Source: Ignavibacteriota bacterium
GTDB lineage: Bacteria; Bacteroidota; Ignavibacteria; UBA10030; CAVZMI01
Reading direction: 5' to 3'
DNA length: 64,000 nt
NCBI GenBank assembly: GCA_963776275.1
Contig: CAVZMI010000023.1
Location: 352,001 to 416,000, forward strand
The position numbers were made by a program, and so were the translations under genes. The number at the start of each line of letters is the position of its first letter. Positions within the stretch are counted from its first letter, which is position 1. The notes beneath the pieces are model-generated. The model worked only from the letters and a program-made list of their open reading frames with translations, did not search any database and was not told the DNA's origin. This document shows positions 1 to 64,000 of this stretch, in pieces.

Positions 1-508
1 CAATTCGTGTAGCATTTTGCAGGAGAAGCGAGGTTACAATCACAAAAATCATGCACAAAATCGCGCCGGCATCCATGGAGCCACGACGATCGACCTGAAG
101 ACGCGGCACACGGGTAACAAATCTCCGGTATAATGAAACAATAACTGCAATCGCGACAAAGAGACAAAATATTTCCTGTGAAAGAATTATGAATGAATAT
201 GCACCACCCAGAAACGAGAGCGAAAACGCTCCCAGTACTCCCTCTCCAATTGATTCTATGACAGCCAGAATCAACACCAGAAATCCCCAGAAAATTGCAG
301 CATGAAGGATACCGGCAAGCGGATCGCGAAGAAGCTTCTTCTGTCCGAGAGCGATAACAAGAACATCCTTGAGCCGTCGGGACAAATTCCCCCTACGGTT
401 TTCCTTCTGCCCAATTTTTAGATACGACAGAAGCCGCCGGACGTTGTACACAAACCCGCTAAAGGCAATGAGTAGAATCAGTGAGAACAGAGTTGCTTTC
501 AGCGTCAT
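1..508 (-). CDS. Membrane-bound Fe-S oxidoreductase (FadF/HdrD-like), N-terminal part; runs off the window
   Basis: Translated by hand: ATG at 508 with AGGAG SD; MTLKATLFSLILLIAFSGFVYNVRRLL...ALGQKKLLRDPLAGILHAAIFWGFLVL..., the typical N-terminal membrane domain (GQxKL...HxxIFWGF). Confidence 0.75.
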   Translation of the reverse strand, partial: MTLKATLFSLILLIAFSGFVYNVRRLLSYLKIGQKENRRGNLSRRLKDVLVIALGQKKLLRDPLAGILHAAIFWGFLVLILAVIESIGEGVLGAFSLSFLGGAYSFIILSQEIFCLFVAIAVIVSLYRRFVTRVPRLQVDRRGSMDAGAILCMIFVIVTSLLLQNATRI

Positions 509-957
509 GAAGGCTCCTTAGAAAATTAATGCGGCGGAGTATTACAGGATCATCTCAGCAAAAAAAATTCTGACAAATTATCAGATGAATGAGGTAAAGG
601 ATATCTCGATTTTGATTGCAGATAATAGTACGACTCGATTCGACAGACAATGTCTGGATTCGCTCATTACTGTGCCCTGTTTTTTATAGGGAATAATAGT
701 TGGCAGGGCACCAGTGATGTAATCTAATCCTTATCAGAATAGCAACATCAAGGTGGCCGGGTTAATTAGCAATAGATAGCCATATCGAGATATCATTATT
801 GAAATAGTAGGCCTACAAGTGTGATCTCGATATGGCTATTGAATTTGCGAACGAACTCTGTGACCTAGCTTTTTAAATCCTCTATAAATTGTCCACTGCC
901 GACTGGCCGCGCACACTTAGATAACAAATAAAATACGAATCGAGACCGCTATAAAGA

Positions 958-1854
958 TCACACAGGGATCATTTGCTCGCTGACCACGACCGCTTTTCCA
1001 CCGATTGTGACGCGCGTTATTATCCCGCGTTTCGCATGGATGTCGACCAGCACACGACCGGAACGTCCGATTGCATCTCCCTGCTCACCGATTATAAACC
1101 GGCGGCCGTTGGTCGGCTTTATTTTCTTATTGAGCACACAGAGTGCGCCGAGTGGTCCGTTAGCCGATCCGGTTACGGGATCTTCGTTGATTCCGACCGT
1201 CGGTGCAAAGAATCGTGAATGAAACGCCGATTTCGGCTCGACAGTCTCTCTCGTATATACGCACATTCCGTAGATTTTCTTGGCTGTGAGATATTCTTTC
1301 ATTTTGTCAAAATTCGGCTTCATCAACAGAAGGAGCGGCAACCTTGATATCTCGACATACAAATGATTGTCAAAGGGAACGGCCGTTTTAAAAAGAAAGG
1401 CCTCAGTAGGAATTCCCAGAATTGCCGCCAGATCTTTCTTCTGACATTTCATGGGAATAAAATTTGGTATTGGGAGTCCGAAATGCACGATCGTTTTTTT
1501 TGCTATCTTGACCGTAACAGGAAGAATCCCGGATTTTGTCTGAAGACGGAATTTGTATGTTCCCGGTTTCAGCATATTATACCGATGGAATTGTGCAAGC
1601 GTAAAGAAACTTGCTATCGTGGCGTGTCCGCACAGCGGCACTTCTTCTTGCGGCGTAAACCACCGAATCTTCAGATCGGCGCCCTGTTCGGTTGGAGGAA
1701 GCACGAAGGCGGTCTCGGAAAAGTCCATCACCTTTGCAATAGCAAGCATTTGTGCGTTGCTGAGCTTATCGCCGTCGAGAACCACGCCCGCAGGATTTCC
1801 TGCATAAGGCGAATCGGTAAACGCATTCACTTGATATACTGAGATTGGTGTCAT
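958..1854 (-). CDS. PhzF-family isomerase (DAP-epimerase fold)
   Basis: Motifs NAFT..GNPAGVV, FSETAF, RWFTP..EVPLCGHAT, RFFAP..GINEDPVTGSA. Confidence 0.93.
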   Translation of the reverse strand: MTPISVYQVNAFTDSPYAGNPAGVVLDGDKLSNAQMLAIAKVMDFSETAFVLPPTEQGADLKIRWFTPQEEVPLCGHATIASFFTLAQFHRYNMLKPGTYKFRLQTKSGILPVTVKIAKKTIVHFGLPIPNFIPMKCQKKDLAAILGIPTEAFLFKTAVPFDNHLYVEISRLPLLLLMKPNFDKMKEYLTAKKIYGMCVYTRETVEPKSAFHSRFFAPTVGINEDPVTGSANGPLGALCVLNKKIKPTNGRRFIIGEQGDAIGRSGRVLVDIHAKRGIITRVTIGGKAVVVSEQMIPV

Positions 1855-1862
1855 AAGTCTTC

Positions 1863-2291
1863 CTATTCTCCAATAAGTTGAACAACTATTTTTCGAGAAC
1901 GACTTCTGTTATCAAAATCAATCAGGACAATTTGCTGCCAGGTTCCGAGCAGCAGCTTACCTTTTGAGAACGGCACGATGAGGGTCGGCCCCAGCAATGA
2001 AGCACGTACGTGAGCGTATCCGTTTCCGTCTCCCCAGGTAGCATCATGATGGTACAGTTTTGCAACGGGCGCCATTCGTTCAAACGCCTCCGGAAGATCA
2101 GCCCTGAGTCCCGGTTCGTACTCCACGGTCGTGACACTTGCAGTCGAACCCGAGACAAAAACGGTTGCATTCCCTTCTTTATATTCATGTTTCTTGAGGA
2201 GCGCGCCAACGCGTTCTGTGATATCGATGATATCGGTGTCTCCCTTCGTCGATACCGAAATATAATCTGTTACAATCCGCAGGGCACTCAC
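1863..2291 (-). CDS. yjbQ: YjbQ/UPF0047 family protein (secondary thiamine-phosphate synthase)
   Basis: GSTAS..T.EYEPGL, HHD..WGDGNG.AHVRASL, LGTWQQI..IDFD; probable GTG start at 2291 with GGAG upstream (the ORF-track start at 2399 overlaps the next gene). Confidence 0.9.
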   Translation of the reverse strand: MSALRIVTDYISVSTKGDTDIIDITERVGALLKKHEYKEGNATVFVSGSTASVTTVEYEPGLRADLPEAFERMAPVAKLYHHDATWGDGNGYAHVRASLLGPTLIVPFSKGKLLLGTWQQIVLIDFDNRSRSRKIVVQLIGE

Positions 2292-2304
2292 AGACTGCTC
2301 TCCA

Positions 2305-3153
2305 TCAGAGTCGAACTGCTGTAAGAATCGATCGGTCTTTAATATAAAACAACAATTCATCATGAAAGAAAAATGCGTCCGGCACGGGATATGAGACATT
2401 TGTATTGAGCGTCTCGGAAAATATTAAGCGTTTGTTCGCAATCGAGACAATTTTGAAATAATTGTTCAGGATATCCCGGTTCTCAGTCGATTTCACATTT
2501 TTTTCATAGTAATTGAAGAGAAGCATGTCATCATGTTCGATGAATTCGACGCTTCCGATCAATTCTTCCGTATTGACATGTTCATAAATAATTTTTCCCT
2601 GTTCACCTTCGCCGGAGATCAACGTTACCGGAAAAGTATAGCGGCGTTCATCGATTCCCAAATCAGGCATATTGCCAAATTTGTTCCGATCTGCACTTTC
2701 TTCCTGAATTATTCCGCTCTTTGAATCGAGCCGGCAGAAAATCCTTTTTCCAAAATAATATCCCTCGGCAACAATTGCGCCCTTATATGCCGAGAGCAAT
2801 CGAAGGCCCGGATTTTCCCAGAGAACCCTTCCTGAAAAAATATCGACAGCAACGATACCTTTATTTTCAGGCATATCCGGAGAAGCATAACCATGGATGA
2901 AGAGGGTATTTCCGTCGATAGCTTCGATCCCGCTCCACCATTCTTTTTCATACTTCTTCTCGCGCCAGAGAACTTTACCGCTCAATTCGTCGAGACAGAA
3001 ATAAATGAGCGATTTTTCCTCTTCGTCCCGGTCTTCACCTACAATCACCCCATTTTCAGAAAAAAGAACCCGCCAGATAACGCCTTTGGCGGTGAAAGTC
3101 CACTTCGATGCAATTCTCCCCGGCTTTAGAAAACTTAATATGCCCATCGGCAT
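2305..3153 (-). CDS. DUF4905-like protein (PQQ-type beta-propeller repeats)
   Basis: SGKVLW/SGRVLW repeats, WW.GI, HGY..PD.P..KGI, PD.FF motifs. Confidence 0.7.
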   Translation of the reverse strand: MPMGILSFLKPGRIASKWTFTAKGVIWRVLFSENGVIVGEDRDEEEKSLIYFCLDELSGKVLWREKKYEKEWWSGIEAIDGNTLFIHGYASPDMPENKGIVAVDIFSGRVLWENPGLRLLSAYKGAIVAEGYYFGKRIFCRLDSKSGIIQEESADRNKFGNMPDLGIDERRYTFPVTLISGEGEQGKIIYEHVNTEELIGSVEFIEHDDMLLFNYYEKNVKSTENRDILNNYFKIVSIANKRLIFSETLNTNVSYPVPDAFFFHDELLFYIKDRSILTAVRL

Positions 3154-3274
3154 CCTTTATTTTAATAATATTACTTCTTTTTTCGATTATATTCAATGAG
3201 TTTTATCACTTGAATTAGGAGTCGTGAAACCTCTTTTCTTATGCCACTCCAGGGATCATTTATTGAATGTCAAT

Positions 3275-3360
3275 AAAAACCCATCCCGACAAAATGTCTC
3301 TACGATTCATAGACCGCCGAAATCCAACGGTAGCGGATACAGGCAGAAAGTCGGGATGGG
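3275..3360 (-). terminator. Intrinsic terminator with an expanded 59-nt loop
   Basis: Perfect 11-bp IR cccatcccgac (3280-3290)/gtcgggatggg (3350-3360), U5 tract on the minus strand, 26 nt after the protease stop. Confidence 0.65.
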
Positions 3361-3386
3361 CAACATTCCAACGTCACTACATATAT

Positions 3387-5670
3387 CTATCTCAGCAGCA
3401 CCATCTTTTTGGTTTTTATAAACGATCCGGCTTGCAGCCTGTAGAAGTATACCCCCGATCCAACCGACAGACCCGATGTATTTTTCCCATCCCATTTCAC
3501 TTCATATGTGCCGGGATCCTGAACCTGATCGATTAATATAGCCACTTCTCTGCCAAGCATATCGTATATCGAAAGCCGTACGGGATTTTTCGTCGGGACT
3601 GCATAGCGAATGCTGGTCTCGGGATTGAAGGGATTCGGGTAATTCTGTGAAAGATCGAATATCTTTGGAGTAAGCACGATCGGCCGAGCAATTCCATTGG
3701 TGACATAATGAATATACGCTCGGACAAGATATCTCGCTGCACTATCCCACGCATCATTTGTCACTATGACATACCATTGTCTTCCTTTCGAACCGTTCGT
3801 CTCTGTAAAGCTATGGTGTGGATTGGCATCGGAATATGGCTCTGCACTCACCATCAACCCTGGTGCTGTTCCGTTACTCCCAAATGCAAATCCAACGGCA
3901 AATGGATAATTGAGATCGACGTTCCAACCGGAGACATCCGTCTTCACCCAATTTTGATATGGAATCGGATATGGATATGGAGGTGTACTGTCGGTACATA
4001 TCATTGTACCGGTGCCATAGTTTTGAGCGAAAGGAGATGAACTCGATGCGCCCGAATATTTCCAGATTCCATATGATATCGAGCCGGCCCGTCGGAAGGC
4101 AACTCTGATGCTGTCAAGCATGGCGCCGGGGGCAGCATCGAACTGTACGGCAACAGAATCACCCGTTGTATACGCATAGTAAAACTCGGGATTCCCATCG
4201 TCGTAAGCAATCTCCATAGGCTGCTGGACCCCGCTTATCCCGCTTGCCGTATAATGATAAATTGTTTTACTTCCAAAAATATTCGTGACAACGAATATTA
4301 TTTTATCATAACCTTGCCCAAAGTCGTTCTCAAGATAAGGAGTATCCGGTGCAACGTCGCTGACTTTTTCCCCGGCACTCCCTTTAGCAATGGCATGAAC
4401 GCTGGCCTTGGCATTGTCATATGAAAAGGTTGCGTTTAAAGAGTCGCCGCCCCAAAAAGTGATGTATCGGGTTCCGTATGCTTCGAGTGTATCATAGGTG
4501 GTAGGAACGTTCGGATTAGTAAATGTGCGATATGATGACGGATAGATTGAAATATTTATCTGTTTAAAGCCATACCTGGAATCATAAGTAGTGTCGTTCA
4601 AACCTGCGGCAATGGCAAAATTTTTCAGAGACGTCTAAAAACCGTAATGCTGTTACGTGTGATAATGCGTCGTTATACCCATTTAATCCAATACTGGTAC
4701 TTTGCACAATGTCTTTTGCAGTTACTGCCCCAAATTGCCCGATAATATACCATGTAAATAATCCAGCGCGAGAATATTCAGGGATCGAATTATCATAATC
4801 CCATCCGAGAAAATTCACATTTGTGTTGGCATAGTACCATGACGTAGCTTCAAATGCATAACCACATAATCTCATGGCCGATTCAGACAAGCCTTCATTA
4901 ACGAATGTAATCTCATCGGGATCGTAGTGGTAATGAATCATATGCTGGAATTCATGCGCGGTGAACGACGCTGCATTTGTCCTCCCTCCAACTGTTTTTA
5001 AATCGGTAGGATCGCAGTCGACATAATAAATTTCGGCTTCGTTTGAGTGACGGCCGGCTGGAAGACCCTCATCGTAATTTTCATTAAGACTATTGAAATA
5101 ACCGGCGACATATCCAACCGAGCTGGGATATTCATCTTTAATATCCAGGATAAGAATGATGATCTTCGGATCGCCATCGATATCCGGCGGGTTCCCGAAG
5201 TACTGAGTATCGAGATCATATATTCCCTTCGCTGGATCAGCAGGAGTTCTTGAATCGAAAGCAGCCATTACTGAATCTACCACTTCCTGGTTTGCACGCG
5301 TATTCCACGCTGCATCTTCTACAAAAATATAGCAGTGAGTCCCGACGGCGCGGCATGTCGATGGAACCAGATATTCATGTTGGCTGGAACCGCTGAAATC
5401 TGTTGCGTACCAGCTATGCGTGCTTCCGACATTAAAATCCCATGAAGCGGTTTTTCTCAGGCTTTGCATCTGCGGGTGTGTCCGAGCGTATTCCTTCAGG
5501 ATCGGACTGAGCTTTTCCCAATCTTTGTGGAGCAGATGAGAACCTGCGATGGGATAAGAGGGCTGGACTTTAGCCGTACTTTCCGCTGCAGGCGGCACAT
5601 ATGCCTTTTGTGCAAAAACCGGAAAAATTACGCCGAGTACCAGCGATATAATAATCGGAAGTTTATTCAT
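3387..5670 (-). CDS. Secreted zinc metallopeptidase (gluzincin, M30/clan MA-like) with T9SS type-A CTD; one gene (~760 aa) split by a +1 indel near 4621-4632
   Basis: Signal peptide; AHEFQHMIH...NEGLSE in ORF 4582-5670; LSQNYPNPFNP...GVYFYRL...KKMVLLR in ORF 3387-4601; removing one base joins them (...NFAIAAGLNDTTY...). Confidence 0.82.
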
Positions 5671-5686
5671 TACACATTCTCCTTAT

Positions 5687-6175
5687 TTACTTAACGACCC
5701 GATATTTTTTGATCACGATCGCTTTACCCATTAAACCCTTTTTAATTGTACCGACTATCTTGATACGTTCCCCCTGCATTCTCCAGAGTTTTTTCATGAC
5801 CGTTGTATCTGCTTCGAGATTAATGCTCTTTGAAGGTCCAAGCGACAGCATCAAACGTGTGAAAGGTTCATTCCCGGCGACATATATTTCTCCGACTAAA
5901 GTATCGGCCGCCGCAGTTCTTAATTTCCTTGATCGGGAAGAAGTCATATATTTATTGGCTGAAGATTTAATTGTATCTTGCACTGCAGGCAGTATCGTTT
6001 TTGCAGTTGTATCCGATGAAGGTTTTTGTTCTTCATGGCAACCCTGGTTTCCATTTTGGTTCCCGCAGGTAGCTGGATCCGATGAAGGCTTCTGTTCTTC
6101 CTGTTGTTGCCGGGTGCACGAAGTTAAGAAAAGGATAATTATGATAATTAATATAATATTGAAAAGTGTTTTCAC
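5687..6175 (-). CDS. Hypothetical lipoprotein
   Basis: Lipobox FLTSC after a hydrophobic stretch; duplicated EEQKPSSD linker; small C-terminal beta-rich domain; 16 nt upstream of the protease. Confidence 0.7.
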   Translation of the reverse strand: MKTLFNIILIIIIILFLTSCTRQQQEEQKPSSDPATCGNQNGNQGCHEEQKPSSDTTAKTILPAVQDTIKSSANKYMTSSRSRKLRTAAADTLVGEIYVAGNEPFTRLMLSLGPSKSINLEADTTVMKKLWRMQGERIKIVGTIKKGLMGKAIVIKKYRVVK

Positions 6176-6360
6176 TCTCGGTATCCGATATGTTCTCTAA
6201 GCAATTCCAGTTTCATTTACGCCTATGTTAAAGTCAAAGGCGCCCATCAGTCCGCTGACGTTTGATGAAGTGGGAGCAAGATTATATCCGGAAGTCCCGA
6301 CCAGAGCGGCATGAATAACCGGATGCCTATTTCCGAAAAGAGCGGCGATATAGGTTTTCA

Positions 6361-7380
6361 TTAGTTGTCCTGGATTAATTCCGGGATAACAGCGGAAATG
6401 AATGAAATGGAATGGATCATCAAACCAGACGAGGTTGTTTCAATCCGGAGGCGGTGCGGACCAAACTCTTTATTTTTTACGATGCAATACGATCGCGGTT
6501 CATCGACTCTGATTATGCTCGACAGGTCGGGCTCCACCGTCACATCGCTTCCCCGATTCAACTCATCGAGCGGCAACTCATCCTGAAAAATTTCAACAAT
6601 ACTCTTAATACTACCCGGCTGGAGGACACAATGGACTTCGGCAGCGGTATATGGGAAAATGATGTGCCCTTTCTCTCGGTTCTCACCCCGCATTTCGACG
6701 GCAGTACGCGAACTCCGCCATTTACCTTCAAGGTAAAAACGTCCTTCAATGTATTGATGCTGATCTGTATATTCCACCGTAGATTCCGGAGCATAGCCTT
6801 CGCTGTTCCCGAGACATCCGTGGACATATCCGGTCTGGAGTTCCGGTGTTGCCCGATAACAGAGAGCATCCGGACGATCTGTATCGCGGAGCGGCTCCAT
6901 CGGGAGCGGTAGCGGTTCGAAGCAACCGGTTTCGATCAGGAGGGACTGGAGTGAATGTTCCAGCGTGATATAATTTCCCTCACCGACAAATACATGGCGT
7001 ATGAAACCGTCTTTATCGATAAGATATTTTGTCGGGAGATATCGATTTCTGAATAGACCCCAGATAAGCTGTTGATTATCCACGACCACAGGATACTGAA
7101 TACCAAACCGTTCAATAGCACGCTGGACATTCTCGGGCTGCTGTCCGAAAGGAAACTGCGGTGCATGGATACCAATCACGACAAGACCATGGCCGTGGTA
7201 TCGGTGATACCATTCTTTTACATAGGGAATCGTCCGAAGACAGTTGACAGAGCTATAATCCCAAAAATCGATTAGAATAATCTGTCCTCGCAGCGCACCG
7301 AGCGGAAGGGGTTCAGAATTGAACCAGAAATCTCCATAAATCTCAGGTGCCCGAATTGACCTTGTACCGAATTCGACCAT
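6361..7380 (-). CDS. DipZ-like redoxin (thioredoxin domain plus C-terminal domain)
   Basis: WFNS.PL....LRG..ILIDFWDYSSVNC.RT.PY, GIH.P.F, GEG.Y, TPE...GY; ATG at 7380 preferred over TTG at 7413. Confidence 0.85.
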   Translation of the reverse strand: MVEFGTRSIRAPEIYGDFWFNSEPLPLGALRGQIILIDFWDYSSVNCLRTIPYVKEWYHRYHGHGLVVIGIHAPQFPFGQQPENVQRAIERFGIQYPVVVDNQQLIWGLFRNRYLPTKYLIDKDGFIRHVFVGEGNYITLEHSLQSLLIETGCFEPLPLPMEPLRDTDRPDALCYRATPELQTGYVHGCLGNSEGYAPESTVEYTDQHQYIEGRFYLEGKWRSSRTAVEMRGENREKGHIIFPYTAAEVHCVLQPGSIKSIVEIFQDELPLDELNRGSDVTVEPDLSSIIRVDEPRSYCIVKNKEFGPHRLRIETTSSGLMIHSISFISAVIPELIQDN

Positions 7381-7507
7381 GGCTTTCCTTATGAAATGAT
7401 ACCCTTCTAACAAAATATAGATAACTTCTTTGCGAACAGCAAGGAAAGTAATCTTTAATTATGTTTATTTTTCCGAAGATACCCGAACCACCTCTTACTA
7501 ATAAATA

Positions 7508-8191
7508 TTATTTTACTTTTGCTCCACGAAGAACGATCACATATTCACCTTTCATTTTCTTTGTAGCAATTTCGCCGGCGACTTTTCCGAGGGGCCCGCG
7601 GAGAAATTGTTCGGTGGGCATAGTCAAATCGAATGCAATCGAGACTTCACGCGACGGACCGAGAACCGACACCATATCATCCATCACAACCCTGAACCGA
7701 TATGGGGTATCCATAATCACTGACGTCCGCCGTTCATTCTTGATGGCAAGCAGCTGTCTTCTCCTTATTTCCTTTTTAGGTGAGAGCCACCCGACAAAAA
7801 GAAATGAATCAAGTGAAAATCCTGATCCAACTAGCGCCGGCAATAGTGAAGAAGCCCCGGGTAAGGGAACAACGCGAACGTTATGATGAATGGCGGCTTG
7901 AACAAGCTCAGCCCCCGGATCCGAAAAAACGGGGGTGCCGCTGTCAGAGACCAGGGCTATTGATTTTCCATCAAGAAGATGCCCGACGGTTCTTTTCGTC
8001 GCCTCTACAACATTGTGCTCGTTCAGATTCTCGAGAGGTTTTTCTAATCCGATTTCCCTTAGAAGGGCTTTACCTTCCTTAAATTCCTCGCATATGATCA
8101 GGTCGACTTCCTTGAGCAGACGTAACGCACGGATTGTAATATCTTCCCAATTACCGATAGGTATTGGAATGAGATAGAGTATTCCCGCCAT
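7508..8191 (-). CDS. rsmI: 16S rRNA (cytidine1402-2'-O)-methyltransferase
   Basis: LYLIPIPIGNWEDITIRA, ALVSDSGTP.FSDPG, KGEYVIV. Confidence 0.93.
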   Translation of the reverse strand: MAGILYLIPIPIGNWEDITIRALRLLKEVDLIICEEFKEGKALLREIGLEKPLENLNEHNVVEATKRTVGHLLDGKSIALVSDSGTPVFSDPGAELVQAAIHHNVRVVPLPGASSLLPALVGSGFSLDSFLFVGWLSPKKEIRRRQLLAIKNERRTSVIMDTPYRFRVVMDDMVSVLGPSREVSIAFDLTMPTEQFLRGPLGKVAGEIATKKMKGEYVIVLRGAKVK

Positions 8192-8203
8192 GCAATCCTC
8201 TGC

Positions 8204-8665
8204 TTACTGTCCTGTATGACCGAATCCCCCCACTCCACGGTCGGTCGAATCGAGTCTCTCAACTTCTATCCATTCCACACGATCATAGGAAGCGACAACG
8301 AGCTGCGCGATGCGGTCGCCGCGGTGGATGACGAAGGATTGTTTCCCAAAATTCGTAAGGATGATTTTTACTTCGCCGCGATAGTCGGAATCTATTGTGC
8401 CGGGAGCATTGAGAATTCCGATTCCGTGTTTAATGGAAAGTCCACTCCGGGGTCTGATCTGTCCTTCGAGCCCTTGAGGTAATTCGATGGAAAAACCCGT
8501 CGGAATAAGAGCTGTCTCACCCGGTGGAATAACGATATCGCTTTCAACTGCGGCATAAATATCCATTCCCGCCGATCCTTCCGTGGCATAGGCTGGAAGC
8601 GGAATATCCGGGTTTCGTCGGGACTGCGAGACGCGGGCAATTCGGACTTTGATTCGGTCTGTCAA
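8204..8665 (-). CDS. dut: dUTP diphosphatase
   Basis: [34 protein letters not shown] (all five motifs). Confidence 0.98.
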
Positions 8666-8916
8666 AGGAAATTGAATATGATAATGGATAATAGAAAAAT
8701 TTTATCGAAGATAATGTAGCGAGTGTACACTTCTAATGCAAGATATCCTTCATTGTTTTTTAATGAATTCTGCTACTACATGTTTACATAGCAAATCCCA
8801 AGTGTTGATAGCTGATATTATTGAATCGGATATTGATCAGCTTCTTCAGCTTGGGATTTGGCAATTAAATTGACCCGTAGGGTTGCGGACCCGTTGGGAA
8901 AATTGATGTTTTCTTT

Positions 8917-10896
8917 TTATCTCATTATTATCATTTTCTTTGTCATGACCGATTTCTCAACCTGCATTCTATAAAAATATACCCCGCTCGGCAATTGTGA
9001 TGCATCGAACTCGATGGTATGGCTACCCGCTACTTGATTCCCGTCGAGAATAAGCGCGACTTCCTGGCCGATTATGTTGAACACCTTCAGTAACACATGT
9101 GCATCATGAGGGAGATCATATCGGATATGCGTCGACGGATTGAATGGATTCGGATAATTCTGATACAATGCAATTGCTGTTGGAATCGCACTTCCGGATC
9201 CGCCACCGGGTTCAACCGCCGTGAGTTCTTCAAACGTGATATCAGGAACAACTGCACCTCCGCCGTTGATGTAATCAATCGCAGCCTGTGCGGTCCCTGT
9301 TGCAACGAACTCGGGTTTATCGGCTACCAGCGTGTAGTCAGCCGGTGGAAGTCCGCCAAGATCATAGGAACCATCGGCCCCCGTCACAGCATAATTTACC
9401 CTCACTCCGCTCGGCTGAAGTACTGCATAGACTATCGCTCCTTCAACAGGCTTTCCGTCTTTTGTGCGAACTCTTCCATGCACAAAACCGGCTCCCTGAT
9501 TTTGCTTTTTCACCACACCGACAATGAGACCGGTTTCCTGTCCGGCAAGCGAAATAGTATCTGCTTCTTTCCAATTCCAGACTCCGAAAGCATCTTTCTT
9601 GTAGAACGCGGGTAAATATTCTTTATAAGGAACCGCCATCAGAAGATATTTCCCATCATACAGATTTTCAAATTGGAAATTACCGTTCGAGTCTGTGCTT
9701 ACAGTCCGGCCCGGCCCAATATACGGTTTCCGTGCCGGAAATAGAATCAACCGTGAGACAACCCCCTGCCCGTTGCTGTCCTGTACAGAACCCGAAATCA
9801 GACTTGTCGCCTTCGGTACCGGGGTCAGCGAAAAATCAATTCCCGTAGTGTCGTTGGCAGGTGTAAATCGATCCGCTTCGAGTACATTGACTTTCCCATT
9901 ATAAAATTGAATCACATACCCCTTTGCGTATGCCGACGCAATATAAGTGAATCCGGCGAATACCTGTGCCGAATAGACCCCGTTGGAATCTGTAAGTCCG
10001 TTTCCACACGCGTCTTCGATCCTCCCCCATGTCGATTCCCCGAGATCGGGCATAGCCGGAGGTGCCGATTCTTCACCATTCTCGTCGAGATCATCGGGTT
10101 CGGGCTTAACCTTTGAGACAATCACCAATGCATGCTTGATCGGCTTTCCGCTGCTGTCGGTTACCGTACCGGATACCGTAATCTTTTGTGGTATTACTCT
10201 TTTTCTCATCTGGAAATTGATTGTCATCGTGGAATCGGGAATGATGTTAATTGGATCCGCTCCGATGATAGTAGGAGAGTTCTTCCACCAGACCGGTAAA
10301 TATTGATCCCAGGGCAATAGTGTCCAGGGAATTCGCCATGCCTTGACGGCCTGGGCATAATACACTCCGGTATCAATATTAGAGATAGAATACATACCGA
10401 GGCTGTCGGTTACACCACTATAGCCGAAGATAGGCATTCCAATGAAGCTTAAGATGATATACTTGCTGGATGGAAAGAGCTGGACATTTACATGTGGAAT
10501 CGGAAGTAGCGTTACGGCATCGACGACCTGCCCTGAAATTGTTCCGACGGCGTCGAGCACGCGAATTGCAAACGATTGATTCCCGGACCCTCCGCTATCT
10601 CCACGAGCATGAATCATGACAGAAAAATACCCCTTGTGCACCGGAGTCCATTGAATAAGTCCCGACACACTGTCGATCGTCATTCCAGTCGGTGGGTAGT
10701 GAAGTTTGTATGTTATAGTTTCGGCCGAATCGGAGCTCTTTGCCTCTGCGTCATAACTGTACAAAACCCCAACATGTGCAATTGTTATCGGCTTGGAGAT
10801 AAAAACTATTTTTGGATGCGGTTTAGCGAAAAGAGCCACAACGCTCAACAGATCAATTACCAGAAAAAGCACAACATAGTAACGGATTGATTTCAT
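8917..10896 (-). CDS. T9SS-secreted Ig/carboxypeptidase-regulatory-like repeat surface protein
   Basis: Signal peptide; putative Ig domain (P.GMTID..SGLI.WTP); four ISG.V.D...TDS.G.Y repeats; LYQNYPNPFNP...GVYFY...KKMIIMR CTD. Confidence 0.85.
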   Translation of the reverse strand: MKSIRYYVVLFLVIDLLSVVALFAKPHPKIVFISKPITIAHVGVLYSYDAEAKSSDSAETITYKLHYPPTGMTIDSVSGLIQWTPVHKGYFSVMIHARGDSGGSGNQSFAIRVLDAVGTISGQVVDAVTLLPIPHVNVQLFPSSKYIILSFIGMPIFGYSGVTDSLGMYSISNIDTGVYYAQAVKAWRIPWTLLPWDQYLPVWWKNSPTIIGADPINIIPDSTMTINFQMRKRVIPQKITVSGTVTDSSGKPIKHALVIVSKVKPEPDDLDENGEESAPPAMPDLGESTWGRIEDACGNGLTDSNGVYSAQVFAGFTYIASAYAKGYVIQFYNGKVNVLEADRFTPANDTTGIDFSLTPVPKATSLISGSVQDSNGQGVVSRLILFPARKPYIGPGRTVSTDSNGNFQFENLYDGKYLLMAVPYKEYLPAFYKKDAFGVWNWKEADTISLAGQETGLIVGVVKKQNQGAGFVHGRVRTKDGKPVEGAIVYAVLQPSGVRVNYAVTGADGSYDLGGLPPADYTLVADKPEFVATGTAQAAIDYINGGGAVVPDITFEELTAVEPGGGSGSAIPTAIALYQNYPNPFNPSTHIRYDLPHDAHVLLKVFNIIGQEVALILDGNQVAGSHTIEFDASQLPSGVYFYRMQVEKSVMTKKMIIMR

Positions 10897-11073
10897 AGTA
10901 TCGCCCCCTTCTGACGTATATTAAAAGATATCGGATTATCAAATTTGACACTTTAAGATAGAAATTAGTTTATTTCAAAGCAGTGACGTGCATCAGAATA
11001 CTTCCTCCCACTATAAAATTATCAAATTTCAAAGCTTTTATCCAATTTTTTTAGAATGGCAATACCCTCAATT

Positions 11074-12996
11074 TTATAGCGATTCTTTCTTCGCCGGAAA
11101 TCCTTCCTTTTCAATCTGCATTCTCTTCAGCAATAATTCCTGATGCCGCGTTACAAACGCTGAAACCCCCTCACCGTGCTGTACAGCTTCTTTCATTTTC
11201 CGCTGGTTTTCTTCGATCATCATGTCATATTTTCTTTTCATCATTGCAACGAGTGCTGACTGTGCCACCTGCCAGATATCCGCTTCATCAATCGGTTTTT
11301 GCTCAGTCCATCCCGGACTTATTTCGTATTTACTGATAACGACATCGGTGATAAGGTTTTTCAACGGTACGTCCAGCTCGCTTTCAAGCAGCATATGCGG
11401 ATCGATAATCTCTCCAGCACGGTATTTATCAAGGAGCAGTTGTGCAACCGCTCGAGTGTGAGGATGTTCAAACTCATCGACCGAGACATGAGAGAGGATA
11501 AACTCGATCATTGTTCTCGGTTCTTCGAGCATGAGTTTGACCAGATCGCGTTCCGCAACCGATATTTCACGTTCCTTCCGGGGTGTGACATCCGAAATCG
11601 GAACGTCGACCACCGGAACCCGAAGTCCTTCAGTCGGATCCTGATCCCGGGACTGAATCGAGCTTCTGGTTTCATTCACTGAACGACTTCTGCCTGACTG
11701 CAGATGCTTCTCGAGTTCACGGTAGAGAACCGATTCGTACAACCCGTAACGCTCCGCCACATCTTTGATAAAAAAATTTCGCCTAAGCTCATCAGGAATT
11801 TTTGCAATTGTCTGGACGATCGATCGGGTTGCCTCGGCCTGCCCCTCGGGAGTCGCCAGTTTTCCCCGCCGATCGAATGTCCGAGCTTTAAATTCGATAA
11901 AAGAGATTGAATTTTTTATTAATTGCCGGAATATCTCCGCACCATTTTTTCTGACGAATGTATCAGGGTCATCGCCTTCAGGTAATTCCGCAACACGGAC
12001 ATCAAGTCCGTTTTCAATCACCAGATCGACACCGCGCATCATTGCCTGTGCACCGGCAGAATCGGCGTCATAGACCAGCGTTATATTGCGTGTGTACCTG
12101 CCGATTAATTGGATTTGTTCGGGAGTCAGGGCGGTTCCGCTCGACGCGACTACATTTAAAATTCCCGCCTGAAATACCGAGATGAGGTCGGCATATCCCT
12201 CGACGAGAATTGCATTTTCCTCGCGGCGTACAGCCTCACGGGCATTATAGAGACCGTACAGCACCCGGCTTTTATTATAGATAGGCGTTTCGGGAGAATT
12301 CACATACTTGGAAAGTTTATCATCGTCGTACAGTTTCCGGGCCCCGAACGCAATAACGCGTCCTGTTGGGGAAAAAATAGGAAACATCGCACGTCCCCGA
12401 AAGTAATCATAACAGCTTAGATCCTCACGCCGCCTTATGAGTCCGACTTTTTCGAGTTGATTATCCGCGAATCCCTGCTGCTGCATATACTCGATGAGTC
12501 CGTTCCACGATTGAAGCGAATACCCGAGGCCAAACTTGCGAATTGTCTCATCGGTGAATCCGCGCTGGTGGAAGTAGTTCAACGCAAACTCGCCTTCCGG
12601 TGTCGTTGTGAGATTATGAAAAAAGAACAGTCCAGCAAGACGCATTATATTAAAGAGCTGTTCATTTTCGCTCGCGGTCTGCTCTGCCTGTTCACTTTGA
12701 TATGTGGGGAGTGAAATACCCGCCCGCTCGGCGAGGACTCTGACAACCTCTACGAACGACACTTTTTCATGCTGCATCATAAATGTGAACACATTCCCGC
12801 CGACTCCGCATCCGAAGCAATGATACATCTGGCGATCGGGACTGACATTGAAGGAAGGCGTTTTTTCCTGATGGAATGGGCAGAGTCCGACGTAGTTCTT
12901 TCCTCTTTTTTTCAAAGAGATTACGGAACCGATCAGCTCGACGATATCGGTTGCATTGCGTATCTCGTCGATTTTGTCTTCAGGGATTTTCATCAC
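11074..12996 (-). CDS. dnaG: DNA primase
   Basis: CPFH.EKTPSF...CFGC zinc finger, FRGR.MFPI, KY.NSPET, VEGYAD, YDADSAG, DPD. Confidence 0.98.
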   Translation of the reverse strand: MMKIPEDKIDEIRNATDIVELIGSVISLKKRGKNYVGLCPFHQEKTPSFNVSPDRQMYHCFGCGVGGNVFTFMMQHEKVSFVEVVRVLAERAGISLPTYQSEQAEQTASENEQLFNIMRLAGLFFFHNLTTTPEGEFALNYFHQRGFTDETIRKFGLGYSLQSWNGLIEYMQQQGFADNQLEKVGLIRRREDLSCYDYFRGRAMFPIFSPTGRVIAFGARKLYDDDKLSKYVNSPETPIYNKSRVLYGLYNAREAVRREENAILVEGYADLISVFQAGILNVVASSGTALTPEQIQLIGRYTRNITLVYDADSAGAQAMMRGVDLVIENGLDVRVAELPEGDDPDTFVRKNGAEIFRQLIKNSISFIEFKARTFDRRGKLATPEGQAEATRSIVQTIAKIPDELRRNFFIKDVAERYGLYESVLYRELEKHLQSGRSRSVNETRSSIQSRDQDPTEGLRVPVVDVPISDVTPRKEREISVAERDLVKLMLEEPRTMIEFILSHVSVDEFEHPHTRAVAQLLLDKYRAGEIIDPHMLLESELDVPLKNLITDVVISKYEISPGWTEQKPIDEADIWQVAQSALVAMMKRKYDMMIEENQRKMKEAVQHGEGVSAFVTRHQELLLKRMQIEKEGFPAKKESL

Positions 12997-13004
12997 TTAG
13001 CTAT

Positions 13005-13033
13005 ATAGTAAGAAAAACGGAAAGAAGAATCAA
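13005..13033 (-). promoter_or_regulatory. Sigma70-type promoter for dnaG (near-leaderless mRNA)
   Basis: TTGATT-N17-TACTAT; the -10 box ends 8 nt before GTG 12996. Confidence 0.5.
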
Positions 13034-13199
13034 CGAACCTTAATATGAATATTGAGCCATAAAAAAATGATAAATGTGTCCAACAGACATTCCGGTATTG
13101 AAAGCCAAGAGATGGATAACCGAAATATCCAAATGGAATTTAATAATTACGAGATATTAGTCGACAAGAATGGGAAAGAAACAGATGCTTATCATAGAT

Positions 13200-13502
13200 C
13201 TATGGATTTGTAACATGCAGGACTTTCCGATAGGCATAAACATATTTAGTGTTAATATCACCTCCGCCGATTCCACCGTCGAATCCAGCATTTAATAATG
13301 CTTGTTCAACATTACGTGCAGAAGGATATGATAAGGCTTCTCTATAAATCCACCATCCGTCTTTCTCCTGCACATTGTGTTCTTCAAATAGGCGTCGGTT
13401 TGGATCTGATGTAATACCGACATACCAATTCCCAAAGCCGCTTCCGTCTCGATTTGCGCGGGCTAATATATCATTGTATATCTCTTTTGCCGTACTTGCC
13501 AT
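13200..13502 (-). CDS. Small hypothetical protein with a GIY-YIG-like motif
   Basis: WYVGITSDPNRRL..H ...A..VEQ.L resembles the Y(I/V)G.T.D..RR...H...E core; AT-rich surroundings. Confidence 0.6.
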   Translation of the reverse strand: MASTAKEIYNDILARANRDGSGFGNWYVGITSDPNRRLFEEHNVQEKDGWWIYREALSYPSARNVEQALLNAGFDGGIGGGDINTKYVYAYRKVLHVTNP

Positions 13503-13879
13503 AATGGATATCTTTTGATTGTGATAACTTCATTAAATATACGAATGAATAAGCGATTAAAACAAGAAAATAAATAGGATTCATGAAAAACAACGGTAAT
13601 AAATTATCGTCCGTAATCAGTGTAACAGGGCAGCCTGATAGAATGATTGAATCCCGGAAGCGTTCCTTTCGATTTCCTGTCTTGAATTCCTCAAGAGCCC
13701 GAGGTTCATAAGTTTTCGGCATATACTTATCTTCCCGGGAAATTTGCGTTCGGAATATGTGCCTTTCGAAAGCCGGGTGACCAAGTTAGAACACTGTTTC
13801 TACAGCCATACCGAGGCCACCATGTAAATTTCGAATTACGAATTTTAAATGTGCTCCGTAATATTGGTTATCATTCTTA

Positions 13880-13908
13880 TTGACATTCTTAGCTTCTCTC
13901 CGTAAGTT
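13880..13908 (+). promoter_or_regulatory. Sigma70-type promoter
   Basis: TTGACA-N17-TAAGTT, 32 nt upstream of ATG 13941. Confidence 0.65.
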
Positions 13909-13940
13909 ACTATCATATTCTTTAACAGGAAAGTAATCAC

Positions 13941-14642
13941 ATGAACTCTTACCACAAAATAGCAATTTGGATTGTAACGGTGTTGGTTATTTCCTCGCTA
14001 CCGGCATGGTCTCAATTTGAAGGGACGTTCACAACAACGACGACCGGAACAAGAGAAGGGAATACTCCATTTTCAATAACACAGGAAGTATCCATCAAGG
14101 GGAAAAAAATTCGGAGTGCTATGACGGCCCCGGGCGAACAGATGGGTTCTTTGATTATTATTTTTCGGGGCGACAAAGGCCGTGTCATTACAATCCTCGA
14201 TCAGGAAAAAGTGTACATGGAATTATCGATAAAAACGATTGAAGAAATGATGAAGAATTTCCCTCACGACACAAACATGGTGACAGTTACAAGGACTGGT
14301 AAAAAGCAAAAGTTCCTCGGTTACAACTGCGAGCAGATAATCCTGCAGGAAGGCGAAGCCACGATTGATATCTGGGGAACCTCAGAATTGACGTTTCTCC
14401 GTAAAGCAATGCAAACGATGAGCGAGGTACAAAAACAGAAGGTTCCTCAATGGTCAAAGGAATTGGATAAACTGCAGCTCTTTCCTATGAAAACGATTAT
14501 TAATGCACAGGGGACAAATGCTGAAATGACGGTAACATCCATCCAGAGAAAATCGCTGCCTGAGTCCATATTCAACGTTCCTGCAGGCTACAAAAAGCAA
14601 GATCTGCCGGCCGGTCAAACCGGTGGTCAAAAAAAACGCTAA
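13941..14642 (+). CDS. DUF4412-family exported protein
   Basis: Signal peptide followed by QFEG; TG....LGYNCE; W motif; F.VPAGYK C-terminus. Confidence 0.8.
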   Translation: MNSYHKIAIWIVTVLVISSLPAWSQFEGTFTTTTTGTREGNTPFSITQEVSIKGKKIRSAMTAPGEQMGSLIIIFRGDKGRVITILDQEKVYMELSIKTIEEMMKNFPHDTNMVTVTRTGKKQKFLGYNCEQIILQEGEATIDIWGTSELTFLRKAMQTMSEVQKQKVPQWSKELDKLQLFPMKTIINAQGTNAEMTVTSIQRKSLPESIFNVPAGYKKQDLPAGQTGGQKKR

Positions 14643-14650
14643 GGATTCTC

Positions 14651-15460
14651 ATGAAGCACCGGTATTCATCTTATGAAATAACTGCAGCAGAGCTAAAGCG
14701 GTATCGTTCCCTCCTACAGAAAAAATATCGTGAAAAAGAACAGATGTACATTGTCGAAGGAGTTCGCCTCTGTGAAGAGCTCTTTCAATCTCCAATCAAG
14801 ATCGCATCGGTTCTGTGTACACCGGACTTCGGCACAAGCGAACAGCGCCAGCAGCAGCTCCTCCATCTCATGAAAGAACGCAAAATCCCCCATCACAGGA
14901 TTTCACAGAAACAATTCGGTTCGATCTCGGCGACGGAACAATCTCAGGGAATCGTAGCGATTTGTGCGCAGCATCATGAGCCATCCGAGATACTGGTGCA
15001 TCGACTGACCGGATCGCCTGTTGTTTTGCTCGATCAAATCACCGATCCGGGAAATCTCGGAACAATCATCAGGACATGTGCATGGTTCGGAGCGGCTGCG
15101 ATCTTCATCGGCCGCCAGAGTGTCGATCTTTATAATCCGAAAGCGGTGAGGGCAACCATGGGGGGGATGTTTAAGATTCCAATTGCCGTTGAGGTTGACC
15201 TCGCAGCAGCAATTCAAGCGTTGAAAAAACGAGGATATATCATTTACACATCTCTTCCCGCAAGCGCCGAACCGATCGAGCAGGTCCGATTCGCCGCGAA
15301 TGCCGCATTACTTTTCGGGAACGAAGCGGAAGGGGTTCACCCCGCACTCATCTCAATGGCCGATCATCGCATCACAATTCCCGGCGGGAATGTTGAATCG
15401 CTTTCAGTGAGTGTAGCGGTGGGAATTATCATGTCATACGTAGCACGACGATCGTTATAA
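14651..15460 (+). CDS. TrmH/SpoU-family RNA methyltransferase
   Basis: VEG.RL..E, LDQITDPGNLGTIIRT, FGNEAEG, ESLSVSVA. Confidence 0.93.
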   Translation: MKHRYSSYEITAAELKRYRSLLQKKYREKEQMYIVEGVRLCEELFQSPIKIASVLCTPDFGTSEQRQQQLLHLMKERKIPHHRISQKQFGSISATEQSQGIVAICAQHHEPSEILVHRLTGSPVVLLDQITDPGNLGTIIRTCAWFGAAAIFIGRQSVDLYNPKAVRATMGGMFKIPIAVEVDLAAAIQALKKRGYIIYTSLPASAEPIEQVRFAANAALLFGNEAEGVHPALISMADHRITIPGGNVESLSVSVAVGIIMSYVARRSL

Positions 15461-15476
15461 TAAACAACCTCTTTAT

Positions 15477-15781
15477 GGGGCTGTCTAAAAAGAAAAAATT
15501 TCTGCCATTTGTTCGGATATTAGCAACAAAGGTTACCTCAATACATCTCAATCCGCTGCGCATATTGAGACACTCAGTAACCTGGCTATATAATACATAT
15601 TAAAAATTTTTTCTATCCGAAATTTTGTTGCTGTAAAAATTACTTTCTGTCAGGCTATTGAAAAAGAGGAAATCGACATTCTTACGAAAGTCAGAATCTG
15701 GTAAATTAATAATAAAAGGAACGTTTTCCCTGAACGTAGTAGCACTGAAAACAGTTTTTCAACAGCCTGATAGATAGCCCC
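15477..15781. mobile_element. Degenerate non-autonomous element (outer MITE-like scar)
   Basis: Terminal IR ggggctgtcta (15477-15487)/tagatagcccc (15771-15781), 10/11 match; no transposase inside. Confidence 0.45.
15650..15770. mobile_element. 121-bp MITE with IS-type terminal inverted repeats
   Basis: tcaggctattgaaaaa (15650-15665)/tttttcaacagcctga (15755-15770), 15/16 match. Confidence 0.65.
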
Positions 15782-15883
15782 ACACACGCTTACACTCCCC
15801 GATTCAGTCGAAGTTGGTGATAGAAAATGATTACGTATGTGTTTGCAGAGTGGCAAAGCTAACCTACATAACTGCTTCACACT

Positions 15884-15919
15884 AAAAAGCCCCACATTGA
15901 CTAAGAGATGTGGGGCTTT
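15884..15919 (-). terminator. Intrinsic terminator
   Basis: aaagccccacat (15886-15897)/atgtggggcttt (15908-15919) with U-tract, just downstream of stop 15944. Confidence 0.85.
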
Positions 15920-15943
15920 CACTTTATCTCATTTTCTGTAGAC

Positions 15944-18325
15944 TTATTTTAACAGCATCATTTTCTTTGTCGATATAAAGTCATTCACATTCAAATGATA
16001 GATATACAACCCGCTTGAGAGATTGGCTGCATTAAACTCCACATTATATTTCCCGGGTTTTTGGTTCTGATTAACAAGAGTAGCGACCTCTCTCCCCATG
16101 ACATCGCAAATCCTTATTTTTACAAATCCTTCATGTGGTATCTGATATCCTATTGATGTCGTTGAATTAAACGGGTTTGGATAATTTTGGTTTAAACTGA
16201 ATTGCTTTTGTATAATGTCATCCGACTTTTCAACTGAAGTTGCAGTTTTGGTAGTAGCACTATCTTCTCTGCACAAAGCGGTACATCCGGTAGAATTAAC
16301 AGCCCTAACACGATACCAATATGTTCTGAGTGGATTAACGTTATTATCATTGTAGGTAGAAGTGTCAGGACTAACAGTAGTAATCTTTTTATAATTACCA
16401 CTATAATCATCGCTTCTAAAAATTTCAAAACCTGTTTCATTAGCAGAGTTATCCATCCAAGTTAGATTAACTTTACTTCCAGAAGCAGATGCAATTAAAT
16501 CACTTGGTGCTGAAGGTATGGTGAGGTTATCCAGGTAATTTATTATGGAAGCCTGTTCACCAACTGCCCAGCCGGTGTTTTTATCCAGGAAATAAGTTCC
16601 ATACAAACATTGTGAATTTGGATTTGTTATTTTTTGCCACAAATCTCCACCATCGGTTGTGTAGAGTGTAATACTTCCATAATCCGAATATGTTACACCA
16701 CCGACAGCCCAAAGAGTTTGGGCATCAATAATATGAAAATCAAGCAAGGTATAATTCTGTCCAAAATTTAAAATATCCCAACTAACTCCTCCGTCAGTTG
16801 TTTTTAAGATTGTACCTTCCCCTCCAACAATCCATCCAGTCATATTATTAAGGAACTTTATTTTATTTAAATCTACTGTCGTAGGCGTGTTTACTTTATT
16901 CCAATTGTTTCCGCCGTTGGTAGTTTTAAAAAGCCATCCAGAGGGACCAACAACATATCCGTTATTCGCATCTACAAAATAAACTCCTTTTAAATAGTAA
17001 CTACCGTATACATCTGTGAGAGTCTGTTCTACCCAAGAATTTCCACCATTTTCCGTTTTCCGGATTTTATCCCCAACAACCCAGCCTATTTGAGAATTAA
17101 GGAAAAATGAACTGTTAATATATTCATAGCTGGTAGTATATTTTAATTTCCATGAGTTTCCGCTATTTGTTGTTTTAAGTACAATATTATATCCTGTAAT
17201 CCAGCCGGTATTTACATCTGTAAAATAGACTGAAGTCAAATTATTATTGGTAGGACTTATCTGCGGGGCCCAGGTGTTTCCACCATTCTCGGTTTTTAAT
17301 ATTTTGCCGCTATCACCGACTGCAAATCCAACTAAAGGATCATTAAAGAAAATGCTGGATATTCTTCTATCTTGTGCAAGGTTTTGATAAGCTGGTAGCC
17401 AGCTGTCGCCAAGATTTGTAGTCTTAAAGATTTTTCCACCGGCACCTACAGCAAAACCTGCATTTGGAGTAAAGAAAACATCCATCATATTTTTAATAGA
17501 AGTTAATGTCCAAGAATTTCCACCATTTTGAGTACGATAAATACCATAATAGTTTGCTATCCATCCATTATTTTCATCTTTAAAAAACATTCCATAACCA
17601 GAACTGGTTACACCGCCAACTTCAACCCAAGTTGTTCCTCCGTTGGTGGTTTTCGCTACCTTTCCTCCGTCTCCAACAATCCATCCGGTTGTACTATCAA
17701 TGAATACAATTTCACTCCAGGAGTAATTATTGGGTACATCAAATAAATAAGTAAATGTCTGACCACCATTTGTTGTTCTACGTACCCCCCCAAATCCTAC
17801 CCAAAATCCTGTTGTTTGGTTAAGAAAATAAACGCCATAAATTTCGAAGGGTGCACCTTGATAATAACTCGTCCAGTTAGAACCTCCATCTGTTGTTGCG
17901 AGAATATAATTCCCGGCTCCAAGCCAACCATAATTTTCATTAATAAAATGAAGCGAGCTTATCCAATAATTATAACTGCTGGTCAATCGGGTCCAGGTTT
18001 CACCGCCATTCGTTGTTTTAAGAATTCTGCCGCTGTCACCAACTACAAATCCAACGTCAGCATTTAAAAATTGTACTGCGCTAAGTTCGGCAGTGGTATT
18101 ACTCAATTGACTGAGCCACGTTTGACCTCCATCGGTAGTTTTTAGAATGTAACCCATTTCCCCAACAGCCCACCCAACATCATCATTAATAAAGTGAATT
18201 CCATTTAAAATGTTTCCTTGAGGTTTTGGATTAATCCAAGACCAAGTTCCTTGTGCTTGAAGAATAATAGCATGAGTGAGGATGAATATTGCTATTAATA
18301 ATCTTCGTAAATTATTGATACACAT
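15944..18325 (-). CDS. YCF48/BNR-repeat double beta-propeller + FN3 + T9SS type-A CTD protein
   Basis: 13 (K/R/Y/A)T.(D/N)GG..W-type Asp-box repeats; P.APS.L...W.DNS.NE.GF FN3; QNYPNPFN...KKMMLLK; ATG 18325 with AAGGAGG SD; visibly AT-richer than its neighbours. Confidence 0.9.
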   Translation of the reverse strand: MCINNLRRLLIAIFILTHAIILQAQGTWSWINPKPQGNILNGIHFINDDVGWAVGEMGYILKTTDGGQTWLSQLSNTTAELSAVQFLNADVGFVVGDSGRILKTTNGGETWTRLTSSYNYWISSLHFINENYGWLGAGNYILATTDGGSNWTSYYQGAPFEIYGVYFLNQTTGFWVGFGGVRRTTNGGQTFTYLFDVPNNYSWSEIVFIDSTTGWIVGDGGKVAKTTNGGTTWVEVGGVTSSGYGMFFKDENNGWIANYYGIYRTQNGGNSWTLTSIKNMMDVFFTPNAGFAVGAGGKIFKTTNLGDSWLPAYQNLAQDRRISSIFFNDPLVGFAVGDSGKILKTENGGNTWAPQISPTNNNLTSVYFTDVNTGWITGYNIVLKTTNSGNSWKLKYTTSYEYINSSFFLNSQIGWVVGDKIRKTENGGNSWVEQTLTDVYGSYYLKGVYFVDANNGYVVGPSGWLFKTTNGGNNWNKVNTPTTVDLNKIKFLNNMTGWIVGGEGTILKTTDGGVSWDILNFGQNYTLLDFHIIDAQTLWAVGGVTYSDYGSITLYTTDGGDLWQKITNPNSQCLYGTYFLDKNTGWAVGEQASIINYLDNLTIPSAPSDLIASASGSKVNLTWMDNSANETGFEIFRSDDYSGNYKKITTVSPDTSTYNDNNVNPLRTYWYRVRAVNSTGCTALCREDSATTKTATSVEKSDDIIQKQFSLNQNYPNPFNSTTSIGYQIPHEGFVKIRICDVMGREVATLVNQNQKPGKYNVEFNAANLSSGLYIYHLNVNDFISTKKMMLLK

Positions 18326-18554
18326 GTTTACCTCCTTATGCAAATGCGTTTTCCGTAAACTTGTCGTTTGTTATTCTGGAATGATCTATTACTTGACTCA
18401 TTGGTGGTTTTAAAAATCAACAGCTGCATTTTTTGTGTATCGTTTCGGATCCTATAATACCAAAATCGGGTTGAATAAAAAGAGTAAGTTTTTTGTATAT
18501 CACTTTGCAGAAAGGTATAAAAATATGCGTACAGAGTCAACCTACGGTAACATC

Positions 18555-20360
18555 TCAAAACCGATGTGCATAACTCAGTGACGCCTGCGTTTCGTTGAAA
18601 TTGGCACCCGCGCCAGATCCAGTGACATCTGAATATCGTATATTAAGATTCACCGTATCATTGTCCCAGACTGGATAACTCGACTGCAGCGTGACGCTGA
18701 GGGTTTTTGATTGCGCCGAGTTTGCGTCGGATAACGTAAATGAATTATTTAATTTTCCTTCAAACATACGATAATTTACAGTGATGCCAAGTGTCGTTAT
18801 ATCATCCTTCTCACCGCTAATTTGAGTGCTTGTAACACCCCCGAACGGATTCACACTCAGATCCTCTGTCAGCACACTCGAAATATTGACCATCATCGTT
18901 GTTGCTTGGGAAGAAAAATCCTTCCGGAAAATATTTCCATCATCGGATGTCTGAAATGAACCGGTCAGAGTCAGCGTATTAGCTACCGTCCCTATAGGAA
19001 TTAGGAACGAAAGATTAGCCATATAGGATGCCATGGTATTTTCAATCTTCATGGTATCGTTTGATGCGTCGTTCGATAGACCATTCGCAACATATGCTAA
19101 CATGGCAAACATCCAATTCGTCGGCCTGACTCCGAGGTTGACCGAGAGTGTCGATCGCTGCGTTGTAAACCATTTTTGTTCGGCAAGATTATCCGACGAT
19201 TGATCGTATGTTGCATTCAGAGAGATTCCCCCATCGAACAATTGAGTAGTCAATCCCAGATCGAAACCCTGACGATCGTTGATCTGAGAAGCTAGCCCGA
19301 GCGAGGTATAGCTCGCGCCGATCCTTGTAAATCCTCCGCGCAATGAGAAGACCTGGAAATCCAGAACGACACTTGTTTTCAGCGCATAGTCAGCGGAAGT
19401 GCTCATGCGCAGTGTATAGAGATTTTTCAGCGATGAGATGGCCTTGTTTTTAAGTGTTGATGTATCGGAGATTTCCGCAGCATTCATATCGCTCGTAAAC
19501 ATACATCCAGCCGCCTCACCGCGGAACGTGAACACCCCGTCGAAAAGTGAAAAGCCCGTACTGATTCCTGCAACAAGATTTTCCTGCGGTACGGTCAGAA
19601 ACGGGTCATTCTGTGTCGTCGCATAGAGCGAGTCGATCACCGAAGTGCTGTCCTTGTGTGGAAGAGAATCTGGTTTCTCAGGAATTTTCAACGAACTCGA
19701 GTTATCCCGGGCACGGAGAACTGTAATGTCGAAGAAATCCCCTCCTTCTCGGCCGATTCCGATTCGTCCGGCGGCAATCACCCGCTCAAAGGCGGCATCG
19801 ACGGCGTTCCCCTCCACCGCACGATGGGTGAGTCCTCCGATGGCAGCAAAGCGGAATATTCCGGGATTTATCTCAACCCCGCCGCCTCTGATCGTAACTC
19901 CATTTAGTGTAAAATCGGATAAAGAACTGCTGAAATCGCCGATATCGGCCCTTCCCCATGACCATTCGGGATGGATGGCAATCTGATCGAGCGACTGCTT
20001 CGCGGAATTGCCTTCGGTCGAGAGAAGAAAATTGAAATTCATCGTAAGGGTTTTGAATAATGAAATTGTCGGTTGAAAATAGAGTCTTCCAGTTGCCGAT
20101 GGTCTGCGATCATCTATCCCGGACGCATGGTACAACTCACCATACATACCGATTTCGCCGCTGAAAGTGACTATTTTTTCCAGTAGCGACAAAGAGTCCG
20201 AAGTTTGCACCGCCGAGATCGGAGCCAACTGAAGGGAATCCGATGAACGATCGGAATTCACTCGCGCCGTATCAATTTGTGCATAGCTAATCGAACAGAA
20301 TAATGTGCAGAGAAGTCCTCTGATGATCCAATGCCGGAAAAAATCACTTGTTGTACACAC
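18555..20360 (-). CDS. Uncharacterised outer-membrane beta-barrel (usher-like)
   Basis: Signal peptide, alternating amphipathic strands throughout, terminal LSYAHRF (BAM beta-signal), GDF.....FTLNG..IRG motif. Confidence 0.75.
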   Translation of the reverse strand: MCTTSDFFRHWIIRGLLCTLFCSISYAQIDTARVNSDRSSDSLQLAPISAVQTSDSLSLLEKIVTFSGEIGMYGELYHASGIDDRRPSATGRLYFQPTISLFKTLTMNFNFLLSTEGNSAKQSLDQIAIHPEWSWGRADIGDFSSSLSDFTLNGVTIRGGGVEINPGIFRFAAIGGLTHRAVEGNAVDAAFERVIAAGRIGIGREGGDFFDITVLRARDNSSSLKIPEKPDSLPHKDSTSVIDSLYATTQNDPFLTVPQENLVAGISTGFSLFDGVFTFRGEAAGCMFTSDMNAAEISDTSTLKNKAISSLKNLYTLRMSTSADYALKTSVVLDFQVFSLRGGFTRIGASYTSLGLASQINDRQGFDLGLTTQLFDGGISLNATYDQSSDNLAEQKWFTTQRSTLSVNLGVRPTNWMFAMLAYVANGLSNDASNDTMKIENTMASYMANLSFLIPIGTVANTLTLTGSFQTSDDGNIFRKDFSSQATTMMVNISSVLTEDLSVNPFGGVTSTQISGEKDDITTLGITVNYRMFEGKLNNSFTLSDANSAQSKTLSVTLQSSYPVWDNDTVNLNIRYSDVTGSGAGANFNETQASLSYAHRF

Positions 20361-20385
20361 CGATGTACTCCTTCGTCAGGTATTT

Positions 20386-22416
20386 TTATGGACGAATCGA
20401 AATCTCCTTGCTTGGATTACTCTCCCGGCCATTTTTCCAGACCGTCGTTACGGTATAGAAATATAATTGCCCGCTCTTGACAGTGCGATCGAGAAATTCC
20501 TGTTTCTCGGACTTCACAGTTCCTACCACAACCTCTTTTCCATCAAGCTGTGTTCTGTGGATTTTGTATGACATTACATCGGGATGAGCGACGGCACCCC
20601 ATCTAAGCATAACTCCATCCGTGGTTTTTTCGACACGAATACCCGCTGGGGATAACGGCAGTTCAAGTAGAATATTTACCCGTTCGCTGGCACTGAGAGA
20701 ACTCACCCCATTGAAAAAATCGACTGACTGCACCGCATATTCATATATTTTCCCTTCACCGACACTTTGATCATCATAATAATTCAGGGTGTAGGGAAGG
20801 AGTGAATCGACAAGTTTCTTAAATTCCTGCCGTTTCGATCCCTGACCGGCATCTTCGCGCCTGTAGATATAATACCCCTTGATGGTTACATCTGACGCTT
20901 TCATATCCAACCAGTGCAATCGTACTTCTTTTCCGTCGACCACAGCCGTGAATTTCAACGGCGTAAGGGGCACAGTGGGTATCAATGGTCGTATTGAAAT
21001 CGTGTCGGCAAACTCCCCGAGGACATGACTTTTACTCTCACTCTTAATGGAATAGACATACGTAATTTCCCCGACCAGTACAGAGCTTGTGTCAATGTAT
21101 GTCCCTCCCATCTCTTTTTCTTTGAAAGGAATTAGAGGCGAGATCTCTTCGAGAGGATCGCTTCCTCCTTTTCCCCTGTACACATAAAATCCATTGACAT
21201 CTTTATCCTTCACTTCCCATTGAAGACGAACACCGTTTTTTATTCCCTCGCCGCGAAGGTTGACTGGCGGCAGAGGCATATCAGCACTACGATATAATCC
21301 GATCACTTTCGCCGTCGGCACCGATTCTTCTCCCAGCGGACCTGTCATCGTCATGTAATAATAGTATCGAACCATCGGTTGAACAGATTGATCGATATAC
21401 TCGGAATCCATAGGCGCGACGGTCGCTATCGGTTTGTATCCCTTATCCCAATCGTCACTCCGAAAAATCTTCAGGCTTTTGACCGCGGCGGGTTCATTTA
21501 TATGCCATCGCAGACGGAGTCCGCCGAGTTTATCAAGGCTTTCTGCTTTCAACCGGTCGGGTAGCCGTATTGCTGCGAAACTTGTTGATGAAATGACAAC
21601 GGTATCCGACGGGTTTCCTGTATTGCCGTAGAAATCCTTCGGTACGAGAAAATATGCATACATTTGTTTAATCTGGACTGATGTATCACGAACCGTGTAG
21701 TAGGCAGAATCCCGCCGTTGTAAAATAACACGCACAGGATAAACATGCATGAATGAAGCGTGCATCCCATCTTTTCTATATACATCCATGCTTGCAGGTT
21801 TTTTCCCTGCTCCCATCCCCCACGATATTCCAATCTGATTGCCCTGAGAATTTTTTTCCACAAGCCGTAAACGGGGATATTGAACCACCTGTGGATATGA
21901 GACAGCCGGTGACGTAAAAATAATCCTGATATTTTTAAAAGTATCAATTTTTGAAACCTGATATTCATATTGAACGCCTTTTTCCGCTGTCGTATCGAGA
22001 TAGCTCGTTCCTAATGCAATCCGAACCGGCAGTATTGCTCCCCAAGTCTTTAGCGAATCCATCCGTCTCCATTTTTCCACACGTTCCCATAACATTTTCG
22101 CTGGTATTTTCTCGATCGCCAGCGGTTCCGGAACAAGCGGCATAATTTCGCCGAGGCGGCCGGTAAATTCGTAAAGCGACTGTGCCGATACAACATCGGC
22201 TATCAGGTTCCACGATTTTTCGGTTTTTTTCTTACGCTCAATCCGATACCCTGCAACATTTTGCACAGGTTTTTTCGGTGAGACAATATCATTCCCAACA
22301 TGAATATAGATTCCTCGCGGACCGCCTCCCACAACCGCCTTGAGAGGTTGTTGTGCAGTTACGATACCGCAGACAAGGAAAACGGTTACGATGTTAATCA
22401 AGATTGATATTTTCAT
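20386..22416 (-). CDS. Exported multi-fibronectin type III protein (about 6 FN3 domains, no T9SS CTD)
   Basis: Signal peptide; repeated L.W.....GY.IYR....Y.D..V..G..Y.Y.V...D..G.ES..S. Confidence 0.85.
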   Translation of the reverse strand: MKISILINIVTVFLVCGIVTAQQPLKAVVGGGPRGIYIHVGNDIVSPKKPVQNVAGYRIERKKKTEKSWNLIADVVSAQSLYEFTGRLGEIMPLVPEPLAIEKIPAKMLWERVEKWRRMDSLKTWGAILPVRIALGTSYLDTTAEKGVQYEYQVSKIDTFKNIRIIFTSPAVSYPQVVQYPRLRLVEKNSQGNQIGISWGMGAGKKPASMDVYRKDGMHASFMHVYPVRVILQRRDSAYYTVRDTSVQIKQMYAYFLVPKDFYGNTGNPSDTVVISSTSFAAIRLPDRLKAESLDKLGGLRLRWHINEPAAVKSLKIFRSDDWDKGYKPIATVAPMDSEYIDQSVQPMVRYYYYMTMTGPLGEESVPTAKVIGLYRSADMPLPPVNLRGEGIKNGVRLQWEVKDKDVNGFYVYRGKGGSDPLEEISPLIPFKEKEMGGTYIDTSSVLVGEITYVYSIKSESKSHVLGEFADTISIRPLIPTVPLTPLKFTAVVDGKEVRLHWLDMKASDVTIKGYYIYRREDAGQGSKRQEFKKLVDSLLPYTLNYYDDQSVGEGKIYEYAVQSVDFFNGVSSLSASERVNILLELPLSPAGIRVEKTTDGVMLRWGAVAHPDVMSYKIHRTQLDGKEVVVGTVKSEKQEFLDRTVKSGQLYFYTVTTVWKNGRESNPSKEISIRP

Positions 22417-22426
22417 TGGTTTGCTC

Positions 22427-25400
22427 TCACTTTATATATGGAGTAATACTTTTTCCGTCACTTCCGAGATGTGCCTTTAGTCCCACGGTGATACATCCAC
22501 CCACTTCATGTTTATCACAGAATGTCCCATCGCAGTCCGAGTCGCATACTCCCCATCCGGCATACGCCGAGCCGCATAACGATATCGAAGCATCGCCTTC
22601 GACAAACCAGTCGCCATTGGTGCTGATCTGCCCTCCATATCCGGCAATCACAATAGCGGATGCTTTGAGTCCGGCACATGCAATTCCGATCGACCCGCCA
22701 ATTCCTGCTCCAGCTTCTCCGAAGATGTTTACTCCCGTGGAGTATGATATTCCGCCGTCAAAATTCATACCTATGCTTTGATCACCGCCGATGTTGACAT
22801 ATAACTCACCCGAAACGATGAAGAAATTGAATCCTAGACTTGGAATGAATGGCATTTGCATCTCGCCTTCGCCATAAAATCCCTTGATATGCGCCGGAAA
22901 TGCAGTGGGAAACTCACCTTTGTGTTGATAAATCCAGGAGAATTGGCCGAATAGATTTTTAATATGATCCGTCATGGGGTAATTGCCAAAAATCACAGCG
23001 GCCTGTCCGCCGAATCCTACAAGTTTCAGGTTTGCTCCGGCCAGGAAATACCACCCATCGTTATCAATCAACACCTCAGCAACACCTGCAACCTCTGTAG
23101 GTCCGAGATTGATTCCCTGACTGAAATCGACCGATCCGAAAAGACGGTGATTGACAAAATCATACGTGAGGCTGATATTTCCGAATGGTAAAGGAATATT
23201 TTTTACACCAACCTGTTGATTATTGGCAAGAATCTCACCATACACCGTGAAGGCGAGTCTGCCGGTGGCTCCTTCAGTTCCCGTCATGTCTCCGGCGAAC
23301 CATAGATTAGTCCAGGTACCGCTCTCCACATGCATATTACCGGCAATCGCATTCAGCTTCGATGAACTGTTAGCCGCGATATCAAGCGATTGTCCCGGAT
23401 CAATCCAGAGTGATGTCGAATCGGGTGTCCGGAATAAATGTAGCGTAAAAGCAAATTTCCCTGCTTCGGAAACCGCTCCTTTCGCGATAAATCCGTGTTC
23501 GTCAAGCGTTTGCGGATTATTTGCATTACCCGGAATGTCGATATGCACACCCTTTGTATCAAATTTGAAATTGATAGGATCGAACGAAAAGGCGATATTA
23601 TTATTGATGTCTTTGTAGTAATCAATCGACGTTGTTTTACCGCCGCCGTCAAGTGGAATATGAAGATCAAACGAACCTGGAATATTTACACGATTCGGAT
23701 AGACAACGATCTTGACCGGTGTGAACGACACTGCATTATAGAGTGTAATGGGCGGAGCATTAGGATCCGCAGCAAATCCCGTCTCCCCGTTACTCAACAC
23801 ATAAAATGAACCGAACGAAATTTTATCGCCTTGACTCATGCCGGGAAGCGTATTAATCATTGCACATTCACTCATCCCCGATTTCGGTATCACCATCAGC
23901 GACCAGTGCCCTTTCGGTTCATCAATACCTGCATAGGGGTTGTACACAAAACTTGCATCTCCGGTGATCACCAGAGGTACTATTCCACCCAGCGTCAAGT
24001 TTTTTAAATCAAAACTCGACTTCTCCGTTTCCAACTTTACCGGTGTGATCGGAAGGTCTTTTGTGAACGGAACATCCACCAGTCCGGTTTTTATCGCTCC
24101 GGTATGAAGCACCAGGCCGGAACCATTAAAGCTCCAATCACTGCTCACCACCTGCCATTTCTCAAGTTGAGCGGAAATTTCGTTGGTACTCTGAACACTC
24201 TCAACACTATTCGGAGTAATCACAATAACACCGACATCGAGATTTAAATCGGAGGGAGTTATTGTCGGTATGTTCGTATGAAGATGCGTAGCCAGTCTCA
24301 GTGCTCCAGTCGTCGCATATGATGTATTGGAATCAGCAACAGCGTTTTTATCGAATGTATGTAGAGTATAGCGGAGTGCACTGCCGCTGGCATCGACCAC
24401 GTTGAAGCCATCCGGAACCTGTGCAAGATCCGATTGAGATGCGGCAACAACCGGGACATTCATTCTCACGCTCATATTCGATGTTCCCGGAAGAATAAGC
24501 ACAATACTATCTTTCGGGAACGACACTGCCCCACCGGTACTGAACGATCCGGCATAAATCGCCACTTTCCCCCTAATCACACCTGAGCCGCTTTTCTTCA
24601 GATCCTCAACCAGCAATGTACCTGTTTTCCCATATTGGCTTACCGTACCGTTGAATGACTTCAAAATTTTTGTTATTTCGAGTACTTTGATATCCACCGG
24701 TACTACTCCGGCATCCGGTTGTGCTACCGGCACATTATTGCTATTTAATTTACTCCCCGGGCCAATGATGATGTCGTAAAATGTCAATGTCTTGGATGTA
24801 TCGATTTCAAATTGCATATTAGATGGCAGCGTGACGAAACGGCCCGATATCTTTGCTTTCGTTCCGGCTTGCGGTGTTAGCTTTGTAATTTCAACCGGCA
24901 AATCGAGCAGACGCGTGATATCCATGTCGTTGTAGACTTTCAGATGAAATTTCAGGGAATCGATTGGTACCCACATAGGTTTGCCTGACGGTTTTCCCTG
25001 CATTATAGCGCCGGGGGGATAGACATATATTCTTATCCCAGATTCCTCAACGTCGATATTTGCCGAGTCCCCGATCGTCCCTCCCTTCACTGCAAAGAAT
25101 GTGTGGATTCCTACAGGAACATTTCGCAATGTGTACGAGCCATTCGCTACGGTCATGCAGTCAACCTGTTCAACTTCGCCCGATCCTTCCTGTGCCATAT
25201 AGACATGCGCACCCTCCACAGCCTGATCCTTACCGACAAAGACCTTCCCGATTATACGGCCGGCTACCGGTAGATATACCCCCACCGAATGCCAGCCTTT
25301 CAAACACGAATCGGCTGTGGATACGAACTGGGTTTCAAAGTCCTGGTCTGCCGGACCCTGACCCGGATTTTGAAGCTTTTTGCATCGCTCTGGAAAACAA

Positions 25401-28400
25401 AATAAGCATGCCCGCCTATATCGGTGACCTGCGGCGCGACACCCGTGAGATTGAGAAACTCAACCTGTGCTCCCTTGACAAAAATAAGTTGTGAATTATT
25501 AGGTTCTTTTGCGATCGTGTTGACTCTTACATCAATTCTGTGAAGTTTCCTGTACGCGGTGAGCTTCCCTATGTTTTGATTTTGCTTGAAAATGTAGAGT
25601 GATGTATCCGAAATGATATACTTATCATGATTCACCGGTTCGATAGTTATGTTTTGCACCCCGGTCGGTGCCGGAAGCTCGAAAGTGTATTTCGTACATA
25701 CATATGTTTTCGCCGAGTATCCCTGTTGAGAGGATCCTATCGTAACCATCTTGGACTCTGCACATCCCGTCTTTATTTTCGCCCCTCCTTGAATTCCAAT
25801 GTATGTGTCAACCGGTACTCCGGTTTCATCAACTACTTCTCCGGAAATACTTCCTGCGGGGAAAATCGTGAGGGGATCGATAACTTGCTTCAGACCCTTA
25901 GAAAGCCTTTGAATGTAAGGGGGGGTCAGTATTGTATCCCGAAAGCCCATGCTATGACAGTAAATATAAAGCTTTCGATCAGTGCCCGTTTGGATTTTCC
26001 GGGAGATTATCAAACTTCACATATCCCGCCGAATCGGTTTGCTTATTCCAGCTTGACGATCCATCACTCAGGTAGGCCGTTACATTGGGTGCAGGCAATT
26101 TTGTGTCGCTCCGATAGATGTTTGCCGCGACATATGGTGGAAGCGGCTCCAGCTCGCAGAACATGTAATCTATATGCGGAGGATTTATCTGATAATCTTC
26201 ATTGTAGACCGCATGTTCCCCGTCACAGTTGTATGTAAACGGCACCCAGTATGTTTTATAATTGTATAACCCTTTCGGATCCGATTCCAGTAAGAGGAAA
26301 TATTTATCCTGTGTATTATTATTATCATTTTTCACCAGATTGGTAAATTTAATTCTTCCCTTCTGTTTTGTCTCCGGATCGATAGTCGTCACATCCTTTG
26401 CGATGATATCGAACGTATAAGCTCCATATTTTTTCGTCTTGGGAGTCCCTGCATATCCGCCGCATTCATCTGACGGGATCGTCAGCGGATGTTTCACCCG
26501 AAGAATGTATGCGTAAATATTATTCAATGGATTCTTTGTTTCTTTATCAAATGCAGCAACACGAAACTGGTACGCTCGAACCAAACAACATAGCGAACCG
26601 AAATCCTGAAAATTCAGAGGCTGGAGCTCAATATCGGCATAGTTGGGATTTCCCTCGCCGGGGCTGCAATAGTATGGGTTATCCAGGATGATTCGTGCCA
26701 CACGGTAGAGGCTTCCTTTGTATATTGTGGGAAATTCAGTAGGACCGGTCTTGAAGGTCTGATTAGTTGCTATGACTCCTATACTGTCGAAAAATGTCGG
26801 TGACATCGTCAGGTAGAATCCCACCCTTCCGGTCGAATCACTTGTCGATACACCAAGTTCCTGATTTGCATCAGAGCGATTCACAAGTCCTGTCACATCA
26901 GCAACTCCGCCGCCGCTTTTATGAAGGATATACTTTAATACCAGCCGTGCCCGAACACCAGCAAGAGGTTTATTACACGACCCGTTCGGAAATTTATATG
27001 TCAGATGTCCGGTAATATACGATGATAAATACTGAGGATTGATTTCCGTGTACAGAAACGGGAGAGGATATTCTTCAACAAACGTTGCATTATCTGTCTT
27101 ATCATAATTGAGCGGTGGATTCGGTGTCCCGTCAAATTTTATTGTGAGATCTGAGTAAGAAACCATTGCGATCCAACCTGGACTTTTAATTTCGAGTCTA
27201 TAACCGTCGAAGGGTTTACGATTCTGTACAAGACACGCAAATTGCACCTGCCCGCTCTCGACAGAATCCTTCGCTACCAGCGTCCAGCTTCCCGACTTCG
27301 GACGGGGGTCGAGTGGATCTCCTTCATCCTTTGGAAGATCCGGATAGGTAACAAGCCGGTAAAGATATGCAACGGTCCCTTTCTTTGCATGTCCTCCGGG
27401 TTGTGAGGGATCCCATATTTGAACCGTGAGATTGTACTGGCGGGCCTTAGCCATTAAAATACCAACATTGAGGTTCCCTTTGGGTTTAAACATAATGTCT
27501 GTACCCGGGCTGAGGTAATACGGACTCGAGACTATCACGCGTCCGGCACGATATAGATCTCCCTTAGTGAGCCCTTTATTCGGGACGTATATGTTCGTGT
27601 CTTTTGCAATAAGTCTTGTGCTGTCGGAAGTAATAAAATCGAATGAAAAATTTCCGTTACCGTCGGTTGTTGTCGATGCCAGTTCCTTACCCATATCAGA
27701 ATATGGGATGAAGAATCCCGGTTTCAGCACATAGGGAAGTCCGACTTTCGGGTGAAATATATATTCTACCAGCAATTTGATTGCCATATTGGCAAGTACT
27801 CGAGCCGGTCGACTCGATCCGGGCCAATTATAATGCAATATGCCCTGAACCCTTGTCAGTCCTGGCGGTTGAAGAAGAGGCAGAGTAAATGACGTCGACA
27901 TCTTTTTATATCTGAAAGTCCAGATTTCACTCTTACCATTATTTGCTGCGGCAGGTGTTCCATTCTGATCAAGCGCCTGAATCTGCCATGCGTATTGTCT
28001 CCCTATTTCAATTGGAAGTGCGCTGGGTGGGTACACAAGCATATTAATATTCGTGAGTATCTGTTCAAATTGAGGGACATTTGCAGATAATGCTTTCTCG
28101 GGCTGCTGTCCCTGAAGTACTTCACAGATTCGTATCGCATAGCGGATAGTCATTCCCGGCGGTACAAGCACCGGAGTCCATTGAAATGTTGGATATGCGA
28201 GAGAAACTGTATCCTTGTTTTGTGGCACAACAAGCTGCGGTTGATCCGGTAGGACTATGCTGAAGGACTTACAATCCTGGGTGAGCTGTTTTTCCTGTTG
28301 ATCGAGTACAGCGATGCAGAGAGTGTAGTCATCCTCAGGAAGGCGGCCGGATTTTTTTATGATAGAAGCAAAAGTACCATTGTAGATCGCCTCATTAATT

Positions 28401-28756
28401 TTTAACATTTGATTATTATGGAAATTCCAGGTAGCGGGTCCGGTGAGCTGCATAGGATTCCCTTTAATCGTAGCAACCTGACCGAACCGTTTACTCGTTA
28501 CAATGCCTCGGAATGTAATCGTCACCGTTTTTTTCTGAATATAGGATAAATTATAGGTAACGATCTGTGGATTATTCTGCCATTGACTCAGGTATGGTGA
28601 TGGATTCGGCATAATATTCAGAAAAGATAACCAGTCCGGACTCTGGGCAATAAGGGTACACTGAGGCACACACAGGAGTGACAGAATTGCCACGATGATA
28701 TAGAATGGGAGAAAACAGTGTGCCTTTCGCAGATACGAGATGATTTGGGAAATCAT
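22427..28756 (-). CDS. Giant exported protein (~2109 aa) with TANFOR-like N-terminus; split by compensating indels at ~25986 (+1) and ~25357 (-1)
   Basis: ORFs 25979-28756 and 22427-25303 share a frame and the 6330-nt span is divisible by 3; junctions read ...PNGTDRKLY... and ...RV(R)GPADQDFETQ...CLKGWHS; N-terminal P.PSPYLS...GRLPEDDY.LC...P.L..P...FQWTP. Confidence 0.75.
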
Positions 28757-28899
28757 AGGAACTCCAATCGTAATGGATAATTCACGTTCTCTCCGGAATC
28801 GGATAGAGGTGTTTCCTTTATTTCTTAGAAAAGAACTCGTGCGACATTCGTATAATAATATTGATCGACGGCTTCCGAATTGTGTTTAGTATCACGCGA

Positions 28900-31341
28900 T
28901 CAGCGCCATTGGATTTTCCAGACAGAATCAACAGTCATGTGAAAAACAATAGCTCCCTGCTCATCGGTTCTCTCAATGGGTATTGAGTTGTGTTGATAGC
29001 GCGAAATCACATCGACCGATGGATGTCTAAATTTATTGTTTTTTCCAACAGAAACAACTGCATGGGCTGGTTTCACGGTAGATATAAAGGGATCCGAGCT
29101 TGCGTTGATACTTCCGTGATGGGCTACCTTAAGTATCGAACTATGAAGAAAAACCCCGTAATACTCGCATAATTCTTTCTCGACAGCCTCTTCAGTATCA
29201 CCCATCAGCAGTATGGATGAGCGACCATAACACAATCGGAGTACAATCGAAGTGTTGTTAAGATTCGGCCGATCTAACTCTCTCACCGACTCAGAAAATA
29301 TACCATTTGGATGGAGAACGTACAATCGCGTGTTATCGAATGCATCTATCTGCATCCCTGAAGAGAGAAACTCTATAGGGATATTCTTTTCCTGAATGAT
29401 TTTCTGAAGATCAGTCAGCAGAGATGAGGGTAAATCGGTGCGGGGCATATAGATTTTCTTTACCGGGATTGATTCAATTACCGACAGTGCCCCGCCAACA
29501 TGATCGCTGTGACCATGAGTGAGCACAAACGCATCGACTTGCGTGATTCCTTTCCATTTTAAGAACGGGAGAATTACCCGTTGTCCCGCATCGGAATTAA
29601 ACGTCCGCGATCCCGAATCGATTAGTAAAATCTTCCCATCCGGATATTCTATTACCGCGGCATCTCCCTGACCGACATCAAGAAATGTCACCGTCACCTG
29701 CGGTGGAAATAAGAATGCTGCTGATCCGGGAGCAGGATAGAAAACGAAAATGTTCGCAACGGCAAGAAAAAGGATCAACCCTTTACGCTTCCACGATCCC
29801 TTCCACAATGAGAACACAATTGCGATGAGAAGATAGTATCCAACCGTAAGTAAACCTGTCGTTGTATGAACTTCAAGAACGGACCAGCGAAAGTGGGCCG
29901 CTATTGTAATAATTTTTAATGTCAAATATAAAAGCATATGCGTCGCTGCACCGGCGAGTACAGCACACCAGGAAGAAAAAATGCTGAGGACAACAACCAC
30001 AATACCCAGTGCAAGAGCGATATTTGCTGCCGGAACGACGACAACATTTGCAAAAAACGACACAAGAGAAATACGACCAAAATACTGTACAATTAATGGC
30101 AAGGTCCCCATCTGGGCAACAAGCGATACAATAAACAACTTGACAATGGGTGAAAGCCATCGCGTCAGACGGTAGCGCTCGAATATGGGAATTATTGCCG
30201 ATTCCATCGGGGAATAGAAAAGGACAAGCGAAATTACGGCTCCATATGAAAGCTGGAATCCAATATCAAAGAATTGCCGGGCATCGTACACATAGATGAT
30301 CAGTGCCGAGACTGCAAGCGCATTCATAATATTGGCCCGACGCTGGATTATGTTTCCCACAAGTAGCACAACGACCATCAAGGTTGCACGGACAATCGAC
30401 GGAGTTGATCCGGCAACGGCCATATAGAGTAAGAGCGTAAGAATGATCGCACACGTTTTCACAATTCTGTTCCCCGGGATAAAGCTACTCAGCGCCACAA
30501 CGATGAGCGCAACGAATGCAACGTTCAACCCGGAGACTGCCAGAATATGAACGACACCGGCATTGATGAACGAAGTCTGTACTTCTTTTGGAATCTCGCT
30601 CCTATCGCCGATTATAAGTCCTTTAAGAAATGCTCCCTCAACTCCACCGATTGTTGTATCGACGACACTCCTGACATAGTTCCGGATCGGCAGGATAATC
30701 CAGGATTTCAAGAGATTCCCTTCCTTTTTCTCAAGACATTGAATATCCTCCATTTCGGACACTGTCATGACAGCGTAGATATTATTCAACTCGAGATAAT
30801 TTCGATAATTGAATTCTCCCGGATTCCGTTCATGCCTCGGGACTTCGATAATGCCCCGAATCACAACTACATCACCGTAGCTCAGTCCATGATTTCTCAA
30901 AGTATCATCCCGTTTGTACCTGAAACTTACGATAACATCACCGTTAACCTCAGTTCTGATTGTATCATTGAACATGTCCGAGGCATGCAGGAGAAACGAG
31001 AGTCGGTCGTTGCGGATTTCCGGCTGTTCCGCGATCGTTCCTATCAAGATTCCCTGTCGCGGATGAGAGAGAAAGAATGAAATATGATTCCGGGGGAGCA
31101 GAGTCGTGTCAATACTGTACTTTGTCATCCCGATACATATCAGCACCAAGATGAGAAGGAGTGTCTGCAGATCTTTTCCATATCGATGTCGGATGATTCC
31201 AACGGTCAAATACACCAGGAGGATCATCACGGTCTCGATTGCGATAAGGAGAGAAAATGGTATAATAAGAAACCGTCCGGCGATGATTCCCGCCGTAATC
31301 CAAAATGCCAGACGAACTGCTGGTTGACGATTCCAATCCAA
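28900..31341 (-). CDS. comEC: DNA uptake competence protein ComEC/Rec2
   Basis: RNPGEFNY, HILAVSGLNV, GFQLSY, metallo-beta-lactamase DVGQGDA, THGHSDH, KVAHHGS, HP. Confidence 0.96.
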   Translation of the reverse strand: MDWNRQPAVRLAFWITAGIIAGRFLIIPFSLLIAIETVMILLVYLTVGIIRHRYGKDLQTLLLILVLICIGMTKYSIDTTLLPRNHISFFLSHPRQGILIGTIAEQPEIRNDRLSFLLHASDMFNDTIRTEVNGDVIVSFRYKRDDTLRNHGLSYGDVVVIRGIIEVPRHERNPGEFNYRNYLELNNIYAVMTVSEMEDIQCLEKKEGNLLKSWIILPIRNYVRSVVDTTIGGVEGAFLKGLIIGDRSEIPKEVQTSFINAGVVHILAVSGLNVAFVALIVVALSSFIPGNRIVKTCAIILTLLLYMAVAGSTPSIVRATLMVVVLLVGNIIQRRANIMNALAVSALIIYVYDARQFFDIGFQLSYGAVISLVLFYSPMESAIIPIFERYRLTRWLSPIVKLFIVSLVAQMGTLPLIVQYFGRISLVSFFANVVVVPAANIALALGIVVVVLSIFSSWCAVLAGAATHMLLYLTLKIITIAAHFRWSVLEVHTTTGLLTVGYYLLIAIVFSLWKGSWKRKGLILFLAVANIFVFYPAPGSAAFLFPPQVTVTFLDVGQGDAAVIEYPDGKILLIDSGSRTFNSDAGQRVILPFLKWKGITQVDAFVLTHGHSDHVGGALSVIESIPVKKIYMPRTDLPSSLLTDLQKIIQEKNIPIEFLSSGMQIDAFDNTRLYVLHPNGIFSESVRELDRPNLNNTSIVLRLCYGRSSILLMGDTEEAVEKELCEYYGVFLHSSILKVAHHGSINASSDPFISTVKPAHAVVSVGKNNKFRHPSVDVISRYQHNSIPIERTDEQGAIVFHMTVDSVWKIQWR

Positions 31342-31354
31342 TGTGTAATCCTCT

Positions 31355-32272
31355 TCAGACGGAATATTTATCGAATAATCGGAGGATTGTAGGTGTTACG
31401 TGCGCGATATTCTTGATATTCCGCGCAATGAAATTCCTGTGTGCGCCAACCACGATCAACGGAACCGGATTCCGCGTATGCGTGCGGACATCGAGTGATT
31501 CAATATTCCCGTGGTCGCTTGTGATCAACAGCGTTGTCGATGTATAATCAAATATCTCGAGAATTCCTCCGAGAAAACCGTCAAACCGTTCCAGAAAATT
31601 GACCGATTGTTCCATGCTCTGCCGATGACCTGCATGGTCCGTAAGAAAATATTCAAACAATGTGAAATCGTATGACCGGCTGAGTTCATAAAAATGATTC
31701 CCTGCTTCGGTGGGAGTTACCGTCGGAATATCGGGGTATCCCAGATCTCCCCATATCTCGCGTGTGAGATCGGCTGACACACCCTCATTTCTCCGGAGTT
31801 CTTCGTCGCCCCGCAACGGTACCCCTGCCATCTGGCATGCAAGCGTCGTTACCGTAAATCGCGTTTTCTCGGATGCGATGTACTTAAAGAATTGTTGGGG
31901 ATATGCATTGGCAAAACACACGCGTTTTTCCCGGACTTTCAGCTGATGAAAAATATTTTTTTCTCGAATAATCTCCCGCTGTAATGATGGAGGGTACTGA
32001 CCGAAATGCCGGCCAAGTAATTTTGGAGAATTGACTCCTGAAAAGAGAGCTGTCTGACCTGTGCCGCTTTGCGGAAGTCCTGGAATTCCCAGTGTCGCAT
32101 TGATCGGAATAACTACCGCATGATCAGCCCGAAGGCGTGCGGAACGCCGATGCGGAATACCGCCACCGAATAACGATCGCAGATGGGGAAGTCTGGCCGA
32201 GAAGAATGGATTGGAGGCTGAATCCTTTTTCCCTATTCCCACACCGTCAAGAAAAAGCATTGTTACGGACAA
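31355..32272 (-). CDS. Metalloenzyme (alkaline-phosphatase superfamily, iPGM/phosphopentomutase-like)
   Basis: FLDGVG, GLPQSGTGQT, TDHAGH, TSDHGNIE, HTRNPVP. Confidence 0.88.
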   Translation of the reverse strand: MSVTMLFLDGVGIGKKDSASNPFFSARLPHLRSLFGGGIPHRRSARLRADHAVVIPINATLGIPGLPQSGTGQTALFSGVNSPKLLGRHFGQYPPSLQREIIREKNIFHQLKVREKRVCFANAYPQQFFKYIASEKTRFTVTTLACQMAGVPLRGDEELRRNEGVSADLTREIWGDLGYPDIPTVTPTEAGNHFYELSRSYDFTLFEYFLTDHAGHRQSMEQSVNFLERFDGFLGGILEIFDYTSTTLLITSDHGNIESLDVRTHTRNPVPLIVVGAHRNFIARNIKNIAHVTPTILRLFDKYSV

Positions 32273-32275
32273 TGA

Positions 32276-33085
32276 TCACTTCTCCTGGTGTTTCGGTTCA
32301 TCCCCTTTCCGCGGGACTGATTTCCCGACCTGAGTATCGATATATACACGCCAGGCCTTTTCTATATCCCTATATTTTTCTCCGAATGTTTTTTCAAATC
32401 CCTCTTCCAAAGTTTTGTCGCTCGGTATAGCCATAAAGAGAGATATGAATTTCTGCTCACCATAGCGGTTAATTAGAAAATCTAGTGTCTTCAAGAGAAG
32501 ATAATTATAATCTCCTATCTCTTTGGGATTATTGGATTGTTGCCCTTCTTCGGTAAAATCATCAAATGAACGCATATAGGCTACCGGAGGCGGCGTAAGG
32601 GGCAACTCAATATTCGCATACCGGAGCGCGTAGCCGTACGTCAGCCACCGTGGAGTTCCGTGTACTGAACCACGATCTAGAATTGAATATGCAATAGCAA
32701 AGCGAAGAATTGGGAGCATTCGTTCACGGGCAATTCCGGCATCATTCCAGGAAACTATATAGAGTGTATCGTGTGAATAGAATGCCGGGGATTCAATCCT
32801 TCCGGAAATTCTTCGCATTAATCCGACGAATGAAGCACCCAGCACCGTTGGAATTTCTTTGGGAAGGCGGAGCATCACTTTGGCATTAAAATCTCCAAAA
32901 ATTAACTCGATGTCATCCGCAACCGCGCGGATATTCTCGATCGAAATTCCCCGTTCGTACATGATTCGGAAATGCGGAGTAGAAAATGTATCGGCTGGAA
33001 CCACCTGTGAAAGCTCCTGCCCCCATGCACAGAATGGTAACGCCAATACAACACAGAAAATCTTGAATAAGTGCTTCCGTTTCAT
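32276..33085 (-). CDS. Exported peptidase-MA-like protein lacking catalytic residues
   Basis: Signal peptide; T.HF.I.Y, PRWL..G.A.RY and FG.....E..W scaffold, but RFAIAY where HExxH is expected. Confidence 0.6.
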   Translation of the reverse strand: MKRKHLFKIFCVVLALPFCAWGQELSQVVPADTFSTPHFRIMYERGISIENIRAVADDIELIFGDFNAKVMLRLPKEIPTVLGASFVGLMRRISGRIESPAFYSHDTLYIVSWNDAGIARERMLPILRFAIAYSILDRGSVHGTPRWLTYGYALRYANIELPLTPPPVAYMRSFDDFTEEGQQSNNPKEIGDYNYLLLKTLDFLINRYGEQKFISLFMAIPSDKTLEEGFEKTFGEKYRDIEKAWRVYIDTQVGKSVPRKGDEPKHQEK

Positions 33086-33101
33086 AAAGACTCCTTCGCA
33101 A

Positions 33102-33557
33102 TTATGGATGCGGTTTACTCTCAATCATAATCGTTACGGGACCATCATTGACAAGTTCAACTTTCATCATCGCCCGGAAAACGCCTGTCGCGACCCGGTC
33201 TGTTCCGAGAATCGTTCTCAGAGATTGTACATAGTGCTCGTACAATGCCTCTGCAAGCGCGGGTTCGGCGGCGTCAGTATAACTCGGACGATTTCCTTTT
33301 CTCGTATCGGCATACAGAGTGAACTGCGATACCACAAGAGCACTTCCCCGGGTATCGAGTGCAGAGAGATTCATTTTCCCGTTTTCATCTTCAAAAATAC
33401 GCAATGCAGCCGTCCTCGATGCCAGGTACTCGGCGTCTGCCGCCATATCCCCCTGCCGCACACCGAGAAACACGAGAACACCTTTACCAATTGAGCCCGT
33501 GAGAGAGTCCTCGACAACGACGCTGCAACGTTGGACGCGTTGAATCAGAACTCTCAT
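33102..33557 (-). CDS. dtd: D-aminoacyl-tRNA deacylase
   Basis: QRV, LRIFED..GKMN, SQFTL, KGNRPS, NDGPVT. Confidence 0.98.
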
Positions 33558-34450
33558 ACGTTTTGACCAACCCCCCGTCCACAGACCACCCTGTCGTTTC
33601 CGGAATAATCTTTTATTATTGATACATCCTGGAAAATCGAAGAGAACAGGGAAGTAACTTCTTCCCCTTGATTATATGCAATTTCGATAAAACATGTTCC
33701 TTGAGCCTTCAGAAGTTTCGGCATCAGCGATGTTATTCTCTTGAAAAACACGAGACCGTCTTTCTCATCTGTTGCCGCACGGCGAGGTTCGTAACGGGTA
33801 ATCTCGGGCTGCAGATACTTGTACTCTTCAAGTGCTATATATGGCGGATTCGAGACGACGATATCGAAGGGAGTGTATTTTTCAGGGAACAATTGCAGAA
33901 TATCCTGCTCTACGAAGAGTATTTTTCCCGCTACCTGATGCTTCAGCGCATTCTGCTGTGCTACAGCGAGAGCATCGCCGCTGATATCACAGGCGACACA
34001 TTTAATGCGCGAATCATAATGAGCGAGACTTATCGGGATATTCCCGCTCCCGGTACCGATATCAAGAACGTTCAGCGACGATTCACAATCGACACACTGC
34101 TTACATTCTTCAAGAACAGCCTCAACAAGCCTCTCCGTCTCAGGACGTGGAATGAAAACGGACGGAGCAATCAGGAATTCCAATCCCATAAATTCGGTCT
34201 TTCCCAGAATATATTGGAGAGGCTCGTGATCAAGACGACGTTTGAGTAACTCTTTGAAGCGGGCTAGTTCCTGAGATGTCAGCGGCTTTTCGAAATTCGT
34301 ATAGAGATCAATTCGCCGGCACTGAAGCGTATGGGAAAGGAGAAGTTCGACCGTCAGACGCGGGCTATCGATTTCTCTGCCTCTGAGATAATCGACTCCC
34401 CAGGAAATTATCGACAGTGGAGTCCATGCACTGGTCGTCGTTGTCGTCAT
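33554..34450 (-). CDS. prmC: Release factor glutamine methyltransferase
   Basis: [28 protein letters not shown]. Confidence 0.97.
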
Positions 34451-34959
34451 TTGTCGTTCTTTTTTTCCTTTTCAGGTGATGACTCTTCAGCCAGTAACAT
34501 ATGAAGATCGTTTTGGAGTTTTTTTGCCTGGACGAGAATCTGGAGTAATTGATCCTCCGTCTCACTATCTCCCTCAGGCCGCATATCCCAGGCACGCATC
34601 AATGCATCAATTGTCGAATCGATTTTCTTACTCATTATACCGGTAAGGAGGGCTGGGGTAATTTGAATCCGTCTTAATTTTACGCGCTCTCCTCCATAGA
34701 TCCCCAATATTTCCATCTGTGCCTGATCTTCAACGGATTTTTCTGAGGGCTCGATTCCGCTAGCGGCATCGAGCCATTCGCCCGAGACAAATTCAAAGCG
34801 ATCATCGTAGGTGATTGCTCTGGAAAATTCATCAAAGGGGAGTGGATCCCTGTCGGCGAGGGCATCGAGAGATAGCTTCCATAGTTTTTTGATCGGAACA
34901 ATCACATCAGGATCGTTCGCCAGTAACTTTTCCGCTGCGTCGAGAAATGGATTATTCAT
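34447..34959 (-). CDS. Hypothetical protein
   Basis: 170-aa acidic, helical ORF; ATGA overlap with prmC. Confidence 0.7.
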   Translation of the reverse strand: MNNPFLDAAEKLLANDPDVIVPIKKLWKLSLDALADRDPLPFDEFSRAITYDDRFEFVSGEWLDAASGIEPSEKSVEDQAQMEILGIYGGERVKLRRIQITPALLTGIMSKKIDSTIDALMRAWDMRPEGDSETEDQLLQILVQAKKLQNDLHMLLAEESSPEKEKKNDK

Positions 34960-35025
34960 AGTGATCTCGATGATGGAACCACCGGAAGAAGGACAGACCT
35001 GTCGCGGAATCTTTGCTTACAATAC

Positions 35026-35436
35026 TCAGGATTTTCCTTTACGCAATTGTGCCGCGATCAAGGTTGCTACGTTATCAATATCGAAATGGGACTTCGGAAG
35101 TAGAACTGCCAGAAACCGGTCTGTCATTGTTTTCAGTCCGTCATACGTATCAGCACTGCAAAAAAAGATCGGCGTCTTCATGTTTACTCCCTCTTTCCGT
35201 GCAAGCTGGAGTAGTGCGATGCCGGGGAGATGGCCGGGGATATGTTCATCTTTAAATTCATTATCCAGAATAATCAAATCGAATTTTTCATTCGATATGA
35301 GATTTCGAGTCTTGACGCTGGTTTCCGCTTCAACAATCTGGACACGCTGGCCGATCTGTTTCCCCGTCTCTTCCAGTGCAAATGCAAGCGCCTTTCTCTG
35401 GCCTTCCTCGTCGTCCGCTAATAACACTTTGTACAT
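35026..35436 (-). CDS. Single-domain response regulator (receiver only)
   Basis: VLLADDE, DLIILD, GIAL, PI.F.SA, K. Confidence 0.88.
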   Translation of the reverse strand: MYKVLLADDEEGQRKALAFALEETGKQIGQRVQIVEAETSVKTRNLISNEKFDLIILDNEFKDEHIPGHLPGIALLQLARKEGVNMKTPIFFCSADTYDGLKTMTDRFLAVLLPKSHFDIDNVATLIAAQLRKGKS

Positions 35437-35518
35437 TGGATATCGTTTCCGTGAAGTTAAAAAATGATACTATTATAAGATACAAAAAAAAAATATTGTC
35501 CGCAACGAGATGTTATTG

Positions 35519-36154
35519 CTACGGTATTTCGGCCGGTTGCCTGTACCGAAGAGACCGGATTTTCGTGATAATCATGTCAATTGCCACCTCATTTTCACCT
35601 CCCCGGGGCACAATAATATCGGCCCAGCGTTTACTTGGTTCTACGAACTCACAATGCATGGGCTTGACAGTCGATACATATTGATGAATAATGGAATCGA
35701 TCGACCTCCCCCGTTCTGTTAGATCTCTTTTCATGCGGCGGAGCAACCTCTCATCGGCATCCGTATCGACAAAAATCTTTACATCCATCAAATCACGAAG
35801 CTCCTGTTCAATAAATATCAGTATTCCCTCAACAATGATGATCCGTTTGGGATCTATTGTCCGGGTCTCCGATCGACGCCGGTGTGTTGAAAAATCGTAA
35901 AGAGGCTGTTCGATCGAGCGACCTTCACGCAGGTTTTTCAAATGCCTTATTACTAACGATGTTTCGAGCGCATCGGGATGATCATAGTTGATCTCTGCCG
36001 AACTCTTTCCCGGATAATGTGACAGATCATAATAATATGAATCGTGCGCGATCACAACGACATCTGAAGAATCGAGCCGTTCGACGACTTTCTCCGTCAC
36101 TGTTGTCTTCCCCGACCCGGTTCCTCCTGCTATACCGATTATTAACGAGCTCAT
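35519..36154 (-). CDS. udk: Uridine kinase
   Basis: GIAGGTGSGKTT, DSYY, NYDHP, RD..ERGR, EPSK..AD. Confidence 0.97.
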   Translation of the reverse strand: MSSLIIGIAGGTGSGKTTVTEKVVERLDSSDVVVIAHDSYYYDLSHYPGKSSAEINYDHPDALETSLVIRHLKNLREGRSIEQPLYDFSTHRRRSETRTIDPKRIIIVEGILIFIEQELRDLMDVKIFVDTDADERLLRRMKRDLTERGRSIDSIIHQYVSTVKPMHCEFVEPSKRWADIIVPRGGENEVAIDMIITKIRSLRYRQPAEIP

Positions 36155-36264
36155 GTTTGAATATACATTGCTATTTCGGGAACTGCAAGGCAGTTCTCTT
36201 GATTCCTGCTTGATAAATCAGTATTTTTTATATAAGAAATGGTATTATCACATCCCGGATATCC

Positions 36265-37362
36265 ATGTTCCTGGCTCTTTTAAGTATATCTCTTCTTCTC
36301 TATCTCATCCAATCGACGCTGATCCTCTTGGGTGTCCGGCGTGTGCAACGTTCCGGGCACTATAGTTCTGAGCCGACGGTGACTGTTATCGTCGCTGCAC
36401 GAAATGAAGAAGAGCATATCGGCTCATGCCTTGATTCTCTGTTGAATATCAGCTATCCCCATGACAAACTCGAAATCATTATTGTCGACGACCGCTCGAC
36501 CGATACAACGGCCTCGATTATCGCATCCTATTCCCAGCACTATCCCTTTGTGAAGACTTTCACCGCGGAACAGAGTCAGAGTCATCTCAAAGGGAAAGCA
36601 AATGCAGTGGCGCAGGCGATCGATCGCTCATCAGGCGAGATAATTCTGCAGACCGATGCCGATTGTACCGTCAAGCCCGAGTGGGTGCGTGAAACGGTGA
36701 GCCGATATAGCCCGACAACCGGCATTGTCGGAGGTTTTACCCTTCTTCGGTCGGATGACTGGTTCGGCGCGATCCAGGCTCTCGACTGGATCTACCTCTT
36801 CACTCTCGCCGCTGCAGGAATCGGCTGGAAAAAACCGCTGACAGTCGTCGGAAATCATCTGACCTATCGCCGGAAAGCATACGACGATGTCGGAGGATAC
36901 CGATCGATCAAGTTCAGCGTCACAGAGGATTATGCACTTGTTCATGCCGTCGAAGACAAGACCCGATGGGATTTTAATTTTTCAACTTCGGAACGATCAC
37001 TGGTGACAAGCCTACCATGTTCCACGGCGAACGAGCTCTACCGCCAGCGAGTGCGATGGGGAGTGGGCGGATTGGAGATGAAATTCCGCGGACTCGCAGT
37101 CATGGCCGTCGGATTTATCCTGCATGCTCTTCTTCTGCTCGGAATTTTGCTGAGTCCTCGGATGGATCTTTTACTCGGAGCTTTTTTGGTTAAGACGCTT
37201 GCCGATATGTTTGTTCTGTATCGCCCGCTTCACACTTTCAAAGTCGATTCGCTGTTTCGATACATTATTCACTTTGAAATTTATTTTATAATTTATGTTA
37301 TCGTTTTGCCGTTCGCTGTTTTTTTTCATCACAATGTCAAATGGAAAGGACGAACATACTAA
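36265..37362 (+). CDS. GT2-family membrane glycosyltransferase
   Basis: AARNEE, DDRSTD, TDADC, TED, QRVRW; N- and C-terminal TM helices. Confidence 0.93.
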   Translation: MFLALLSISLLLYLIQSTLILLGVRRVQRSGHYSSEPTVTVIVAARNEEEHIGSCLDSLLNISYPHDKLEIIIVDDRSTDTTASIIASYSQHYPFVKTFTAEQSQSHLKGKANAVAQAIDRSSGEIILQTDADCTVKPEWVRETVSRYSPTTGIVGGFTLLRSDDWFGAIQALDWIYLFTLAAAGIGWKKPLTVVGNHLTYRRKAYDDVGGYRSIKFSVTEDYALVHAVEDKTRWDFNFSTSERSLVTSLPCSTANELYRQRVRWGVGGLEMKFRGLAVMAVGFILHALLLLGILLSPRMDLLLGAFLVKTLADMFVLYRPLHTFKVDSLFRYIIHFEIYFIIYVIVLPFAVFFHHNVKWKGRTY

Positions 37363-37801
37363 TACCCATCCAATTAAATGATTGAACAGTGTCTGCCCAA
37401 TATTTCTTCAACCATGGCTATTTTCCCTTACAGCAATTATTTTCTATAAGCTTTGATGGTACTGTGCCCCTTCGTTTGTATACGGTGAAACAGTACCGCT
37501 TCGCGGTATTTAATTAGTTGTAGGGGCACTAGTAAGTCCTCAACTCCGTGTCCTCCATACAGGATCGCTGTTTCAAAGTACTTCGTAAGCTTATGGTTAA
37601 ATATAACCGGTTAATACAATTACCTTATTTTCAATGTTGAAGAGTGTTTCTAAATAATTCATCGACTATCCCCGAATGGTAAATTCCTTAATTAATAATA
37701 AAAAATTATCACCTCACAGAGGTTTCATCTTTCTCAATACTCGTTACTGAATTATAAAACAACAGGCGGGGTATTAAAGTTCAGCGTCAATTAATTATAA
37801 T

Positions 37802-37893
37802 AAAAAAGCCGGCACCCCTCTTCGAGCCCAAGGCTCATCGGCTCGACAGATTTCGTCGAAGTCTGACGACCTTTGGCTGAGAAGAGTACCGGT
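37802..37893 (-). terminator. nrdJ terminator with nested palindromic inserts in the loop
   Basis: Minus strand ACCGGUACUCUUC...GAAGAGGGGUGCCGGC-UUUUUU enclosing a 57-nt loop. Confidence 0.6.
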
Positions 37894-37931
37894 TCTATTC
37901 TTCCTCTTATAGTCCGCAACAGCGACAGCCG

Positions 37932-40711
37932 TTACGAACACCCTGATGTTGCCCCGCAGTTCAGGCATTTGTAGCATGTACCGTTACGTACCATGATACT
38001 GCCGCATTCATGGCACGGCGGCGCATCGGACTGCGTCTGGAAAATCTGTTTCTCGGTCTTTTCTATCGTCGGCGTAGCGTCAAGAATCGACGGCGGTTTT
38101 TCCTGCACCCCATTGCCGAGCGGTGTCGTTTCCGGAACGATGATATGAGGCTGGTCTTCCGGCGGTAGAAACTTGCGCCCCAACCAGCGAAAGATATAGT
38201 CGCATATGGATTTCGCAATCGGGATCTCCTTATTATTGGTAAATCCCGACGGTTCAAACCGCATATGGCTGAACTTGTCGACCAGCACTTTCAAAGGGAC
38301 CCCATATTGAAGTGAGAGTGAGAGTGCCGTAGCGAGGGCATCCATCAACCCTGAAATCGTCGAGCCTTCTTTGGACATTGTTATGAAGACCTCGCCTGGC
38401 ACCCTGTCTTCATAGAGCCCGACGGTGATATATCCTTCGTGTCCGGCAATACTGAACTTGTGAGTGATTGATTCGCGTTCATCGGGTAGCCGCCGCCGCG
38501 CCGGCTTTTTTACCGTGACTTCAGCCGGTGGAGCGGCCTTTTTAGCGTCCGGATGCGAAGTGCTCAAAGGCTGGGTCCGCTTGCAGCCGTCGCGATAGAC
38601 TGCGATTGCTTTCAAGCCAAGTTTCCATGCCTCGATATAGGCCTGCATTATATCATCGACCGAGACATCATTAGGCATATTGACGGTCTTTGAAATCGCA
38701 CCCGAAATATACGGCTGCGCCGCTGCCATCATTTTGATATGGCCCATATAGTGGATCGTTCGGCTTCCCTTCGCCGGTCTGAATGCACAATCGAAAACGG
38801 GAAGATGTTCTTCCCTCAGATACGGAGCCCCCTCAATCGTATCATTCTTGTTGATATAGCCGATAATATGTTCGATTTGTTCTTCGTTGTAGCCAAGCCT
38901 TCGTAAGGCACGCGGAACCGTATTGTTGACGATCTTCATCAATCCGCCGCCGACGAGTTTTTTATATTTTATTAATGCGATATCGGGTTCGATGCCGGTC
39001 GTATCGCAATCCATCATAAACCCGATGGTACCTGTCGGGGCAAGGACCGTCGTCTGAGCGTTTCGGAAACTGTATTTCTCTCCCAGGGCATACGCTTCGT
39101 TCCAGACATTCTGCGCTGCCGTTAATAGATCGGCGGGCACTGTCTCTTTACTTGCAATCATATCGACATGAAGGCCATGTTTTTTTATAACATTCAGCAT
39201 TGGTTCACGATTAACTGCAAAACCTTCGAACGGACCTTCCTCCCTGGAAATCAGCGCTGATTGGCGATATGTTTCGCCGCACATGAGAGCCGTAACGGCT
39301 GCCGCATAGGCTCGCCCTTCGTCGCTATCGTATGGGAGTCCGCGCGACATTAGCAATGCTCCAAGGTTTGCATAGCCAAGGCCGAGTGCTCTGAACTCGT
39401 GGCTGTTTTTTGAAATTGCCGGAGTCGGATAGCTGGCATTATCGACTAGAATTTCCTGTGCCGTGACAGTAATATCTACTGCATGGCGAAACGCTTCGAT
39501 ATCGTACTCGCCATCGGCTTTCTGGAATTTCATTAAATTCAATGAAGCAAGGTTGCACGCAGAATCATCGAGAAACATATATTCGCTGCAAGGGTTCGAC
39601 GCATTGATGGGAGCCGTCGCCGACGATGTATGCCAGTTATTGATTGTAGTATGGAATTGCATTCCGGGATCTCCGCATACCCAGGCTGCTTCTGCAATTT
39701 GTTTCATGATATCGCGCGCACGGTATGTGTCCATTATTCGGCCATCGAGAATCGCTTTGGTCGACCACGGTTTGTCTTCAAGAGCAGCTTTCATAAACTC
39801 ATCGGTAACGCGAACCGAATGATTTGCATTTTGATATCCTATCGAATCGTATGCGCCGCCGGGAACATTGAATCCACCGTCATATCCATGATCGATGAGA
39901 ACCCACGCTTTTTTTTCTTCATCAGCTTTACATTTAATGAAGTCGATAATATCAGGATGATCGATATTCAGGATTACCATCTTCGCGGCGCGGCGCGTCT
40001 TTCCACCGGACTTAATCACTCCGGCAAATGCGTCGTACCCGCGCATAAACGATACAGGCCCGAAGCCGTGCCGCCGCCCGAAAGATTTTCACGCGATGAT
40101 CGGAGCGTCGAGAGATTTGATCCTGTCCCCGATCCGAATTTAAAAAGGCGGCCTTCTGTTTTCACCAGATCCAGGATCGACTCCATCGTGTCCTTCACCG
40201 AATTAATGAAACAAGCCGAACACTGCGGATGTTCTTCGATGCCGACATTAAACCAGACCGGACTGTTGAACGCCATATACTGATTGACGAGAAGATATGT
40301 AAGCTCGTAATAAAAAATTTCTGCATCCTTATGCGTTGCAAAATATCCGCCGTTCACTCCCCACCCTGTAATGGTCTTGGCGACGCGTTCGACGAGCTGT
40401 TTCACGCTTCGTTCACGTTCGGGTGTGTTGGTTTTTCCATGAAAATATTTTGAGACAACAACGTTCGTCGCCGTCATTGACCATGTTGCGGGAATCTCAA
40501 CATCACACTGCTCGAATATTTTTTCTCCCTGCTCGCTGGTTATGACCGCAGTGCGGAGCTCCCATTGTATCTCTTCGAATGGATGAACTCCGGCTTTTGT
40601 GAAATACCGTCCGAGCGTGAGTCCTTTAGCACCCGGTTCATTCACGGCAGCATCAGATTGCGTGTACACCGACGGCTCCGTCTCAACGGCAGAAGGTTCC
40701 TTCAATACCAT
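37932..40711 (-). CDS. nrdJ: Adenosylcobalamin-dependent (class II) ribonucleotide reductase; -1 indel at ~40058
   Basis: FNSPVWFN, QCSACFI, GGTASG/PVSFMRG junction, RRAAKM, SNPCSEY, APTGTI, C-terminal TSCPD domain and CxxC...CxxC; adding one base restores ~926 aa. Confidence 0.95.
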
Positions 40712-40838
40712 GTCAAATCTCCTTGCGTCTATTACTAACTTGAAAATCTCTTTATGATTTTATTCTTGGTCGAAGATAGGGCACACATCAATATTATAGT
40801 CAGCCCAGGCGAGACATAATCGAAAAGTAACTCCTGTG

Positions 40839-40867
40839 AATATAATCACTTGCTGAAGTGAAGTCAA
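40839..40867 (-). promoter_or_regulatory. Sigma70-type promoter for nrdJ
   Basis: TTGACT-N17-TATATT. Confidence 0.6.
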
Positions 40868-41014
40868 GTAAAAAATGAAGAAAAATTCGTTTCAAGAACA
40901 ATTTTCTGGCACGCAATTCTAATTCTCATATTTACAGTACTTCGACTGAAAGATCTTCAGTTATACTCTCAATAACGGTTACAAGAACTTTCTATATATT
41001 GATATTTAGATTCT

Positions 41015-43033
41015 TCACAATTGCACTGTGAACGATACAGTATAACTTCTTCGCGGCATCGGGTAACCAGACATTACTTCATAGCATTTATTAAACAGAT
41101 TTTGAATCGAAACCATGAATTTAGACGAGAAAAGACCGACGAGAACATCTGTACCGCAGTTCAATCCCGTTGTAGCATACGAAGGAAGAACTAGATCGGG
41201 ATTGTTCTCGGCCGTTGTATATCGAAGTCCAGTATAGTGCCACTCGAGACCTAACCACACCTTCGGCAGCCATGAAATCGGTGTATGCGGATTCCATTGA
41301 ACAGCTACTTTCCCAATCTCGCGGGGTATGAAAGGGAGTTGTTTCATATATGTCTGGTCGTTTTCTCCATCGCTGTTCTCCTTCGTTGTCTTTAATGTTG
41401 TATAATTTCCATTCAATGAGAATTTTTCATCCGGGGTTCTGAGAGTAAATGAGAACTCGAATCCTGTTGAGAGCGACTTTCCAATATTTTGAGGGAACCA
41501 GAGTCCGCCCTCGCCGGGAGCCCAAAGGATCCTGTTGATCGTCCGGATATTAAACCATGTAATTTCAACTGTGTGAGACAGAGAGAAATCATTGATAAAA
41601 AGTATTCCGGCTTCATAGCTCGTTGAATTCTCCGGTTTCAATTCCGGATTACCGCTCCACGGGTAATATAGCTCGTTGAATGTCGGGACACGGTAATTCG
41701 TACCAACACTTCCGCGAAGCGTTACCGTTGCGTTCCTCAGTCCCCATCCCATGATCGGAACCGACCGAAGCGATATGGCAAGTTTCGGACTTATTTTCGA
41801 GCCGATTTCCGAGAAGCGATCATACCGTAATGCCGGGAGTATATAGATAGATTCAACGACATCCCCAAGTCCCTGCCAGCGGAAATCATAGGTAGAATAG
41901 AGGCTCTGTTGAGTCCGCTGTGGCGTTGTTGTTAATTCATTCCCTTCCAACGAGTACTTGCGTATCTCCGTACCGAAGATAAGCATGCTTTTTCCCGAGA
42001 CAGGGACGTCGAATTCGGCGGTACCACCATGCATCGTATTCAATGAATATGTGTCGAGAGGTCCGTTCCCGTACGGATAGAGCGGATCCTCATACCGTTG
42101 ATAGAGTTGCTGAACATCGGCTGTTATACGGCACTGTATTATACCAGCGATCGGGAATCCCGAAGAGAGAAGAAGGCGGAGAGTACGATCCTGCTGACGG
42201 GCAACTCCATCGGGAGCCGACTGAGAGAGGATTTGCCCCGGAATGCCGCGAACACTCCCACCGTACCACAGTAGTGCCCGTATGGATGAGGAAGTGCCGA
42301 GTTTTGTTGAGAGAGAAAAAAGGAGATTTTTCCGGTTGTAGTCATTGTTATCCCGGTACCGTGAAATCTGTTCCGTTTGTTGGGAGAGTGTATAGGGAAA
42401 ATTTCCGGTACTCCGTTCCATGAATGCTCCGCCCGTGATCGAGACCGGTTCCACCGTCTGTCGAATGCTCAAGCCGGCTTTACTTGTCCCGAAAGAACCG
42501 ATGGCGCTATGAAGTGAAATGGAAGGTTTCTCTTCGCCCTGTGGAAATACAATATTCACCGATCCTGCCACCGCATCGGCCCCAACGATGGCTGAATTCC
42601 CGCTCCGGATCACTTCGATACGTTCGATCATTTCAACAGGAATTTCTCCACAATCAACAACACCATTCTGCATATTTGATAACCGTACGCCGTTTACCAA
42701 GAAAACTGTATGCTCGGCACTCATTCCGCGGAGAGTGATTGTCTTTATATTATTCCCTCCATAGTCCTTGATAAATAGGGCCGTTGACCCGTTCAGTGCG
42801 TCGGAAAGCCGATAGGCATTTCGCTCCAGAAGACTCGCACTTGAGATGACTTCGGCCGCTACCGGCGATTCGTTCCGGAGCATTTCGGTCCTTGACGCGC
42901 TGACGATAACCTCGTCAAGACGGTAGAGCGTTGAATCGCTGTGGGTACCGGTAGATGAACCAGAATCTGCCGCGTCGACATGCAGTAATGTCCCTGAAAG
43001 GAGAACTCCTAATAATATTCTTCTCATATACAT
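41015..43033 (-). CDS. btuB: TonB-dependent receptor, probable cobalamin transporter
   Basis: LDEVIVSASR TonB box, LRG......L.NG, IERIEVIR, GNPELKPE; directly downstream of a cobalamin riboswitch. Confidence 0.85.
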   Translation of the reverse strand: MYMRRILLGVLLSGTLLHVDAADSGSSTGTHSDSTLYRLDEVIVSASRTEMLRNESPVAAEVISSASLLERNAYRLSDALNGSTALFIKDYGGNNIKTITLRGMSAEHTVFLVNGVRLSNMQNGVVDCGEIPVEMIERIEVIRSGNSAIVGADAVAGSVNIVFPQGEEKPSISLHSAIGSFGTSKAGLSIRQTVEPVSITGGAFMERSTGNFPYTLSQQTEQISRYRDNNDYNRKNLLFSLSTKLGTSSSIRALLWYGGSVRGIPGQILSQSAPDGVARQQDRTLRLLLSSGFPIAGIIQCRITADVQQLYQRYEDPLYPYGNGPLDTYSLNTMHGGTAEFDVPVSGKSMLIFGTEIRKYSLEGNELTTTPQRTQQSLYSTYDFRWQGLGDVVESIYILPALRYDRFSEIGSKISPKLAISLRSVPIMGWGLRNATVTLRGSVGTNYRVPTFNELYYPWSGNPELKPENSTSYEAGILFINDFSLSHTVEITWFNIRTINRILWAPGEGGLWFPQNIGKSLSTGFEFSFTLRTPDEKFSLNGNYTTLKTTKENSDGENDQTYMKQLPFIPREIGKVAVQWNPHTPISWLPKVWLGLEWHYTGLRYTTAENNPDLVLPSYATTGLNCGTDVLVGLFSSKFMVSIQNLFNKCYEVMSGYPMPRRSYTVSFTVQL

Positions 43034-43117
43034 AAAAAAACCCCTTTCTTCGGCGGAAACCGGAGATTGGGGTTATAATCACCATCCATCCCCTTCCCGC
43101 GAAGGTATGTTTCGATG

Positions 43118-43376
43118 GAGTGCAGGCAGGTCTCCTGGCTTTCCCGAATTCTGATCCGTCTTCCCGTCCCCTTCCGTTTTCGGCGGATTCTGGGCAGTGA
43201 CGTCATTGAATCAGAGTTGTACCCCCTATGGATTATAGAGGGTCGGGATCACAGTTGCGGGGCAGCCTCCGAATTCCTGCATCACGTATCTATCGTTTCG
43301 CATCGATACGGGATGCCGGTCACGGAGTTCCCTTTTCACACAGTCTCGACTTCATCGAGACGATGCACCTTCACTC
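43118..43376 (-). ncRNA. Cobalamin riboswitch (AdoCbl/Cbl-I type)
   Basis: Minus strand AGGUGC...AAAAGGGAAcuccGUGA...AAUUcggagGCUGCCCCGCAACUGUGA...GUCACUG...GGGAAGAC...AGCCAGGAGACCUGCCU; P1 gagug/cacuc; downstream ccuucGCGGgaagg hairpin can kiss L5 (CCGC). Confidence 0.96.
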
Positions 43377-43411
43377 ATTATGAAAAAGAGCATTCTAAAA
43401 AAATGTTGTGC

Positions 43412-43440
43412 AATATACAGAATCGAAGTACAGATGTCAA
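43412..43440 (-). promoter_or_regulatory. Sigma70-type promoter for riboswitch-btuB
   Basis: TTGACA-N17-TATATT, ~35 nt upstream of riboswitch P1. Confidence 0.75.
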
Positions 43441-43547
43441 GAACTTTTTACACGAAATGAAAATAAATTGCCCGACGAATCATATTTACGAGATAAACAG
43501 TGTTGTAAATTGTGAGTCAAGGGCAAGTAGGGACGTAAGACTCTGAT

Positions 43548-43622
43548 CCACGGCGTGAGCCGTGGGAAAACGCATAGCAACTTCACTCATCGAGCCACAG
43601 AGTGTCTACGACTCGTAGAGGC
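43548..43622. repeat. REP-like palindrome pair downstream of ssb
   Basis: ccacggc-gtga-gccgtgg (43548-43565) and gccac-aga-gtg[insert]gc containing tctacga-c-tcgtaga (43605-43619). Confidence 0.6.
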
Positions 43623-43635
43623 GCAAGATAAAATC

Positions 43636-44082
43636 CTAAAATGGCAGATCGTCGTCTTTTTGAGATCCTCCTCCGATGTCCGTCCCCGGAGTCACCGAAC
43701 CTTCGGTACCGGGCGCTCCGCCTGTTGATCCGGGTCTGCCCGCCCCTCCCGCTCCATCGAGCATGATCATATCATCGGCGACAATTTCGGTTACATATTT
43801 TTTCACGCCGTTTTTATCGTCGTAGCTTCGTGTTTGAAGCCTACCTTCAATATAAACTTTTTTCCCCTTCTTCAGCCACTCACCGCAAATTTCTGCAAGT
43901 TTTCTCCATGCGACAATATTGTGCCACTCGGTGCGTTCCTGCAGATTTCCATCCTGATCTTTCCAGCTCTCGTTCGTTGCAATGGTGAACGTCGTCACGG
44001 CAACGCCGCTTGTGGTATAGCGAAGTTCAGGATCCCTCCCCAAATTCCCGATTAACATGACTTTATTCAGACTTTTAGCCAT
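43636..44082 (-). CDS. ssb: Single-stranded DNA-binding protein
   Basis: [33 protein letters not shown] tail. Confidence 0.99.
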
Positions 44083-44140
44083 CGGAAAAATCCTCTAATT
44101 ATTTTCTTATGTGTATTATTCGATTATTTTTACAACGAAA

Positions 44141-44169
44141 AGTATAGAAGAAAAATGTGATTAAAGCAA
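44141..44169 (-). promoter_or_regulatory. Sigma70-type promoter for ssb
   Basis: TTGCTT-N17-TATACT. Confidence 0.55.
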
Positions 44170-44176
44170 GCTCTTT

Positions 44177-45103
44177 TCACTCTTTAGGAGGATGAAGATC
44201 AAATAGTGTCACTTGATGTGCCGTGAGAATGTATATCCGATTGTTTCGATACACACAATCTAAAATGATATGATCATGCTGCTGATTATTTTCCGGTACC
44301 GGCAAAACTATAGTCTGTTGTTCATGCCATTCCGTTCCGTCTAACCGAAGAATAGTTACGGAACTATCGGAAGTACAAATCCATTGAGATGTCGAAGCAT
44401 CAAATGAGCAGCTCGATATTTTTTCCGCATTATGATATCTATTAAGAAAATTTCCATAGAGATCGAAGAATATCAGGTCGTTTCCATCGACTACCGCAAG
44501 GACATCTGTAAGACTTGCGCGGACGCGTGTTGGATGCAAAAGCCGGCCCATCCCTGCGTCAAAGCCGCCGAATGTCGCTATGAGTGCTCCTGTTGCATCC
44601 ATTTTGATAATGCGTGCATTATCACCATCGAGAATAAAAATATCATTATGACGTGATACTGCGAGACTGCGAGGATAACGAAAAATCGGACTTGCCGGAT
44701 CGGGATATGTACCTGTAATGGATGATACATAGTTAAGATTTTTATCAAATATTTGAATCCGGTTATTTCCGTAATCGGCAATAAAAATTCTTAACGGTTG
44801 TACCGCATCAACATCTGAAGGTTGATCGAATTCGAGGTTTCCCCATCCTCTGCCGCTCAGCATACGGAGTATCTCTCCCGAAGCAGCCATTTCAATAACA
44901 GCCTCATTTCCCGCATCAACGATCACTATTATTCCATCGAGTGTGAGCGACATTGCACGTGCGTCCGTGAATGAACCGTAAGAATGGATTGCTTCCGCCG
45001 CCTCAAAGGATCGCTGGGCCTGCATGGTAGAAATTGCCGTGACGGCACAAAATAAAGAGAAGCAGAGAATCCATTTATATTTACGAGCATGAAAATATTG
45101 CAT
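44177..45103 (-). CDS. Exported NHL-repeat beta-propeller protein
   Basis: Signal peptide; FDQPSDV...IFIADYGNNRIQIFD; FRYPRSLAV...IFILD. Confidence 0.85.
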   Translation of the reverse strand: MQYFHARKYKWILCFSLFCAVTAISTMQAQRSFEAAEAIHSYGSFTDARAMSLTLDGIIVIVDAGNEAVIEMAASGEILRMLSGRGWGNLEFDQPSDVDAVQPLRIFIADYGNNRIQIFDKNLNYVSSITGTYPDPASPIFRYPRSLAVSRHNDIFILDGDNARIIKMDATGALIATFGGFDAGMGRLLHPTRVRASLTDVLAVVDGNDLIFFDLYGNFLNRYHNAEKISSCSFDASTSQWICTSDSSVTILRLDGTEWHEQQTIVLPVPENNQQHDHIILDCVYRNNRIYILTAHQVTLFDLHPPKE

Positions 45104-45121
45104 GATTTCCGTCGTCTCAAT

Positions 45122-45156
45122 AAAAGAGGAGCTCCACTTAGGGGAGCTCCTCTTTA
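45122..45156. terminator. Intrinsic terminator closing the TBDT-cargo-PorV operon
   Basis: Perfect 13-bp stem aaagaggagctcc (45123-45135)/ggagctcctcttt (45143-45155). Confidence 0.85.
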
Positions 45157-45183
45157 CTTATAATGCTGTTATGAACTAGTCTT

Positions 45184-46217
45184 TTAGAAACCGGCTTTGA
45201 CAGTAATCCATTGGTTACCGCCGAAGAAATCCGTTTTCCTGTACGAGTAATCGAAAGAAACGGATGATGTTCCGATCGGAATCTTCACTCCAACTCCGAA
45301 AGTCGGTCCAAAGATATTGTCCGATTGATTCTGGGATCGATTCGTACCACCGCGAAGGAAAAGCATGTTATTCCACGCATACTCCAGACCGATGCTATAC
45401 TCATCGTTCCCATAGTTTGAATTTTGGAAATTACCGGCAATACTTATTTTGTGTTGTTCGGCTACATCGAAATCATATCCGAGTCCCATCTCAAGTGTTG
45501 ATGGAAGATCGAATTGCTGGCCGGGAACTGCCAATGAACGTTGACGAGCCCCCGGTTCCTGTCCCGGTATCTCGACAAAGGATTCCATATCTTGACCGGA
45601 AAAAACCATTTTTGGACCGAGGTTTTTCAGTACGACACCGAGTTTCAATCCGGATGATCCCGATACATATTGAATGCCAATATCAACTGCGAAACCCGTC
45701 GCGCTCGTACGTATGATCGATTCATTGATGAGTTTCACCGTGGCACCACCGTATATTCTGTCGGTAAACGCACGTGCAAAGGTGAGCCCGACGGTAATAT
45801 AGCTTGGACTATAGGTTGTGCCAGTGCCTTCGGGGAAATCGGTTGTAGTCACCGGAATATCACCAAAGCTTAACGAACGTGCCGTTAGTCCAAGAGTGCC
45901 GACATCGCCCAGCGATGCTGCAACACCGAAATAATTGAGTTTAATATCGCCAATATAATTCAAGTTCGAAAACATTAATTCCACGAACCGGGAATTCGCG
46001 CCATACCTGCTGGATTCCACGCTATGGCTTCAACGCCAGAGACAGAAGCATTTACTGCTCCGCTCATTGCTGTTCCCTGAGATCCAACCGGAACAAGCAA
46101 CTCCGTCGCTCCGGCCGTCCCTCCTCGGGTATCGGATCCGCTATAAGCGATGTCTACACTTATACATACCACAAATAGTGGTAAAAGAAACGTAGACAAA
46201 TTTTTTATGATATCCAT
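45184..46217 (-). CDS. PorV/PorQ-family outer-membrane barrel; -1 indel at ~45985
   Basis: GT.GA..LL.PVG....AM.GA......E...WNPAG N-terminus, A.D.G.QY, KNLG, LP.....G, LRGG, DYSY, terminal F; ATG 46217 with AGGAG; ~344 aa when repaired. Confidence 0.88.
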
Positions 46218-46277
46218 TGTTGCTCTCCTCAAGTTGAAAATTGGTGGCAAATACCCTGACACAAAAACATTTTGGGA

Positions 46278-49200
46278 TTAATAATTATCCAATCGCTCTT
46301 CCGACATAATGACTGCCATCTTCAGGATTTTTGTTCCTATACCCGGCATGTCAATATATGCAACATACATACCGCTGGCGACTGGGAGGGCGCTAGTATT
46401 CAACAGATCCCAATCTGCTGTTGTCCTTGTGTCATTTTTATCGATCACACGAACGAGCTGGCCGGCAAGATTGAATATTCTAATCTTTGCCGTCTGCGGC
46501 AGATTTGTAATTCGTACCACATGATTGAACTGATCGCGTTCATAAGCACTTGCACCAAAGTATGGATTCGGGACTGCCATGATTTTGTCTAAATCGATCC
46601 TCGCCAGAGAATCATTCTGGGTCGGCGCTGTCGATATAGTAACTGTATAAACGTTTGCAGCTTTTATTGGTTTGTAAGGTATTACAATGAATTTAGATGC
46701 AGCGTTGCCAGTTGTCTGTCCATCCACTAACGCGATCGACATAGCATACATCATATCTGCCCCCGATTTGGCTGTTGCTACATCCGACCAATCAGCAGCG
46801 ACATGACCAACCGCATTTTGATAGAGCCACTGTCCTCCGGCTGCATTATACGTCCTGTTATATATGATTGCAAACTCAAGATAATTATCGACAGTAGGAT
46901 TGAATGTCGCATCGTTATCTTGATCACGCCAGGAAACGGTGAGCTGCCGGGGACTTGCCGGATTTGTCATATCCCAAACCGTAAATGGAACAGGGACAAA
47001 CGGGTCGGTTTCCTGAATAACATAGGAAGTGCTCACGCCGCCAACCCTTCTCATTCTGTAAGCATTTTGTGATTGGCCCGGACCGAATCGAACTTCGATC
47101 GGTGTATTATTAAGCATATCCCATGCACTACTCATATGTCCTAAGTAACTAGGCATATCACTTCCTATGATCATAATGATATACCCCGATTCTGTTGGAT
47201 CCAGAACCCCACCTCCGGTACTAGAAACGAACCAACCTGTCGATTCAAGCCAGCTTATATCACCCACGACGGAACAGGAATCTGGATTCGGTTTTGATTC
47301 GACATCAAGAACGACCCATTCGATCCCATCTTTTATCGGCCATGAATAACTATTCCCACCTTGAGCAGGACCCAAATTCGGCGAAGTGAGAAGATCTTGT
47401 GCAACCGTTTCATCGCGCAATTTCCAGCCCACTCTTGTTCCCTCCTCGTAATTAGCCAATATAGAATATACATGTTTTTTAAGGAGCGCCGGATTTATCA
47501 CAATTGGAATTACAGTGGCTTCCGATACCCCGGCAGTATGAACTACATCAGAAGCTCCCGCAACATGCTTCGCAACGGTCCTTAGCGTATCTCCATTACT
47601 TGCATGCAATCGTTCACCGGGTAATTGTGTCGGACGAACCCTTATAGTTTTGATTGCGCTTTCCAATGTTTTAGGCACGCTCTCTTTATTGAAAGTATAT
47701 GAAGTAACTGCAAAATAATAATCCTTTCCATTGGCAAGCGGATTACCCGTATATACGTCGGTTGTAATACGAATAGATCGCTGGATTCCTTTATTCTCGC
47801 CAAACTTCACCGGCTTATTCACTATATTCCCGACTGTTTTATCAAATACGTCGTCGTAAATAATTGCCGGACTTGCCAGGGCCGGATCATGAGGATTAAC
47901 CTTGAGGTCGTATGTTTTCAGCATCCTTGGGTCATCACCCGATATATTAGCCAGTTGATACACGACATACCCCTCGAACATATAGGTATCAAATGTCGCT
48001 GCCGCTGCTGCGGCAATTGGATCGGGCGTCACCGTATTTTCAATTTCGGTAGTAGCCGAATCGTCTTCGCCCCACGATAACACAATCTCATTGTCAAGTT
48101 GCGCCACCGTTACCGTTGGAGCTAACGGTGGTGGAGACAATGTAAAGTTGAGATCATAGGCAAGTTGTGCCGCTGCATCTGTGACTCTCAACGATGAAAC
48201 ACTTCCAAGATTGGTCGTTCCCTGAGCGATAAGATTTGCGGCGACAATTTCTTGTGTATCGCCGACAGCCATTGTGAAATGACCGGCCGTCATCATGAAA
48301 CGTCGATCGCCGGGGACGTCCGTATTTTCAATCCAGTTCGTCGCAGCATCGTATGCTTTTGTTGGGTCGCCCGGATACATGAACTTAGCGGGATTACCCA
48401 GATCGTCAACGATCGGAGATCCATCCCGGGCAAGACCTTTCATATAATTGTATGATTCCGCTCCGACATCCGGATTTCCCATCTTCGAACGATCGTTACT
48501 ATATTTTACGTATCGTGTCATCTTGAGGAATTTCTTCCCGGGGAAAATCCGACCATCCGGAAATTTTGCCGTATCTTGAGCTGTTCCATTTACAAGCGGC
48601 CCCTGCAAGAAATCGAATCCGGCTGCAGGCGCGATTTGGTAGCCGGCTGCACTCGTATTGGCACAATAGGTATATCCTATCCCGAGTGTCGTATCGCATC
48701 CATCGTAATCATTTGCACCGTCACCGATATCGCAATCCGCCCAAATTGTGACATACGTATCGTCAAGTTTGTTGCCGCCCTTATTTATCACTTTCCACTT
48801 GCAATAAATTACATTTCCGAGAGCATCGGATCGATTGTATGCAAAAGCGGTCATTTGAACTTCAATGCCGAGTGGTTCAGTTTTCTGGTTTGTATGCACC
48901 TTCGGATTATTATCGTTATAGACACACCAGACCATCATATCGCCGATGAGTGCCGGAATACGACTTCCGTCGGCGTCAAGGCTATCTGTCCCATCGACTT
49001 TTTTCAAAACGGGTGCGCCATCCTGCCACGGCCAGTTCGCCCAATCGGGATTTGATTTAGCATCGTCGCCCCGTTTGATTTTATAGACGTGATATCTATC
49101 AGCACCCGGGTCGACTCCTGCAGCAATAGGGCCGGCATCGAACTCATAAGAGTATTCTGCAATTGCCACTCGAGCTGAACCGTTGACTAAAGCTCCCATC

Positions 49201-49469
49201 CATAGACCTGACGCATAGATAGCGGTGTTGCCAGATCCTTTTGGCCACTCGAAACCGGCAGATCCCGTACCGGGGTCACGGTTGAACGATCCGTTGTTTC
49301 GAACAAAGGTCGATATATTGTTCACATCGAATTTGACATAATCACCCTTTGTAGCAACCTTCGCGAGTCTGTATGGGTCATTCCCTTTGTTGTGTCTATC
49401 ATAGGGAGCCATGCTCATCGATAGTACTGCAAGGATGAGCAAGACAATTAATAGGGTTGTTCTTTTCAT
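46278..49469 (-). CDS. Large T9SS-secreted surface protein with variant CTD
   Basis: Signal peptide; NNI.....N.G, EWPKGSG...IYASGLW.GA, GDRR, FEGY.VY, YYFAVTSY; CTD VPNPY...NLP...IRIFNLAG.LV...WDL.N...VASG.Y. Confidence 0.85.
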   Translation of the reverse strand: MKRTTLLIVLLILAVLSMSMAPYDRHNKGNDPYRLAKVATKGDYVKFDVNNISTFVRNNGSFNRDPGTGSAGFEWPKGSGNTAIYASGLWMGALVNGSARVAIAEYSYEFDAGPIAAGVDPGADRYHVYKIKRGDDAKSNPDWANWPWQDGAPVLKKVDGTDSLDADGSRIPALIGDMMVWCVYNDNNPKVHTNQKTEPLGIEVQMTAFAYNRSDALGNVIYCKWKVINKGGNKLDDTYVTIWADCDIGDGANDYDGCDTTLGIGYTYCANTSAAGYQIAPAAGFDFLQGPLVNGTAQDTAKFPDGRIFPGKKFLKMTRYVKYSNDRSKMGNPDVGAESYNYMKGLARDGSPIVDDLGNPAKFMYPGDPTKAYDAATNWIENTDVPGDRRFMMTAGHFTMAVGDTQEIVAANLIAQGTTNLGSVSSLRVTDAAAQLAYDLNFTLSPPPLAPTVTVAQLDNEIVLSWGEDDSATTEIENTVTPDPIAAAAAATFDTYMFEGYVVYQLANISGDDPRMLKTYDLKVNPHDPALASPAIIYDDVFDKTVGNIVNKPVKFGENKGIQRSIRITTDVYTGNPLANGKDYYFAVTSYTFNKESVPKTLESAIKTIRVRPTQLPGERLHASNGDTLRTVAKHVAGASDVVHTAGVSEATVIPIVINPALLKKHVYSILANYEEGTRVGWKLRDETVAQDLLTSPNLGPAQGGNSYSWPIKDGIEWVVLDVESKPNPDSCSVVGDISWLESTGWFVSSTGGGVLDPTESGYIIMIIGSDMPSYLGHMSSAWDMLNNTPIEVRFGPGQSQNAYRMRRVGGVSTSYVIQETDPFVPVPFTVWDMTNPASPRQLTVSWRDQDNDATFNPTVDNYLEFAIIYNRTYNAAGGQWLYQNAVGHVAADWSDVATAKSGADMMYAMSIALVDGQTTGNAASKFIVIPYKPIKAANVYTVTISTAPTQNDSLARIDLDKIMAVPNPYFGASAYERDQFNHVVRITNLPQTAKIRIFNLAGQLVRVIDKNDTRTTADWDLLNTSALPVASGMYVAYIDMPGIGTKILKMAVIMSEERLDNY

Positions 49470-49519
49470 ATAAAATTTTCTCCTCAGAGTAATGTGAACT
49501 CACATTCGCAGAGACATTA

Positions 49520-52366
49520 TTAATATTCTACACGAATGCCTAAACGAATTTGGCGCGGAATTCCATAGTTCGTAGGATCTGCCTCCCTGGTTGAGAATGC
49601 GGTGGCTGGATCCAGTACAACACCAGTAGGACTCTCACGTGTAACACCCTCCGCCCACTGTTGTCCTGCAAGCGTCGACAACCAGCCCGTCGAGTTCGGC
49701 ATACCTGTTGCACGCCACACTGCAACAACATTCTTCGTATCCAGGAGATTAAGTACTGTTAACGACGCGATAAGATTAAACGGACCAGCTTTGAACGCCC
49801 TGTCGACACGGAGATCAAATCTGAAGTTCCATGGCGTGTAGGCTGAATTAATTTGGCCGATCGGCTGGATTGATGTCGTTCCAAACCATGGGTTGTACAC
49901 GACAGAAGGTGTATACGGAACGCCGCTGTTAAATGCAAAGAGCAGGTTCACACCAAATTGTTCCAGCGGGTAGATATCGCCGATCTTCGGACCTTCTTCG
50001 GTTCCAAGACGGTAATCAAGATTGATGGAACCGCTATGCCGACGATCGAAATCGAGCGCAGAAATAATTTTCGGGCTTTGAGTCTGAATCCAGGTTATAC
50101 GACCCTGTGTATCCGGATTGGAACCTGTTCCGTCTGCAAATCCGAGAGTATAGTTCACTGTAGCAGCAATATGATTCGTTCGTCGCAATTCGAAAATAAT
50201 ATCGAATCCTTTAACATTTCCGAAATCGACATTCTCATACGGCTGATAACTATTGGGGTATGCCGGATCAGTGGCTGTCCCAACATTACGCACCTGAATA
50301 AGATCCTTTATCTCCTTATAAAATCCCGTAATGGAGAGCGCGGCATTATCCGACAGCATCTGTTTGAATCCGATTTCGTACGAAATAGTTCGTTCAGGTT
50401 TCAAATCGGGATTCGCAATAGTCCCTGAGTATGGTGCATCGACGATCATACGGTCTGCATATGTCTTGCTGGCGAGAACATCCCACAACTCCGGCATCTG
50501 AAGAAATGTGCCGTATTGTGCATGGAACACAGATTTATCGGTAACCGGGAAAGAAAAACCAAGTCGCGGACTTATTATTGTTGTGGGTGTTGATTTTGTC
50601 AAATCGTCCGGTGTAAACACACCGGCACCCGGTGTACCTCGCGCTCCGAAAGGATTAACAGGATCCTTAAACACTTGTTCTTTCGCATCAAAACGATCGA
50701 GACGAAAACCGATATTCAGAATAAGGTCGGATAATTCAACCTTGTCCTGAATATATGCTGCAAAGTAATTCGGTTTTTTCGCTGCTTCGCTATGACTTGA
50801 ACTGAAGAAAGCATCTCCTCCATTATACCAGTTACCGGCATAATCGTAGCCAAAATACTGGACGTTACAATTGCGGTATCCATCCCATCCCGCATCTGCG
50901 CCAGTCCTCGGTATTGCTAAATCGACTGGATTAATTGTATACCAACGAATCTTGTATAATCGGTATTCGAGTCCAGCTTTCAGAAGATGATTTCCTGTCT
51001 GAAGATTAGCATTACCCGTAAACGTCCATACTCTTGAATCTGATTTTGTAAATCGATCAAGAACTCGTCCAGGAGGAGCAAGGACATTATACACATAGGG
51101 GGGTTGTACCCCGTCCTGTACAAATGAAGGATTCTTCGATTTCAGTCCGTAAGAGAGCAAGTCATCGAACCAGACACCGTCACCCTGTTTTACAGATTCA
51201 TCAAAATATCCTGCCTGAACGTCATAGTAAAAGTTAGAACCGACGTTTTGCGTAGCACGGATGAATCCGGTATACGTTCCATTGTCAAATTTTTGTTGAT
51301 GGTTGCTATTGAAATCATAATAATCGACCTGTCCATTATTAGCAAAAGTTCCAACATTCCCTTTTCGCAGGTAGGCTGTACCGCCGAATTTCAGTTCCAA
51401 ATCCGTGATCGGTCTCACATAAAATTTTCCGGCGAAATCCCAGGAATGTGTCGAGTTATTCGGCTTTACACCTCCGATAGCCCGCGGATCATTATCGGTC
51501 ATAATAATGCGTTGAATCGACAGACTGAAATTGGCGGTGTTGTCATCGGGAACAACCGGGCCGTTTAAAACAACATTCGCATCATAGTAGCCGTATCCGC
51601 CCCTTTTTCCCCATGTCGGTTTCATGAATCCATCGGTGACAAATTCACCGATCGCGTGATATTGAGAACCACCTTGTTTGGTCACCACGGCAACCACTCC
51701 CGACATTGCAGAGCCATACTCGGCATTAAAACCGCCGGTCTGGATCTGTAGTTCCTCGACGTTGTTTTGATTCACGTTTGCAAAGGCGGCACTTGGAGTC
51801 CCATAGAGCGGATTTGTGACCGAAACACCATCGATCATATAATTGACCTCGGTCGAGCGGCCGCCACGCACGAACAGGTTGTTCGATCCTTCGTTTTGAA
51901 CAATCGAAGCTTGAAGGCCTGCAACGTTGGTCACACCACGAACAGGAAGAAGATTTATTTCTTCGGATGATTTATTGACCAGTGTATTCGTCTGGTCTTT
52001 AACAAGTAAGGGACGCCCGGCTACTATCTCAACAGCCTGCAATTGCACACTCGTTGGAGCGAGCGCAAAATTTATTTCTGTTGTAAGATCGATATTTACT
52101 CGAACGTTTGAAACAATGTTAGTTTGATAACCAACATATGACGCTCGAAGAGTGTACGTTCCAGCCGGGACATTAAGTATGAAATATTCACCACTGATCT
52201 GCGTCGCAGTACCCATTGTTGTGCCATCGATGATGATCGTGGCACCTACTAGGGGTTCGTTCGTTTCTTTATCAACGACCTTCCCTCGTATTTTTCCATC
52301 TGCACCCATTACCATGATGGGAAACACGAGTATCCCCACTAGCACACAGAATAACTTACGGTACAT
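49520..52366 (-). CDS. TonB-dependent transporter with N-terminal carboxypeptidase-regulatory-like domain
   Basis: GKI.GKV.D..T.EPL.GA, VRGGR..E..Y.IDG, GGFNAEYG.AMSGVV, SPRLG.SFP, NPDLKPE.T..YE.G, PRQIRLG...Y; ATG 52366 with AAGGAGG. Confidence 0.92.
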   Translation of the reverse strand: MYRKLFCVLVGILVFPIMVMGADGKIRGKVVDKETNEPLVGATIIIDGTTMGTATQISGEYFILNVPAGTYTLRASYVGYQTNIVSNVRVNIDLTTEINFALAPTSVQLQAVEIVAGRPLLVKDQTNTLVNKSSEEINLLPVRGVTNVAGLQASIVQNEGSNNLFVRGGRSTEVNYMIDGVSVTNPLYGTPSAAFANVNQNNVEELQIQTGGFNAEYGSAMSGVVAVVTKQGGSQYHAIGEFVTDGFMKPTWGKRGGYGYYDANVVLNGPVVPDDNTANFSLSIQRIIMTDNDPRAIGGVKPNNSTHSWDFAGKFYVRPITDLELKFGGTAYLRKGNVGTFANNGQVDYYDFNSNHQQKFDNGTYTGFIRATQNVGSNFYYDVQAGYFDESVKQGDGVWFDDLLSYGLKSKNPSFVQDGVQPPYVYNVLAPPGRVLDRFTKSDSRVWTFTGNANLQTGNHLLKAGLEYRLYKIRWYTINPVDLAIPRTGADAGWDGYRNCNVQYFGYDYAGNWYNGGDAFFSSSHSEAAKKPNYFAAYIQDKVELSDLILNIGFRLDRFDAKEQVFKDPVNPFGARGTPGAGVFTPDDLTKSTPTTIISPRLGFSFPVTDKSVFHAQYGTFLQMPELWDVLASKTYADRMIVDAPYSGTIANPDLKPERTISYEIGFKQMLSDNAALSITGFYKEIKDLIQVRNVGTATDPAYPNSYQPYENVDFGNVKGFDIIFELRRTNHIAATVNYTLGFADGTGSNPDTQGRITWIQTQSPKIISALDFDRRHSGSINLDYRLGTEEGPKIGDIYPLEQFGVNLLFAFNSGVPYTPSVVYNPWFGTTSIQPIGQINSAYTPWNFRFDLRVDRAFKAGPFNLIASLTVLNLLDTKNVVAVWRATGMPNSTGWLSTLAGQQWAEGVTRESPTGVVLDPATAFSTREADPTNYGIPRQIRLGIRVEY

Positions 52367-52479
52367 AATGACCTCCTTCTTTAGAGTCAACCATGGGGGA
52401 ACGAATTAAACAAGAAAACTATAACTCCAGGTCACAAATGTTTCATTATTTGAAACATGGTAACGAGGTTCGGGGAATA

Positions 52480-52629
52480 TCACCTCCTTTTGAGTGAAGT
52501 TATTATTGAATTTGAATTAGAAAACAAAAGGTTTGTGAGAATGACATGTTCGAGAGCACCTTGATCATTACAATTGATTTCACTTCTAGGAAACTTCATT
52601 GGATTTGAAATTTCTGGATCTGCACACAT
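52480..52629 (-). CDS. Candidate 49-aa upstream ORF (leader peptide)
   Basis: MCADPEISNPMKFPRSEINCNDQGALEHVILTNLLFSNSNSIITSLKRR*; GGTGGT 5 nt before the ATG; ends in AAAAGGAGGTGA. Confidence 0.35.
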   Translation of the reverse strand: MCADPEISNPMKFPRSEINCNDQGALEHVILTNLLFSNSNSIITSLKRR

Positions 52630-52748
52630 TGACTACCACCGTCACGTAGGATATACTCTATTTGAAACGTTGAAGAAGAAGACAGAGACCAAAGATCCAT
52701 AAAGGAAAGAACTTTGTGAAAATGTCTTAGGTCGTTTTAAGTAATCCA

Positions 52749-52777
52749 AGTATAACACTAAGAAAATACATTGTCAA
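52749..52777 (-). promoter_or_regulatory. Near-consensus sigma70 promoter with extended -10
   Basis: TTGACA-N17-TATACT with TGn; A-tract (UP-like) upstream. Confidence 0.8.
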
Positions 52778-52995
52778 GCCCTTTTTTTTTACCTTTTATT
52801 AACGATTACGGCCTTTTTTACATCAACATATCGTTTGAAAATCTCCTTAAATTATTAAGGTCCCATAAAGATGAAAACCTTCGAAAATTCATCGGGAGGC
52901 GCGAAAAAAACTATTCTATTCCATGTTTTTGAAAAAAAGCGAGATTGTTCTGTGGGTTCAGTTCCGCCCCGATAAGTAGGGAAAAGAAGAGTAAA

Positions 52996-53586
52996 TTATG
53001 ATTGAAGTCTGGAAGAAATGATTTTCATGACATCGACCTTCCCATCGCCTGTAAATGATGAGAACGGAACGACATGCTGACATGAAGAATATGCCGAAAA
53101 GACCTCTTCCGCGTTCTTGACAAAATTGGCTACCTTACTCCGGGCAAGTTTATCGGCCTTTGTTAAAATTACCACGAAAGGAATTTTATAGAAATCGAGC
53201 CAACCGACTAGCGCCTTGTCAAGTTCCGTAGGTTCATGACGAGCGTCCATTAGATGGAAAGCAAGCTTGATCTGTTTACGGGTTTGGAGATATTGTTCGA
53301 TAAATTTCCCCCAGCTGGCACGGAGCTGTTCCGGAGCTTTTGCATATCCGAAGCCGGGGAGGTCGACGAAATACAACGAATCATTTATGAGATAGTAATT
53401 AAGCTCGCGCGTCTTGCCGGGTGTGCCGCTAGATCGCGCAAGATTCTTCTTGTTCGTGAGAGCGTTAATAAGCGATGATTTTCCAACATTTGATCGTCCG
53501 AGAAAAACAAATTCCGGAAGATTCGTCACCGGAAGATGATTCAGACTCGTCACCCCCACAACAAATTCTGCAGATGTGATTTTCAT
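52996..53586 (-). CDS. engB: Ribosome biogenesis GTPase YihA/YsxC
   Basis: GRSNVGKSS, PGKT, DLPGFG, TKADK; ATG 53586 (MKITSAEF). Confidence 0.96.
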   Translation of the reverse strand: MKITSAEFVVGVTSLNHLPVTNLPEFVFLGRSNVGKSSLINALTNKKNLARSSGTPGKTRELNYYLINDSLYFVDLPGFGYAKAPEQLRASWGKFIEQYLQTRKQIKLAFHLMDARHEPTELDKALVGWLDFYKIPFVVILTKADKLARSKVANFVKNAEEVFSAYSSCQHVVPFSSFTGDGKVDVMKIISSRLQS

Positions 53587-53620
53587 TTTCGTATCCAGTT
53601 CGAAAATGAATTGTCGTTCA

Positions 53621-54154
53621 CTAGGTATTTCTCTCTTCTCTCGCCCACGGTTCACGTACTGCCGGTATTGCCGGTGCCGTTTTCACAGGTGTTGCTGCCG
53701 GCGGCGAGCTCTTTTTAGATTTCTTTCGCGATCGTTTTGCTTTCGCACTTCCCGTTGAATCGGCAAGATTGAAATCAACCAGCTCAATGACAGCAACCTG
53801 TGCACCATCACCCTGACGTTGACCCAGTTTCACAATCCGTGTATATCCGCCCGGACGAGTTGCGACTTTCGGAGCAATTTCCTCAAAAAGCGATTTCACC
53901 ACAGCACGATCTTTTACGGTTCGGGCAACCTCGCGGCGTGCATGAATATTCTTCGCCTTTCCATCTCCTTCGGCACCGAGAGCATGCTTTGCCCGTGTTA
54001 TGATTGCCTCGACCTGCCTTTGAGTCTCTTTTGCCTTCGCAAGCGTCGTCTGTATCTTTTTATGTCTCAATAAAGATGTTGAAAGAGAATTTAAAAGAGC
54101 TTTACGATGGCTTGCCGTCCGTTTCAGCTTTCGCCCAGTTTTTCTGTGTCGCAT
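53621..54154 (-). CDS. rplQ: 50S ribosomal protein L17 with low-complexity C-terminal tail
   Basis: MRHRK.GRKL.R...HR.A, I.TT..KAKE, RPGGYTRI.K. Confidence 0.98.
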   Translation of the reverse strand: MRHRKTGRKLKRTASHRKALLNSLSTSLLRHKKIQTTLAKAKETQRQVEAIITRAKHALGAEGDGKAKNIHARREVARTVKDRAVVKSLFEEIAPKVATRPGGYTRIVKLGQRQGDGAQVAVIELVDFNLADSTGSAKAKRSRKKSKKSSPPAATPVKTAPAIPAVREPWAREERNT

Positions 54155-54202
54155 TTACTGATTTCCTCTATTTAAAAATTGTAAAAAAATCTAAACTTTT
54201 AA

Positions 54203-55201
54203 TTATTCACCCTCGGGTAAATATTTCTCAACCGGCATACCGAATGTCAATCCATACTCTTCAATGATAGCCGATAGTTCTGCAAGCGATTTTCGGCCGA
54301 AGTTACGGAATTTGAGCAGTTCCGATTCTTCCCGTCGTACGAGATCGGCAATAGTCCGGATATTCGCTGCACGGAGGCAGTTATGAGACCGAACCGAGAG
54401 TTCAAGTTCATCGACCGGTGTTTTCAAGATTTTCCTGATACGCGCCGTTTCTTCATCCTGAACTCCTTCTTCTTTCTCGGTCTCAGGTTCGATATCGAAG
54501 TTGATGAAAAGCTGGATGTGATCACGAAGAATCTTTCCGGCGTACGTCAGTGCATCGTCGGGGGTAATCGATCCATCGGTCTGAATTTCCAACATCAATT
54601 TTTCATAATCCGTCGTACCACCCACACGAGTGGGTTCAATTATGTACCGGACATTTTTTATCGGCGTATAGATTGCATCGATCGGGATCACTCCGACAGG
54701 ATCGTCGACGACCTTGTTCTCTTCAGACGGCACATAACCGACGCCACGGCCGATCCGCAGTTCCAGTTCGAAATCAGCCTCTTTATTAAAACTTGCTATA
54801 TAGTGATCCGGATTGAGAATTTCGAAATCAGTAGTCACCACCTGGAGTTCACCCGCTGTCAGCACGCGGGGTCCCTTGATTTGGAGCACAACCCGGTTAG
54901 CTTTCTTGTTGATAAGTTTTAAACGGACTTCTTTCAGGTTCAACACCATTTCGGTTACATCCTCTTTCATTCCCTTGATTGTCGAGAATTCGTGCAGGAC
55001 CTGCTCGTTTGTTGATGTTACCTTGAAGGCTGTGATTGCTGCGCCGGGGAGCGACGAAAGTAGTACGCGGCGGAATGCGTTCCCGATCGTAACACCAAAA
55101 CCTTTTTCCAGCGGCTGTACAATGAACCGTCCGAATGAATTCGTGTACGTCGCCTCATCCAGTTGGATGGCTTCGGGCATTTGCATAGTTGTAACGCTCA
55201 T
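54203..55201 (-). CDS. rpoA: RNA polymerase alpha subunit
   Basis: PLEKGFG.TIGNA.RR.LLSS, HEFSTI.G..EDV, LELSVRS.NCL, NFG.KSL; ATG 55201. Confidence 0.99.
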   Translation of the reverse strand: MSVTTMQMPEAIQLDEATYTNSFGRFIVQPLEKGFGVTIGNAFRRVLLSSLPGAAITAFKVTSTNEQVLHEFSTIKGMKEDVTEMVLNLKEVRLKLINKKANRVVLQIKGPRVLTAGELQVVTTDFEILNPDHYIASFNKEADFELELRIGRGVGYVPSEENKVVDDPVGVIPIDAIYTPIKNVRYIIEPTRVGGTTDYEKLMLEIQTDGSITPDDALTYAGKILRDHIQLFINFDIEPETEKEEGVQDEETARIRKILKTPVDELELSVRSHNCLRAANIRTIADLVRREESELLKFRNFGRKSLAELSAIIEEYGLTFGMPVEKYLPEGE

Positions 55202-55266
55202 AGGAACCAACCTCGTAAAAATCTCTCCGCTGAGACCGGAGAGAAGTGATTGAAAAAAACCATGGA

Positions 55267-55894
55267 TTACTTGGAATACAACTCGACGATCAATTGTTCA
55301 TTTGCATTTAGCGGGATATCTGCGCGTTCCGGAATGTTAAGGAACGTCCCGCTGAGATTCGCCTTATCAAGACTCAACCATGGATACAATCCATCTTTCA
55401 TTCTTTTTACCGACGAATGGATTACTTCAAGCTTTCGACTCTTTTGACGGACAGCCACAATATCGCCTGCTCTCACCAGATATGCCGGGATATCAACCGC
55501 ATGACCATTTACTGTAAAATGTCTGTGGAGCACAAGTTGACGTGCAGCCTTCCGTGAAGGGGCGAATCCCATCCTGAACACAACGTTGTCAAGCCGCCGT
55601 TCGAGCAGTTTGACAAGTGTTTCACCCGTTCGTCCGGTTTGTTTCAGCGCCTGTTTAAAATAATTGCGGAATTGTGTCTCGAGGATTCCGTAGATACGGC
55701 GGACCTTCTGCTTCTCACGAAGTTGAATTCCATATTCCGAAACCTTGGTCCGTACGAACCTGTCCATGCTGGCCGGGAGGATACGCCCGTTTCTCAACCG
55801 GACATTTTTCCGTGAAACATTTCGTCCCTTTCAGGAACAACTTTTGATGCTCGCGTCGACATAATCTGCAATTGGCGTCAATATATCTTGCCAT
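55267..55894 (-). CDS. rpsD: 30S ribosomal protein S4; +1 indel at ~55753
   Basis: [23 protein letters not shown]...KC.......PPGQHG in one frame, SEYG.QLREKQK...LERRLDN...IVELYSK in the other; 208 aa when repaired. Confidence 0.97.
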
Positions 55895-55947
55895 TAGGCT
55901 CTATCTCCAAAAAGTTTATTAGTATACTCACTTAAACAACTTCACGC

Positions 55948-56340
55948 TTACACGCGGCGTCGTTTTGGTGGACGGCAGCCGTTATGTGGAATGGGCGTGA
56001 TATCGCGTATGCTGGTCACTTCGAGCCCCGCTGTCTGGAGTGCACGGATGGCCGCTTCCCGTCCTGACCCGGGTCCTTTGACCAGTACGTCGACCTTGCG
56101 TAATCCGAGATCGTACGCTTCTTTCGCCGCTGCCTCGGCCGAAATCTGTGCGGCAAACGGAGTATTTTTTCGTGATCCTTTGAATCCGTTCTTGCCGGCC
56201 GAAGACCAGGCAATCGTGTTTCCGTAAATATCCGTCAACGTCACAATCACATTGTTGAATGTCGCTTTCACAAATGCATGACCGTGAGCTTCGACGTTTA
56301 CTTTCTTTTTCTTGCGCGTTGGTGCTGTTGTTTTCGCCAC
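55948..56340 (-). CDS. rpsK: 30S ribosomal protein S11
   Basis: [37 protein letters not shown]. Confidence 0.99.
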
Positions 56341-56363
56341 GCTTGATCCCTCCTAGGATTGAC

Positions 56364-56747
56364 TTACTTCTTCGCCATGACCTTCTTCTTACCGGCAACG
56401 GTTTTCCGTTTCCCTTTCCGTGTCCGTGCATTCGTGCGAGTGCGTTGACCGCGCACAGGAAGCCCTTTACGATGACGAAGACCACGATAGCATCCAATAT
56501 CCATCAGTCGTTTGATATTCATCTGGACTTCGCTTCGTGCGGCTCCTTCGACTTTGAAATCAGTGGTAACAATGGAACGAATCTTTGAGATTTCATCGTC
56601 ATTTAACTCACCGACCTTTTTATTCCGATCTATACCTGCTTTATCCAGAATCTGTTGCGCCGTCGTACGGCCAATACCATAGATATAGGTCAAACCGATT
56701 TCGGCGTGTTTCTGTTTCGGCAAATCAACTCCGGCGATACGAGCCAA
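56364..56747 (-). CDS. rpsM: 30S ribosomal protein S13
   Basis: [36 protein letters not shown]. Confidence 0.99.
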
Positions 56748-56758
56748 TGTTTCTCTCC

Positions 56759-56872
56759 TTATCCTTGACGCTGTTTATGCTTGGGATTTTTACAGATCAC
56801 GCGGACTGTGCCTTTCCTGCGTATGATCTTGCAATTATCGCACAATTTTTTCACTGATGATCTGACTTTCAT
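56759..56872 (-). CDS. rpmJ: 50S ribosomal protein L36 (Zn-binding form)
   Basis: Translated by hand: [37 protein letters not shown]. Confidence 0.98.
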
Positions 56873-56909
56873 ACATGCTCCTAGATCTCCGCCTGCAGCG
56901 AAGAAGAAT

Positions 56910-57128
56910 TTATTTATACCGGTACGTAATCCGTCCTTTTGTTAAATCATATGGCGACAGTTCCACTGTGACTTTATCTCCCACAAGGATTTTAATAAAG
57001 TTCATGCGCATTTTCCCGGAGATATGTGCCAGGATTTCGTGGCCGTTCTCCAGCTTCACTTTGAACATCGCGTTAGGAAGTGTCTCCGAAATCACGCCAT
57101 CAACCTTAATCGGACCCTGTTTGGCCAT
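56910..57128 (-). CDS. infA: Translation initiation factor IF-1
   Basis: MAKQ..I...G...E.LPNAMF.V.LENGH, SGKMR, SPYDL..GRI.YR. Confidence 0.99.
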
Positions 57129-57135
57129 AGCTTTT

Positions 57136-57903
57136 TTAGAGTGCTGTGCGTGTAAGGATTTCTGCCGCACCTTTTCGAACTACCACTGTATGTTCGAAAT
57201 GCGCCGATGGTTTTCGATCCCGCGTCACGACCGTCCATCCATCACTTGCAACGTCCACCGGATATTTTCCATAGTTGACCATCGGTTCTATAGCGATAGT
57301 CAACCTTTCTGTCAGGCGAATTCCTGTTCCGGCCTTACCGAAATTTGGAACTGCCGGTTCTTCGTGGAGACTTCTTCCGATCCCGTGTCCCACCAGTTCA
57401 CGGACGACCGAAAAACCCTCTTGCTCCACATGAGTTTGAATTGAGTATGATACGTCGCCTAGAAAATTTCCCTCAACCGCTTGTGCAATCCCTTTATACA
57501 GTGACTCTTCCGTCACCCGTAAGAGCCGTGCTTTTTCTTCTGTAATCTGTCCGACAGCAAATGTCCACGCAGCATCACCATAAAACTTGTTCTTCAGCAC
57601 TCCGACATCAATCGATACTATCTCACCATCATTCAATACACGCTTGCCCGGAATCCCGTGAACAACTTCTTCATCAATTGAAACACATATCGTTGCCGGA
57701 AACGGCGTCGATCCATTCGGCGAATATCCTTTAAATGCCGGTTCGCCGCCGCACGATCGGATATAATCTTCAACAATTGCATCGAGCTTTGCTGTCGTCA
57801 CTCCGGGTTTGACATATGAACCTATGAGATTGAGCACCTCTGCCACAATTCGGCAGCTCTCCCGCATCAATCCAATCTCTTCTTCCGTCTTAATCGCGAC
57901 CAT
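57136..57903 (-). CDS. map: Type I methionine aminopeptidase
   Basis: VVHGIP, SIDVG......GD.A.T, GHGIG..LHEEP, AIEPM, SAHFEHT. Confidence 0.98.
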
Positions 57904-57919
57904 TAAAGTATTACTATTG

Positions 57920-59254
57920 TCAACGGCCAATACGCCCTTTTATCTTCCCGCTCTTCATAAACCCATCGTAGTGACGCATTAAAAGATGCGATTCCATCTG
58001 TTGCAATGTATCGAGCGCAACGCCTACAACGATGAGCAAACTTGTCCCGCCAAAGAATTGTGACATCTCACCCGAAATGCCGAAGCGTGAGGCAAATGCC
58101 GGAAATATGGCAATGATCGCCAGAAAAATTGAACCGGGCAATGTTATCTTTGTCAGGATATTATCAATAAAATCAGATGTATGCTTACCCGGCCGGATAC
58201 CCGGAATAAAACCACCCTGTTTCTGCATATTGTCGGCGACATCTTTCGGATTGAACGCAATTGCAGTATAGAAATAGGTGAACAAGATGATCATAATTCC
58301 ATATATCACCGAGTATATTGCCGATGTATAATGGAAATATTCCGAAATGCCTTGCATGAATTCGCTTTCGGGAAAGAACGTCAAAATGGTCTGTGGAATG
58401 AACATGATTGCTTGAGCGAAAATAATCGGCATGACGCCTGCGGTATTTACACGCATCGGGATGTATTGCGTCACTCCGCCGTACACTTTCCTGCCGACTA
58501 CCCGTTTCGCATACTGCACCGGAATCCTGCGTGTTCCCTGCGTAACCATCACAACACCGGCAATAACAAACACGAGAATAATTATAACAACAATTTCTAC
58601 GATCAGACTCCGTGTACCGGAAGTTACAAGCTGGTACTCATGTAATACCGCAATAGGGAATCGCGCAATAATACCTATAAAAATAATTAGAGAAATACCG
58701 TTCCCGATACCTCGTTCTGTGATCTGTTCACCAAGCCACATCATAAACATAGTACCCGCTGTTAGAACAATCATCGTCGATAACATAAATCCTGCACCCT
58801 GAACCGGGACGAACGGAAATCCCTGAAAAGCTTGACTTTGCAACTGGACGCTCATTCCAAAGGCCTGGAGCATTGAAATGATTACTGTCCCGTACCGTGT
58901 GTATTGCGTAATCTTCTTTCTTCCTTCTTCCCCTTCCTTCGTCAATCTCTGAAAATAAGGGAATACAGCACCAAGCATCTGGATGACGATTGAAGCGCTG
59001 ATATACGGCATAACGCCGAGGGCGAAAACCGCCGCATGACTGAACGCACCTCCAACGAAGAGGTCATATAAACCAAAGAGCGTATTGCTGCTCGCCTGTC
59101 GTGCAGCCTGAGCTATCAATGCGGCATCGACACCCGGTATCGTGATGTGTGCGCCGATACGGACGACAATTAGAACAGCCGCAGTATAGATAATCCGCTG
59201 GCGAAGTTCCGTTATTTTGAATACGTTGCGAAAACTCTCGTTCAGTGTACTCAT
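57920..59254 (-). CDS. secY: Preprotein translocase subunit SecY
   Basis: FALGVMPYISASI, WLGEQIT.RGIGNG.S, GVMPIIFA, IPGIRPG, GGTSLLI.VGV. Confidence 0.99.
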   Translation of the reverse strand: MSTLNESFRNVFKITELRQRIIYTAAVLIVVRIGAHITIPGVDAALIAQAARQASSNTLFGLYDLFVGGAFSHAAVFALGVMPYISASIVIQMLGAVFPYFQRLTKEGEEGRKKITQYTRYGTVIISMLQAFGMSVQLQSQAFQGFPFVPVQGAGFMLSTMIVLTAGTMFMMWLGEQITERGIGNGISLIIFIGIIARFPIAVLHEYQLVTSGTRSLIVEIVVIIILVFVIAGVVMVTQGTRRIPVQYAKRVVGRKVYGGVTQYIPMRVNTAGVMPIIFAQAIMFIPQTILTFFPESEFMQGISEYFHYTSAIYSVIYGIMIILFTYFYTAIAFNPKDVADNMQKQGGFIPGIRPGKHTSDFIDNILTKITLPGSIFLAIIAIFPAFASRFGISGEMSQFFGGTSLLIVVGVALDTLQQMESHLLMRHYDGFMKSGKIKGRIGR

Positions 59255-59745
59255 GCGTTCTTCGTCTGTGAGGGAACAGCGTTAGTTATATGGACTTTTC
59301 CTCCCACCGCCTCAATCTTTTGCACCGCTGATTTGCTGAAAGCATGTGCCGTGACGTCAAGTGAAGCTTTGAGCTCACCTGTGCCAAGGATTTTCACAGG
59401 GACTTTCTTTTTTGAAACCACGCCAAGTTCATAGAGAATCTCCGGCGTGATCTTTCCATCGCTCACTTTTCCATCTGAGGATAATTTCTCAAGGGTCAGG
59501 ATATTAACCCCCTGGTACTCGACGCGAAAGGGACTAACAAAACCGAATTTCGGGATACGCCGTACAAGGGGCATCTGACCGCCTTCGAACCAGGGACGAT
59601 ATCGGTTACCGGAGCGTGCCCCTGCACCTTTGTGTCCACGTGTCGACGTTCCACCGTGACCAGAACCCTGACCGCGTCCGATTCGTTTTCTTGGTCTTCG
59701 GGAACCCTGTGCATAGTGAAGATTTCCAAGTATATTCCGTACCAT
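59251..59745 (-). CDS. rplO: 50S ribosomal protein L15
   Basis: R.GRG.GSG.G.T..RGHKG..ARSG, FEGGQMPL.RR.PK.GF. Confidence 0.99.
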   Translation of the reverse strand: MVRNILGNLHYAQGSRRPRKRIGRGQGSGHGGTSTRGHKGAGARSGNRYRPWFEGGQMPLVRRIPKFGFVSPFRVEYQGVNILTLEKLSSDGKVSDGKITPEILYELGVVSKKKVPVKILGTGELKASLDVTAHAFSKSAVQKIEAVGGKVHITNAVPSQTKNA

Positions 59746-59766
59746 AAAAAATTCAATCCTTCTCGT

Positions 59767-59958
59767 TTATTTCACTTCTTCGACGGTCACCAGGTGTTTT
59801 ACAACTCTTATCATTCCCCGGATTTGCGCCGTATCGGTTTTGATCACCGAATAATTCGGGCGGCCGAGTCCGAGTGCTTTAATAGTCCGTTTTTGTTTTT
59901 CCAGCCGATCAGTAGTACTCTTGGTCTGTGTAATCTTTATTTTCTTTTGTTCGCTCAT
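59767..59958 (-). CDS. rpmD: 50S ribosomal protein L30
   Basis: KITQ.KS, T..ALGL, RGM...V.HLV. Confidence 0.97.
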   Translation of the reverse strand: MSEQKKIKITQTKSTTDRLEKQKRTIKALGLGRPNYSVIKTDTAQIRGMIRVVKHLVTVEEVK

Positions 59959-59970
59959 AATTTGGATCCC

Positions 59971-60474
59971 TTACCCGTTGAAAAGTTCGCTCGTGGTTAT
60001 TCCGCGGCGGGCGGCGACTGTTTTTGCGTCTTGAAGCATGAGCAGAGCCTTCATGGTCGCTTTAACCGCATTGTGGGGATTAGAGGATCCCATCGATTTT
60101 GTAAGAACATCCCTGACCCCAGCTGATTCAAGTACTGCACGCACGCCTCCGCCGGCAATTAATCCTGTACCGGGTGAGGCGGGTTTCAGAAGAACCTTTC
60201 CGGCTCCGAATTTTCCCGTCACCGCGTGGGGGATGGTTCCCTTGAGGATGTTTACTTTCACGACATTCTTCTTTGCATCGTCAATCCCTTTGGCGATAGC
60301 GTTGGTTACTTCATTTGCCTTGCCGAGACCGATGCCAACGTGTCCGTTGCCGTCGCCAACAACCACGATCGCATTAAAGCTAAACCGGCGTCCGCCTTTA
60401 ACAACTTTCGCAACGCGATTGACATGGACGAGTTTGTCTTTCAACTCGATTTCACTTGCTTTAATTTTTGACAC
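59971..60474 (-). CDS. rpsE: 30S ribosomal protein S5
   Basis: [28 protein letters not shown]. Confidence 0.99.
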
Positions 60475-60507
60475 GAGAAAACTCCAATATTAGATAACGT
60501 TAAGATC

Positions 60508-60876
60508 TTAAAGCTTGAGTCCGCCTTCGCGAGCTCCTTCCGCCAATGCCTGAACGCATCCATGATAGCGGAATCCGTTACGATCGAACACCACCTGATG
60601 AATATTTTTTTCAAGCGCTTTTTTCGCCGATGCAATCCCAACCTGCTTCGAAATTTCTTTCGGACGCATTCCTTCTTTCAACGACTCTCGCACTTCTTTT
60701 GTCAGAGACGAGACAGCGACAAGCGTTTTTCCAGTCGAGTCATCAATAATTTGCGCGTAGATATGCTTGAGACTTCGATAGACCGATAGCCGCGGACAGT
60801 CGGTAGTCCCTTCAACAGTCTTTCGAATATGTTGTTTGATTTTTTTTCGATGATATTGTTTGTCTTTTACTTTCAT
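60508..60876 (-). CDS. rplR: 50S ribosomal protein L18
   Basis: PRLSVYRS.KHIYAQIIDD, VVFDR.G..YHG. Confidence 0.99.
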   Translation of the reverse strand: MKVKDKQYHRKKIKQHIRKTVEGTTDCPRLSVYRSLKHIYAQIIDDSTGKTLVAVSSLTKEVRESLKEGMRPKEISKQVGIASAKKALEKNIHQVVFDRNGFRYHGCVQALAEGAREGGLKL

Positions 60877-60896
60877 GGCTGATAGGCCTTTAAATA

Positions 60897-61445
60897 TTAT
60901 TTCCCAACAGTTGCTGCTGCTTTTCCAGCTTTCCGCCGGATATATTCACCTTCGTATTTAACTCCTTTTCCTTTATATGGTTCGGGCGGGCGGAATGATC
61001 GAATTTTCGCTGCAACCTGCCCGACAAGTTGTTTATCAATGCCGGAGATAGTGATGTTTGTTAATGTCGGTGCAGCCAGAGTAATCCCTTCCGGTGGACC
61101 GAATAGAATTGGGTGGGAATATCCGAGTGCAATCAGAATTTTCTTTCCCTTCATTTCAGCTTTGTAGCCAACTCCGACGATCTCAAGTTTCTTCTCATAT
61201 CCCTCGGTGACACCCTTTACCATGTTTGCAATCAACGCACGCCATAATCCATGCAATGCTCGATGAGATTTATCGTCGGCGTGGCGGGAGACGCGTACTT
61301 CACTATTTTTCACTTCAACGGTGATATCCGGGTGTACCTTGGCCTGGAGTTCGCCTTTGGGGCCTTTTACTTTCACAACGCCGTCTGCAACCTTAACTTT
61401 TATACCTGCGGCAATCTGTACCGGTTTACGTCCTATACGTGACAC
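60897..61445 (-). CDS. rplF: 50S ribosomal protein L6
   Basis: MSRIG.KP, KGPKG.L, GVGYK, RPPEPYKGKG. Confidence 0.99.
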   Translation of the reverse strand: MSRIGRKPVQIAAGIKVKVADGVVKVKGPKGELQAKVHPDITVEVKNSEVRVSRHADDKSHRALHGLWRALIANMVKGVTEGYEKKLEIVGVGYKAEMKGKKILIALGYSHPILFGPPEGITLAAPTLTNITISGIDKQLVGQVAAKIRSFRPPEPYKGKGVKYEGEYIRRKAGKAAATVGK

Positions 61446-61480
61446 TGCACTATCTCCTTACCATACACAACAGTTTAATA

Positions 61481-61876
61481 CTACCAAATTCTACACACAA
61501 CCTCGCCGCCAACATGCTGGCGTCGGGCTTCTTTTTCTGTCATCACACCGTGTGATGTAGAAATAATTGCCATTCCGAGTCCATTCAACACTCTTGGAAG
61601 ATGTTCCGAATCGGCATAGACGCGGCGTCCCGGTGTACTGATCCGTTCCAGACCGTTTATGACGCCTTTCCCTTCATAGTACTTGAAATAAATACGCAGG
61701 ATACCTTGTTTCCCATCGCTGATTTCGGTGTAACTTGCGACAAACTTCTGTTGAAGAAGGATTTTTGTCAGCTCACGTTTTAACCAAGACGCCGGAATAT
61801 CAACTTTTTTATGATGCGCCTGCAACGCATTTCGGATCCGCGTCAGGTAATCCGCAATCGGATCAGTCATTGACAT
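61481..61876 (-). CDS. rpsH: 30S ribosomal protein S8
   Basis: MSMTDPIADYLTRIRNA, S.PG.RVY, GLG.AI.STS.G; ATG 61876. Confidence 0.99.
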   Translation of the reverse strand: MSMTDPIADYLTRIRNALQAHHKKVDIPASWLKRELTKILLQQKFVASYTEISDGKQGILRIYFKYYEGKGVINGLERISTPGRRVYADSEHLPRVLNGLGMAIISTSHGVMTEKEARRQHVGGEVVCRIW

Positions 61877-61905
61877 GCAATTTTCCTCTCTAAATAAACG
61901 TATTT

Positions 61906-62091
61906 CTACCAGCTTGCTTTTCGAACACCCGGAATTTTCCCTTCCAGTGCCATTTTCCGGAAGCAGAGTCTGCAAATACCAAATTTCCTGTAGTATGACC
62001 GCGGTCGACCGCAAATACTGCAGCGGTTATGGATGCGGACCTTAAATTTTGGCGTTTTCTTCGCCTTTACTCTCATAGCTAATCGAGCCAC
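61906..62091 (-). CDS. rpsN: 30S ribosomal protein S14 (short Zn-binding type Z)
   Basis: [10 protein letters not shown]......CRLCFR.....G.IPGV.KASW. Confidence 0.98.
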
Positions 62092-62119
62092 AGAATCATC
62101 CTTCCAGATACTATTGACA

Positions 62120-62767
62120 TTATGCCTGCACTGGAGCAGTATCGCGTTTCACAAAAGGCATTCCGAGTGCTTTCAGAAGTTCGTACGCTTCCTCATCGGT
62201 CTTCGCCGTCGTAACGAACGATACATCCATCCCCAAGATTTTTGTCACTTTATCAACATCAATCTCCGGGAAAATGATCTGCTCTTTGACGCCGACGGTG
62301 TAATTTCCACGACCGTCGAAGGACTTGTCTGACATACCGCGGAAGTCACGGATGCGCGGGACAGCGATGCTAATAAACCGATCAAGAAATTCATACATAC
62401 GCGCACGTCTTAATGTCACACGGACTCCGATCGGCACGTTTTCGCGAAGCTTAAAGTTCGAGATCGATTTCCGTGACTTTGTAATCACTGCTTTTTGACC
62501 TGTGATAATTTCCAATTCACGTATGGCGATATCGATCAGTTTCGGATCCTGAGTCGCTGCACCGAGTCCGCTATTGATGCAAATCTTCTCTAGATGCGGT
62601 ACCTGCATGATGTTCTTGTAGTTGAATCGTTTCATCATATATGGTACAATCTCTTGTTTGAATCGCTCATGCAACCGCACCGGCACTTTCTCTTCGATCA
62701 ACTTTTTCTTTTGAGCAGCGGGAGCTTCGGCTGCAGTCCGTGGTTTTTTTTCTTTCACTTTACCCAT
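62120..62767 (-). CDS. rplE: 50S ribosomal protein L5
   Basis: GQK...[35 protein letters not shown]. Confidence 0.99.
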
Positions 62768-62785
62768 AGCGCACTTCTCGTTTTA

Positions 62786-63109
62786 TTAAAACATTTCGCC
62801 GTTTACGCGTGCCACACGAACATGTTTCTTTCTGCCTGTCGCCGGATCGATCACCGATGCACCACCGACGCGGGTCGGCTTTCCACTTTTCGGATCGACT
62901 ACCATGACATTTGAAACATGTATCGGGGCTTCTTTCTGGACGATACCTCCCTGCGGATTCCGCTGTGACGGTTTTGTATGCCGTTTCATAATATTCACCC
63001 CTTCGACAATGAGGCGGTTCTTTCCCGGAAACAGCTTCAATACTTTGCCGGTCTTTCCGCGGCTATTACCGGAAATCACAATAACGGTATCGCTTTTTCG
63101 TATTTTCAT
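62786..63109 (-). CDS. rplX: 50S ribosomal protein L24
   Basis: D.V.VISG..RGK.GKV, VEGVN, EAPIH.SNV. Confidence 0.99.
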
Positions 63110-63127
63110 AAATTCTCCGCTACACTC

Positions 63128-63496
63128 TCACAGGACTTCTGGTGCTAATGAGACAATTTTCATGTATTGCTTTTCACGAAGTTCACGGGCAACGGGACCA
63201 AAGATACGTGTTCCCCGCGGTTCTCCTTGAGGGTTCAATAATACTGCTGCATTTTCATCGAACCGGATAAACGTACCGTCTTTCCGCCGGGTCTCTTTTT
63301 TTGTCCGGACGATGACTGCACGAGAAATTTCTCCTTTTTTGATTGCCGCTCCGGGGATAGCGCTTTTAACTGAGACAACGATAAGATCCCCTACACCGGC
63401 ATAACGGCGATCATGACCACCCAATACGCGAATACAACGAATCTTCTTCGCCCCGGAGTTATCAGCCACCACTAGGTTTGTTTCTTCCTGGATCAT
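63128..63496 (-). CDS. rplN: 50S ribosomal protein L14
   Basis: [36 protein letters not shown]. Confidence 0.99.
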
Positions 63497-63520
63497 ACTA
63501 ACCTCCTTGCAGGGTGATCG

Positions 63521-63781
63521 TTACTTTGCCTTCTCGAGAATCGCAACCAACCGCCAGCGTTTACGTGCACTCAGCGGACGCATTTCCATAATCTTCACTT
63601 TATCACCGATACTGGCTTCACTTTTTTCATCATGTGCCATCAACCGGCTCGTATGTTTCAAGCGCTTTTTAAACAACGGGTGAGCAATCTGTTGTTCAAT
63701 CGCAACAACGATACTTTTTTGCATTTTATTGCTGACCACAGTTCCGACACGTACCTTGCGCCGTGTTGTTCTTTCTGCCAT
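63521..63781 (-). CDS. rpsQ: 30S ribosomal protein S17
   Basis: G.VVS.KM.KSIVV, AHDE, RPLS..KRWRL. Confidence 0.99.
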
Positions 63782-63800
63782 GATTTCTCTCTACTCCTTA

Positions 63801-64000
63801 CTATACTGGTTGATTCCGCCTTTCCGAAGCCTGGTGGCTCTGACGCTCGTGTAGCACCGTCAATATCCGGGCGACATCTCGGCGGGTTGTACGTAAAAGT
63901 GCAGTGCTTTCCACCTGGCTTGTCCCATGGAGGAATCGCAATTTCCCGAGAGAATCGCGGCTCTCCTGAAGGCGCTTCTCCAATTCTATTGTTGTCATTT
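63801..64000 (-). CDS. rpmC: 50S ribosomal protein L29 (5' end probably outside the window)
   Basis: L..LRF....Q......R..RR.VARI.TV; canonical position before rpsQ. Confidence 0.92.
   Translation of the reverse strand, partial: MTTIELEKRLQESRDSLGKLRFLHGTSQVESTALLRTTRRDVARILTVLHERQSHQASERRNQPV

Follow-up and report, generated by a model that had tools for sequence, protein, structure and literature searches.

Gene organization of the module

Three neighboring genes on the minus strand of the window (the whole 64,000-nucleotide stretch of DNA analyzed) encode, all in the same direction, a giant protein, an FN3 protein, and an outer-membrane β-barrel. The giant stop codon is separated by 10 nt from the ATG of the FN3 gene, whose stop codon is followed after 25 nt by the GTG of the barrel gene, confirming the tight packing reported in a preliminary description of this DNA. 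Each protein has a hydrophobic N terminus ending in an AQ motif (by eye and with a hydropathy window), in agreement with the signal peptides proposed there. The features of the locus are as follows.

25979..28756, minus strand: N-terminal open frame of the giant gene, 925 aa, comprising the signal peptide, the conserved head, and CarboxypepD_reg-like repeat modules behind it
27887..28645, minus strand: head (giant residues ~38–290), two tandem Ig/FN3-like β-sandwiches
25983, minus strand: first frame break, one extra base compared with relatives (alignment with L012; contig of one run)
25357..25986, minus strand: giant gene, middle stretch, readable in frame −2 only (homology to P0103 residues 925–1131)
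25355..25359, minus strand: second frame break, a G run (minus strand) that is one base shorter than in relatives, restoring frame −1
22427..25356, minus strand: giant gene, last part (listed ORF 22427–25303, 958 aa, frame −1)
20386..22416, minus strand: FN3 protein, 676 aa; signal peptide and six repeats of ~100 aa
18555..20360, minus strand: outer-membrane β-barrel, 601 aa; AF2 model, with MtrB as the best fold match

Neither the giant nor the FN3 protein matched Por_Secre_tail or TIGR04183 in Pfam or NCBIfam, which bears out the reported lack of a type 9 secretion (T9SS) CTD on both, and none of the three proteins matched the type-A or type-B CTD, PorP/SprF, or PorV families at E ≤ 0.1. A T9SS CTD is present on the gene just downstream (15944–18343). 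CXXCH motifs are absent from all three proteins and from the intact ortholog. No counterpart of the module was found among described systems in Pfam, NCBIfam, PDB sequences, or the literature searched, as the preliminary description had supposed. The trio is an uncharacterized outer-membrane module, and it recurs in several related bacterial phyla.

Frame breaks in the giant gene

The giant gene (22427–28756) is split over three frames in the assembly by two single-base indels, and exactly two 1-nt indels distinguish its coding region from that of L012, a named MAG record with 95.5% identity. Relative to L012, there is one base too many at 25983, followed by a TGA at 25979–25981, and one too few at about 25355–25359. 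Contigs from four of four covering metagenome runs carry the intact version at the second site (with the extra base there), and the sole run covering the first site has a contig lacking the extra base, i.e., the intact version; the intact frame is thus that of relatives' contigs and of L012. The length of ~2,100 aa given earlier for the giant protein holds for intact orthologs (2,108 to 2,112 aa) but not for any single frame of this assembly. Compared with the intact ortholog P0103, identity is 75% for the first frame (residues 1–925), 75% for the frame −2 middle stretch, and 80% for the last part (residues 1113–2108). The middle stretch is also homologous to the same region of paralogs on C5, C25, and C27.

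These breaks are probably an assembly error or, possibly, a recent inactivation. If the indels were real, the 925-aa head-bearing fragment alone would be made, and the window's copy would be a dead, decaying paralog. We think this somewhat unlikely. Further breaks do occur in the paralogs of the same genome, on C5 (barrel), C25 (giant), and C27 (giant and FN3), whereas all three module loci of a related named MAG are open. On the other hand, the out-of-frame middle is as conserved as its flanks (75% versus 75 to 80% amino acid identity), so that no decay has taken place; a single base accounts for each break, every other contig compared supports the intact frame, and the clustering of breaks in a multi-copy family suggests assembly or polishing trouble. 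Dead or intact, the window's copy leaves the nature of the module unchanged.

The three proteins

The head, which spans the N-terminal ~290 residues and folds into two β-sandwiches, is the only part common to the whole giant-protein family, head-bearing members of which reach 4,000 to 6,400 aa. A phmmer search matched it to 3,584 cluster representatives (E ≤ 0.001), the best-matching stretches covering query residues ~25–290 and lying at the N termini of 266- to 5,070-aa proteins. Its AF2 model has a pLDDT of 90.4, and its Foldseek matches were tandem FN3 pairs. The body behind the head is homologous within the Ignavibacteria-type group only, whereas the FN3 protein and barrel persist in other phyla. 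In the window, CarboxypepD_reg matched weakly in the 925-aa first frame; the last part has one CarboxypepD_reg-like domain, then ~870 aa of unknown fold and a Gly/Cys-rich C-terminal tail that lacks a T9SS CTD, and it had no sequence match in the PDB. A Pfam scan of 20 giant bodies left 12 without any family and recognized no domain that would mark them as extracellular, binding, or catalytic. The giant protein had been described as TANFOR-like. It had no NCBIfam match at E ≤ 0.1, and the best TIGR02542 match of the whole genome, on another contig, reached an E value of 0.34 and 12 bits against a cutoff of 67, so this identity is not supported.

Homologs of the FN3 protein pass the Pfam fn3 cutoff, but the window's copy gave no fn3 match even at E ≤ 10. 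It does have five tyrosine-corner-like motifs ~100 aa apart (at 150, 253, 351, 558, and 652), and a sixth near 455, outside the search pattern, was seen by eye only.

The barrel protein comprises a signal peptide, ~35 disordered residues, ~26 strands with long conserved extracellular loops, and a C-terminal Phe. Its AF2 model (pLDDT, 81.6) has 26 strand elements and no plug or usher-type periplasmic domains. By sequence, it matched no Pfam or NCBIfam family and no PDB chain; none of 75 homologs bore a functional name (those named were "hypothetical protein") or a Pfam domain. The closest fold was that of MtrB (PDB 6r2q_B), with a Z score of 20.4 over 443 aligned residues and a Foldseek E value of 2.4e-11, and TonB-dependent transporters and substrate-specific porins had Z scores of 16 to 18.6. 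Ushers, to which the barrel had been likened, were among the fold matches but scored below MtrB (Z, 12.5 to 14.6; Foldseek E, ~3e-8). With no Usher or PapC Pfam match, 26 strands, and no plug, the usher analogy is weak.

Co-occurrence of the three families

Five genomes were fully scored. Of their 39 head genes, 26 had a same-strand barrel gene within 3.5 kb, and 25 of 31 barrels were paired with a head gene (22 barrels directly upstream), leaving 13 head genes and 6 barrels unpaired nearby. In five further genomes, from other classes of the phylum, a head gene of 1,944 to 4,068 aa adjoined 10 of the 11 strong matches to the barrel. Using the head, we retrieved 79 loci from named records of Bacteroidota/Ignavibacteria, Zixibacteria, Gemmatimonadota, Calditrichota, WOR-3, and Kryptonia. 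A barrel was present in 58, an FN3 protein in 53 (as an ORF of ~670–750 aa after the giant gene), and both in 44. Enough flanking sequence was available for 47 loci (Bacteroidota/Ignavibacteria, Zixibacteria, Gemmatimonadota, and Calditrichota), and here the counts were 45, 38, and 36, respectively; giant and barrel genes occurred without an FN3 protein in about nine loci. The co-occurrence of the three families, proposed in the preliminary description as a check, is far above chance across phyla.

Head and barrel are naturally fused in one ORF in three genomes (855, 863, and 954 aa). In the window's own genome, a barrel on C19 is paired with a 291-aa head-only protein, and paralogous giant and FN3 loci on C25 and C27 have no barrel nearby. 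The FN3 protein keeps its length of ~670–750 aa across phyla and is conserved with the head and barrel, not with the body; we consider it a probable accessory of these two, putatively a strut, stalk, or chaperone.

A predicted head-in-barrel complex

Barrel residues 57–601 and head residues 36–292 were modeled as a complex. Scores were 0.91, 0.90, and 0.91, compared with 0.00 for the best of three controls; in calibration, 116 of 157 solved complexes reached this score, as did 2 of 215 mismatched pairs. At least 84% of contacts were common to the runs, and the partner pLDDT was at least 83. No solved complex homologous to barrel plus head was found by sequence, and the score is therefore unlikely to reflect recall of a relative. 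The modeled barrel contacts comprise alternate residues of strands 16–26 and loops L1–L10. This pattern has a sole fitting placement, with the partner inside the lumen, where the head is thus predicted to lodge. Its contacts are mostly with extracellular loops and outer strand halves, and it also touches one periplasmic turn (residues 415–416). In neither protein did conservation of the predicted interface clearly exceed that of the remaining residues: means were 0.542 versus 0.510 for the barrel (P = 0.064) and 0.556 versus 0.541 for the head (P = 0.31), and of the 40 barrel residues with the highest conservation, only 8 are contacts, equal to the background share of 0.198. Gene adjacency, natural fusions, and the complex model tie the barrel specifically to the N terminus of the giant protein, in support of the link proposed between the two.

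Interpretation

We estimate a probability of about 0.5 that the module is a plug-in-barrel platform for a variable giant protein, which it anchors and probably also exports, with the head predicted in the lumen. The two β-sandwiches of the head would lodge in the lumen of the ~26-strand barrel, held by the wall of strands 16–26 and the long extracellular loops. The head would be the constant docking element and the ~1,800-residue body behind it the variable cargo, which the barrel would anchor and most probably pass to the surface in the form of a long β-sandwich-rich fiber. One relative (G113:C130, 3,428-aa frame) has six further copies of the lumen-type subdomain in its body, which is compatible with body domains entering the pore. 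The roles that the preliminary description assigned, with the FN3 chain as adaptor or chaperone and the giant protein as passenger or filament, are inferences; its observations are partly confirmed and its interpretation partly supported. Export is mechanistically awkward in one respect: the N-terminal head reaches the periplasm first and would plug the pore through which the C-terminal body has to leave. The unremarkable conservation of the predicted interface, unpaired heads and barrels, loci lacking the FN3 protein, bodies without an extracellular-marking domain, and the frame-broken giant gene of the window also count against the platform.

A structural or trans-envelope role, in which the head plugs the barrel from the periplasm, the body hangs periplasmic from the outer membrane, and the fixed-length six-FN3 rod is a periplasmic strut, is unlikely but accommodates several observations. 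In the natural fusions, the head immediately precedes the barrel, an arrangement shared by the plug domains that enter TonB-dependent transporters and ushers from the periplasm, and the modeled contacts of the head include the periplasmic turn. The head is the first part of the giant protein to reach this compartment, the FN3 protein has the constant length that a spacer would be expected to have, and CarboxypepD_reg-like domains like those of the giant protein are also periplasmic N-terminal extensions of SusC-like transporters. However, the modeled head contacts are mainly on the extracellular side, members of 4,000 to 6,400 aa, if built of β-sandwiches, would be many times longer than the periplasm is wide, and we know of no periplasmic proteins of that size.

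Nutrient uptake is less probable still: the barrel would be a large solute or polymer pore gated by the head, as in the fused forms, with the body as an attached capture or sensing device. The fusions and the C19 head-only partner represent a plug plus barrel without cargo, transporters and porins are among the fold matches, and Reg_prop/Y_Y_Y sensor kinases, a type known from glycan-utilization loci of Bacteroidota, lie with LuxR-type regulators directly upstream in 8 of 79 loci. Against this, TonB-box, Plug, and TonB_dep_Rec had no Pfam match, the bodies have no recognizable binding or catalytic domains, and clustering of 980 flanking ORFs yielded only regulators and mixed T9SS-CTD proteins, with no conserved transporter, hydrolase, or binding-protein family.

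Export of the giant protein by the T9SS through an unrecognized signal, with the barrel only its cognate surface anchor, as PorP/SprF-like barrels are for type-B CTD cargo, is very improbable: SprA is encoded in five of five module-bearing genomes tested and about 20 of 79 loci have T9SS-CTD genes as neighbors (in the window, directly downstream), but these neighbors are heterogeneous (CotH, DUF5122 propeller, BNR) and by our estimate about as frequent as by chance, the module proteins lack the matches expected, and the conserved element of the giant protein is N-terminal, not C-terminal.

Comparison with known systems

What TANFOR (TIGR02542, T_forsyth_147) has in common with the module is the broad concept of very large Bacteroidota proteins that carry a conserved domain at the N terminus. 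In the MtrCAB porin-cytochrome complex (MtrB, PDB 6r2q), a ~26-strand sheath surrounds a partner, as predicted for the module barrel, and three genes likewise form the unit; the module barrel has ~12% sequence identity to MtrB, CXXCH is absent, and the partner is a β-sandwich pair rather than a multiheme wire. LptD-LptE is a 26-strand barrel with a separate protein in its lumen and loops folded onto it, as predicted for the module. Unlike LptD, the module barrel has no LptD/OstA Pfam match and no N-terminal jellyroll, LptD was not among the best 50 matches listed in either fold search, and the predicted occupant of its lumen is one end of a giant protein rather than a small lipoprotein.

Chaperone-usher systems (FimD/PapC) have a large barrel whose lumen holds a plug or pilin, comparable to the Ig-like head predicted in the module barrel, and the fused head-barrel forms resemble a self-plugged usher. 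The module differs in its 26 rather than 24 strands, in the lack of Usher, PapC_N, and PapC_C Pfam matches and of a PapD-like chaperone, in a barrel that in the window has neither an internal plug nor periplasmic domains, and in its cargo, one giant polypeptide instead of polymerized subunits. Type-B CTD cargo of the T9SS, such as SprB, is likewise a giant Bacteroidota protein encoded next to a cognate PorP/SprF-like outer-membrane barrel (SprF for SprB), and the module occurs in lineages having T9SS; the module has no CTD or PorP/SprF match, its conserved element is N-terminal, and its barrel is of ~600 aa and 26 strands.

The type 1 secretion adhesin LapA keeps an N-terminal retention module in the LapE pore, tethering a giant repeat protein, much as predicted for the head. 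LapA, which lacks a Sec signal, relies on a TolC-like channel together with an ABC transporter, whereas each protein of the module carries a Sec-type signal peptide and a single β-barrel forms the pore. Two-partner secretion (type Vb, TpsB/TpsA; FhaC/FHA and CdiB/CdiA) also places a dedicated barrel beside a very large Sec-exported protein, whose recognition element, a conserved N-terminal domain of ~250 residues, stays constant while the remainder varies. Here, the ~26-strand barrel lacks POTRA domains and matched no Omp85/ShlB family in Pfam, the N-terminal domain is a pair of β-sandwiches rather than a TPS β-helix and is predicted to sit in the lumen instead of on periplasmic POTRA domains, and a six-FN3 protein forms a third component.

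Gene organization of the module

The preliminary description had placed three tightly packed, co-directional genes here, each encoding a product with a signal peptide; the arrangement was borne out, and the signal peptides are probable. The genes for the giant exported protein (the giant), the 676-aa protein next to it (the FN3 protein), and an outer-membrane protein (the barrel) lie on the minus strand with spacings of 10 and 25 nt, and all three products start with a hydrophobic stretch ending in "AQ", as judged by eye.

28756 (start) to 22427 (end), minus strand: giant gene, 10 nt upstream of the FN3-protein gene
20386-22416, minus strand: FN3-protein gene, 676 aa, 25 nt upstream of the barrel gene
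18555-20360, minus strand: barrel gene, 601 aa, GTG start

An HMM scan of the window's own genome detected all three families in the window: the head, i.e., the first ~290 residues of the giant (E 4.6e-119), the FN3 protein (E 0), and the barrel (E 1.8e-226). The features that define the module are thus encoded on one strand, namely a predicted N-terminal head of two beta-sandwiches, a barrel of the A1 family (our barrel-family alignment) with 26 modeled strands, and an FN3 protein with six putative repeats. The gene order giant, FN3 protein, barrel is also that of L012, the corresponding locus of a named MAG record, and of many other loci.

Counts between 18200 and 29100 were 25 promoter-like sites (19.6 ± 4.2 in shuffled sequences), found with a sigma-70 consensus that may not fit this phylum, and 8 terminator-like sites (10.3 ± 3.3 in shuffled sequences). 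None of the public sequencing runs matching the window was listed with RNA. Directly downstream of the barrel gene, on the same strand and after ~210 nt, a gene at 15944-18343 (minus strand) encodes a 799-aa protein that combines a BNR/YCF48-like propeller and an FN3 domain with a C-terminal sorting domain of the T9SS (CTD; Por_Secre_tail, E 6e-10). Upstream of the module lies a gene for an ordinary ComEC/Rec2-type competence protein (28900-31341, minus strand; Competence, DUF4131, and Lactamase_B domains), which does not belong to the module where the latter recurs in related loci.

Frame breaks in the giant gene

The giant had been described as a protein of ~2100 aa. An intact orthologue, P0103, does have 2108 aa, but no single open frame encodes the giant in this assembly. 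P0103 aligned, in order, to three pieces.

25979-28756, minus strand: giant piece 1, 925 aa, frame -1, 75% identical to P0103
between pieces 1 and 3, minus strand: giant piece 2, readable in frame -2 only, 75% identical to P0103
22427-25303, minus strand: giant piece 3, 958 aa, frame -1, 80% identical to P0103
25983, minus strand: first frame break, one base extra in the window relative to L012
~25355-25359, minus strand: second frame break, one base absent in the window relative to L012

The giant is one open frame in L012 (95.5% nucleotide identity over 10.4 kb), from which the coding region of the window departs in exactly two places, each a single-base indel. Four public runs, which to judge from their shares are those of relatives (no run shares more than 0.18 of sampled words), yielded contigs with the intact version at the second site in all four runs covering it and at the first site in the single covering contig. 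Because the out-of-frame stretch and its flanks are equally conserved and the relatives' contigs are intact, an assembly error appears likelier than decay. Frame breaks also mark every other paralogous copy of the module in this genome: a barrel gene is split on contig C5 (14394-16257), the giant on C25 (1400-7782) is spread over three frames, and on C27 (29595-37940) giant and FN3 gene are both split. In the related named MAG, all three loci (L012 to L014) are open. This pattern points either to problems with assembling or polishing a multi-copy family or to a wave of inactivation specific to this genome. That the giant gene of this copy is truly dead seems rather unlikely, and such a loss would be compatible with any reading of the mechanism.

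Components of the module

A phmmer search with the first frame of the giant against 1.84 billion representatives returned 3,584 cluster representatives at E ≤ 0.001 and 255 at E ≤ 1e-30. For nearly all of the 150 matches listed, the matched part corresponded to query residues ~25-290, and among the matches listed this head formed the N-terminus of proteins of 266-5070 aa; the longest members of the head family reach 6400 aa. The head was modeled as two tandem beta-sandwiches (pLDDT 90.4) with generic FN3 pairs as its PDB neighbors, and no Pfam, NCBIfam, or PDB sequence covered it. Homology of the body, the remainder of the giant, was restricted to Ignavibacteria-type giants; with giants of Zixibacteria, Gemmatimonadota, and others, only the head is held in common. 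The giant itself gave only weak CarboxypepD_reg matches in Pfam and NCBIfam; 12 of 20 diverse head-family members contained no Pfam family, and the rest contained generic Ig-like, FN3, or CarboxypepD_reg domains. The likening of the giant to TANFOR proteins did not survive the HMM search. TIGR02542 (T_forsyth_147; a 145-position NCBIfam model with a cut-off of 67 bits) matched none of the giant pieces at E ≤ 0.1, and its best match in the whole genome, on contig C22, reached E 0.34 and 12 bits.

The head was found in 120 of 301 genomes of a sample of the phylum, many of the weaker matches being partial and limited to the second sub-domain. Short head-only or partial-head proteins (~300-360 aa) occur without an adjacent barrel at G097:C62:1164-1973, G097:C14:89069-89848, G113:C90:25746-26426, and G086:C1:827311-827988 in other genomes and at C20:258381-259457 in the window's own genome. 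In five fully scored genomes, one of five short head genes adjoined a barrel. Spare plugs and remnants are candidate roles for the short proteins that lack one.

The 676-aa protein had been called a multi-FN3 protein. The window copy has no Pfam fn3 match even at E ≤ 10, but homologues pass the membership mark for fn3 (PF00041; >25 bits, repeats of ~100 aa): P0087 scored 32.6 bits, P0092 28.0 bits, and P0098 81.7 bits over five stretches. Five tyrosine-corner-like motifs ~100 aa apart were found in the 676-aa protein, and a sixth was seen by eye only near residue 455. As judged from sequence, six FN3-like repeats would be a fair description. The length of the FN3 protein is steady (~670-750 aa) even beside unrelated giant bodies.

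The barrel model (pLDDT 81.6) has 26 strand elements and a C-terminal Phe, with ~35 disordered residues behind the signal peptide and neither a plug nor extra domains. Long loops lie on one face and turns of 2-5 residues on the opposite face. Both fold searches ranked MtrB first (6r2q_B; Foldseek E 2.4e-11; Z 20.4 over 443 residues). Next came TonB-dependent transporters and porins (Z 15-18.6), and ushers (Foldseek E ~3e-8; Z 12.5-14.6) fell below MtrB, many TonB-dependent transporters, and porins. The family profile matched no PDB sequence, and the barrel gave a sub-threshold OMP_b-brl match in Pfam (15.8 bits; cut-off 28.7) and none in NCBIfam. All 75 close homologues lack a Pfam domain, and the named ones are annotated as "hypothetical protein". 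The family was present in 159 of 201 sampled genomes of the class.

The window's own genome carries a further barrel homologue (G000:C6:107779-110589, plus strand; L092:3780-6590) that aligns to A1 profile positions 83-541 (E 2e-46). Its different N-terminal extension of ~250 aa is unmatched by the head profile, and this homologue may represent another type of protein that combines plug and barrel.

Co-occurrence across genomes

Five genomes were analyzed with every candidate scored. A barrel gene on the same strand within 3.5 kb accompanied 26 of their 39 head genes, and 25 of their 31 barrels were paired with a head gene, the barrel lying directly upstream in 22 cases. In five genomes that represent other classes of the phylum, there were 11 strong barrel matches, of which 10 adjoined a head gene encoding 1944-4068 aa. 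The window's own genome has five head genes (C23, C5, C25, C27, and C19), a partial sixth match limited to the second sub-domain (C20), and three adjacent barrels (C23, C5, and C19), that of C19 being paired with a 291-aa head-only protein.

We also retrieved 79 loci via the head from named records; they represent the best 80 of 184 confirmed relatives and are thus biased towards the window's kind. Their labels were Bacteroidota/Ignavibacteria (54), Zixibacteria/GN15 (7), Gemmatimonadota (6), Calditrichota (3), WOR-3 (2), and other (7). MAG records labeled Ignavibacterium album and Melioribacter sp. (L085, L022) carry the module. Family HMMs detected the barrel in 58 of the 79 loci and the FN3 protein in 53; 44 loci had both. 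When the count was limited to the 47 loci in which the giant is flanked by enough sequence (2 kb or more upstream, 4.2 kb or more downstream), the figures were 45, 38, and 36, so that the co-occurrence that the preliminary description had proposed to check held for 36 of 47 assessable head loci. The order was giant, FN3 protein, barrel or barrel, giant, FN3 protein; about nine loci had a giant and barrel without the FN3 protein.

For a possible fourth component, 980 flanking ORFs of the 79 loci were clustered. Proteins joined by a T9SS CTD occurred in 20 loci (heterogeneous: CotH, DUF5122 propeller, BNR), response regulators in 19, and Reg_prop kinases in 8, and all three were rejected as obligatory parts. 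The T9SS-CTD neighbors probably reflect chance, such cargo being common.

In eight loci (L039, L044, L046, L055, L066, L079, L082, and L068), the module has as a neighbor a Reg_prop/Y_Y_Y HisKA_3 sensor kinase of ~1000 aa. In seven of them (all except L068), a LuxR-type response regulator is encoded on the same strand immediately upstream of the module. In some Ignavibacteriales the module may thus be under dedicated two-component control; the window has no such pair.

A predicted complex of head and barrel

Head and barrel are fused in a single ORF in three genomes, in the order signal peptide, head, barrel.

L093:498-3062, minus strand: head-barrel fusion, 855 aa
L094:3303-5891, plus strand: head-barrel fusion, 863 aa
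L091:3928-6789, minus strand: head-barrel fusion, 954 aa, followed by a further head-bearing giant

The linker in these fusions, estimated at ~45 residues from HMM coordinates, would allow either orientation of the head in the barrel. At L091, the fusion and the additional giant would provide two heads for one pore, which raises the question of sharing.

The pairing of barrel and giant terminus, suggested earlier as a multimer check, was supported by the complex models. Barrel residues 57-601 with head residues 36-292 scored 0.91, 0.90, and 0.91, and the best of three controls scored 0.00; this mark was attained by 116 of 157 solved complexes and by 2 of 215 mismatched pairs (own alignments; approximate counts). 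The runs agreed in at least 84% of contacts, with pLDDT of at least 83 for the partner. Predicted contacts on the barrel comprise every second residue of strands 16-26 and residues of loops L1-L10, and those on the head involve one face of the first sandwich and nearly the whole of the second (169-290). Contacts with alternate residues of eleven strands and with loops round the whole rim would place the head inside the lumen only. The predicted contact residues were not clearly more conserved than the rest, so conservation lent the model no support, and a search by sequence found no homologous solved complex. Solved usher-pilin complexes have an Ig-like domain within a large barrel, and some carry-over from them into the score is possible. 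We regard the barrel-head complex itself as likely.

Proposed mechanism and alternatives

We propose that the module forms a plug-in-barrel platform, with a probability of about 0.5. The barrel would hold the head as a constant docking module, and the body would vary as cargo, anchored by the platform and most probably displayed on the cell surface. We count the FN3 protein as part of the platform, since its conservation follows that of head and barrel and not that of the body. Surface exposure is argued for by the size of family members (up to 6400 aa), by their beta-sandwich make-up, by the predicted head contacts, which lie mainly in the extracellular half of the barrel, and by one relative with six further copies of the lumen-type domain in its body. 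This relative is a 3428-aa member (G113:C130:40191-43247, minus strand), and the unit repeated directly behind its head is the second head sub-domain (profile positions ~165-280).

A bolder extension of this platform would be an export and anchoring pathway, so far unrecognized, of the Bacteroidota-Ignavibacteria-Zixibacteria-Gemmatimonadota-Calditrichota group. A ~26-strand barrel of neither Omp85 nor usher type would pass a chain of beta-sandwiches to the surface domain by domain; the N-terminal head would be retained in the lumen as a stopper; the six-FN3 protein would be a machine part of fixed length; fused head-barrel proteins would be pores closed by a plug of their own, which a giant's head displaces; and the whole would constitute a new "type" of outer-membrane secretion system for thousands of unannotated giant proteins. 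We hold this extension to be a tentative proposal, possible and on balance doubtful.

Against surface exposure, an N-terminal head would block its own pore, and the fused head-barrel forms resemble plugs inserted from the periplasm. A periplasmic tether is an unlikely alternative to the surface platform. Less probable still is a gated channel to which the giant body is attached as a capture device. Export by the T9SS, with the barrel as an anchor, is very improbable: as noted in the preliminary description, neither giant nor FN3 protein has a T9SS CTD (PF18962/TIGR04183 type A or TIGR04131 type B) at E ≤ 0.1, in a search that detected the domain on the neighbor at 15944-18343 (E 6e-10). SprA is encoded in five of five module-bearing genomes tested, so distribution cannot separate the module from the T9SS.

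If the surface platform is correct, it would represent a superphylum-wide diderm route for mounting or exporting very large proteins without type 1, 5, or 9 secretion or chaperone-usher systems. It would give a role to three families without curated annotation (the barrel, the head domain, and the constant six-FN3 partner) and would explain the common 250-residue start of giant "dark" ORFs of 2000-6400 aa. The lineages with such ORFs are mostly uncultured and come from soil, sediment, and groundwater.

Comparison with known systems

Listings and abstract openings outside the subscription-only literature contained no description of the module. We rate it as new as a system and infer its function.

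Membership of several known families was rejected. TonB-dependent transporters have a Plug domain (PF07715) and a TonB_dep_Rec barrel of 22 strands; the window barrel has no such Pfam match, 26 strands, and no plug, and the fold matches to these transporters (Z 16-18.6) involve the barrel part only. LptD is characterized by LptD/OstA domains, an N-terminal beta-jellyroll, and an LptE partner; no Pfam match was found, and the barrel model has no N-terminal folded domain; that LptD is missing from the fold-match lists was given no weight. The PorP/SprF and PorV/PorQ barrels were rejected since the barrel matched no NCBIfam family and no Pfam family above threshold. MtrB/PioB share with the window barrel a sheath of ~26 strands (26 strand elements in our model). 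They differ in housing a multiheme (CXXCH) partner, which the module lacks: no CXXCH motif occurs in the barrel, the FN3 protein, the window's pieces of the giant, or its intact orthologue P0103, and a cytochrome conduit was rejected. The architecture would add a third kind of 26-strand sheath barrel next to LptD and MtrB.

The barrel had been termed usher-like. Ushers (FimD/PapC) carry Usher (PF00577), PapC_N, and PapC_C domains and have a 24-strand barrel with an internal plug and periplasmic N- and C-domains; none of these three Pfam families matched at E ≤ 0.1, and the modeled barrel has 26 strands and no periplasmic domains. Two-partner secretion (TpsB/TpsA) employs an Omp85-type 16-strand barrel with POTRA domains and a TPS (Haemagg_act) beta-helix at the cargo N-terminus. 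It was rejected on the absence of ShlB, POTRA, and Haemagg_act Pfam matches, on the 26 strands, and on the two beta-sandwiches of the head. The analogy drawn earlier to chaperone-usher and two-partner secretion thus fails as family membership and stands as a likeness: two-partner secretion is nearest in logic, combining a constant N-terminal domain with a dedicated barrel, and ushers, LptDE, and MtrAB are nearest in picture, with a folded protein inside a barrel of 24-26 strands.
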